Shown here one piece after another: positions 1 through 64,000 of a stretch of 64,000 bases of DNA. The stretch comes from Piromyces finnis finn (lineage: Eukaryota > Fungi > Neocallimastigomycota), in NCBI GenBank assembly GCA_002104945.1, contig MCFH01000037.1, positions 124,001-188,000 on the forward strand. The letters run 5' to 3'. Positions within the stretch are counted from its first letter, which is position 1; each line of letters starts with the position of its first letter. Under the pieces are notes generated by a model that worked only from the letters and a program-made list of their open reading frames with translations, ran no database searches and was not told the DNA's origin. A program made the translations under genes and the position numbers.

Positions 1-438
1 TACCATATTTCCATGTTTGGTTTGATCCAAATAAAGGGTAATTACAAGTATCTTTAAAAATATTATTATAATTTAAAAATATAATTATTATATATAAATA
101 TATAAATAGATTACTGATATTTATTGCATTGTTTTATTATTAAAAAGACTTGGTCATGTTATAGAAAATGAAGAATTCCCTACTTGGTTCGGAAAGGTAT
201 ATATATTTGTATATTTATATTAAATATTTATATTAATATATTATATTTTAATTATTATATATTATTTCGTTTATTTTAAATAATTTGAAATTTATAGGAA
301 GTTATTGCTGGTATGATGGATTTACCAGCTAATCTTTGGAGAAGGCCAAAACATATTTCATCAAAACATAATAAAAGTAGAATAGAAGCTTTTAAAAAGA
401 AATGGGATAAATACGATTGGACAAAGATGCTGGATTAA
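1..438 (+). CDS. CWF19L2: CWF19-like protein 2 (Cwf19, CwfJ C-terminal region), 3' partial; exons ~1-37, 148-196, 298-438
   Basis: Spliced translation PYFHVWFDPNKG|GLGHVIENEEFPTWFGK|EVIAGMMDLPANLWRRPKH...FKKKWDKYDWTKMLD* with GT-AG introns matches the remembered CWF19L2 C-terminus (PYF.V.F...GG.AHVIED...FP..FGKEIIGGMLD....LWR...W..YD.TK). Confidence 0.85.
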
Positions 439-567
439 AAATATTAATTTTTTTTATTAAACTAATTCAACTTATTTAAATAGTTATAAATTTTAGTTTT
501 AATTTTAATAGTATATTTTATTATTTATTTTTTTTTTTTATATATATTTATTCATTTCAATATAGTT

Positions 568-599
<32 letters not shown>

Positions 600-1915
600 T
601 ATAACAACTTAAAAAATAATTAATAAATAATTAAAATCATTTAAAAAATCGCTTATTTATATTTTTGTGTTATATGTATATGTAAATAACATACTTTTTA
701 ATATATTTATAAAGTAATAATATAGAATTTAAATTATAAAAAAGATTTTTAATAATTAGTTTCAATATATTTTTAAAAATATAAAACCTTGAATAAAAAA
801 TCAAATAAAGTTAATACTATAATAAATCATCAATGCAATATATATAATAAAAAAAATATAGTATACCAAATAATAAAAAAAAAACTTATTATTAGAAAGA
901 ATGATAATCTAAAAGCAAATCAATTCTAAAGACAATAATATTTTATTGTTAAAAATTGTGTTATTCATCTTAATATTAAGAAATGTGCATCTTTTATTTA
1001 TTATTATTATTTTTTTTTTGAAAATAATAATATAACACTATATTATAAAAATTATAAAAATATCAGAAATATTTAATTTTATCTCCCTTTTTTTTTTTTT
1101 TTTTTACTTTATTTTGAAACTTTTTCAACAAACTAACACTAATTTTTGGAATCTTTTTCTAAGTATTCTTTTTTTTTTTATTATTCACAAAATGTATCTA
1201 CCATTTAATATTTACAAGCTAAATCTATATTTATTATTAATATTTTTGAATGCATTAACTAAAACATAATATAATATCATGATATACTATTACTTTAACT
1301 AAAACAATTTTTTTTTTTATTTATTTGTTTATATTCTATTTAATTTATTTTAAATTAAATTTCTTTTATATTTATTTAGCAATTTCCATTTAATAATATT
1401 TGTACTACCATAAATTTAAAAGATATTCATTAAGATTTATAAAAATTTTTTACAAAAATTTAAAGTTTGTATTTATAAAAATTAAATAATAAATATATAA
1501 TATTTAAATATTTATATAGATTATAAATTGATTTATTAATATATAAAATTAATATATAAAATATGTAAGATTAGAAAATTTTATATATACGTTTCATCCA
1601 TTTTTCAATTTTATTAATTATTCTTATAAATAAAGTTTAAAAGAATGTTTTCTATTTTTTTGTATATTTTTATTTATTTCATCCAATTCTCTCCTCTATT
1701 CAATTTGTATATTATCCATATATTTATATATATATTTTAAATAATATATACAATTATTTAACTTAGAAGTGACCATAATAAAAAGTAGTAAATAAACTAA
1801 AATATTTTTTCTTTTTTTAAAGTATTAATTATTGATAAAAAGTATTGTAAAAATAGTGGAAAAACCAATTTACAACTTCCACAATTAAAAAATCTAATAA
1901 TTTAAAGTTATACAA

Positions 1916-1989
1916 GATCTAGAAAATTCTTATTATCTTGAGGGCGCGAAATCGACTCCCAAAAAATAATAAGAATCTTTTCTAGGATC
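1916..1989. repeat. Imperfect inverted repeat (foldback) with GC-rich loop
   Basis: CTAGAAAA-TTCTTATTAT (1919-1936) pairs with ATAATAAGAA-TC-TTTTCTAG (1966-1985), enclosing CTTGAGGGCGCGAAATCGACTCCCAAAAA. Confidence 0.6.
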
Positions 1990-2777
1990 ATCAGTAAGGA
2001 AGAACATTAGAGTTTTCAATTCTTTATTTGCTTAATATCATTATGACCATTTTATTACTATGATTTATGAAATTAATATTTCTAATAATCTTTTTTTATT
2101 TTGGTAAATTAAGTCATCATTCTAATTTTTTGTGTAAATAAATATACCAATCATTTTTTGAATGTAAAATTCATGGAAAACAAATATAAACTTTATAATT
2201 ATTATATCTTTTTTCGTTGTTTATATATGTTTATAAAAGAAGTATTGTAATAATCGTCAGAAGTATTATTTATAATTAATACTTTTAGAAATACAAATTT
2301 GAAATTTATTTATTTAGCGAGCTCTTTTAAAAATATGTAATTAATAATATTTAAATACAATTTTAATGGTTTAAAAAAATATAACCCATTTATTTATTTA
2401 CTAGATTCTAAAAGTATATATTGTTTTAAATTATTCTTTATGCCTTTTCTAATATATCACAAAAAAGAAAATGGGTGATATTATGATTAATATTTTATTT
2501 TCGAAATTTCTAAATATATAATTTTATAAAGTGGAATAGATGTAGCACGAAAATATAAAATACTTATTATGGCATTTTTAATAGATTTTTAATTAAAATG
2601 TTATAAAATAGTATTGGATTAATGTAAATCATATATTGACTTCGAAGTATTTAAAGCGTTTAAACTACTCATTTTTTTAAAGCTGAAAAAGTTTTCTAAA
2701 AAAAAAAATATAAAAAAAAAAAAAAAAAATTAAAAGTATAAAGATATAAATATTGAGAATAATACAATATAAACATT

Positions 2778-2885
2778 AATAATAATAGCAATAATAACAA
2801 TAACAATAACAATAACAATAACAATAACAACAACAACAACAACAACAACAACAATAATAATAATAATAATAATAATAACAATAAG
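2778..2885. repeat. Compound microsatellite (AAT)n/(AACAAT)n/(AAC)n just upstream of the ABCA start
   Basis: Directly visible; it explains the spurious poly-Leu and poly-Ile/Val ORFs 2696-2881 and 2730-2999. Confidence 0.95.
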
Positions 2886-2926
2886 AATATAAAAACCCAT
2901 CTTTAATATAAAATTATAAACTAAAA

Positions 2927-5900
2927 ATGCTATTTTATCAACTAAAAGTGTTAATCTGGAGAAACTTACTATTGAAAAAGAGAAGACTCTTTTCAACATT
3001 ACTTGAAATTATTATTCCAATAATAATTTCTCTTGTAATTGGTACAGTGTATATTAAAATAAAAATTAGTTACAATGTTAAAAATATTAATATTAATAAG
3101 TTTATTAATAATATACTTTAATTTTTTTTTTGGTTATTATTCTAAAACTGATTATAAAGATACATACTTTGAAAAGATAGAAAATTTTAAATTAGAAAAC
3201 TTGGAAACTTATTCTGATGGTAGTTTGTTATATAAAGTAGAATTTGGTTTTATATTCCCTCCAGAATTTGATAATCAAAAGCGACAAATATTTTTAAATA
3301 ATTTTAAATCAAATAAATTTTTTGATAAATTTAATTATCTTGAAAATAATCAAAACTTCACACTTGATAACGAAAAGGTAAACAATGTTCATGAATATAA
3401 GATAAAAATCCTCGAAAATGAAGAAGAATCCGAAAAAGAATTAAAAAAAAGTGAAAAAGAATATTTTATTTACTATTCTGTTATTTTTACTTCATTAATA
3501 AAGTATACAATTGGTGTATATTACATGGAAGAATTATATGAAAAAATTAAAAATGTAGAATTTAACTATATTATGGATAATGAGTATTTTGATGAATTTG
3601 AATATGTTAGTAAATATCAAACAATCATAAATAAATCTATAATAAAAATGTTATCTCCTAATAGTCAAGATTTCAGTATCAGTTATACATTATTAGATAG
3701 AAATTCCTATACTGAAAAAACAAAAGAAAATACAATTCAATCTTTCGTACCACTTTTTATGCTTTTCTATTTTATTCCATGTATATGCAATTTACTCGTT
3801 TTATTAGTTATAGAAAAAGAAACCAAAATTAAAGAATCATTAGTTATTATTGGTTTGAAAAAATCGTCTTTCTGGGTTTCATGGGCTATAACATATGGAA
3901 TTATTATTTTGTTTACCTCTATAATTGTAACAGCAGTAATGATATTTTCTGAATTATTTGTTTATATTCATTGGAGTGTATTAATCATTTCAATCGTAAT
4001 TTTTGGTTTATCATGTTGCTCAATTTCTTTCATTCTTTCAACTTTAATTAACAAATCAAGAACAGCGAATACCATTGGTGCTATGGTTATTGCTTTATTC
4101 TTTGCAATGTTCTTTATAGATATGTTTATGAAAAAATATTTAACATTATATAATGTTTTACAGTATATTATTTCACCAATATCATTTCTTTCGTTATTTG
4201 ATTATCTTATTAAATATGACGAACAGAGAATAAACGTTAATCTTTTTAACATATTCAATAAATTAGGCTTAAAAAACAGTTTCTTAGGATTAATCTTTAC
4301 ATTTGTTTTCTATTTAATCATTGCTATTTATTTGGATAATGTAATACCTCAAGGTAATAATTTCTACAAAAAGTGGAACTTTTTCATTACTGATATTTTC
4401 AAAAACAAAAAACATAAATTATTAGATCCATGCCATAAAAATACTAACAATCAATATATTCAAGAAGATCCAAAGGATTTAAAAAAAGCTGTCGAAATTA
4501 GAAATATATGTAAAACATTTAAAATTAAAGGGGAAAGAGTAGAAATTTTAAAAAACATTGATTTTAACGCATTTTATAATGAAATATTTGCAATTTTAGG
4601 GCACAATGGTGCAGGAAAGACTACTTTAATGAGTATTATGACAGGTATTCTCTCATCCACTAAAGGAGAGGTTTATTACGATGGTATTCCTATTACCGGC
4701 AATGAAACAGAAATATGTAAAAAATTGGTTATTGTCCTCAATTTGATACCTTTAATAACAACTTAACTGTTGGTGAACATATTAAACTTTTTAGTGGTAT
4801 TAAAGGAATTAATGTTGATATTGATTCTATTCTTCAAGATATTGATTTATCAAATAAAAAGAATAATTACCCAAAAGAACTTAGTGGAGGACAAAGAAGA
4901 AAACTTTGTATTACATTAGCTCTTTTAGGATCTCCCAAATATGTATTCTTAGATGAACCTACTACAGGACTTGATCCATATTCTCGTAAAAATATTTGGG
5001 AATTATTATCAAGAAAAAAAGAAGATTGTGTCATCTTTGTTACTACTCATTATATGGATGAAGCTGATCTTTTAGCAGATAGAAAAATGATTATTTCTAA
5101 CGGTAATATTTCATGCCTAGGTACTAGTCTTTTCTTGAAACAGAAATTTAATATGAATTACTCACTTGATATTCATTGTGAGAATACAAAAGACTTTTCT
5201 ATTTCTGATAAAATTATGGATGAATTTTGTCCAGGAACAACTAATACAAGAACTATCAGCAATACTAATATGCAAAGCATAGATGATAACATTAGCAAAT
5301 CTGGAAAAGAAAATGGAGATTACATCATTTCATATTCTTTACCAATGAAATATGTTAAAAACTTTAAGCATATTTTTGAAAATATAAATAAAATAATAAA
5401 AGACCATCATAATTCAATTAAAAAATTTTCATTAACAGCTCCTACACTTGAAGAACTTTTTATTAAATTGGAACATAATGACGAAAATAGTCTTCAATAT
5501 CAAAAAGCAAAAAAATACAGTCAGTATTGATCTAAATTCAGATGATATTAAATTAATAGAAAAGCTTGATCCAATATTTAGCAAAAAATTAGTTAACAAG
5601 TCAACATCTTTCCGACAAATAATGGCTATTGTAAAACTTCGTTTAAAAATATTCTTAAGAAATAAATCGTTTGCCTTTATTTATACTTTATTACCGGTTG
5701 CTCTTTCTATTATTTGTATTTATTTAGTTAATTCATTATATTTACGTTTGCAATCGAATGAGCCTACAATTTTCCAATCATTAAACATTTCTAATTCGCT
5801 ATATGAAAACGAGAAATGGTTTAAGGAAGCTAATATAACCAGTCCAGCATTAAATTACATTAATAAAATAGAGTCAGCTAATAAAATTAGTATTGATACT

Positions 5901-7449
5901 GTTAGTTACGCGAATGATATATCGATTTCTAATGGAAAAGATATTTCCAAATTAAATTATATTGGCGGATTTTATGGTTATTCAGAAAATCAAAATCTTC
6001 ATTTTATTATATATAAAAATATCACTGATACTTTTGCCACATCAATAGGCATTGATATTTTAAGTAATGCTATTCTAGAACAAAATAATAATAAAGATCG
6101 TTTTTCAATTAGCATACACCCATTAAATTTATATTATGATAATTATAATGAAAATGATAAGGATAATCTTTTCAATATTGCACCCGAGATGAGTAAAAGA
6201 GAAATGGAACCTATATTGATTACTGGTTTGTCTCTTTGTATATCTCTTTGTATTTCGATCTTTGGACCGTATGCTGTTAAAGAAAGAGAAGAAGGAATCA
6301 CTCATCAACTTTTTTTAAATGGCACTAAACGTATTAACTACTGGCTAGGTATTCTTATCAGTGATAGTATTTGTATTTTTGTTCCGATTTTGATAATTAC
6401 ATTTGCAGGATATATAAATAATATTAGTATCTTCCATCCAAATATTATAATATTTACATTAGTAATGTCTGTTATGTGGATTGTTGGTAGTTTACTAAAT
6501 CAATATGTTATATCCTATTTCTTTAATAGATATGAAAAAATTTCTACTATTTTTGTTATCATTAATCCTATTCTTAGTCTTTTTGTAGGTACAATCATGA
6601 TCACCTTGGCAGCTAGATCCCATTTAGTTTTTATGGATGACATTGACCAAGTTACTGATGGAAGGGAACTAAAAAAGATAAGAAAAGATAAAATGATGCT
6701 TTATGGAATGTATGCTTTCTTATTTCTTTTTGTCCCTGGCTTTATTATTCTCTATTATGGAAAAATAGATACTTTCCAACTCCATAAAATTATCGAATTT
6801 TCCAAAGAAGAACTTGATGCATTTTTACTTTCTGATGAGGCTAAATCTATTAATTCCAATGATAAGCTCACCAATACTGAAAAATCAAAACTTCTTAAAC
6901 AGAAATTCTTTGATAAAAGAATTCCTACTCTTAAAGATTTATTTAGTTGTAAAGATAGATTTATTATATTAGTTTTATTTGCAATTGCAAGTATTATTAT
7001 ATACGGAATACTTTTAGTAATTATAGAAAAGATAAAGAAAAAGCAATTACATAAACATATTGAATACTCACAAGATGAAATAAGTAAAAAGGAAGAATTT
7101 ATGAAGAATGAACCGATTGATGTTAGAAATGAATTCAAAAGAGTTCGTCAATCTTTAAATGATAGAAATGCTAATATTTCATTAAATGTATTTCAACTAA
7201 ATAAAGATTTCATAATAAAACATAAAGATATTAAAAAGAAAAGAAAAGATGAAAGTATAAATAAGATCGATTCTGGAGATGGAATAGAAGACAAAGCAAT
7301 TAAAAATAAAAAAAATTTAAAAATGAAAAATAAAAGGGCTTTTGAAAAAATGGATAATCGTATAACTTATGATGAAAAGAAAAAAAAGTATATTAATCGT
7401 ATTGTAGATGATGTTACATTTGGTGTAAATATAAAAGAGTGTCTTGGTC

Positions 7450-7480
<31 letters not shown>

Positions 7481-8270
7481 CTCTATTTCTATGATTACTG
7501 GTTTATTAGCTCACACTCATGGAGTTATTAAATATGGTGAAAAAGATTTCAATAAAACGGATATTGCTGATTTATCACTAGGATATTGTTCTCAGCATGA
7601 TTCTCTTTGGAAATTATTAACAGTAAAAGAAACGGTTAATTTCTACCTCAACATTTGTGGTTATTCTAGAAAAGACATTCCTCGTTACACTAAAGCATTA
7701 ATTGAATCTTGTGGTATTGAAAATCATGCCAATAAAAAAGTCTGTGAAATTAGTGGAGGTACCAAACGTAAACTTTCCTTAATCATTGCTATTTGTTCCT
7801 CACCAGATTATCTTATTTTAGATGAACCAAGTGCAGGTATGGATCCATTTACACGTCGTTATATGTGGAATTTAATTTCTAAATTAAAAAATGGTCGTGA
7901 AACTGTTACGATTTTAACTACTCACTCTACAGAAGAAGCAGAAGCTCTTTGTGACCGTATTGCAATTTTAATTAAAGGACGTTTAGTTTGTATTGATACG
8001 CCAAGAAGTATTAGAATGAATTATAATAATACCTATACCTTGGAAGTATTTACCTCTGATCCGGAAAGATTTGAAGAAAGTTTTGTAAAAGAGAAAAATT
8101 TATTTGGGTTAGATGAAAATGAAAATTATGAAGTAGAATCATCCATTAATTATCAAAAATATTCTGTTAAAATAAAAATAGAGAATATTGCTAGAGTATT
8201 TTCTTTAATGGAAGATGCTAAAGAACAAAAATGTGTTAATCAATATAACTTTGGTCAATACTCTCCATAA
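2927..8270 (+). pseudogene. ABC transporter subfamily A (full size, TMD-NBD-TMD-NBD), disrupted as given: frameshifts at 4719-4724 and 5509-5515, and C-terminus cut by a LINE insertion
   Basis: N-terminal QLKVLIWRNLLLKKR...LLEIIIP; EKETKIKESL..IGL; Walker A GHNGAGKT and GPNGAGKT; signatures LSGGQRRKL (read in the shifted frame at ~4880) and ISGGTKRKL; FLDEPTTGLDP/ILDEPSAGMDP; TTHYMDEAD/TTHSTEEAE. Probable short intron 3049-3100. The frameshifts may be sequencing errors. Confidence 0.9.
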
Positions 8271-9280
8271 ATTTGTTGATCCAGTTTGTCCTAACTACTG
8301 TCCATGTTGCAAGTGTGGTGTTCAAAGTATTAAACATTGGTTATTAGATTGTCCAACATTTAGAGATATCCGTATTAAACATTATGATTCTATAGTCCAG
8401 CTACTATATTTTTCAGTCAACGTAATTCCAATAGTCCTATCAATAATAATGAAAATGTTAATATCAGTAGAGATAGCAATAACATTAATAGTAATAGTAA
8501 CAATAGTAATAGTAACAATAGTAATAGTAACAATAGTAATAGTAACAATAGTAATAATAGAAATAGTAATAATAACAATAGTAGTTATAGAAATAATAAT
8601 ACTAGTAATGATAGCAATAGTGAAGATAATAATTCTAATTTAGATAGTAATTTAGTTAATAATAGTAATAGTTCTAATAATCCGGTGAATATTAATGTGT
8701 ACGATTATTCTAGTGTGTGCAGTAAAATATTTAAATTCCTTCTTGGGGGAAGAAGTTTTAACAATATTAATTACAATTCAAGGGAATGGAAAGAACTTTG
8801 TAAGCGTCAGATTCAATCTGGTACTAACGAAGGAACACCATTCTTGACGGTAACCGCGGAACTTCTAACCAAAATCATGCCTTTTGCTATTGGCCAGCAA
8901 TGGTCAATGTTCAAAAGGTTTGAAGCAACATCCAAGAGCGTCAATGCTGAAGAAACAGTAAGACAGGCCAGGAGGGCCAGCGCAACCAATGGAGATCATA
9001 ATTTTGTTCCATGACAAAATTTTGATCTTTGGCTCGGTGTCCCATTGGAAGTCAAATACAATTATTATACTTTAGTATGATAGTGGCTTTCTTACTTTAA
9101 TTAAAATTACTAGAATACATTATACCCAATTTTTATTCATTTGTGTTTATTTAAACATATTTTTTTTATTTTTATTTTTGTTTTTTAATTTTTTATTACA
9201 TGTATTATAATTTTAATTAAATTAATAATAAAGTTTAAAATATTTGATGCCGTTAAAAAAAAAAAAAAAAAAAAAAAAAA
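8268..9280 (+). mobile_element. 5'-truncated LINE (non-LTR retrotransposon) copy, ~1.0 kb, with A26 tail
   Basis: Highly similar to the reverse complement of 23500-24422: encodes the CPNYCPCCKCGVQSIKHWLLDC zinc knuckle and the same 3' UTR ending TATTTGATGCCGTT(A)26. It has a 1-nt deletion near 8410. No TSD found. Confidence 0.95.
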
Positions 9281-10022
9281 TAATAAAAATGAAAAAAAAA
9301 AAAAAAAAAAAATAGTAATATGAAATTCACTTTAAAAAAAATTATTATAATGTTTTTTATTATTAAAATTAAAATTGATATGTATTATATAAATATTTAA
9401 TTAAAATTTTCATTTATATTTTATTAATAATTTAATTATTATTTTCTTTTTTTAAATAAAAAAAAAAAAAGTATAAAATATGGAAAATGAATACTTTATG
9501 ACACTATAGTAGTTAAAATATTTAATTTCTTTATAAAGTTTTAATTAAGATTACCTTTAGAAATTTTTAAAATATACTCCATGCAAATCTTTTTTATAAT
9601 AAAAATGTTCCATTATATCAAAGATTAACGGATAAAATAATAATTAAACTTTTAAAATTCAAATTTATGACATACAGTGTATTATAGAAAAAAATGCTTA
9701 AAATTTTAAATTAATTTATATAACATTTAATTAAGTTACAATGTTTAAAATAATTAAACCTTAAATTTCTATCTTTTATAAAACAAAAGCAAGCATGCAA
9801 GCAATTACTCATACTTTTTGATAAATAAAAATAAAGTTAAAAAATATGAAAAAATCATTGCTAAGCTAAATTTATTATAGTAATGACAATGTCAAATAAT
9901 TAAAAATTAAAGCATTTTAATATTGAAATTTAAGTTTTAATATTAATAAAATATATATGGAATAAGACTAAAAAAAAATGGATATCTATAATGTGTAGTA
10001 TAAAAATATTTTTCATCCATAA

Positions 10023-10056
<34 letters not shown>

Positions 10057-13000
10057 TTTTAAAATATTTTAATATTTATAAAATTCTTTTTTTAATGGAA
10101 ACTTTTTTTTTATACTTGTATCACTTTCATTTAATTATTAAAAGCTTATGTATTAAAATATACTATGATTATACATATTAATATAATTCGTATATAATCA
10201 TTGGATAAAAATATTAATTATTTTCAAAACATTCAAAATAAAATTAAAATGTTTAATTCTTAATCACGAAGAAAATGCTAACTTTTAAATATTGATAGAA
10301 AAGTTAATACTAATATGCATTTAGTAATGCACTGACAATTAATGATGATAAACAAATGAATTAGAATTATATTTTAAATTTAAAAAGTCAACTTTATATT
10401 TAAAAAAATATATATCTAGACTTTCTTTCAAAATATAATTGATAATAATTTAACCCCTTGTAAAATAATAATTATAATGGTGTTATATTTATCTTATCGT
10501 TTATTTTAATATTTGGTATGAATATATACAATAAAATAAATAACAGCATTAAAAAAGTATATAACAAGATGAAAAATACACATAGGTACAATTTCTTGAA
10601 TAAAAAAAGATTCAATCAAAAAAAGCATAGAAATAACTGAAAATAGTTTTAAAAAACAAATTTATATAAAAGAAACTTTTTTTGATTTTAACAGTTTAAT
10701 AAAAAAAACAATAGACCACAATACCTATTTATTATAAAATTATAATTAATGCAGAATTAATAAGAATTAAAGCATAAAATGAAAGAAACTCTTAAGTTCT
10801 TTTCATGATTTCATTTCAAAAATCTTAAAATGACAACTTATTTTTATTTTTCATATATTTAATTATATAATATATTATAATATATTATATTGTTATTAAT
10901 TTATATATTATTGTTATTTATAAATTATGTGTTTAATTTAAAATATATTATTTAAGGTGATACAAGTTTTACTACATATAAATTAATATGCCATTTTTAG
11001 TATAATTAAAATTTATATTATTTAATATATATTAAAATAATAAATCACATTTTTCAAAAAATACTATATTTTTAATAAAATATAAAATAGAATAAACAAT
11101 TTCTATAAATAAATGTACGATTAGTCATATAAACCTATTGACTTAATTTAATTGAATGGTATATATTATTTTTTAATAGTAATATATTATAATTATTCAT
11201 TTAATAGAAAATAACAAAAATTTAAAATAACAATTATTATCATCAAAATTTTTTTTTCTTTAATGCTTATAGATATATAATATAATAACATTTAAAATGT
11301 AAGATTTTTTTCTTTATTTAATAGAAAACAGTTTAATAAAAACTAAATAATCTTTTTAATTTTATTACAATGTATTTTTGTATTTTGTTTTCTTTTTTGG
11401 TTATCTTTTATCGAAATAGATGCTACATTTTAATGTTTTAGACTCTATTATACAATATTAAACTCTTTTTGTAATAGTTTTCAATTTTTTTGTTATTGAC
11501 TATTTATTTAACAAATAGTAAATAAGAATGACTATTTTTATATATAAACATTGATCATCTAATTATATATAATTAATTAAAAAGAAATAAAAAAAAAATA
11601 CATTGTAATACTAATTACTATTGGAATATAATTATATATAAATAAATTTATTAGTTTTTGTATAAATAATGTTTTATTGAAATAATTAAGTATATTTTTA
11701 TTTTAAATAATAAAAAAATGTTACTTTAGTATATACTTTTATTTATTCATTAAAAGTAAAAAAAAAAAAATCATTTTGTTAATACAAAAAGAAAAAAAAA
11801 AAAGATAAATTACTTTCTTAGTATGAACATTTGAATATTTGATTATTTTAATTTAAATATATAAACTTTATTTAATAATCTTTATATATTTATATAAAAA
11901 TTTTAAAAAAAACTAATATTTTTTTTTTAAAAAATTTTTTTGTAATGCATTATATAAATTAAGGAAAAAAAATAAAGTATTAACAATAACAATACTAACA
12001 TAACACAATAAAACATATAAAAAGGATAAACTTTCACTTTTTAAAAAACTCACACCAAAGTTTTTTTTAAAAAAGTCAGTTAATATTTTTATTATTATTA
12101 TTATAAAAAATAAGAAAAGAAACACAATATTTTTTTATTTTAATATAATAGTAATACTTAAAATTATTTACATCCTCCTTTTTTTTTTATTAATATTCAT
12201 TTTTCTTTTATTTTTTTTTTCTTTGAATTTTACAATAGAGTATTAAAAAAAAGAAAAAACAATATTAAAAGAAAAAAGAATAATTATAAAAAAGCTAATA
12301 ACAAAAGCTAGAATACATTTAATTATTATTTATTTTTTAGAGTTATTACTTAAAAAATATATATAATTATAAAATAGTAACAAAGACCCCCTTAATTTAA
12401 AAACGTTTAAATTAAAATCAATATATTAATAGAAAGAAAAAGTAATTTAAAATAATAAATTCATAATCTATAATACTATTACTATATTTATAATATCAAT
12501 TCTTATTATATTATATAACTAAAAGATTTTTTCTTTTTTTTATTTTCTTTTTTTTTTTTTCTCTCTCTTCTAATTTATATGCAGGTTATACAGAATACAA
12601 TTTAGTTAAAAATATTGAACGTCATTGAGAATTTATGTTTTGATATATACAACATAAGATTAATATTAATTCATTTCTTTAATATTTGAAAATAATAATA
12701 ATAAAATATTATTTAAACAATTAAAATAATTAGAAATTAAAATAAGATAAAATGAGTTAGTAACGTTTATTTCTTATTTTCAATTTAATTTTAAAGAAAA
12801 AAAAAAAACATAATTATTGATAACTCAATAACAAAATTATAAAAAGTAAAATACAAAAACAAAGATAAAAATACGTTTTTAAATTTATATATATCGTTCT
12901 TTTCTTTAATAAGACATCTTCTTTGTTAAATAATACTTTCTCGAGTTTAATATATATTTAGCAAAGAAGTTTTATAATCACACATAAAAAATAATTTTTT

Positions 13001-13490
13001 TTATATATACAGTGATAATATTCTACCTTTTTAAAATAAGAAAAATATATAAAAAATATATAAAGCAAAATATAAGTCAAGTGATAATAATAATAAAAAA
13101 AGGGCCAGCAATAAAAATATAATGATTATTTAAAAAAGTTAAAAAAAAAAAAAAAAAAAGAGTAGAAAAAAGAAAAAATATATATAATAGAATTTAATCA
13201 ATTAACAGTATTCATTCAAAAATTACTCAGTAATTTCTATTCATTTTCAACAACATTACACACTTTTTTAAGTAATATTTATAATATTTTGTAAATTAAC
13301 TTTAATTTTGAGATATATAAAGCCAAAATAATAATTAAAGTATTAAAAAAAAACTACAAGCACTATCTTTTTTTATATAGAAAAAAAATCTATAAAAAAG
13401 ATTAAAAAGAAATAAAAAAAAAAAAAAAAGAATATTATAATTTATTATAGTAAAATTAATTAAAAAAAAAAAAGAATATAGAAAACTAAA

Positions 13491-16253
13491 ATGAAATACG
13501 AAAAGTCAAAAATCTCGACAAAAAGTGATAGTAAGAAAACATATTTATAAAGTTTAATATAATTAATATATTATATATAAAAGTATTAATTTATAATTAT
13601 TAAATAAATAAAATAAAAAAAGAACCTAAACCTCCTAAAACAATTAAAGATATTGAGGATACTTTAAAAGGTTTAGTATTTAAAAAAAATATATGTTACT
13701 ATTTTTAATAGATAAATCGTTATGAATTCTAACAGAAATATATATTAAACAATACCATAATAATAGAAATGGACAAAATCCATAATACTTCTTTCTTTAA
13801 TTGGATTAAGGATGAAAATAATGCTAGTGTTATAGCTTTTAAAACAAAGGATTTATTCCAAGAAAATTATGAAAAACAGCCAGAACTTGTATATAATGCT
13901 TTAAGATTTTTATGTAAAGATTGGAAGGTATAAAATGATATATAATAATTAAAATATATTAATCTATAAATAAAATAAAAAAAAATATATTAATTTTTAA
14001 CTAAAATATATTAATCTATAAATAAAATAAAAAAAAATTAATTTTTAACTAATTAAAAAAAAAAAAAGTTATCAAAAATCGCAGAATTAATTCTTAAGTT
14101 ATTTTATAATAGCAATGTCGCATCAGAAAAATTAGCTATTATAATTTATGAAGTATCCTTATTATTAGAGGTAAATAATAAAGAAAATTAACAATAAATT
14201 TTCGAAAATTTTAAATATTAAATATTCAAAATTTAAAAAATATATTAAACAGAATCCAGAAAAGGTAGATTTAATAAGTCTTTTATTAATTGGAGAAGAA
14301 CCAAAAAATGTTGCTTTCTTCCTCTATCATTTTTTTAAATATACTGAAAAGAAATATAGAGAACATACAGAAATACTTAATGAAGAAGAATTTCTTGATG
14401 AAATCAATGGTTTTTGTTCAGGAATATTGGAATGTTTATTTTCTTGTTTAAAATGGTATACTATATAACAAAATAAAACGTGATAATTATTATAATACTT
14501 AAAATTTTAAAAATATAAGTTTATTAATATATATATATATATTTATTTATTATTTATTAGGAGTAATGATTATTTTAGAGAATTAATTATTGAATATGTT
14601 ACTTTATCAACATTAGAAATTGATGCTAGACGTGAATTTCTAATTCGTATGGTAAATATAAAATATTCTAGATTCCAAGAAGAAATGGAAAATAGAAAAG
14701 AAAACATTAAATCAAACGATTATTCTCATGAAAACAAGAATAATTCGGCCTTCAATATTCCCCGTAAAAATAGTATTGAAAAAATTGAAGAGACTGAAGA
14801 AGTTTTTAGAAAATCTTTAAACTTTGGTATTTTAATATTTAGTAAGTCACAATATAATTTCCTCATATTAAACTAATAACAAATATATATGACTTTTACT
14901 ATTAATAATATAAGGAAAAATAAATTCTAAATTAATATCTTTTTATATAATTTTTCTATAGATATGTACCAAGTAGTAATGAGAACTGAAGTTGATGATT
15001 TATTAGCAGTAACCTCACCAACATCGAAAGAAATTCCATCTAATAGTGAACTTACTAGAGATAAGACAATAGAAATGAATGATCTTGAACTTAGTGATGA
15101 TATACTATCTGATAATTCATTTGATTATTGTAGTAGTAAGAGAATTTCTTTAAAAATGAATGATGATGATGAAGGCGTTGCTAAGAATCATGAGGGAAAT
15201 CATATGAAAAAAGATGAATCGTCTGCCACACTTTGGATGGACGATGAAAATGAAAATTATGATATCAATACTAACAATACCGATAATATAAATGAAAATT
15301 TTGATAATAGTGAAATGAGTATTTCAAAGGACTATTCTATTTCCTCCATTTACAACTTTGGATATGATAGTAGTTTTTGTAAAAATGATACAACTTCTAA
15401 TGAACAAGAAGATCCAACTACATCAGATAATTCTGAATTTTCCTATCATTTTGAAGAACTTTTCAATGAAAGTATTATCATTGGAAATCATGAAGAAGTA
15501 GAAGAAGCTGATTTATTAGATGATTTCATCAATAAATCATTTACTAGTAATACACCTAATAGAAGAAATAGTATGTTAAGTCTCTGCTCCTTCATAAATG
15601 ATCATAGTTTAGAAGAGAATAATAGTATCAGAAATATTAATAATGATTATAATAATAATAATAATTCTGAATCACATTCATCCAGTAGTAGTAGATGTAA
15701 TTCCAGATACTCATTAAACTTATCTATTCATACTATGCCATGCTTAGATGATAATTCTAGTATTAGTAGTCATTGTGGTTGCAACTGCACTAGATATAAT
15801 AACTATTCTGACAATTTGCTTTATGTTTTTCCTTCGCCAACTAGTTCACCTACATTACCAACACCACCAGCATCACCTAATTTTCTCTTAAATGATCATT
15901 ATGATTCATCTGAAAATGTATGCACAAATGGAAAGTGTAATCATTCACCAGAAATAGGCGAAGATGATTATTCTGTACATAACAATAGTTGCACAAATTT
16001 AAATGATTCTTGTTGCCAATCTTTATCCACAACTTTGGTATCACCTACCATGACAAATATTAACCCTAATATCTCACATTGTCAATTTTCACCAGAATTA
16101 CTTTCACCATCACCAATTGTACAAAGTTTATCAGTTGATAATGTATATATAAATTCATACGGTTATTCTTGTACATTTAATCATGTTAATTCTACACCGA
16201 TTTTACAATCTACTCAAACTGCTGCTTCCAATCAGCATGATAAAATTAACTAA
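13491..16253 (+). CDS. Hypothetical protein (about 7 exons): helical N-terminal region, long acidic Ser/Asn-rich C-terminal region with Cys/His clusters
   Basis: ATG 13491; GT-AG-bounded exons can be chained in frame (KPKPPKTIKDIEDTLK, EMDKIHNTSFFNW...FLCKDWK, LSKIAELILKLFY...LLE, NPEKVDL...CLKW, SNDYFREL...) into ORFs 14649-14876 and 14964-16253. No family recognised. Confidence 0.7.
13950..14049. repeat. Tandem duplication of a 52-bp intronic unit (second copy 48 bp)
   Basis: TAAAATATATTAATCTATAAATAAAATAAAAAAAAATATATTAATTTTTAAC at 13950-14001 is repeated at 14002-14049 with a 4-nt deletion. Confidence 0.85.
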
Positions 16254-17384
16254 AAAAAATAAAATATAATATAATATATATAAAAAAAAAAAAAGATAAG
16301 AATTTAATATGAACTATTTAATAATAAATATAAACCTAAAAAATAAAAATTTAAAAAAAAAAATAAATAAATAAAAAATTAAAAACAATTAATATAATAT
16401 ATATAAATTTTAAATTTATATACATTCCATTTTCTTATTATAAAGAAGAAAATAAAAAAAAAAAATAAAAAAAAAAAATAAAAAAAAATAAAATAAAATA
16501 AAAATAAAATTAAAATAATAATAATTATTATTTTTTGTTATTTATTAGTTTACAAATAAAGTAATAAATAAATAAAAAGTAATGTATTATATTAAACCCT
16601 AATGCACTTAATAGAAAAGAAAAAAAAAATACCTGTTAATTTATTTATTTATTTATTAAATTAATTTTTACCCAGAATTTCAATAATAATCATTTCCTAT
16701 GTATAGTATAATTTTTTATTCTAATAAATGTATTTATAATTAATCATCCTTTTATTTAAAAGTAAATTTTTTTTTTTTTATTATTATTTTTTAAATAGTT
16801 CTTCTTTATTAAATGATTACATGAAAATATATATTTCATTTTATTTTATTACTTAAGAATTATAACAAATACCTAAAATAAAAAATGATTTTCATTCATT
16901 AAAATAAAATTTTATAAAAAAAAAAAAGAAAGAAATGAAATTATGTTATAATATAATAATATATATAATCATAATAATAACCTATATTTAAAAATAAATA
17001 AATTTTATTATCAAAAAAAATTAAAAATGGAGAATATAAAATGTTAACTCCAAAATATATATATATATTTAAATATATAAAATACCGAATTAAAATCTAC
17101 TTTTTATAAAGTCGCTAAACTTTTCCATGAAATAATAGTTTAGCAATATTTTCTATTAATTAAAATTATAAATTATGAAAATAATTATATATATAATTTT
17201 TTTTATTTTCTGTATATATTTAAGTATATAATGTAACATACTTATTAAATCAAACTTCAAAAAATATACTTAATAGTAAATAAGTTATTTTATTTTTAAA
17301 AAATATATAGTAAAATAAATGAATATGTTCACAATGTTAAAATATGAAAATAAAAAATATTAATTGCCAATATAAAAAAATATC

Positions 17385-20330
<2,946 letters not shown>

Positions 20331-20514
20331 TAATATAAAATATTTTCATAAACAATAAAAAAAATTTATAAAAATTTTTATTAAATTTTATTATGATAAA
20401 ATTGGACATTACAATTTTTATGGTCATAAAAAATAGCCTTTTTTTTTTGAAATAATAAGATTTTTAAATTAAAAAAAAAATTATATAATAAAAATTAATA
20501 TAAAAAAAAAGATT

Positions 20515-22570
<2,056 letters not shown>

Positions 22571-22778
22571 ATTATCATATTTAAGTTAATAGCTAATTAA
22601 AAAATAAAAATTTCAGTCTATATAAACTAAAAAAAATGGTATAATATTATAAACATTTAATTTTACTTATATTAAAAATGGACATACTTATTGTATATTG
22701 GTCATTATTATATATAATGTATAATTAAGATTAAAAACTAAATAAAGCATTTAAAATCATTGTATTAAAAAAAAAAAA

Positions 22779-23330
22779 GTAAGAAAGCCACTATTATACT
22801 AAAGATAAAAATTTTGTCATGTATCCTACTGTTTCTTCAGCACTGACGCTTTTGGTTGTTGCTTCAAACCTTTTGAACATTGACCATTGCTGACCAATAA
22901 CAAAAAGCATAATTTTGGTTAGGGGTTCCGCTGTTACCATTAAGAATAGTGTTCTTTCGTAAGTGCCCAATTGAATCTGACACTTGTAAAGTTCTTTCCA
23001 TTCCCTTGAACTGTAATTGATATTGTTAAAACTTCTTCCCCCAAGAAGGAATTTAAATATCTGCACACACTATAATAATCATACACATTAATATTCACCG
23101 GATTATTAGAACTATTATTATTATTAACTAAATTACTATCTAAATTAGAATTAGTATCCTCACTATTGCTATCATTACTAATATTGTTATTTCTACTACT
23201 ACTATTGTTATTATTACTATTGTTACTATTACTATTACTATTGTAATAGTAACAATAACCAGTAGAGGCCATAGGCAAATTCTTGGTACTCATAACACAA
23301 TTTAATAAAATTTTTAGTTTCAATAAATAT
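22779..23330 (-). mobile_element. Degenerate, internally deleted relic of the same LINE family
   Basis: Matches 23651-24545 in blocks (AAGTAAGAAAGCCACTAT..., CTACTGTTTCTTCAGC..., KFLLGGRSFNNINY, Asn-rich tract, AATAACCAGTAGAGGCCATAGGC) with several deletions and substitutions. Confidence 0.9.
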
Positions 23331-23361
23331 TTATTTTTTATTTTCTTTTTTTCTTTAAGCT

Positions 23362-23435
23362 TTTGGTACAATGTTTTTTTTTTTTTTTTTTTTTTTTTTT
23401 AATGGCATCAAATATTTTTAAATTTGGTACAATGT
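23362..23435 (-). mobile_element. Micro retro-insertion: 22 nt of LINE 3' end plus A27, flanked by the 13-bp TSD TTTGGTACAATGT
   Basis: TSD at 23362-23374 and 23423-23435. Insert T-run + AATGGCATCAAATATTTTTAAA matches the LINE terminus AACGGCATCAAATATTTTAAA (23500-23520). Confidence 0.85.
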
Positions 23436-23475
23436 ATACTTTAACTTTAATTTTTTAAGTTTAAAGTTTTTTGAT

Positions 23476-26400
23476 TTTTTTTTTTTTTTTTTTTTTTTTA
23501 ACGGCATCAAATATTTTAAACTTTATTATTAATTTAATTAAAATTATAATACATTTAACATAAAAAATTAAAAATAAAAATAAAAAAAATATGTTTAAAT
23601 AAACACAAATGAATAAAAATTGGGTATAATGTATTCTAGTAATTTTAATTAAAGTAAGAAAGCTACTATCATACTAAAGTATAATAATTGTATTTGACTT
23701 CCAATGGGACACCGAGCCAAAGATCAAAATTTTGTCATGGAACAAAATTATGATCTCCATTGGTTGCGCTGGCCCTCCTGGCCTGTCTTACTGTTTCTTC
23801 AGCATTGACGCTCTTGGATGTTGCTTCAAACCTTTTGAACATTGACCATTGCTGGCCAATAGCAAAAGACATGATTTTGATTAGAAGTTCCGCGGTTACC
23901 GTCAAGAATGGTGTTCCTTCATTAGTACCAGATTGAATCTGACGCATACAAAGTTCTTTCCATTCCCTTGAATTGTAATTAATATTGTTAAAACTTCTTC
24001 CCCCAAGAAGGAATTTAAATATTTTACTGCACACACTATAATAATCATACACATTAATATTCACCGGATTATTAGAACTATTACTATCATTAACTAAATT
24101 ACTATCTAAATTAGAATTATTATCTTCACTATTGTTATCATTACTAATATTATTATTTCTATTACTACTATTGTTATTATTACTATTGTTACTATTACTA
24201 TTAATGTTATTGCTATCTCTACTGATATTAACATTTTCATTATTATTGATAGGACTATTGGAATTACGTTGACTGAAAAAATTTAATAGATGGACTATGG
24301 AATCATAATGTTTAATATGGATATCTCTAAATGTTGGACAATCTAATAACCAATGTTTAATACTTTGAACACCACACTTGCAACATGGACAGTAGTTAGG
24401 ACAAACTGGATCAACAAATTTAGCAGCTTTGGCAACTCTAGCATCCAACTTGTATCCGCTTCTTGCCTTCAATAACCAGTAGAAGCCATAGGCAAACTCT
24501 GGGTACTCATAACATAATTTAATAAAATCTTTAGTTTCAATAAATTTATTATCATCATAATATTGCGCTTTGATTGAATTCCTTTTGAGATCTTTCCAAT
24601 AAAAGTTTTTAATTGCTTTAATATCTCCATGCTTCTTTAGTTTTTTATCAAGTGTCCTACTTGATTTGCACCACGTGTATTTTCTAAATTTAGGAATGTA
24701 ATTGACAAGGTGTGAGATAATACAATTTGAGTTTTTCCATTTGTTAAAACATCTAACCTGAGCTAACGCACATTTGGCTGACAATGGAGGAATATTCAAA
24801 TCTTTTGAGATAGAGTATAAAGATATAAACGATACAGCTTTATGAACTCCGGCAACCCATCGTATTCCTTTGTTAACATGCTTCTGATCAATCCTAGACC
24901 TAGCTTTGTTGGATCCAAGTAATGGTGCAAAGTATGAAACTCTGCTGATTACTTGTGAGTTAAGTACTAGTTTTTTGAAAGGAATAGGAATATTAGGATT
25001 TCTTAAGAATTTACTGACTGAGAAAAGTCCTTTCAAAACCCTGTTATTAAGAGCTTTAATTACTGGTTTAAGGGACAAATTCTTATCAAATGGAACACCA
25101 AGATAAGTATAGCAATCAGTAGTTGGAATGGGTTTTCCTGCTAAGTAAAATGTTGGATCTCTCTTGTTCTGATTTTCTATTGATTCAGGACGAATCACCA
25201 TCGTTGAACATTTCTGGATACCAAATTCCATTTCATTATACAATGCCCATTCATTAACTCTTCTAAGCATCTTTTTTAAGCATCCTCTCTTGTTGGAGCA
25301 CAAATAACTATATCATCTGCAAAAAGTCCACCACAGCATCGAGTGTCACCTAAACTGACTCCGAGATCTTCGCATTCTTTAAAAATATCATTAATAAAGA
25401 GATTAAAGAGAATAGGAGAAAGTGGGCAACCTTGACGGACTCCTTTCTTCACATCAAAAGATTTCGAAAATTGACCATCTAATTTGACATTAGCCTTAGA
25501 TGTTAAATATAAATTTTTGATAAATTGTAAACTCTTACCTCGGATTCCTAAACAATCTAATTTATGGAGAATATTACCGATTGGGACTGAATTATATGCT
25601 TTCCTGAGATCTAAAAAGGCCAAATATGTCTCTTTATTATCTAATTGACGTCTACGGCATATTTCTTGGATTGAAATGAAAAGACTAATACTTTCTTCCT
25701 TTTTTCGAAAACCAAATTGTTCAGGTCTAATGAAATTATTCTTTAGACCATATTCTGAGATTCTAGTGGCGACAATTTTGGAAATCAACTTAATACCATT
25801 ATTGATTAGTGATATACCTCGATAGTTATCACAATTTGTCAAATCTCCCTTCTTAGGAATAGAAACAATACTGGATTCATTCCATGAGTTGGGGAAATCT
25901 CCATCCCAAATACGGTTGAATAATTTAAGAATAAAATTTAAACCATGAGCATCATTATCTGAAGTAGTATTACCAGAAGAATTATTATCTGTAGCATTAT
26001 TAGAATCATTACTTGATGGAATTAATGCTTTGTAAAATTCAATTGGAATACCATCCGGACCTGATGCTTTATAATTTGGAGTAGAGAGGATAGCTGACTT
26101 GACTTCATCAATACTAATATCTTGATTGATATCCCATTCATCAAGCATAGGAAGTGAAAAACGTTTATTCGTTGGTTCTTCATACCAATGCTCCAAATCA
26201 AGACTTACACCACTTGGATCTGATGCAAGATTTTCGAAATGATCATGCCACACTTCTAGCTGTTCTTCTGTAGCAACAACTAATTCTCCATTTTTGTTTT
26301 TAATTGGTTGAGCAATAAAGAAAGAATCTTTTCCAATTTTTGCAGTTTTCTTGATCCATTTCCAGGCCTTCTTAGGATTATGACTCTTCATATACTCACA

Positions 26401-26741
26401 TCCTGTTTTAATCCAATGAAGATATTCTTGTTTCCTAAATTCATTACATCTTTTGTGGATGTAATCGATGAGCTTACGGTAGATTTTAATTCTTTTAATA
26501 AATTCATCTATATCATAAATTCTTTCTTTTTTAAATCTCTTATACAACTTCATTTTGATTTTTTGAAGATTAAAAATTTGTTGTGAAATATGAAATGAAG
26601 ACTTTATAACATTATTTGCTGAGGTAATACTGAGCTCGTCTGCAATTGAAAAAGCAGTTGAAGTAAACTCTTTGGAAAGTTCATCTGTAGAAACATTAGG
26701 ATCGTTGAATTTTGCTGAAAGTATTTGGAATTTATTATGAC
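23476..26741 (-). mobile_element. LINE (non-LTR retrotransposon), 3.27 kb, 5'-truncated, poly(A) tail, 14-bp TSD TAAAGTTTTTTGAT (23462-23475 and 26742-26755)
   Basis: RT motifs KASGPDGIP, IVSIPKKGD...NYRGISL, EQFGFR, AFLDLRKAY, KGVRQGCPLSPILFNLFI, FADD; C-terminal CCHC knuckle; T25 run at 23475-23499; the reading frame is open right up to the 5' truncation point. Confidence 0.97.
23735..26741 (-). pseudogene. LINE ORF2 (reverse transcriptase + zinc knuckle), lacking the N-terminal endonuclease region, with one frameshift at ~25285-25290
   Basis: ORFs 25276-26553 and 23735-25303 join if the (AG)n run after FADDIVICAPTR is shortened by 2 nt (PTRGCLKKMLRRVNEW). Confidence 0.9.
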
Positions 26742-27327
26742 TAAAGTTTTTTGATGTAATAAATATAGGTTAGCAATTTACATTATTTGTTACTTTAAAA
26801 AAAAATACATATCTAAATTTTAAATTATTAAAAAAAATAAAAGAGAGAGAAATAGTGCATAAAATAAAATAATAGGTTATTTTTTTTTTTTTTTTCATTA
26901 TTATTTTTTTTCTTAATGAAACTATAATATTGATTTATATATAATAAAATAAAAATTAAAAACACAAAATGTATTCCTTCTTTTTTTTTTTTTAATTATT
27001 TTTTTATTTTTTATTTATTAATAATAATTTTTTATCAATTATATTATTATTTGAATTTGTTTTTAATTATAATTAAATAAATATTGAGCTATTAAAAATT
27101 ATATATATAAATATATATATATATCAAATAAAAAAAAAAATTTTTTTTTTCTCACTTATAATTAATAACTCTTTCTATTATATACAAATTTTTATAACAT
27201 TTTTATCAAAAAAATGATTATAAAAATATTTTAATTTTTTTAAAAAACTATTAAAAAAAAATATATAATCCTGAAAGAAAAATTAATCATAATCGGAATT
27301 TGTTAAATATCTCTCTCCCCACCAAAT

Positions 27328-29150
27328 TTAAAGATTATTGGACTTTCCAGAAGTAGCATTAACAGCTGGAATAAAAACTAAGAAAGCAGTACAATCATCG
27401 AATTTATCTAATCCTTGACAGTAAACTTCCTTAACATAATCACGTTGTACAATGACTTTAGCAATATCTTCAAGAATTTCTGGACTAATTTCACTAAGGT
27501 TATTCTTTTTGTCAACTTTTTTTAAATAATTATAATATATTAAAATATTTAATGTTAAAAACTTATTAAAATATTACCAAAAAAAATTTTTTTATTAAAA
27601 TATAAAATTATTTTCATTTTATTATCTTTAAATTTACCTTTACCACCTTCGGCAGCCTTCTTCTTTTGGCACCAAGCAGACATTGAAAGACCAAGGAATT
27701 CTAATAAGTTATTGTTCATTTGAGTTGCAGAATAGTCGTACTTTAAGTAATCCCAAACACCATCTGAGGCTATAACTAAAAGGTAATCCTTATTAGCGTT
27801 TAATTTATTAAAGGTGACATCAGGTTCATTAGAAAGAACAGCTGGTTCAATCTTGAATAAGAGATCACCCATGGTAGCACCCATATTCAAAGTACGCATA
27901 TTACTTATACCTATATCAGTAATATTATCATTGACAGCACGATAGATTCTAGTACCTACTAAATCCGAATATGGCTTTGTTCCACGCTTTTGTGGGGATA
28001 CAATGGAACCATGAATTCTTTTTGAACCATTTTGATTCAAGAAGATACCACCATTCTGTGAAATGTGGTATGCCATATCAGAAAGTTCAGGTGCATGATC
28101 ACGTGAACCAAAGACTTGACTCCAGACATTTTCACGATGTGAGAATATAGTTCTTTTAATATTTTCTCTTTTTCCCAAAACGGTTCTGGAATCACCAACA
28201 TTACAATTAATATGCATATTTTTATAAATGATATTTACAATAAAAGTACAACCATCATCTAATGGTTTTTCACCCTTGAAATCTCCTGCCTTCCAAGTCT
28301 TAAATTGTTCAGTCTTCATATCACAAAATTTTTTATCAACTTCTTTATATTTATCTTTTATAAAACGTTCAAAGAGCTGGCATTCCTCTTTCTTTTCCCA
28401 ATTCCAATCATGGAAATTAACAACATCTTCCATAGCCGTACGCATTTCTTTAATAAAGAATTGAGGAGCTTCATGACCACCATGACCATCAGCTAAAAGC
28501 CATATGTATACTGGAAGACCACTAACTGGATGGGTGTGGACTGCAGCATTTTTATCATCTAATGTTGGAAAATGAAAATCTTCCATATAATTATGGATTG
28601 GCTTTCTAGAATTATTTGGACCTTTTTCATAACCACGTTCAGTGGCCACAGACCATTTAATATCTCTATTATATAATCCAAGAGAGTTCTTTCTTTCAAC
28701 ATCAGTATCATTTGATGTTGAACTCTTCTTTTTATGCTTTCCACTCTTTCCACTACTACTTGATTTTGTTGATTTTAATGAAGGGCTCTTTGAAGCTGGA
28801 CTTCTTTCTGGACTTTTTGGTTTATTTTCAATTTTTGTTTCAATTTTTGGTTCTTCTAGTTCTTTTTCTTCAGGTTCTCTTACTATTAAATGTGGAGGTA
28901 TTGGTTCTGGTTCTATAGATTTATCTTCAACATTAATATTTAATGTTTCGACAGTATCAGAACGAATCATACCTCTAAATTTTGGATTTAATTTTGCTTT
29001 ATTTGATTCACTATTATTTGGTTCCATTTCTTTTAACATATTTTCATTTTGTGAAGGTGAACTATTTGAAGGACTATATTCATTCTTATTTTGCATACAT
29101 TTCATTGAATTGGAATCTATTTGATTTGGTTTTATAACAGAAGTTGCCAT
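27328..29150 (-). CDS. PP2C/PPM-family protein phosphatase with low-complexity N-terminus; intron ~27519-27639
   Basis: WLLADGHGG, DDGCT, NVGDSR, DHAP, MGATMGD, VIASDGVWD; last exon VDKKNNL...DKFDDCTAFLVFIP...NNL* ending at 27328. Confidence 0.9.
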
Positions 29151-32100
29151 GATATTTTGTTACTATATAATGGTTTATTAAAAAAAATTTTTTTGATAAA
29201 GTTCAATTAATTATTGTTGTGTTTATTTTTTATTAGGTATTGTTTTTCGTATTATTTTTATTTCTTTTTTTTTTTTTTTTTTTTTTTTTTTGAATATTTT
29301 CCTACTTTTAAAAAAATAAGATTTATTTAATAATTAGTTTTTATTTTACTTAAATTATGTTAATATAAAAATTTTTTTGTTTTATTAATTAAATTGATTT
29401 TTAAAGCAAACTTTCTTTAAAATATAAAATATTATTTTTATTTTTATTATTATTGAATGTAACTTAGAGTACTATGAAGTACGCTTACTATTTTACTTTT
29501 TAATTGATATTATGGAATGACGATATTTTTTGTTTGACGTTATTTTAAATTAACATATCTTATTTATTATGTAATTTTTACCACTATTAAGATAGTATTT
29601 TTAGTTATTATTTAAAAATTATATACAATTACACTATATAACAAATATCATTTTTATTTGTGATATTATAATTATTAAAAATTATTTTCTTTTCATAATT
29701 TAAAAAAAAAAAAATTGAATCTTTTATAAAAATAATTTTTAAATGTTTCTCTCTTTTTTTTTATAATTTTTTTAAAAAAAAATTTAATTAATTAAATATT
29801 TGAATTATATTCTAATATATGTTTCACTTTTTTTTTAACCTAATGAATCCCCCCTTATTATTCTAATAACTATTCTATTATAAATTGATATTATTATAAA
29901 TTGATTTTCTTTCTTATGATTTTTATTATTCATATTTATAATGTGGTGAATATAATTCTCCTATTCAACATTTGTATTATTAATAATAATATACTTCTTT
30001 TTCCTATATTCCTATTTTTATCATCCTTTTTACTAAAGATAATATTAATATTATTATTATTATTATTATTTAAAATCCTTTTATTTTTTTCACAGGTGTC
30101 ATTGGTAAATTAATTTTTAATTGATTGTTATATATATTATAATATATTGAAATTGTGGTATAAAACTTTAATTAATAATAAAAATATTTTTAATTTATAT
30201 TAAATATCATCTATTGAAATTGATGATATTTAATATCTTGGTTACATTAATGAAAGTCTTGAATTATAATGTATAATACAAAAAAAATTGCTTTTTTATA
30301 TTTAAATATGAAAACATTAATAATAAATTTATTTAACTACCTATTATGAATAGATGTTATTTTGGTGGGGAACTTTAAAATGTTTCCTTTACCTTAAATT
30401 TTACATCCTATTTTACAACTAAATATATTATAAATTTTCATATATAACACATTTCATACATTACTATAAAGTTTACACTTTTAAAATATTAATATTATAA
30501 TTACCCTTTTTCAATTGTGAAATTATAAATTCTTTTGAACCTAATGAAGAATTAGAAAAAAAAGAAAAATATAACTATTTATATTTCTCAAAATTATATA
30601 TATTTATTAACTATGAATTCAAATATAGATTTTAATACTAATAATAAAATATTTTAGGAAATGAGTATTTTTAATCAATTACTCAACAAAATAAATTTTC
30701 AAATAAAAATTGGATAACGTTATTTTTAGTTACAAATTAATATAATTATTTAAGATTTCATGAATTATTTTTTTTATTACTGATGAAACAAATAATCTTA
30801 ATTACTATAATTATATTTAATAGGATTAAACTTATTGATTGTTATAAATTTCAAAGGAATATATTTGTTTAATTTAAAGAAATATTTATATCAATTAATA
30901 ATGATAATGGTAAATTATAAAACCATAATGAAGTCATAATTAAAATAACTATTCTACTTTTTTATTTTACTATAAATATCTTATATTTAATAAATAAAAA
31001 AAAGATATAATTCATTTCTATATTTCCATATTAAATATAAGAATTAGCATCAAAAAAAAAAAAACTAATATTTAATAAATTTATTGTAATTCTTTTTTAA
31101 TTTAAAAAAAAATGGATAATTATTATGAATTCAATATTTCAATATTTTAAAAAATTTATATATTTTATATATATATTAATATTTCTTTCGGGATAACAAC
31201 AATAATAATAGTTAAAGTATTCCGTTTATTTAAATTATATATATATTATGTTTCAAATAATTAATAAAATTAAATATAAATAGCTAAGAACATAAAATTT
31301 TTATAATAGAATAATTACTTTATGTATGTTCAATTAAAGATTAATATGATTTATGGATCATTTTTAAAATAAACACAAAATAGAATAATAAATGTTTAAA
31401 ACTTTGTTATCACATAGTATTCATGTGACTTGACATGGATATTATATGAACGATCTATGAATATATATCAATATCAATAGACTCATTCATATTAAACAAA
31501 GTGTACCATTTTATTTTCAAAGAAATAGTCACATGTGTGTATATTTTTACAATTGTTTCATAGTTCAATATAAATTTTATTTCTAGGCTTTAAATTAATT
31601 TAACTATAAAAAGATATATTTAAAATAACATAAAAACTATATAATTAACATTTAACATTAGTAAAAGTAATATTATATATTATTATAAATAAAAATATTA
31701 TAAATAATATTTAATATTTAGAAATTAATATAGAATACAATACATACAATAATTATTTTATTGTTTAAGATTATGTATTATTTCTTGGTATTACTGTTTT
31801 TACCAAAAAAAATTATTGCTTCTCATTTATATATATTTACCTATAATTTTAGTATTTATTAAAATTTCCCAATAAATGTAGTACAAAACAAAAATATTAA
31901 TTACAATTTCCTTTAGTGATATTTTTTCATATATATATTAAATTTATTCTTAAAAAAAAAAAGGAATGCTTTTCCACCACATAATTTTATTTTATAGCTG
32001 GTAAAAAAAAATATTTTATCTTTACTTCATTTTAATATTCTAAATATTCTACCATAAAATAAATAAACAAAAAAAAAAAAAAATGAGGATAATAGTTATG

Positions 32101-32217
32101 TGAATAAGATGTTCATGGAATATGAGAATATGAGCATTAATATGATTAAAAGAAACTCTTTAAAAATAATCAAAGATTAATAATATATTTTATCTAATTG
32201 TTTAAAATACATATAAG

Positions 32218-32220
32218 CAT

Positions 32221-32251
<31 letters not shown>

Positions 32252-32305
32252 CTTTATGTATGTATTTACTTATGTATGTATTTATTTATTTATGTATGTA
32301 TTTGT

Positions 32306-32340
<35 letters not shown>

Positions 32341-32342
32341 TG
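32218..32342. repeat. (TTTA)n/(TATG)n tetranucleotide microsatellite
   Basis: Directly visible; explains ORFs 32198-32392 and 32256-32522. Confidence 0.9.
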
Positions 32343-33167
32343 ATTGCAAATTATATTTCTTTATTTTTTATTATTTTTTATTATATCTTTAATTATATAT
32401 TTTATATTTTAAATTCTATTAAAAATATTTTCTTTTTTTTTATAATTATTTATTTTATATATATATATTTGCTGTTTTCCTGTAAAATGAGGAAAAAAAA
32501 AACGCTATTGATTAAATACTAATTATTGTTTTTGTTATTAAAATATTATTATTTTAAAATTATAAAAAAAAAAAAAAAAGTGTTATCCGTTTAATATATT
32601 TTCTTTTTTTTTTTTTTGTTCGTGTGTAAGAGATTAGATTAAATTAATAATAATAAACGGAATTTAAAATTAATAATATTATAAAAAAAATAAAAAAATA
32701 AAAATTAAATAATGAAAATATTGTAAATCTATAATAGTTGTATAGCTGTGTTAACGTGTGTAAATTACTTATTTTTTGTTTTGTTTTTTTTAATTTTTTA
32801 AATTATCTTTTTTAAAAAAAAAAAATGAAAAGATATTTACTTTTTCTATACTATGATTATTAAAATAATTCAAAGATAATGGAGTTATATATAAAAATTA
32901 AATATAAATTATTGATACTATTAAATTAGTTTTAAATTTATAAAAAAAAAATGACAATGTTTGGAAATGGTAAAAATTTAAATGATACGTAGAAATATTT
33001 ATCTTTTTTTTTTTTTTGTTAACTTCGTTTCATTTCTTAATATCTTAATGTATTTTAATATTTATATATATTAATGGATTTAAATATTATTAAAAAAAGA
33101 ATTTTATCTTTTTTTTTTTTTCTAATAATCGTTATTTCATTTTACTATATAAATTTGGTTTTATTTT

Positions 33168-36402
<3,235 letters not shown>

Positions 36403-37718
36403 TTTGAACTATATATTTTATATCTCTCTATTTATTTATGGTTTTTGTTTACAAAAGTATTGATATATATAATATAAAACTTAAATAATTTCTAGTAAAA
36501 TAATTATCTTTTCTTTCTTTTTTGATAATTTTTAAACAGAGTAGAAAAATCTATATATCTCTAAATATTAAAAATATCGATATAAAAAATAAAAAATACT
36601 GTTAGAAATATATAATTATATACTTATTTATTTATTTATATCTGTAATAGTGATTTTTTGTTTTTTTGTTTTTTGTTTTTGTTTTTTTTTTAAGTATTAA
36701 AGTTGACATTTGAATTTGAAATTTCTTTTTTTTTTTATATTATTATTATTATTGTTGTTGTTGTTATTATTATTATTATTTCATTCTATTAAAATTTGGT
36801 AATACAAAAAAAAATTTTTTTTTACAAAAAAAAGAAAAAAAAAAAAGTATATGTAGTGTGCTTTAAGATTATTTGTGGAGTATGCAGTGTTCAAAAAATA
36901 TATTTAAAGTTATTGTGCTGTTATTTTTAAAATATATAAAGAATCAATGTTCAAAATTTTAATTATTGATAAAAAAAAAATCTATTTAAATTTCGAATTT
37001 AAATAAATTAGAGATTAATAAAAGTGATATGTGATATATAATTTTATAGAAATATTATTATATTTATTTTCCTGCAGTAAAAAAAAAATAAAATAAAAGT
37101 TGAAATTTTGTTTATTTTTGTTGTTTGTTTTTTGCTATTTTAATTCTGGTTAAAAATAATGAATCTAACAATGTAATAATGCTAATATTTTTTTTATTAT
37201 TTGAAAATATTCTCTTCACTTTTTTAATATTAAATTCAAATTCAATAGATTTAAAATTTTTATACTGGATTAAACATTGTTATTTTATGTTATTAAGATA
37301 TATCCTTTATTAGTGTTGCTTTTGTCCTTTTAATTTAAATTTTCTTTTTTATCTTAAAATTAAATACTATATTTTTATTGATATTATTATCTTAATTATA
37401 AACTTACATTTAAAATAAAATATAAATAATTTTGTTTTTGTTTTATTCGGTTTTTTCTTTTTTAAGGAAAACCTTTTTTTCGGTTTTTCTTTTTTTTTTT
37501 ATTTTGTTTTGTTATGTTTATTTGTTTGCTAGTTTTTTTTGTTTTTCTATATAAAGAAATATTAGAACAAAAAAAAATTCTAAATTTAAATAAAAAATAA
37601 AAAAAGAAAGAAATTAAAATAAATTAAACTTCTTTTTTTATTTTCTTTATCTATATCAATTTCATAATTATTGATATTATTATATCTTTATATTAATAAA
37701 AACAATTGTTTAATTAAT

Positions 37719-37764
<46 letters not shown>

Positions 37765-38618
37765 AAAAAGAAATGAGGATTTAGTTAGTGTCAAACTAAA
37801 TTCATGGTTAAGTTTAAGTTGTTGTTTTTTTTTTTTTTTTTGAAATCACAATTATACTCTTATTCAAAATATAATTTGTATGAATATTTATTTAATACTT
37901 CTTCATAAAATATATATGTTATAATTATATATAACAATATAACTAAGAAAAAAAGAAAAAGAAAAATAAAAAAAAATATTATAAAGGTGGAATAAAAAAA
38001 ATTATACTTTAAATATATAAAATAAAAAAAAAATTAAGGTACAAAATAATAATTAAAATTATTTAAAATTTTATTAAAAGATAAATTAAAATTTAATATT
38101 TTATGTTAATCATAATATTAGTAATTTTTTTCATATTAAATAATTAATATTAAAAAAAAAGTTATTAAAGATTAATTTATAAAAAAAAAAGGATTTTTTT
38201 TTTTTTATTTATTATAGTTAAATAAATAACAAATAAAATTAATACAATCTTGTTATTAACAAAGAATAAATTATAATTATAAATACATAAAAGTATCAAG
38301 AAATAGTTATACATAATAAAATAATAAATGAATATATGATTTAAACATTATTTATTTTATTTATTTCATTGTAAAATCAAGTATTTACTTTTTAAAGCAT
38401 CATAAAAAGAATATTAAATATAGATTTAACTTTAAATTCCACTAAATAATTAATAATTATAATTTTCCAAGAAAAAATGAGCTATTTTTAATACTATTTT
38501 TTCAATTTAAAAAAAAAATCATTGAAATTAATTTATTATTATGCTTTTAGTTGTATATTCTTTAATTATTTAATTATATTTATTTATTTATAATTAAAAT
38601 AATTGAATGGTTTAGATG

Positions 38619-38650
<32 letters not shown>

Positions 38651-40056
38651 ATTCATTAAATCATTTGAATAATTCTTTTTAATCCTTAAAATGGTATTTT
38701 AAAAAAGGGATAATACTAAAAATTTATAAAAATATATTTATTATACTAATTTATGAATATAAATGTTAAAAATAATTATAATAGTTTTATTTATATAAAT
38801 ATAAAAAAAATTAGCATAAAAAATGTTATTTATTTATATAAATTTTATGTACTCGGTAATTTAATAATTTTATTTATGTTTTTTATTTTTTTTTTTTTTT
38901 TTTTACATATGCATATAAACGCATATAAACACATGTATATTAATTAAAATAAATAGTGGAATTTTTAATAAAGATATTAGGAATGGAAAAAAAAAAAAAA
39001 AAAAAATACTTTATAATAATTAAAAAAAATACTTAAAAATTATAATAAATATAGTTAAAGATTATTATTTGTAAGTTGTAAAGTTGAAATATATATTTAT
39101 TAATAGTATATATAATTTTATTTGTTTTGTTTTTTTCTTTAAAAAAAAGGATGAAGATATTATTAAAATGACTTTTAAATATTTATTTATTATTCATTCG
39201 TTTAGTCGTATTTATAGAAAAATATATATATATATGTATAAATTATAATAAATTTACATGAATGAATATTATAATTATATAAAATATTTTTTTTTAAAAA
39301 AAAATAAAATGATCATTAAATATTATTCGTTTATATAAATTTTTTTCAGTAAAATAAAAATATTAAATATATCTTTAAAATTACATCTTTAAAATATATT
39401 AATATCAAAAAATAAAGTTTTTATTTATATATTAATTATTCTAAATTATTAAACATGATTTAAAAAAATAAAAAAATATCTATATAGGTTATATATATGG
39501 GTGATAGGTGTATATATGTTTGTCTATTATGATTAATGTTTCTATGTTTTAACATTTTTGTTAGTGCCGTTTTTATTTTTACTTTATTAAACTATCACAT
39601 ATATTTCTCCCCTTCAATGATTTGAATACATCTAAAAATGTAAAAATTTATAAAAAATTAAAATAATCATTTATATTACTTGTTGATATCATCGCTTGTA
39701 TATATTATCAAATATATATATAACTTTAAATATTACTTCTCTCTGAAAGTAATAATAAAAAAAAATACTTTTTTTATTTTTTTATTTTTATTTTATATAT
39801 ATTTTTCTTTTTTAAAGAAAAAAAGGAATTTTTTTTTTTTTTCACCTTTAACAAATTTAACATTGTTTATGCAAATTTAATAACAAAATAAGATTAAAAA
39901 GGATATATATATGTATAGCATAAACATATTAATATTATTTATATATTTACTGACTTTTTTAAATAGATATACGAAATGTTTTAATAATAATAATCACTTT
40001 TTTTTTACTATTATTATTACATTCTTATAAAAATCTAAATTTATAAATTTGGTATT

Positions 40057-40089
<33 letters not shown>

Positions 40090-40393
40090 AAAGGGAATAA
40101 ATTAATTTATGTTAATATTTATAATTTAAAAAAGGAGAAAAAAAAAAAGAAAAAGGAAAAAAAAGAATATAAAAATTCTGTTATATAATAGATCTAATAT
40201 ATTAAATAATAAAAATTAAAAAAAAAAGCTGTCAAAGATAAAATAAAAAATTAAAAATATCTATTATAAATAAATGGTTTCTTTATATTTTACTCTTTTT
40301 TTTTCCTTTTTCCTTTCCTCTTCTGTTTATTTTCATCTATTTATATTTATTGATAATAAAAATGCATTTTGATTGATTCTACTTTTTATCTAT

Positions 40394-41642
40394 TTAGAAT
40401 GGTCTTGGTCCTTTGTCATTTACATAATAAGTTGGTTCCTTAATTTCCCATACTGTTTGATTCTTACCAACAGAAAATTCTAAATCTTCCTTAGTAATGG
40501 AATCCCAATACTTATAAACCATCATAACAGCAAGTAAGATGAAGGTTACACCAAAGAAAACACCATCAATATAGTGTGCACACATACCACAAATTTCTTT
40601 TGAGAAAACAAATTCACAAACAATACCGATTATGTAGAAAGCAGCAGCAAATAAGATAGCACCTAATGGCCACTTTTCATCTAATACAGTAATTACAAGG
40701 AAAACTTGTAATAAGAAGTAGATTAAAATTTCAGCTCCATTTACAATAAAGAATAAAATGTAAAGAATTTGTGAAGTAGTTAAAATTTGTTTTTCGAAAG
40801 TTAAGTAGGAGACAGCAAAGTTAATACCAAATGAAATAAGAGCACAAACTCTAACAAGCTTGATATACGAATATAAATTAATAAAATAAAAACGAAAATA
40901 ATAATTAATATTATACTCGTTAATTATTAATAATTATATAAATATCTTTATAAAAAAAAAAACTTACCCATAATGACTTAGCTGTGCCATCTTCAATCCA
41001 TTGGAAAGAAACTAAACCACTTACTAATAATGTTGTACATGCAGCACCTACCACACCTATATAAGATGCAACAACATACTAAATATAAATAAATTTAGAG
41101 TTTAATTATTCAATATTGTTATTTTATAAAATTTTTAATATTTTCATTTTTTCAAAATTTTAAATATATGATAATTATACAGTTGCTTACTTTATAATAT
41201 TCAAGATATAATGGTACTACACCAGAAGATACAACCATTTCAAGTATAATATATAAAAAGTATAAATAGTAGAATATAACGACTTCCTTACGACCTATTT
41301 ATATTTTGATACATGTTTTTTAATGCATTAATAATTGTTATACTTCTTTTTTTTTTTTTTTTTAATATAAAATAATAATATAAATATTATTGTTTTATTT
41401 TTTTACTAACCTACAGCGGTATATTTTGATTTAATATGGAAAATCATAATAAGAGTCATTACAAGAGCAACTATACCCATGAATAAAGTAGCACCTTGAA
41501 AAGTTAAATGACCCTTTACAATTTCTAAATTTCTTGAGTAACATTCTGGCATAAATTTACTGTCAACAAGTGAACACATTGGAAGTGACACTTTATTACA
41601 GAAGAAATCGAAATTCATCTCAAATGGAATATCATTAGCCAT
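40394..41642 (-). CDS. CHS7: Chitin synthase export chaperone (Chs7 family), 4 exons
   Basis: F..FC....LPMC...CYSRN, IFHIKSKYTAVG|RKE, GLVSFQWIEDGT, VITVLDEKWPLGAILF, ICGMCAHYIDGVFFG...VYKYWDSITKEDLEFSVG: the Chs7 motif series. Confidence 0.93.
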
Positions 41643-43572
41643 TTTTTATCTATTTTTTTAATAATAGTAAAACATTTAGATTAATATTATTATTTTATTA
41701 TAATATATATATATTAGTGCATAAAAAAACTAATATATTCCATTTGAATAACTTTTAATATTTTGTTGAATATTATTTAAATACATTATTATTTATTTAT
41801 ATAGTTATTTCAATAATTATTTCAACAGATTAGAAAATTAGGCTTTTCAATGATTATGTTTTTATTAATAAAAAAATTACTATTTATTAAATTTTTCATT
41901 TTGAATTAAAGTCAATGTTTCAATAATTATATCTACATTTATATAAATATAGCATAACATTAAATAATTATTATAAATATACATTTATATTTTTTAACAT
42001 TATTCTTGTATTTTGCTTAATATTGTTCGATGTGAAAAGACTATATAAAATATTTTTTTTTTCTTTACATATAGTTTTGTTTTGTTTTGTTTTGCTTTTT
42101 GTTTGTGAAAATTGTATTAATTGCTTATATAATGTGTATGTATTTATATATATTATATATTGATAATTAAAAGTATAATTCTTTATATTAAAAATCATTC
42201 ATTTATGTAAATAATAAATTCAAACTGTTGGCTTTTTTATTATAATATAGTATTACTTTTTTACTATTTTCTTGTATCTTTAGTATTATTGTTTTTTTTA
42301 AAAAAAAAAAAAAAGGTTCTTTTATTTTTATTTATTATTTTCAATACAAAATATTTTGTATTAATAATTCAAATGATAATAATTCAACGTCATTAATATC
42401 TATAATTCTTTTTTTTTTTTTTTTTTTTTCTATTCTTATATCTATTAATAATTATTTTTACGCACTTTATTATTATTATTGTAATGATAAAGGGATTATT
42501 CAGATGTTCAAATTCTTTTTTTTTTTAAAAAAAAAAAAATTAAAAAAAGATAAAATTTAAAATTAAAAATAATTTTTATATAAGTTTTATTAATATATTT
42601 ATTAGTATTGGAGTTTATTTATTAATATATTAAATCAATATATTCAATTTTATTATAAAAAGTATGTACTAAATAGGTATTCAATAATTATAAAAATAAT
42701 CTTGATTTCTAATACTAAAAAAAATAGAATATAGAATATAATAGGAATGGAAATTTATTATAAAATAAAATTTAATACACCCATAGAATTAACGATAAAA
42801 ATGATTTATTTAGTATAATTTAATTACATTTAGTATTAAGAGTTTCTAAATATTTAGTGAGTCTTTTATTATTAATTTACTATTAATTATTATTTATTTC
42901 TATTTATATAAAACAATACTTTATAAAATATCAAATTATTTATTAATTAGGATAATCAATAAATAAGAATGGTTGATGATGTTGTATTATTAACCAGTAA
43001 AAAAAAAAAAATTAATAAGCATAAAGTAAGTGGAATAATAGTAAATAGTAATAATAGATTTATTTATTTAATTTATTTAATTAATTTATTTGTTTATATA
43101 ATTATTTATTCATTTATTATTTATTTATTATAAGTATTGTTGGTAAAACTGTGCCATATCTTTAAATATAAAATTTAATTATAATGTAATATACTATACA
43201 ATATATTTTCAACATATAATATATAATCAAATTTAATTAATTTAATGAATTATTATAAATATCATCAATATTTGTAATATATTATTGCTAATTAATAATA
43301 TATTGAATTAAATCATTTTTAATTATATTAATTTGATTTCAATATAATAATATATTTCTTAATTACCCAATATATTATTTTCTCAATAATAGTATTGCTA
43401 TATATATTATTTTTATAATAATCATCAATAGGTATAGAATGCATTTATTATTAATAATGGTTATTATGTATACATTTTACTACATTATAATTTGTATACA
43501 TTTATTGATTTCAATTAGTAATAAAATTAAACTTTTAAAAAAATAAAGCATGTACAACCATAAAACTAAAAC

Positions 43573-43691
43573 TTTGCCTTAATCGCTGTTAGGAAATTTC
43601 TATTTTAAAATTGAATTTTAAAAAATATCTACCATTAACAATTCTAAATTCATTTTTAAAATGGAAGCTTTTTCTATGCTATTAAGGCAAA
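43573..43691. repeat. ~120-bp foldback (MITE-like inverted repeat)
   Basis: TTTGCCTTAAT (43573-43583) pairs perfectly with ATTAAGGCAAA (43681-43691); the inner arms TTCTATTTTAAAATTGAATTT and AAATTCATTTTTAAAATGGAA also pair, around a short spacer. Confidence 0.65.
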
Positions 43692-43857
43692 TTTTAATTG
43701 TAAATATGTTGAAATTAGAATTATTGGGTTAACAAGCATTTTTATTAATGACTTCTTAATAAAATTATGGAATGAAATATCAAAAATTGCTAAAAATTTT
43801 TGAAAAACTTTAAAGATTTTCTAAAGTATAATTATTATTGGAATAGAATGAAAATTC

Positions 43858-44415
43858 GTCGTTCCAGTTTTTATCCTGGTTGTTAAGGCGTTTCCTTAGC
43901 ATATATAAGGCTTCTGGTTCGACCCCGCAGATGTCAGTGCCTGTGGATTTTCCCACTGGGTTTGCCATGGGTTGGGTTATGATATTCAGGTAAGTATAAA
44001 TGAACTTTCTAATTTACTACTATGATAATAACACTCGTCTAGCCGGCCTGAGAGGGTCTAGTGTACATGGTACATTCCAAATTAGAACTTAATAAGTGGT
44101 GACTTAGGCTATGCCAAAAACACATAATATTCCTTAATCAATTTAAGTGTAAACATTAGGGGGCGGTTGACACGTGATCAAATTGACTATAAGAGGCTTA
44201 GCATTGTAGTTGTGAAATATCGTACAACGACATGCATCTAATGTACATGGATTAAGTGAGCGTCGAAGCTGAAGAAACAGTATGACAGACCAGGAGGGTC
44301 ACAACCACCTAGCAATAGGAATGAGCCAACGTTTCTCTAAGAACCACCATTGGAGCTAACTCTGATCGATGGGAGAAATGCACTCGGAAGTTAAAAAAAA
44401 AAAAAAAAAAAAAAA
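43858..44415 (+). mobile_element. tRNA-derived SINE (~560 bp) with A23 tail, LINE-related 3' segment and 13-bp TSD AGAATGAAAATTC (43845-43857, 44415-44427)
   Basis: GC-richer island in AT-rich DNA; B box GGTTCGACCCC (43916-43926); A-box-like TGGTTGTTAAGG (43877-43888); TTAGCAT anticodon-loop-like heptamer (43896-43902); 39/44-nt match to the LINE 3' ORF end; poly(A); TSD. Confidence 0.88.
43877..43926 (+). promoter_or_regulatory. Internal RNA polymerase III type-2 promoter (A-box-like + B box) of the SINE head
   Basis: GGTTCGACCCC fits GGTTCGANNCC; the A box is degenerate; a T5 run at 43868-43872 may attenuate this copy. Confidence 0.7.
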
Positions 44416-44703
44416 GAATGAAAATTCATCGCTAATATCTTATTCTTTGTTGTGCCTTCTTCTTTATTATTTAGACGAGTACTAAAAAAAAAAATATTTA
44501 AAAATTTTAATATACAATATTTTTTTAAAAAAAAAAAATATCACTTTCTACAATAAAATTTTATGTATGACAAAAAAATAAATGGAAATATATTACAATA
44601 TATTGTAATTACATATTAAATAAAATTAATAACACATTAAAAATTAAAAAATGAAAAAAACGTGTTTTAAACGGTCAATTATATATTATTATTAACAATG
44701 ACT

Positions 44704-44807
44704 TAGAATTACAATTATGAGTATTATAAAATTATTATAAAAAAATTAAACAACATAGAATTACAATTATGAGTATTATAAAATTATTATAAAAAAATTA
44801 AACAACA
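44704..44807. repeat. Perfect tandem duplication of a 52-bp unit
   Basis: TAGAATTACAATTATGAGTATTATAAAATTATTATAAAAAAATTAAACAACA at 44704-44755 and 44756-44807. Confidence 0.9.
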
Positions 44808-47071
44808 TAAAGGTTTTTTTTATTATAATATAAAATATAAAATATGGAATATATAGGTAGAAAATTTAATAATATACTTTATATTTTATTAATAGCAAAA
44901 AAAAATATTATATCAATATGGTTAGGTTAAATTTCATTGAAATTTATTAGACCTAATCCTTTAATTATTTTAAAAATATTAATAAGAAAAAAAATATTAA
45001 TAAAAAAATACTTTAATAAAAAACTGCTTATTAAAGTATTATTTTATTATTTTATATGTATAAACAGTCAAAATAATAAATTTATAATTCAAAACAAAAA
45101 AATTAGATATTGTAAGATAATTAATAAAAATAGTATTTTTAATAAAATAATGTTAAATGATTAAAATAATTTATTTCAGAAACTATATAACAAAAAAAAA
45201 AATTAGTAATTCAGTGTAGATAGCTATTATATTCAATTAAAAAATATGCAAATATAAATTGTAAATTCAATATATATATATATTTTATTTTGACATTTGA
45301 TTGTAAAGATAATAAATATATTAAACATAAAAAGAAACGTTATTTAACTTGACTTTTTAATGTATTAATACAAATAATAATAAAAAAAAAAATTAAAGAA
45401 TATTATTCAAAAAGTATTACTACAATTACAACCATTATTAATAATAAATAAATAAAAACAATTTTATCAAGAGATAGTTACATTCAATTCTTAAAATTTA
45501 TTAAAAGATTTTTATCATTAATTGAATTAAAAAAAAGTTAATTTTTAATTGTTACTAAATAGCAAATACAAAAAAAAAAAAAAAATATAACATGAATCAA
45601 ATGATATAATATTCTAACAGATAAATTATGAAATATGAAAAGTATTCTAAAAAAAAAAAAAAACAACTTATGAATAGATTTAATAAAATACAATTTACTG
45701 ATAGAGAGTATAGTCTTAAAATAAGGATTATTACTTAGAAAACATAAATATCATTTAATATGATATTTAAACTAACAAAAAAAATCTAGGAATAATAAAA
45801 TTATTCAAAATAATATATTATTACTAGTAATATTTTATTATTATTTGTAAAATTATTTAAAGATATTTAATTAATGATCAATTCAGTTCTATGAAAACTA
45901 ATTTTCATTAATACTAAGAAATACAAAAACAAGCATTAAGAATAGTTAATTGCTTAATTATTTAAAGAGAAGATTTAACTTTTTTTATTTTATAGAAATA
46001 TTAATATAATTATTTTTAAATATTAATATCTATTTTTTTTACAGATTATTTAGAAACCTTTTACCGACATACAATTTCATATATTTCCAAAATATTTAAA
46101 ATTTATATATATAAAAGAGAATAATTCAATTATTTCTTTATACAAAATAATGTCGAATTTTTCATTATTGCATTTTAAGAAAAATTCTATAGAATTTATC
46201 CATTAAAGTATAATTATTATTAAGTTTACTGATTCTATAAATTTTAATTTATTCAATCCAAAAATCTTCATAAAAACAATGAAAGCATCAAGAAATATAT
46301 ATGTAATATGGGTGAGAATAGATTTATAGAAAAAGGTTTATAGTATAAAATTTAGATTTTGATAATTAGAAAATTTTATTTTTTTCTTTTTTTTTTTTTT
46401 TTTTTTTTAATTTCCTAATTAATTAGAGTATGATAAACTTTCATTATTATTGGTTTATGAGATAAAAGTTTAATCTAATAGATAAGTTTTTCTATTACTG
46501 CCATGAAAGAAAATAAAAATTACAAGTATTTTTTTTAATCTAATTAAAGGAATGTTTTAATAAGAAGAACCATGTACTTTTATATATTAAAAATATTTAA
46601 TAGGCAATAAAATTATTCATTCAATATATTTATATATTATTTAACCTTTTTGTAGCTCGACCAAAATAGAATTATAAACATTTTTTCTTATATTTTTATT
46701 AAATAAATGATGATACATATTTTTTATATTTATTATAAAAAAGGGTAAAAAAAAAAAAAAATTGTCAAGAAAACTATGTGAAGATGTTTTGCATTTGAAG
46801 GAATTTAAAGCATTCTAAAATTAAATAATTAAAGAAAAAAAATTCATAATAATCACTACAGGAATAAAACAATCAGGAATGAATTTATTACAAGCAATAT
46901 TTTCTTCTAACCGTAAGGAGTACAGATAACCCAAGTAATAATTATTTAAATATGTTTTGTTAAAAGCCTACTAATAAATAAAATTACGTTTATATAATTT
47001 TCTATATATAGAGATTATTATTGAATAAACTCTTAACAAAAAAAAAAAAAATATTGTAATCGTATTGATGC

Positions 47072-47110
<39 letters not shown>

Positions 47111-47135
47111 GTGTATCATCTAATTTAACCTAGGC

Positions 47136-47270
47136 ATTTTAATTAAATAAAAATTTAAGAATAATAATTGTATTTTGATTTTCAATAGGGACTTAGCATC
47201 AGAGATCAAATTTTATTAGAGAACAAAATTAGGCTCTATTGCCATTGCCACGTCTTATTATTTCTTTTGC
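47136..47270 (-). mobile_element. Short degenerate 3' relic of the main LINE family
   Basis: ATAATAATTGTATTTTGATTTTCAATAGGGAC...AGATCAAATTTT...GAACAAAATTA...GTCTTATTATTTCTT aligns with 23681-23800. Confidence 0.75.
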
Positions 47271-47660
47271 CCTTTTTTTTTTTTTTTTATTTTATTTTAG
47301 ATTAGAAAGAAAATATACTACTACTACTTCTTCTTGTTTTCATTTATTTCATTTGTAAATTGTCATTAGGTGATAATACATATTAAAATAAATAAATAAT
47401 AAATAAATATAATATAATAAAATATGTATAAAGACATAAATATAAAATAAAATAAACTAATTATTCAAGTTGCATAAAAAGGTTCAATAAATTTTGCCTT
47501 TTGTACTGTGTGTAGGATTGATCCCTACCTCTAATGAATTAAATGAATTAAAAAAAAAAAAGTAACATCAGGTACCATTAAATTGGGAAGTTAAGTGATG
47601 AATTGATTCTTATATTTATTATATAAAAATAAAAGAAAAAAAGGGATAAAAAAAAAAAAA

Positions 47661-48200
47661 GATCGTCAGGAAAGTTAAAGGGAAGAAGTTCTGTATTCAG
47701 AGAATGTAGAACATTCTAAAATCCAAGGGTGAAAAGATGGTTCATCCTATCCGCAATATGGACAGACACAAGAGTCGTCAGGAGCAACTCTATTATTAGC
47801 AATAGCAATTCTTGTGGTGTTTTTAATAACCGTACTGAATAGGAATAATCCAAGTAACTCCTAAATTTAAGTGAGGTTTGTTGTAACCTTGATATGTATT
47901 AGACGATTTGAATTAAGGAATTTGCTGTTAGTATATCTGACGGCTTTACTTTCATTATTTAGGTTACTATTATTCTAATAATGTTCTAATATCTTTAGTA
48001 CTTTTAATGTCAATTTTCAAAAGTTTCTTATGTAGAGATCAAGATTCTTCGGCCCAAAGAGTACTTAAACATGGGTGAAAAAAGTCAGACGAGATAAAAA
48101 AGCATAAGACATGATTATTCTTAAAAGTTTCACTGTATCCGTTATAAAAATAGATCCTTAAATATTTCTTTAATTATATGTTTTTTCCATTCCTTTGAAA
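47661..48200 (-). mobile_element. Old relic of a different but related LINE family (ORF2 C-terminal region with stops and frameshifts)
   Basis: Reverse strand reads SLHKKLLKIDIK..., KAVRYTNSKF..., KNTTRIAIANNRVAPDDSCVCPYCG*DEPSFHPWILECSTFSEYR, paralleling KAQYYDDNKF...ARVAKAAKFVDPVCPNYCPCC...HWLLDCPTFRDI of the intact family. Confidence 0.75.
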
Positions 48201-48731
48201 TTAATACAAATTACCATTTTCTCAAATACTCAAAATATTAATATTATTACATTCTTATATAATCATTAATTATTACTATCCCTACTAATACCACTATTAT
48301 TTTACTGAATATTTTATCTTAATTGTATCTCTAAACTGACAATACCAAAATATTAAAAGAGTTGATCACATTTATATCTTAATAATTCCACATTATTGTT
48401 GTTCTTAATATTTTAAACATGCCAACAAATAAACATACACTAAAAAATAACTTTTCATTAAAAATCAAGTATTCCATTCACTTCTGTCATAATAAATATT
48501 TTATTGACTACTCCAAATATAATACTATCAATTTAACCACAGAACCTACTAATCGTTATTAATCCATGATTTTAAATTTCATAACCATGAACTATTCATT
48601 TTAATAATTAAAATACTTAGTTAATATATATAATTATATTTTACACTGTTACACTTTTTATTATTTTTATGATCTTTATTTTTTTTCTTTCATGACAAGA
48701 TTTCCAATAATATTTAATGATATTAAACTTC

Positions 48732-49711
48732 TTAGAAAGTGTTTGGACGCTTGGCAACGAAAGTAGAGTTGTTCTTCTTACTTTCCTTAACAGTGATACG
48801 GTGTGGAAGTGGGAAGCTAAGATCATTTTGAATTAATTGCTTGACGTATGGACGACGAACATCGGCAGCCTTAACTTCAGCAACACGAATGATTTGGACG
48901 GAACCGAAACGAACTCTGTGACGAGCAGCCATATCTTGGTCTGTTATTTATAATAATAATTTATAAATAAAACATTCTTGTAATTTTATAATTATTTAAT
49001 TATATTTTTTAAAACTTACAGCAGTTAGTGACAGCATCAGCACGAGATAATTGACGGTATTCCTTGTACATGTTGTGGGTACCAGAACGAGAATCGTAAC
49101 GAAGCCAGATACCGAAAGTCTTAACTTGGTTCTTCTTTTCGAAGATCTTTTATTTATTCATAATATTTATTTAATATATTAAATTAATACTTAAACTTTA
49201 CACATTTTATTATTCTATATTTATCATTTATACTCACTTCAGAGACGTTAACGATTTCACCGGACATCTTCTTGACCTTGTTGACCTTCTTTAAGAAGTA
49301 CCAGAATCTGCTCTTAGCAATGACTGGGTTTGGAGCAAATAATCTCATTCTGAAAAGACGTGGGTTGGCGTCCTTTTCAGATGGGAGCTTACGACCAACA
49401 ACTTGATATTCGTGTAACTATTATTAATAAAAAAAAATAGTGATGGATTAATAACAGTTCTCAAACATATATTCATAGTTTAATTGACATATTCTCATTT
49501 AAACATTTATTATGCACCAAAAAGTTAAAAAAAATTGATGGATTAATTAATAACAGCTTTCTCATAGCTTTTTTAACATGTATTCAAAAGTTCATTTTCA
49601 TTAAAACATTCATTAATTATTCACCAAAATAAAAAATAACTAAAAGATTCCTCCACCATAAAACTTAAAAAATCATAATTAAAAAGAAAAATTCATTTAT
49701 TCATTTACCAT
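48732..49711 (-). CDS. RPL20: 60S ribosomal protein eL20 (L18a); ATG-only first exon, introns ~49708-49418, ~49237-49148 and ~49019-48941
   Basis: M|[12 protein letters not shown]...[20 protein letters not shown]...SGEIV; [21 protein letters not shown]; [16 protein letters not shown]...FPLPHR...RPNTF*. Strong high-expression codon bias. The first-exon assignment is inferred. Confidence 0.95.
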
Positions 49712-50443
49712 ATCTACTGATTTCAATATGAAGAAAAAAGAGAGATTAAAAAATAATTATTCAATTAGTTTTCTTTATAATTTAATTTTTTATGATTGGT
49801 CAATTCGAAAATTTATTATATGATTTGAAAATAATTTAGCCAACACAGCCACAAATTTGTATTTTAATATATTGAATTCTAAAAATTTTAAAAATTTTTA
49901 ATCTTTGTAAATTTTTATGAATATGTTTAATATAAAATGATGAATGGGTGATTGAAAATAGATGTAATTTTTTTAAATCATTTAATATTAAAATTTTAAA
50001 ATATTGATAATAAAAAATAATCTTTATATTGGAATAATAATTTAATTTATGTTATTTATTTTATATAATATTTTATTTTATTTTATTTTATAGATATGTA
50101 TTTATAATTTAATTATTTTTAAATAAAAATTGGATACATTTAAAAAAAAAACATAAAATAATATATATATTTTTAATACTATTAAAATTTTTTAAAAAAA
50201 AAAAAAAGTTTAAATAAAAGAAAGATAAAAACTGAATTTTAATAATAATAATAAAAAAATTAGATTTGTTGTGTAATGGTGTAATGATAATACATAATTA
50301 AATTTATTATTTAATTATATTTTCTTTTTTGAAAGAACTGTAGAAATTTTCTAGCTTGAATTATTGTCTCATTAAATATTTGATAAATGAATATTAATAT
50401 TTAATTTAAAAATTATCCACATTTTGTAACTTTAAAAATCTAG

Positions 50444-50475
<32 letters not shown>

Positions 50476-50863
50476 TATAAATGCTAAAAGACAAATAATA
50501 TAGCTATATATAAAAAAAAAAGCTTTCGTAGAGTTATTATTTATATAAACATATATATCTTTGAATTTTATATTTATTATTTTTATTAGTAAATTTCCAA
50601 ATATTTATATAAGTACCAATTTTTTTTTTTTTGTACCCTGAAATCCTCTTCATGTATTTATTAATATTTTTCATTTTATAATTAAATTTTATATTTATTT
50701 AATATTATATAATATTTTTTTTATTTATTTTATTTATAAATTATAATAATCAAATATATATTTGATTATTTTCTAATAATAAAATTATATAATTACAATA
50801 TATAATCCTTATAAAGATTAAGATTTCATAAAAAAAAAAAAAGCTGAAAAGAATAATGAAAAA

Positions 50864-52283
50864 ATGGTAATCACAAAGATACAGAAACGCTTACATAATG
50901 AGGTTGTTGAAGAAGAAATAGATAATCAAATATATGATTCATCAAGTTCATCATCATCATCTCCAGGACTTTCTATATTAAAAAAATTAAAAAAAAAAAA
51001 TTCAATCAAACTCTTAAAAAAAACTAAAAAACCAAAAGCAATATTTGAGGAAATTGATATTAGAGAAAAATTTAAAGTCATCGAAAATGCAAAAAATAAA
51101 GAAAAGGAAATTCAAAAAAAAGAAATTTCAAATTCAAATAATAAGATTTTAGAAGAATCAATTACTGATGAAGACAAAATTCAAGGTCAGAATTATATTT
51201 AAAAAGCTTAAAGATTAATAAATAAATCAAAGATTTTTTCAAAAATATTAATATTATTTTGATTTCTTATTTATTATTATTGTATTATTTTTATTATTAT
51301 TAAATATATGTATATTATGATTCAGGAAATAAAAATAATGATAAAAATGAATTAATTAAAGATCAAATAACTCAAAAACATATAACGAAAGAGCAATTGA
51401 AATTAAATAAACGTAGAAAAAAAGAAAAGGAAAAAGAAAAGAATTATAATGTATAAATATCTTAATAATTAATTACAAATAATTATAAAAATAAGTATTA
51501 TTAAAATCAATTATTTTATGTTTTTTCTTTAATGAAATTTATAATGGAATAAATTAAAACAAAATAGAAACAAGATAACTATCGTCGAGCTTTATTAAAA
51601 AAGCAAATATTTAAAAGCAGAGTTGTTGATACATTTAAACCATTTAATATAGCAGATAGTCCTATACTTAAAAGGAATGTAGATTTAAGAAATTCAATGG
51701 TTAGACGTTCCAGTATGAATTTAAGAGGAAAAAGAAAGTCATCAGCATATGGAGGATTATGTCGTAATATACTATAAAATAATGACTATATTCAAAATAT
51801 AAATAAATAATAAAATAATTGTATTCACTATATATATTATATTAATTCATACGTCTATATTGATTATTATACAGCACCACCATTACCAAATACAAGATCA
51901 AGTAGTTTTTATAGATTTATAGCATTTGAACAACCTGAACCTATTAAAATGAAACAATTACTATTATGGTGTTTAGAAAGAACAATGAAAGACCAAAGCA
52001 GTACTAATAAAGATACTAGTGAGAATAAAAACGAAAATGATAATAAAAACAATATACCAAAAAGTATTCTTGATAAAGGTATTTTATTATTTTATTTTAT
52101 ATACAAAATTAGTTATAAAGTTATAATACTTATTAATTTAACTGAAATAATCAAAAAATCAATATAAATTATATATATACAATGAAGCAAAAGAAATTCA
52201 AGAAATCATAGTAGAACAATTAATGAATAATGAGATAGAAACTTCATGGTATAATAGAGAAAAAAGTCCTGTAATTATTCTAA

Positions 52284-52373
<90 letters not shown>

Positions 52374-53227
52374 ATATATTATCTATTTTTATCTATTTCT
52401 CTATAACTATATATAATTAATCAATTAATTTATAAAATGATAAGGACGAAGAAGAATGTTTAAAAGGAAAAAATAAAATTAATATCGATAATGAAAAAAA
52501 ATTAATTGAATTCCAAGAAAAATTAGAAAAGTATTTAAATATTTATATTAATTTAATCTTTTTTATATTTATATATATATATTTTTTCAATTAATTTATT
52601 TAAGAATATATAATAAAAATAATATTTTAATATTTATTAAAATATTAATATACAGATTGAGAAAAGAAAAGAATGAATGGACATTAAATTATGAATATTA
52701 TAAGCAAAAACATGAAGAATTTATTAAAAGGGATTCGAATAATCCTATCATAATTAATTCAAATATTGTAAATATTGATACATATATGGCAAATGCAAAT
52801 GAAGATGAATTTAATAAAATTAATATGCTTCTTAGTCGTAATCATGAACCCGAAAATGAAACACCAATTCCTATTGAAGAAGTTGAGCATATTTTGGTAA
52901 TTATTATATTTATATATATAATAATTTAATTTTATAAAGTAAAAATATGTTAATATGTTGATTGTTATTATTAATTTATTTATTAATAAGATACCACAAA
53001 TAGAGGATTCATTACATCATTTAATAGAATTAAAAGATTCTTCACAAGATATTTGTGAAGATGTTAATAACAAAATAACAAAATCTTATCAATATAATCA
53101 ATATTCATCAGATTTAATGGAAACGACACCATCTAATAAACTCAATCTTCGTAAGATTAATTATTCTGGAAAAGAGATTATAGAGCCACAATATTTATTA
53201 AAAGCATTATCATCAACTATCTCGTAG
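50864..53227 (+). CDS. DSN1: Kinetochore Mis12-complex subunit Dsn1/Mis13-like, multi-exon
   Basis: RRSSMNLRGKRKSS motif, then FYRFIAFEQPEPIKMKQLLLWCLERTM, matching the fungal Mis13/Dsn1 pattern RRSS...RGKR.S...FY.HI....PEP.RM.QLL.WC; C-terminal P..LLKALS. Confidence 0.8.
52286..52372. repeat. Intronic (TTA)n microsatellite
   Basis: Directly visible; explains the poly-Leu ORF 52223-52420. Confidence 0.95.
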
Positions 53228-54076
53228 TTTATTATTTTAAAATAATAATTAAGTAATAAAATTTTTACATATACCAAAAAAAAAAAAAAAAAAAAAAACT
53301 GTTTAAGAATTATTATTACTTTTATTATAAATTTTCATATATTGATAATTTCTGTATTTTCATAATTTGATAAACTTTAATTTATTTATTTATTTATTAT
53401 TATTATTATTATTTTTTTTTTTTTTTTTTTTGTGATTATTAAATTTAGTGTAACATAAAAAAAACTATTTTGTTATTTAATTTATTACATTTAATTAATA
53501 TAAAATTGGTAATATTTATACAATTATTACTTCTAAACTATTTCAAAATTGTAACTTATTCAGCAAAAAAGACAATAATAATTATAATAAATAATAATAA
53601 ATAAATATTTTTTATAATTTTTTAAATCGTTTTTGATGAAATGAAAAATTAAAAGAGGGAGAAAGAGAGAGGAAAGGAGAAAAGAATGAAAATAATAATA
53701 ATAAAAAAAAAAAAGATAAAAAAAGAAAAGAAAAATGAAATAAATATCAAAATTTAAAAAAAAAAAAAAATTATTATATTATTAAGTTTTTATATGATTT
53801 AATTTCAATTATTTTAAAATATTTTTGATTATAAAAATCATACATATTTATTAAAAATTATAGTATTCTGTTTAATATTTTTTTAAAAAAAAAATAAATA
53901 AAATAAAATAAATAAAATTTAATTGCATAGTAATTATATACCATTTTCGTTTCTTATGTTATTATTGCAATCATCATATATCTATTTTAAGATTTATATT
54001 TAATTTATTTATTTTTTATTATTATTAGCTTTTCAACAATATTTTTTTTTTTTTTTTGTAATCAATATATAACACT

Positions 54077-57067
54077 ATGGAAAATAAGGATACATCAATC
54101 ACAAACATTCTTGTGGATACTGAAAATTCAATAAATAATGATGATTTTAAACCGAATCCTTTTCAAAATGATATCATAAATAAAAGATCAAAATCCAAAG
54201 CTAAACAGGATTTCAATAAATTTTTATTTAATACAGCGCAACTTAAAATTAATAAAAAATTAACTATAAATAATCAAAAATCAAAAATAAATAAATTTGA
54301 ATATATAGACAAAAAAAGTTTATTGCCAGAAGAAGAAAAAGAAAATGTTGATAATGTTATTATACCAAATGATGCAGATAATATAAATAAAGGAGAAGAA
54401 ATGTTTTTTTCTAATAATGAGATAGATGATTCAATGACAGAATATAAAGACGCAAGTGAACATTACTCCGTAATTATACCAGACGATTCAGAAATTATTG
54501 AAAACAATTATAACACTGAATCCAATAAATCAAAGACAAAAAAAATATTGGACAATACCATTCATACTAGTATGAATAACGATGAAAAAATAAATAAGGA
54601 AGATATGTTTAAAAGGAATGATGTTAATTCAAAAAGAATAGAAACACTTATGAATTCTTTAGGTAACATGAATGAAAATGTTAAAAAAAGAATAATATCA
54701 CATATATCAAATAACACTAGTACAACTAATAATGATTATTCAACCTCCATAAGGCAATCTTCAACATATGGTAATCTATATACTATAAATAATAATGATA
54801 ATAATCTTTTTATAAAATTATAAATTAATTAACTATTTTTAAAAAAAAAAAAAAAAAAAAATAAAAAATAAAATAAAATAAAATAATAATAACTAAATTA
54901 TAATTTTCTTTATAAATTATTTAATTATAAGAATCTTTATTAAAAGTAAATATTAATAAATAATAAGAGATAATATTAAAATTTTACATATAAGAAATAA
55001 TATAAAACTAATGAAAAAACAATTATTAATTATTTGTAAATATTATAATATATTTTAGAAATATCACAATGTAAATCAAATTTCTTCAAATAATTTAAAG
55101 GAACAAAATTCACAATCAACTTTAAAAAATAATAAAACTGATGATGATATAATTGAAATTAAAGAAGAAGCAAATTTCCACTCAAATATTCCATTAAATA
55201 AAAGTTATAAAACTTTAACTAAAAAGCATTCAGATTCAAATATAGATAATTCATTTTCATCTCTGAATAAAGCTAGATATAAAAAATATAATGGATATAT
55301 GAAGCATCAAAGTTTACCTGCATCCTTAATTACTAGAAGAACATCCATAGTACAGGATAATATTGATGATAGTAGTCCCCAAAATAATATAAATATTGCG
55401 AATGACTTAGATAATGAAAATTTAACTTTAAATGATAGCAATTTAAATAGCAATACTAACGATATTAAATTCAGTAAAACAATTAAGGAAGAAAATAATA
55501 TTGATCATAACAATCTACTCTTCAAAACACCATCTAATAATTACAAGTATAGAAATTTGTTATTGTCTGTTCAAAATAAAAATGATATATTAAAACATAA
55601 TTTTACGAAATCTCTCGATAGAGGAAAAACTTCATGTAAGAAAAGATAATATATATATGTGTGTGTATGTGTTTAATATTAATAATAAAATTAATTCTTA
55701 TATAATAAATTTAAAGATATGCAATTTTTAAATGACGAAACTATATTAAATAAAAAAGACTCAGATACACAATCAATAAGTTTAAAATATGAAAATTTTT
55801 TAAAATCACCTATTAATACACCATCAAAAATTAGTGAAATGCTAACTAGTAATCAAGATACATCATCATCTACATTATTATCGATCCAAAATTATAAACT
55901 ACCTACAACAGCCTATTCAGCTAATAGTTTCTTTGAAAAATCAAAAAAATCGTATACCAAAATAAACGATAAAATAAATAATTTAAATCAAAGTCCATTA
56001 TTACCTAAATCGCTTCATGAAAGAGATGAATTATTGGCATTACATACCGACTCTAGTAAGTCAAAATATGAAATGGATTATGAAATAATTAATGAAAATG
56101 AAAATTTATTAAAAGAAAATTTAATAAAAGGAAAAATGGTAGAAGAAAATTTAAATACTCAAAATAATATTGAAGACTCAACCATAAATAATAAAGATAT
56201 TTCTTTAAAACTGGGTTTTTACTCTCCGTTATTAAATAATGAAAATAATCATCAAAGAAATTTATCAGAAACTAGTCAATCTACAAGTAGTCGATTAAAT
56301 GTTAATTCACCAACATCAGAAAATGAAGAAAACAATATATCTGTTCAATTAGAAAGTTATTCAAGGAAACGTCCATCTGATACAAATGAGAAAAATGAAA
56401 TTGATCAATCACTGATAATATTGTCGGATTCATCTTCTCAAAATAAATCTGAAAAAAAAATTCATTATTCAAATAACAATGGTTTGTGCTTAGTTTATTA
56501 TTAATAATATTAATGATAATTTAATAATTAAATATATATATATATTATTGCCACTGTTATCATCTATAATATTAATAATAATATGATAAATTAATATTAA
56601 ATAATATATTAAATATTTATTTCCTTCAATAGAAATATCAAATAAAAAATCAAAAATTAAAAGTTCAGGAAATTCTATATTAGATTCACAATCATCGATA
56701 TCAAAACCCAATAATAGCAATGTATATACAGAAAGTCAAATTGATGAAATTAAAAGAATACTTACTGAAAAGGTATAATAAAATTAATAAATATGATATT
56801 TCATATAATTTAAATTTATTTATATACATCATTAATTCAATAATAAAAACTATAATGCCTAATTGAAAATGTATATATTTTCATTATTCAAAAATAAAAG
56901 TATGAAAAACAACTAAAAGATGCTAAAAAAGATTGTATGGAATGGGAACAAAAGTGTATTGAATCGAAAAATAAACATAGAGAAATAGAAAGTGTATTAG
57001 AAGAATATGAAATTACTATAACTCGAATGATAAGTAAATGTTGCTTTGTCTTATCAAACATAATATA

Positions 57068-57119
<52 letters not shown>

Positions 57120-57839
57120 TAATAATAATAACCAATAAATAAATAAAATTTAATAAATATAAATATATATTTAATAATAATACATCTTATTTAGAGGACA
57201 GCCAAAAAGAAAAAGAACGTCAAGAATTAAGAATTAATGAACTTCTTGAAGAAAGATCTTATCTTCAAGAATCATCTGAGATAATGGAAACTTCATTTAA
57301 AGAATTAAGATTAAAATTTGAAGAATTCAAAACTCAAAATGAGATTTTTAGTAAGGTAATAAAATAAAGAATAATATAATTTTTTATTTAACAATATATT
57401 TTTACTAATATATTGTCAATATTAGAATGAAGACTTAATGAAACAAACGATTACTAGTTTACAAAATGATGTTTTATTAGCATCCCAAAGATATGAGCAA
57501 ATTAAAACTCATGCTGAAGAGAAATTAGAAATGTAAATATAATATAACAAAAATAAATTTTATAAATAAAAATATGATATGGAAATTAAAAATTAAAATT
57601 AATAATTGATTATTCATAATATACATAAATATAGGGCAAATATTGAAATTGCGAAAGTGAGAAATAACTTTGATAAAGAATTATCAGCGATGAAAGCTAA
57701 GCTTTTAAGAAAAGAATTAGATAGTCAATCCCTAAATCAAAAAATTAAAGCATTACAAGAACAGATTAGTATTAAAACAAAAGAAAATGAAGAATTAGCA
57801 ATTATTTGTGATTCTTTAGTTTCCAAATTAGAAAATTAA
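54077..57839 (+). CDS. TACC-domain (transforming acidic coiled-coil) spindle protein, long disordered N-terminus, multi-exon
   Basis: Spliced C-terminus LEEYEITITRMI...METSFKELRLKFEEFK...NEDLMK...QRYEQIKTHAEEKLEMANIEIAKVR...KTKENEELAIICDSLVSKL* parallels the TACC domain (RYQALK.HAEEKL..AN.EIAQVR...K.KE.EEL.KICDELI.K). Confidence 0.85.
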
Positions 57840-59110
57840 TCAAAATTAAAAAAAAAATTATTTTATTATATTAAATATATAATTAAATAAAAAAATATGA
57901 ATCTTATTACTATTATAAAAAATAATTGTTTAAAAAAAATAATAAAATATTTATTATAAAAAGTTTAACTATTATTGAAATAATTCTAATTCTATAGAAT
58001 TTAATCTATTAAGCATTAAGTTATTTTTATTGTCTATTATATTAAAATTAAAAATATATTTTAATATTTTATATATATTTAATTTTTCATATAAGAATCA
58101 AAAATAATCTAACCTTTTATATATTAAAAATAAAAGGGTTAAATAATAAAATTAAAAAATATTTTATTATTATATTTATATAAACTCTGAAGATTTTAAT
58201 ACTTTTTTTAATTTCATATTTTATTTCTGATATATTTATTTATTATAACGTTTTTAAGGAATATAAGCGCATAAAAATATATTCAATAAATTTAGGAAAA
58301 AATACTTTATGACTTTATATTTATATATGAATATTAACTTTATATATAAAAATAAAGATTATTATTTATTTTTCGTTATATTATTAATATATATTTTTTT
58401 TGTTATGTATAATTGAAAATTTAAATTTTTATAATAAAAAATAAAATTAAAGTAAATAAATAATTAAAATATTTATACAAAAGAATAAAAACAACTATAG
58501 TAAAAGTATAAGTAACCCTATAATAATCACCTAAAATAATAATAAATATTTTTTTTCAGTTTTAAAGATTAAAAGAATTTTTATCTTTTTTGTGGTACAA
58601 AAATAATAGATTCAAATTTATTATTAAATAAACTTTCATTAATAATCATTGGAACTATATAGAGCAAATTAAAATATCGATAAATTTAGCAATTTTTATA
58701 TAAAAAAAAAGATAATTTTTCTTATAATAATAACTATATTTATAATTAATGAATGAATAGACAATAATTGAAGAAAATAAAAAAAAAAGTAAGTTCGCAA
58801 TATGGTTATAACTATATTCATTATTATTTAATAATTTTATTATTTTATAATTATTATTATTTTTTAATATATTAATATTAATTATCATTATATTATATGT
58901 TCTTATCATTGAAAGGAAAATCAAATAATAATAATAATTAAAGCTTTTTATATAAAAATTGTTTTCTTCAATATTTTTTTATTTTATTCTATTTTATATC
59001 TTATTCAATATATATATATATATATATAAATACATAAATTTATATGTTAAATGATAAATCTTTGCAAATATATATTATAATCACTATTTCTCAATTTTTA
59101 TTTTAACATA

Positions 59111-60440
59111 ATGGATGGAAATAAATGCTTCAAGCTTGAAAATTCAAAATATTGTTCAAATTTTAATGGACATTATGTAATAAAAAGAAAAGGTTTTAAT
59201 AATACTGAAAGTTTTGATCAGTATCTTCAAAAATATTTTGAATTTGAGGATTCTTACAAGAAATTTTTAGTTGATAATTTTAAATGTAGTAATCAAAATT
59301 TACCAGATTTCAGATACAGGCGTAGCTTTATTTGCAACAATTATGTTGTTATACCATATATTTCTAATAACATTAATTTGTGTGAAAGCCAGATTTCAAA
59401 TGACAAAAATGCTAATATTATTCCATATTGTTATACTTCATGCTCAGCTGCTGTAGATTCAATTGAAGAAATTGTAAAAGATAAACAATATGATTGTTCA
59501 CAAGTTGAAGTTCAAAATAGAATTAACGGTTATAAAACAAGTTGTAAAGGTAATAATTCAGAAGTTTCGGAATGTGTTTTAGGAATGGGAGATGAAATAA
59601 AATATTGTGGTAAATATATGTATATTTTAATTTTTAAAAATTATATTTATTTTATTATTATTGAACATAAAGTAATGCTATAATATTAATCAATAATTAG
59701 TAATTAATCATTTTAAATAACAAATAATAATCAGTAATAATGATAATAATAATTATAACAATATTGATAAGCATTATATATATATTTTTAAAAAATAATG
59801 TTTTAATATTTTTTTTTTTTTTTTTTAAATTCTAATTATTAATATAGGATATAGCAATAATGAAGATAAGAAAAAATATTGTCAACAAAATAAAGCTATA
59901 ACGGATGAATGCTGTAGCGATAATTATGAAGCTGATGGTTATATATTTAGAAAAGATAAAGCTGGTGAATCCTCATCAAAATTAACAACTGTGTTATTTG
60001 TATTAACACTTATAGCATCGACTATTATTACAGTACTTTTATATATATATAGACAGAAAAGATCAAAGAAAAATATAAAATACATGAGACAATTAGATGA
60101 TAATCAAAGCGAAAATTCAACTAAATTACCTTATGAAGATGATGAAGGAAATACTTCTTATACTGTAAAGTCTTCAGAAAACAATTTATTTTATGTTTTC
60201 CATGAATATATTCCAAAAATTAATGATGAAATACAATTAAATGTTAGTGACATTGTTAGAGTTAAAAAAATATTTGATGATGGTTGGGCTTATGGTACTA
60301 ATATATCGACAGATTGTGAAGGTGCTTTACCACTTGCTTGTTGTATTGAATATCATTCTAGTATCAGTACTATGATGATGTCATATTCAGCACCACCATT
60401 GGGTCCTGTTAATCACCGTGAATCTTCATTGATTACTTAA
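59111..60440 (+). CDS. Single-pass membrane protein: Cys-rich extracellular domain, TM helix, cytoplasmic SH3 domain; intron ~59609-59848
   Basis: About 12 spaced Cys; TM VLFVLTLIASTIITVLLYIY followed by RQKRSKK; SH3-like HEYIPKINDEIQLNVSDIVRVKKIFDDGWAYG...GALPLAC. Confidence 0.8.
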
Positions 60441-60868
60441 TTTCATTAATTTAAATAAAAATATTTTTTATTTCTTTTACATTTTTTTTTTATATTAAAA
60501 TTTTTAGTTTTTAATTTTTATTTAACATTATAGAAAATCAGCGTTAGCAGCAAAAATAAAACAAATAATAAAAATACCAAAATACTTTTAAAATATATAA
60601 TATATTTAAGTAATTATTAATTATAAATGTTGTTTATTTAATTATATGTTGTAATATTTTTATAAAACATGGTATTTAATGTTTTTTTTCCTTGTTCTTT
60701 TTCTCTCTTTTTTCTATCTATCTATTTTTTTTTAAATAATTAGGATTATAAATTTAATTTAATTAAGATTTAAAATTATTATTTATGATTCGTTAAAAAT
60801 AAATATTAAAATAATAATATATTTTTTCTGTAAAAAATAAATTATTATCAATATATGTACATATAAAA

Positions 60869-61891
60869 ATGGAAGGTTTAGTGAAGGAAAAAAGTGATGT
60901 TATAGCTCAAGAAATTGAAACAAGAGTTGAAAAGGTCGAAAGTTATTTAGTTGATATTCAATCAGCAATAGGAAATAAATATTTAACAAAAGAATTAACT
61001 AAAGGAAAGCCTTTACTATATCGTATTGATAATATTGAAAGATCCATTAATCAAATAATAAAGAGTAACAAACTTGATGAATTATTTTCAAAATGTAAAT
61101 TTTAACATAATATTTTAGCATATATATTCAATATTTAAAAATAATATAAATTACATCGAAATAATATATAATTATATATAATAAAGAAAACAATTTTAAA
61201 AAGAATTTTAGTATTAATTTTTCATTTAATATTTATTAAAAAAAATATTTTTGTTATAAACAAACCATCCATAGATACCACATTAAAAAAATTAATTGAT
61301 GTTATAAATGATAAAATAAAAACATCAGCAATTGATACAGATGCAAAATTAGATATAATTCTTATATCTGAAAATGAATTAATTGAAACGTCAAATAAAA
61401 TTAAAGAAATAAAATCTTTACAACAATACATAAATTCAAAAGAATATACAAGTAATTATTTACTTTATGTTTTTACATATATATAATAAAATTTAATAGA
61501 TTTATAATTATTAAAGTATTTTAATGGGATATAAATTTTTAAATATAGAAATCGAAGAATTACTACCTCAATTTTCAATATGTCAAAATGAAAATAGAAA
61601 AATAAAAGAGGAATTAAATTTCTTGACTCAGAAAATATATAAATGCCTTGATGAATATAATATATTCGTATCCTTTTTTTTTTTTTAAAACATTATATAT
61701 ATATATATTATTATTATTATTTAATTTAAAACATAAATATTAGATAATGCTATTCTTTAACCAAAATAATCTTTTTCATTCTTCTTTAGACCGAAAGAAT
61801 CTCTGAAATATTTATATGGTATAATAATTTATTAACTGAAATTGAATTAAAAATACTTGAAATTGAAAAAAACAAAAAAGAGTCATATTAA
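60869..61891 (+). CDS. DCTN3: Dynactin subunit 3 (p22/p24)-like, 4 exons
   Basis: ETRVEKVESYL; DAKLDIILISENEL...IKEIKSLQQYINS; KCLDEYN; last exon (61790-61891) TERISEIFIWYNNLLTEIE, colinear with remembered DCTN3 motifs. Confidence 0.7.
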
Positions 61892-62400
61892 ATTTCATTA
61901 TTTCAGTTGAACAATTATAAAATTTTGAGTCTATAAATAAATTAAATAAATTGTGTAAACAGTATAATTTCAAAAACGAAAATATAAAATTAAAAAATAT
62001 CAATATATAAATTCAATTATAACGCATTTTTTTTACATTTAAATTTTAATTTCATAAATTCAAAGACTATATTTCTAATAAAGTAATATAGAAATTATAA
62101 AAATATAATTATGATAAGTATAATTATAGCTTTACATTTATATTCAATATATTTTATCATTATTAAATCTTAAATAGTATTTATTTTATTATTATTACTA
62201 TTATTATTTTATTATTATTATTTTTTAAAGATATTACATTGGATTATATTGATTTTATGTATTGGTTTTATAATAAAATATAATATAGTATTTATTGAGA
62301 TGGGTATTTATTTGCATTTTTACTTATTGTATTTAATTTTGGCTTAAAAAATTGAAATAGATAAATTTTGAAATCTAATTTTTTTTTTGTTTTATAAAAC

Positions 62401-62433
<33 letters not shown>

Positions 62434-62479
62434 TTATATTAGTTTTTATATTATAATAATTATAAATATATTATCTATA

Positions 62480-64000
62480 TTATCTTATTATTGGAGTAAA
62501 CCTTACATTTGGTATTTTTATCCAAATTTGAATATTATCAATTGGTATATTAATTAAATAATCCTGTATTTCGTTATAGTAATGATTAATATATTTATGG
62601 AGAATTTGAAGGGATTCTGGTAGTTGCTTTTTAATAATATCAAGTGTTATTTTGTTAATAACATATTCTGTATAATTTTTTAGAAGGGCTTCTTCAAATG
62701 TTATTGATTTTATACTTTCTAGTTCTTTTTGTATATTATCTGTGAATAAATTATAGTTTTCAGAGAGCTTATTAAAATATTTATATTTTCCTTCCATAGG
62801 TATATTTAATGTTAAGCACTAAAGAAATAAATGTGTAGAGAAATGTATAATTTTTAATATAGAAAAAAAAAAAAATTAAGTAAAATTAATATGTTACAAT
62901 TATTATTTTTCAATGCTAGTGGTGAATTTAACTTTAGTATTATATAAATTAATTATATAAATTGAATATTTACATTAAATATATGACATAAATATTTAAA
63001 AGATTGTAGTATTTTTTCTTTATTATTAATTATATTGACTTCATAAGTTTTAATATAATCTTTTGGATTTTTCAATGCTTGACCGATGAAATATTTAATT
63101 ATGATTTTTGAAATAATCTTATCTCCACCCTTTTGAAATTTATAATTAATTTCTTTATATATTTTTTGCAATAAATAATTAATTCGTCTTCATTTTGATA
63201 ATAAATATAGTAAAGAAAAGTAATTAATAAAGTTAATGGTGTATTACATTTGATAATTGAATTTGATATTAAAATTATTTTATATTTAGAAAAAAATAAA
63301 TAAATAAAAAAAGTTTATAACATACAATGGAATTGATTTAAATATTAATTTAAATCTTTCAAAAAGTTCATTAATTAAGATAGTAAAGTTTTTATAGCCT
63401 TTTTTAATTTTTACTTTTGATATTTCTTTGTACATATCAATCTTTTATATATATTTATAAAAAAAAAGAAGATAATTAATTTTGTGTTTGAAAAAAAATA
63501 ATATTTATGAATTTTTTTATTATATAATTACTTCAAATAAAGAATTTTTCTTAGTTAAACATTTTGTAATGATTGATACAAAGCTTTCTAGATAGCATTT
63601 TCCTTCAAGTCTTAAAAATTCATTTAATAAATTTGATGCAACTGTTTCATTCATAAATACATTATTTATATTATCTTTTTTTATATATTTATTTAAATAA
63701 TATTGAATAGTTAAGACAATAACCTGAATAATAAAATAAATAATCAAACATTATATAAAAATAAGTATTTACCACAATTTTTTATTTCAAATTTTATAGC
63801 TTCTTCCATTAAATAAATAGGATCACTTTCAGCAACAAAAGCATACAATAATGCCTTAGAATTGATTTTAATTTCTTCAGAATTTTTACAAAGATTAAAT
63901 AGATTGAAAACCATTTCAATATTTCGACAGAATATTAGCTAGTGTATAAAAATTTTTATTATAATAAAATAATAAAATAATATGAAATTTATTAAAAGTA
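62480..64000 (-). CDS. RasGAP-fold protein, 3' partial (5' end outside window), lacking the catalytic arginines
   Basis: NVFMNETVASNLLNEFLRLEGKCYLE...SLFE and YCKKIYKEINYKF...IIIKYFIGQALKNPKDY align with RasGAP TLFRGNSLASK.M......G..YL...FEVD and C..LY..V..RFP...FLRFI.PAI.SP. Confidence 0.6.

Follow-up and report, generated by a model that had tools for sequence, protein, structure and literature searches.

A probable SINE from Piromyces finnis, an anaerobic gut fungus, and the two-hairpin block that it shares with an L1-like LINE

What is the short GC-rich insert, bounded by a direct repeat and finished by a run of adenines, that interrupts a very AT-rich stretch of the Piromyces finnis genome, and which machinery placed it there? 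The stretch that we analysed, called the window throughout, comprises 64,000 nucleotides. The evidence presented below indicates that the insert is very probably a full-length and very young copy of a non-autonomous retroposon of the SINE type in the gut fungus, presumably mobilised by a LINE. The origin of its head, the polymerase that transcribes it and the meaning of the sequence that it has in common with the LINE are matters of graded confidence, and each is taken up where the pertinent evidence appears.

The insert, its family and its transcripts

The unit is 535 nt long and lies on the forward strand at 43858..44392, beginning with GTCGTTCC and finishing with GGAAGTT. It is followed by a poly(A) tail at 44393..44414 (A22, or A23 if position 44415 is counted). 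The whole is enclosed by a perfect 13-bp target-site duplication (TSD), AGAATGAAAATTC, the 5' copy of which (43845..43857) recurs exactly at 44415..44427, the first A of the 3' copy being ambiguous with the A tail. The GC content over 43858-44414, A tail included, is 40%, versus 19% for the 64-kb window. The unit has no coding capacity: translation of its longest internal open reading frames yields 30-37 aa, and the longest frame that touches it, of 52 aa, extends out into the flank. A search for proteins annotated on this spurious 52-aa frame, made in order to collect copies, found none. A preliminary description of the locus had listed the 13-bp duplication, the A23 tail, the lack of an open reading frame, a B box and a particular head string, and all five are present in the sequence as described. 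Repeats of 13 nt are by themselves common in so AT-rich a window (13 moderately complex pairs are spaced at 400-800 bp). Chance is nonetheless excluded for the TSD, because it abuts exactly on the GC island and the A tail, and because a second TSD-flanked copy exists.

This second full-length copy is found on another P. finnis contig of the same assembly (L009:10852-11385, GCA_002104945.1) and is identical at 533 of 534 positions. It sits within a LINE, the sequence of which continues past the 12-bp TSD, TTTAACAATATC; it has an A40 tail and carries 20 additional nucleotides before unit nt 1. The sole difference between the two copies is at unit nt 47 (43904), where a T is private to the window copy and the family has C. 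The window itself holds only one copy.

The size of the family was assessed by placing Logan contigs on the locus, from a DNA run (X4) and an RNA run (X3) of the source organism and from further RNA runs. In the DNA run, word depth sums to 150-430 over the flanks and to 1.1-6.1x10^5 inside the unit. The jump is about 1000-fold, and its steps fall in the bins that hold 43858 and the beginning of the A tail. The flank contigs of this run agree with the window without any difference, which places run and window in one genome. The 1427 DNA contigs on the locus span a broad range of identity (431 at 99% or above, 382 at 95-99%, 388 at 90-95% and 226 below 90%), and those with unrelated AT-rich flanks stop precisely at 43858. 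The element is thus not single copy, given its TSD-flanked relative in the other contig and the roughly 10^3-fold DNA depth. Depth in contigs is a true measure of neither copy number nor expression and is read here for its order of magnitude, which for the family is 10^3 copies, young and older members together. A short non-coding unit, a dispersed family flanked by TSDs and an A-rich 3' end (A22-23 in the window, A40 in the second copy) are the attributes of a SINE.

The element is also abundantly represented in RNA, with the signal confined to the element. In RNA run X3 the SINE has a summed depth of 3x10^4 to 2.2x10^5, whereas that of the flanks is 0. A depth of about 23,500 is reached by contigs without any difference from the window copy, and the high-depth RNA contigs are exactly the family consensus. 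DNA contamination cannot explain this signal, as the flanks would then show. The RNA contigs carry no information on strand, 5' end chemistry or polymerase, and they could include read-through transcripts. In RNA runs labelled as three other organisms, 55-86% of the SINE's sampled words are present; two of these runs contain near-identical contigs at a depth of about 5, from close relatives or by carry-over.

The agreement of the high-depth RNA with the consensus raises the question of whether a single gene for an abundant cellular noncoding RNA is the source of the RNA, the copies being its dead-on-arrival retropseudogenes. The 431 DNA contigs with at least 99% identity are what a single master source would give, and the fold of the head (described below) is significantly stable. 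Set against this, Rfam returned no family of any kind at E<=10 on the 901 nt that span the SINE, and the fold of the whole element is no more stable than those of shuffled sequences (z -0.06). The spectrum of divergence, together with the variant subfamilies seen among the loose ends of the contigs, indicates successive source genes. The element moreover contains a LINE module, for which a housekeeping RNA has no reason. We regard this explanation as improbable, and even a SINE with a master gene remains a SINE.

Head and promoter signals

The head module lies at 43858..43946. The preliminary description had derived it from tRNA-Ala. In favour of a tRNA relationship, the B box (nt 59-69) is perfect, and both it and the motif TTAGCAT (nt 39-45) are offset by 7 from tRNA numbering, a spacing that appears compatible with a tRNA ancestor; we also take the head to be a fair match to the yeast tRNA-Ala. 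The searches did not sustain the assignment. The Rfam tRNA model RF00005 has no match at E<=10 on either the 901 nt or the 111-nt head, and the only Rfam matches to the latter are two weak ones to lncRNA regions (9 bits), neither of them tRNA. ARAGORN found no tRNA in the 64-kb window and, on the head, none at thresholds of 80% or higher. At a threshold of 70% it called a cloverleaf in the head, as Leu-TAG and not Ala; matches at this threshold also arise in 22% of shuffled heads and in 53% of those shuffled with the B box left intact. The best fold of the head is not a cloverleaf and is significantly stable, with -29.4 kcal/mol and a z of -3.84. There GUUAAGG is base-paired with CCUUAGC, which makes TTAGCAT, the supposed anticodon loop, one strand of an 8-bp hairpin, and the B-box region is paired with the 5' end.

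Searches beyond the locus were equally negative. Across about 144 kb of gut-fungus DNA (all loci examined) ARAGORN found no tRNA gene, and Rfam at its gathering threshold returned zero families, so that this DNA yields no host tRNA, 5S RNA or snRNA. Scanning metagenomes for a 19-nt pattern of the head and B box gave 8 matches, all attributable to chance (contigs of 57-69% GC with no further similarity and no tRNAs), and scans of viral contigs gave nothing. We place the descent of the head from a tRNA at about even odds; its assignment to tRNA-Ala stands lower than that.

Loose ends among the contigs of the DNA and RNA runs touch on the same region. Another repeat has unit nt 1-69 and diverges after 43926, so that this segment of the head is common to at least one other repeat family. 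Other loose-end contigs have a LINE-like version of the block discussed in the next section, followed almost directly by poly(A). Both observations would fit a modular family of heads and tails.

Which polymerase transcribes the element? The B box, GGTTCGACCCC, at 43916..43926 on the forward strand, is a perfect 11-nt match to GGTTCGANNCC and stands at the position of a tRNA-type internal Pol III promoter. A weak A-box-like site, TATCCTGGTTG, at 43872..43882 (nt 15-25), agrees with TRGCNNAGTGG at 6 of the 9 specified positions; it has 3 mismatches, a score that five more places in the SINE equal, and is not evidence alone. The 5' end of the element is sharp and common to the copies, as judged from contigs with different flanks, and the unit is free of AATAAA and ATTAAA signals throughout. 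On these sequence signals, namely the B box and its position, the common 5' end and the lack of polyadenylation hexamers, Pol III would be the likeliest polymerase.

Three features speak against Pol III. One is a T5 run at 43868..43872 (nt 11-15). An RNA contig of a further run (X1) begins at 43867 and includes it, so that the T5 run lies inside the transcript, which is odd if Pol III made it, as this polymerase would have to read through the run. Another is the set of 20 extra 5' nucleotides in the L009 copy, which a fixed Pol III start does not predict. The third, which hints at Pol II biology, is a perfect U1-complementary motif resembling a 5' splice site, TGATATTCAG|GTAAGT, at 43980..43995 on the forward strand. 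It coincides with an exact 16-mer, TGATATTCAGGTAAGT, that the SINE and the LINE 5' UTR (L009:6007-6022) have in common, a length of sharing reached by 0 of 500 local shuffles. The U1-complementary 9-mer itself, CAGGTAAGT (SINE nt 130-138), occurs once in the 64-kb window, and RNA contigs run across it unspliced. Splicing of the intron-like segment GTAAGT...CTAG (~43990-44041) was considered and rejected: no joint is present there, and high-depth RNA contigs span the segment.

These features lend some weight to a different origin, in which the element is a LINE-dependent retroposon transcribed by Pol II, composed of LINE-related pieces and unrelated sequence, with a B box that is fortuitous or vestigial. 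The perfect U1 site within a 16-mer common to the LINE 5' UTR, the T5 run, the additional 5' nucleotides, the high representation of the element in RNA-run contigs and the failure of the head to match a tRNA model can all be counted for it. It has to accommodate a perfect 11-nt B box exactly where a type-2 promoter needs one, a sharp 5' end common across copies and a unit devoid of AATAAA and ATTAAA; beyond the 16-mer and the 50-nt block, no significant LINE similarity is seen. On balance we hold this origin to be unlikely, if the most serious of the alternatives, and retain the SINE as the preferred reading.

The partner LINE and the shared block

The window contains two larger copies of one LINE. 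The first, of 3.3 kb, is 5'-truncated and lies on the reverse strand at 23478..26742. It includes a reverse transcriptase domain (RVT_1), the end of ORF2 and a poly(A), and is flanked by a 13-bp TSD, ATCAAAAAACTTT (26743-26755 and 23463-23475). A second, shorter 5'-truncated copy of about 1 kb is on the forward strand at 8268..9277, with its ORF2 stop at ~9012-9014. A tiny 3' fragment is enclosed by another 13-bp TSD, ACATTGTACCAAA (23423-23435 and 23362-23374), and smaller LINE fragments are also found in the window. After the ORF2 stop, the 3' UTR of the window LINE is 240 nt long and AT-rich. The copy on L009 is near full length, with a 5' UTR from about 5700 and one long reading frame in two pieces that carries Exo_endo_phos and RVT_1 domains. 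Among solved structures, the reverse transcriptase is nearest to the human L1 ORF2p (E 1e-22). When the C-terminus of the window LINE's ORF2 was compared with known proteins, relatives turned up in anaerobic gut fungi, and the nearest one with a name belongs to Piromyces finnis. The LINE thus has the attributes of the L1-like class: an APE endonuclease with a reverse transcriptase, a poly(A) end, variable 5' truncation and TSDs within about 7-20 bp.

The SINE and this LINE share a block of 50 nt, located in the SINE at 44258..44307 on the forward strand (nt 401-450). Its counterparts in the LINE copies are 8936-8988 (forward) and 23813-23761 (reverse), to which it is identical at 39 of 44 positions, or at 45 of 53 with one 3-nt gap; the BLAST match has an E value of 6e-11. 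The identity of 39/44 is that of the preliminary description, which we reproduced. Its term "LINE-derived tail" does not withstand comparison of the rest of the two elements. In the LINE, the block falls within the last ~80 nt that code for ORF2, and 24 nt separate it from the stop. Between the block and the A tail lie 85 nt in the SINE and about 265 nt in the LINE. The 3'-terminal 85 nt of the SINE (44308..44392, with GGAAGTT at the end) have no LINE similarity: alignment of the last 84-85 nt (nt 451-534) to the LINE 3' UTR scores 9, against a shuffle mean of 8.5. The 400 nt that precede the block are likewise not above shuffles in their similarity to the LINE. As the block is internal in both elements, a "LINE-derived tail" is too strong, and we refer to a LINE-related internal module.

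The possibility that the insert is simply a 5'-truncated LINE was ruled out, since it has no open reading frame and no similarity to the LINE outside the block. A related proposal is that the SINE is an internally deleted LINE derivative, a piece of the 5' UTR joined to a 3' piece, and not an independent element. In its favour, the two pieces in common, a 16-mer of the 5' UTR and the block near the end of ORF2, follow one another in collinear order. About 470 of the 535 nt lack detectable similarity to the sole full-length LINE copy compared, however, and both the 3'-terminal 85 nt and the first 120 nt of the SINE are unrelated to the LINE termini, which makes such a derivation very improbable.

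A partnership between the SINE and the LINE is the best reading, because the block of shared LINE sequence is significant. The equality of TSD lengths noted in the preliminary description holds, with 12-13 bp for the SINE and 13 bp for the L1-like LINE, and such TSDs, together with the poly(A) end, fit an L1-like LINE machinery. The candidate partnership that it had proposed is accordingly matched in TSD length, in poly(A) ends and in the shared block, and on these sequence features we regard the pair as putative partners.

The block is found well beyond the P. finnis elements. It is present in LINEs of Neocallimastix lanati (L015) and of two metagenome contigs (L012 and L014), and in Anaeromyces robustus LINEs (L010), in three variants. 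The ORF2 C-termini of these block-bearing relatives are only about 45-60% identical. Conservation begins abruptly at GAGCGTC, which is the exact start of the similarity to the SINE. Among the LINE lineages, nucleotide identity averaged over pairs is 0.77-0.82 for the block and 0.35-0.55 for the 360 nt that precede it, and no other piece of the ORF2 3' end is as conserved in nucleotide sequence. The peptide that the LINE encodes in the block, KSVxA[ED]x[TS]V.Q..R, is itself moderately conserved; since the block is coding there, part of its conservation could be at the level of the protein. The SINE, which is non-coding, nonetheless keeps the structure of the block.

This structure was predicted by RNAalifold from 8 sequences and consists of two hairpins. 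Hairpin 1 (GUC...GAC around GCUG...CAGU) is invariant in all eight and is therefore uninformative on pairing. In hairpin 2 (GNCC-AGNAG-GGNC) two pairs are changed on both sides, one from G-C to A-U in the SINE and the other from C-G to A-U or U-A in the A. robustus variants. The covariation score, computed on only 8 sequences, exceeds those of all 500 shuffles and of all slid controls. Five substitutions separate SINE and LINE in the first 44 nt; three of them fall in loops and the remaining two constitute one compensatory pair. Minimum-free-energy folding of the SINE tail and of the LINE end likewise yields both hairpins. From these predictions the two-hairpin module looks functional. A tentative extension, to which we give rather less than even credence, is that the SINE exploits the LINE through this internal module and not through a 3' tail, by mimicking a site on the LINE's own RNA that the ORF2 protein uses in cis-preference. 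Were this so, the SINE would have borrowed yet another module, the U1-type 5' splice site, from the 5' UTR of the LINE.

Proposed route and comparison with known systems

The route by which the SINE would have arrived can be outlined as follows. Its RNA would be made from source copies, likeliest by Pol III acting through the B box at nt 59-69, as we infer from the promoter signals, with termination in the T-rich flank beyond the encoded A tail. The ORF2 protein of the LINE would capture this RNA by its poly(A) tail, probably aided by the shared two-hairpin module. It would then nick a target of the T|A type and reverse-transcribe the RNA in place, giving rise to the TSD of 12-13 bp. Gut fungi are organisms of biotechnological interest, for the genome annotation of which the SINE is an active insertional mutagen, and it offers a set of insertion-polymorphism markers in the anaerobic gut fungi. 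It is in addition a compact natural system for studying which features other than poly(A) an L1-like reverse transcriptase recognises, since the 50-nt module in common is small and structured and shows compensatory change.

In the literature searched we found no SINE of Piromyces or of any of the Neocallimastigomycota. The fungal SINEs named in a review passage on the subject belong to ascomycetes, in families that range from tens to a few hundred copies, among them MgSINE (472 bp, ~100 copies), Foxy (~160 copies), Egr1/EGH24 and AfuSINE2/3 (PMC5063351). The gut-fungus element resembles them in size class, in a putative head of the A/B-box type and in TSDs, theirs being of up to 14 bp (PMC5063351). 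The heads of AfuSINE2 fail cloverleaf folding, as does the gut-fungus head, and AfuSINE2-1a also resembles the 3' region of its LINE (PMC5063351). The present element differs from these ascomycete families in its host, a member of the Neocallimastigomycota, and in a copy number about ten-fold higher than the counts given for them (PMC5063351).

Two kinds of SINE-LINE pair provide the wider frame. The resemblance to Alu and L1, a "relaxed" pair dependent on poly(A), is extensive. The SINE and the LINE of the gut fungus both end in poly(A), the partner reverse transcriptase is L1-like with an APE endonuclease, and the LINE copies are 5'-truncated. The TSDs are of 12-14 bp, and the SINE family is young, high in copy number and transcribed. 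Unlike Alu, the gut-fungus SINE has a head that is not 7SL-derived, a unit of 535 nt and a fungal host, and it carries a discrete structured block derived from the LINE, which Alu lacks.

The second comparison is with UnaSINE1 and UnaL2, a "stringent" pair of a tRNA-SINE and its LINE. As in that pair, the SINE and the LINE of the gut fungus share a short sequence that folds into conserved stem-loops. In contrast to UnaSINE1 and UnaL2, the shared block is not 3'-terminal, being placed 85 nt from the A tail of the SINE and, inside the coding end of the LINE ORF2, about 265 nt from the A tail of the LINE. The true 3' termini of the two gut-fungus elements are unrelated, both elements being poly(A)-ended, and the homologous SINE and LINE 3' termini by which a stringent pair is recognised are thus not what this pair displays. 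Placed beside these systems, the SINE is an otherwise canonical element, and its most interesting part is the conserved two-hairpin module that it shares with the end of the LINE ORF2.

A 16-mer common to the SINE and LINE, and the 5′ end of the second SINE copy

The SINE, a 535-nt poly(A)-tailed non-coding retroposon at 43858–44392, and its putative partner, an L1-like LINE, have in common an exact 16-mer, TGATATTCAG/GTAAGT, which lies in the SINE body (43980–43995 of the window) and in the LINE 5′ UTR (L009:6007–6022; L009 is a second P. finnis locus, with both elements). The 16-mer contains a perfect U1-type 5′ splice site. No splicing at the motif in the SINE was seen in the RNA contigs. 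The 9-mer CAGGTAAGT had no second occurrence in the 64-kb window. The SINE copy in L009 carries 20 additional nucleotides (AGGGGCGTAAAAGAAAGAAG, L009:10832–10851) between the upstream TSD and nt 1, for which no match was found in the other fetched sequences. They could have originated by 5′ transduction from a source locus or by template switching.

SINE head and block in other contexts

Several contigs leave the alignment to the SINE locus at defined points. At 43926, DNA and RNA contigs match SINE nt 1–69 and then continue into CGCCATTGACAGTTC, which suggests a second family sharing this head. At 44298, the block (the 50-nt two-hairpin module common to the SINE and the 3′ end of LINE ORF2) continues in four DNA contigs through CCAGCACAACCAATGGA into A12, which thus places poly(A) almost directly after the block. 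ARAGORN found no tRNA genes in the window (1–64000) or in any fetched locus (L009–L016), and no Rfam family reached its gathering score in 144 kb (the window and seven fetched gut-fungus loci, L011 aside).

LINE copies within the window

The stop codon TAA of a 940-aa ABC-transporter ORF (5448–8270; domains ABC2_membrane_3 and ABC_tran) is formed by the first three bases of a 5′-truncated LINE copy (8268–9277). The 3′ end of this gene may have been the site of LINE insertion and been truncated by it. Immediately downstream of the long LINE copy is a tiny 5′-truncated LINE 3′ end (23362–23435, minus strand), which comprises some 24 nt and a poly(A) tract and has a separate 13-bp TSD (ACATTGTACCAAA). 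A further LINE fragment (22824–23335) has a deletion through hairpin 2 of the block (22851–22822).

Block variants in Anaeromyces robustus

At an A. robustus locus (L010:9793–10060), one block variant is similar at several positions to that of the SINE (GTCGAAGC, GGTCAC). Immediately upstream is a retroposed scrap of about 55 bp that ends in A25 and has a 14-bp TSD (TTAATTGAACAACT). The same kind of machinery is thus present in A. robustus, together with several lineages of the block.

Follow-up and report, generated by a model that had tools for sequence, protein, structure and literature searches.

A structured RNA block of 44 nucleotides is common to a LINE and a SINE of the gut fungus Piromyces finnis, and it is probably the module by which the LINE captures its template, copied by the SINE for its own mobilisation. 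Comparison of LINE tails indicates that the two hairpins formed by the block are conserved as structure, through covariation, in independent LINE lineages, whereas recognition of the block by the LINE machinery is proposed by analogy with known SINE/LINE pairs. The window referred to below is the whole stretch of DNA that was analysed, 64,000 nucleotides of contig MCFH01000037.1 (positions 124,001 to 188,000, forward strand), with a G+C content of 12-31%. The features on which the argument depends are as follows.

8268-9280, plus strand: LINE copy 1, a 5'-truncated tail of ~1.0 kb, in 90% alignment with copy 2
8936-8979, plus strand: block in LINE copy 1, within the last ORF2 codons (model R1, 75 bits)
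8940-8964 and 8966-8978, plus strand: hairpins 1 and 2 of LINE copy 1, with hairpin 2 stem GGCC/GGCC
22776-23300, minus strand: LINE copy 3, an older 5'-truncated tail, with a block remnant at 22815-22853 (27.6 bits)
23451-26553, minus strand: LINE copy 2, bearing the reverse transcriptase (RVT_1, E 1.4e-30)
43845-43857, plus strand: 5' copy of the 13-bp target-site duplication, AGAATGAAAATTC, read directly
43858-44414, plus strand: SINE copy, 19 nt short at its 5' end relative to the full-length element of 554 nt
44258-44301, plus strand: block in the SINE, from RNAfold, covariation and model R1 (62 bits, E 7e-16)
44262-44286, plus strand: SINE hairpin 1, with a basal stem of 3 bp, an internal loop, an apical stem of 4 bp and a loop of 6 nt
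44288-44300, plus strand: SINE hairpin 2, with stem GACC/GGUC and loop AGGAG
44415-44427, plus strand: 3' copy of the 13-bp target-site duplication, AGAATGAAAATTC, read directly

The LINE and the SINE of the window

The LINE is a non-LTR retrotransposon, with a reverse transcriptase ORF, A-tails, truncated copies and a 13-bp duplication around a copy of only 21 nt. In copy 2, the RVT_1 domain lies in an ORF at 25276-26553, and an uninterrupted ORF2 tail with a weak zf-RVT-like motif extends over 23735-25303; the block is found at 23770-23813 and a run of A25 at 23475-23499, all on the minus strand. Copy 1 encompasses the zinc-knuckle region of ORF2 (with a CPCCKC..H....C motif), an Asn-rich linker, a C-terminal domain ending in ..KSVNAEETVRQARRASATNGDHNFVP, an AT-rich 3' UTR and a run of A26 (9255-9280), and its 90% alignment with copy 2 pairs 8268-9303 with 24422-23451 of the minus strand. 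In the remnant carried by copy 3, hairpin 1 is retained and hairpin 2 has been lost through deletion. An endonuclease (Exo_endo_phos_2) was identified only in the related contig L046, upstream of the reverse transcriptase, the window copies being without the endonuclease part. Relatives of the ORF2 tail were recovered by protein search from Piromyces finnis, Piromyces sp. E2, Neocallimastix lanati, Anaeromyces robustus and gut metagenomes.

The shortest copy lies at 23362-23434 on the minus strand, and consists of ~21 nt of the LINE 3' end plus A27, with a perfect 13-bp duplication, ACATTGTACCAAA, on either side. This copy shows the A-tail to be the starting point of reverse transcription, which can terminate almost immediately.

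Immediately upstream of copy 1, at 3075-8270 on the plus strand, is a gene for an ABCA-type ABC transporter, with two halves that each match ABC2_membrane_3 and ABC_tran in Pfam. The long ORFs upstream of position 8268 had been candidates for LINE ORFs and were rejected on the basis of these Pfam matches; the reverse possibility, that the LINE tail is a pseudogene fragment of the transporter, was rejected on the basis of the zinc-knuckle motif and the reverse transcriptase ORF, which mark a true LINE. The reading frame of the transporter ends at a TAA (8268-8270) exactly at the junction with the LINE tail, and the insertion may have clipped or replaced the native end of the gene. Elsewhere on the minus strand, a pair of near-identical ORFs of ~380 aa each (17392-18531 and 20522-21664), lying ~3.1 kb apart, represents a recent tandem duplication, and long (TTA)n/(TTG)n arrays (18486-18977 and 21610-22011) are found one beside each ORF.

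The SINE has a tRNA-like head, followed by a body and the block; beyond the block are an unrelated tail of 91 nt and an A-run at 44393-44414/15. It is 99.8% identical to L001:10852-11384, in a contig of the P. finnis assembly where the SINE copy is full-length at 554 nt and sits in another LINE tail with its own target-site duplication. The resemblance of the head to a tRNA was recognised by eye, from a B-box-like GGTTCGACCCC at 43918-43928 and an anticodon-arm-like stretch; ARAGORN found no tRNA in the window or in the full-length SINE copy, and Rfam returned no match in the window at gathering score and none in 43700-44700 at E up to 10. The head region also contains a T5 run (43868-43872) and a T4 run (43948-43951). 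Runs of T of such length are Pol III terminators in many organisms, yet RNA contigs span the whole element.

Those RNA contigs, from one RNA library, cover the exact span of the SINE at a word depth of 2e4-2.7e5, with none in the flanks, and in the same library the LINE contigs enter the block from the LINE's own upstream sequence. One further RNA contig of 270 nt (run X3) joins position 43953 to 44236, skipping 282 nt of the SINE body; it retains the head and the block plus tail, with ~12% differences, and probably represents a second, shorter SINE family that has kept the hairpin module. Within the sequencing runs the SINE family is nearly invariant, the sole difference at the 5% reporting threshold being position 43904, which is T in the window SINE and C in the L001 copy and in the RNA contigs of all four runs (96% of depth in X3). 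The T at this position looks like a private substitution of the window copy. Both the LINE and the SINE are real elements, and both have been recently active.

Extent, fold and covariation of the shared block

The sequence-only reading of this DNA had reported two 44-nt strings, one in the LINE (8936-8979) and one in the SINE (44258-44301), and both lie exactly where they were reported, with 39 of 44 positions identical and differences at block positions 8, 10, 26, 32 and 42. A BLAST comparison inside the window aligns SINE positions 44258-44307 with 8936-8988 (85% over 53 columns, E 1e-10) and also with 23813-23761 on the minus strand, the weak similarity beyond the SINE block continuing to 44307. 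The block of LINE copy 2 is an identical copy of that at 8936-8979, and the decayed block on the minus strand at 22815-22853 is the fourth occurrence of a 21-nt core that is found four times in the window and in none of 100 shuffles. In the LINE, the block encodes ..KSVNAEETVRQARRA.. and lies 11 codons (~30 nt) upstream of the ORF2 stop codon at 9012-9014. That it sits within the final part of ORF2 and not at the 3' terminus of the element, as originally described, is borne out by the distance from the end of the block to the A-run, which is 275 nt in the LINE and 91 nt in the SINE.

Homology between the two elements had also been said to be confined to the block, and this agrees with a BLAST search of the full SINE against all fetched loci, in which LINE matches occur only at SINE positions 420-469. 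The SINE tail that follows the block (89 nt) aligns with nine LINE 3' regions no better than shuffled sequences do, and an extended homology after the block, including a GGAAGT motif that had been seen by eye, was rejected on this ground. Outside of LINE tails, a search with model R1 over 183 kb of Piromyces sp. E2, N. lanati and P. finnis loci found the block only in the P. finnis SINE. A pattern scan gave 0 hits in viral contigs; a pattern scan of metagenomes gave 38 loci, of which ~14 are true LINE tails; the others match by chance and lie in bacterial-type contigs, and no SINE is among the 38.

Among the LINEs themselves, nucleotide conservation runs past hairpin 2, through 8980-9005 of copy 1 and the same region of L002, L003, L042 and L043 (GCAACCAAU ... 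GAUCAUAAUUU). The SINE shares only CAACCA of this stretch, which may represent a further, LINE-specific RNA signal.

Both of the hairpins that had been proposed are formed by RNAfold in the LINE and the SINE 44-mers. For the LINE, the predicted energy is -13.7 kcal/mol (z -3.0, matched by 0 of 200 shuffles), and for the SINE it is -11.3 kcal/mol (z -1.95, matched by 10 of 200), with folds of 76-nt contexts being no better than those of shuffles. The in silico probability of the hairpins is 0.5-1.0 in most contexts, and 0.03-0.48 when the whole SINE of 540-570 nt is folded.

The fold was examined in LINE tails from Piromyces, Neocallimastix and gut metagenomes, 18 of them distinct, which were collected by two routes. 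The protein route, in which protein hits were traced to their encoding contigs (L001-L003 and L042-L050), is unbiased with respect to the block. The pattern route was a metagenome scan that held the apical stem of hairpin 1 and GACAG fixed; because of this, the seven non-P. finnis sequences that it contributed to alignment A2 (L005, L008, L011, L013, L025, L041 and the L002 type, the last recovered by the protein route as well) could not vary at those positions. In the main lineage, with 13 distinct sequences including the SINE, 96.5% of cells pair, compared with 92.8 +/- 0.9% in shuffles (0 of 500 reach this value), and two-sided changes, which touch three of the 11 pairs, number six cells against 1.3 expected (0 of 500 shuffles). 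Slid 3' partners, used as a control, pair in 11-39% of cells, and RNAalifold returned the same two hairpins unprompted.

Variation is most evident in hairpin 2, the stem of which occurs as GGCC/GGCC, GACC/GGUC, GGUC/GAUC and GGAC/GUCC, and with wobble pairs as GGUU/GGCC and GGCC/GGCU; L011, L044 and L041 each have a single broken pair. In hairpin 1, the loop varies freely among six versions and the middle pair of the basal stem is U-A, C-G or U-G, while the GAGCG directly 5' of the hairpin is invariant save in L041. In a distant LINE lineage (n=5), the apical stem is GUCG/CGAU instead of GCUG/CAGU and closes a loop of 3 nt; the place of hairpin 2 is taken by a hairpin whose sequence is unrelated. 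MAFFT put the gap of this lineage outside the loop, and hairpin 1 was therefore counted on a hand alignment, in which 98 of 98 cells pair over both lineages and three of the seven pairs have changed on both sides. On that alignment, the covariation of the apical stem represents one evolutionary split between the two lineages.

The five differences between SINE and LINE preserve all 11 pairs and include one compensatory pair. This pair, GACC/GGUC in place of GGCC/GGCC, had been singled out by the sequence-only reading; it is present, and is one among several in independent LINE lineages, the GACC/GGUC stem itself being found in one LINE subfamily as well as in the SINE. The expectation of covariation among copies held for the LINE lineages and not for the SINE family, which is nearly invariant and gives no signal of its own; the SINE adds a single data point, because only one SINE sequence was available, from a young and nearly invariant family. 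Taken from the alignments, the evidence indicates that both hairpins are structures conserved by covariation in independent LINE lineages.

One metagenome contig, L041, carries two LINE tails of different lineages back to back (1060-1330 and 1330-1600). The reading frame of the second tail stops at a TGA within hairpin 1, which would place part of the module in the 3' UTR for that lineage, or for that copy.

The overlap with ORF2 raises the matter of coding constraint. Within the block, six unbiased LINE tails have a third-codon identity of 0.77, or 0.87 when the codons of the loop, which vary freely, are left out, as compared with 0.55 in the 67 upstream codons (Mann-Whitney p 0.003 and 9e-5). 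In the seven codons after the block, up to the DH codons, it is 0.87. The two arms of hairpin 2 are two codons, and swaps of the stem alter both amino acids, giving Ala..Ala, Thr..Val, Val..Ile or Asp..Ser; because both amino acids change together, RNA pairing prevails over the peptide in this hairpin. A second protein search, with a 109-aa tail, gave seven proteins, all with the common A..A stem codons.

A putative template-capture module

The block is best explained as an RNA module, structured and conserved, that belongs to an APE-type LINE family with poly(A) ends in the Neocallimastigomycota, the anaerobic gut fungi. It comprises GAGCG, which is single-stranded and invariant, then a bipartite hairpin, in which 3 bp and 4 bp are separated by an internal loop and capped by a variable loop, and, one base on, a short hairpin. 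In the LINE it is superimposed on the final ~15-25 codons of ORF2, whereas the SINE of P. finnis has a copy of the module alone, set between an unrelated body and the unrelated 91-nt tail. The module is proposed to be the site where the LINE machinery, either the ORF2 protein or its RNP, captures its template, such that the SINE would be mobilised in trans by presenting the same module together with a poly(A) tail for priming. Because the block is internal and not a 3' end, priming cannot start at the block itself.

This proposal draws on systems in which SINE/LINE partners, poly(A)-ending L1 lineages among them, are recognisable by a stem-loop that they share and that carries compensatory changes (PMC3472496), and in which the ORF2 protein binds the shared stem-loops (PMC4176376; see also PMC1636434). 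From these pairs we infer that the LINE protein or its reverse transcriptase would recognise the block, and by the same analogy such candidate binding would be required for mobilisation. Overall, we consider it probable that the block is a template-capture module of the LINE that the SINE has copied.

A more elaborate form of the mechanism, to which we would assign only a small chance, is that the block is a dual-coding device for cis-preference. Since the block occupies the last codons of ORF2, a freshly synthesised ORF2 protein would encounter it, at the close of translation, in the very mRNA that encodes the protein, and would load at that point; priming would follow on the poly(A), a long way downstream. 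The SINE would then mimic an internal loading site rather than a 3' end. Such a geometry of recognition, if true, would be unlike both the stringent type (a 3'-terminal stem-loop) and the relaxed type (poly(A) only).

It is also conceivable, although we regard it as unlikely, that the hairpins are real but serve another role, such as the binding of a host or ORF1-type protein that influences RNA stability, export or localisation, or the pausing of ribosomes near the ORF2 stop codon, with the SINE keeping the element for that benefit. A position 30 nt upstream of the stop codon, away from the priming site, is consistent with this explanation, as is the continued conservation of the LINE past hairpin 2 to the DH codons, most of which is absent from the SINE, and the extreme abundance of SINE RNA in the RNA library could be explained by a stabilising element. 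A function linked to the ribosome, however, is inapplicable to a SINE that is non-coding, and partner recognition predicts just what is observed, namely a LINE-dependent element in which nothing but the block derives from the LINE.

Doubtful, in our estimation, is the alternative that the SINE block is a functionless relic of a chimeric birth, left by a template switch onto LINE RNA, in which case poly(A) would suffice for mobilisation, as it does for L1/Alu, and the structure would be real in the LINE and irrelevant to the SINE. A poly(A) end is indeed common to both elements, and the youth of the SINE family means that an unselected 44-nt relic could survive with five changes; when five substitutions were introduced at random, all 11 pairs were kept in 7-15% of trials. 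Retention of all pairs together with a two-sided compensatory change was seen in only 1-2% of trials, however, and the shorter form of the SINE that joins 43953 to 44236 drops 282 nt of the body yet keeps the block and tail. More generally, this one segment has been retained while everything else LINE-like has been lost, which speaks against a relic.

Conservation at the level of the C-terminal ORF2 peptide, with incidental hairpins, is very improbable and largely refuted: the peptide KSVNA..TVRQA.RA is indeed conserved among proteins that are 45-60% identical overall, but conservation at synonymous sites is higher in the block than in the codons upstream of it, paired codons swap amino acids in a complementary way, the non-coding SINE has stops in that frame and keeps the fold, and in the distant lineage the fold persists although the peptide differs.

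Relation to known SINE/LINE partners

Partnership of a SINE and a LINE by means of a shared RNA hairpin is textbook knowledge in vertebrates and is known in plants. The stringent pairs, exemplified by eel UnaL2/UnaSINE1 and zebrafish ZfL2 (PMC1636434, PMC4176376), resemble the P. finnis pair in that a short segment of the SINE is LINE-derived and forms a hairpin with an internal loop, in that the stem is conserved by structure, and in that the SINE is inferred to depend on its partner LINE. The stringent pairs, however, share the very end of the 3' UTR, beyond which lie the short terminal repeats where reverse transcription starts. In P. finnis, by contrast, there are two hairpins, they lie in the coding sequence of ORF2, 275 nt (LINE) and 91 nt (SINE) before the poly(A), and the downstream sequences of the two elements are unrelated. 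Thus, of the features that characterise the stringent type, a homologous segment and a compensatory stem-loop were found, and a shared 3' end was not; because the shared part is internal, the P. finnis pair would be a variant that works like the stringent pairs.

The closest parallel in plants is that of LINE1-1_ZM with ZmSINE2/3 in maize and sorghum (Ohshima 2012, PMC3472496), where a poly(A)-ending LINE of the L1 clade shares with SINEs a segment of ~45-50 nt that is far better conserved than the rest and contains a compensatory hairpin. That segment is the last 45 nt of the LINE, whereas the P. finnis block is internal, doubles as codons and occurs in an early-diverging fungus. Human L1/Alu is similar in that both partners end in poly(A), in the 13-bp target-site duplications and in the extreme 5' truncation of LINE copies, but it has no common sequence module, whereas the P. 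finnis pair has a specific, structured module of 44 nt; the pair thus departs from the relaxed type, in which poly(A) alone is shared.

Among fungi, the AfuSINE2 families of Aspergillus fumigatus (PMC5063351), a host of a different phylum, resemble the P. finnis SINE in being short, non-coding retroposons that have target-site duplications and a head related to tRNA. Within the literature that was searched, no paper on SINEs in the Neocallimastigomycota was found.

What is new in the P. finnis pair is a module that is internal, consists of two hairpins, overlaps the end of ORF2 and is shared by elements that both end in poly(A), such that the presumed recognition module is set apart from the poly(A) at which priming occurs. 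The pair opens to direct test the long-standing question of what a LINE protein recognises when its partnership is neither purely stringent nor purely relaxed. The module provides a compact RNA of 48 nt for binding and structural work, and it can serve as a marker when SINEs and the tails of LINEs are annotated in gut fungi, whose genomes are AT-rich.
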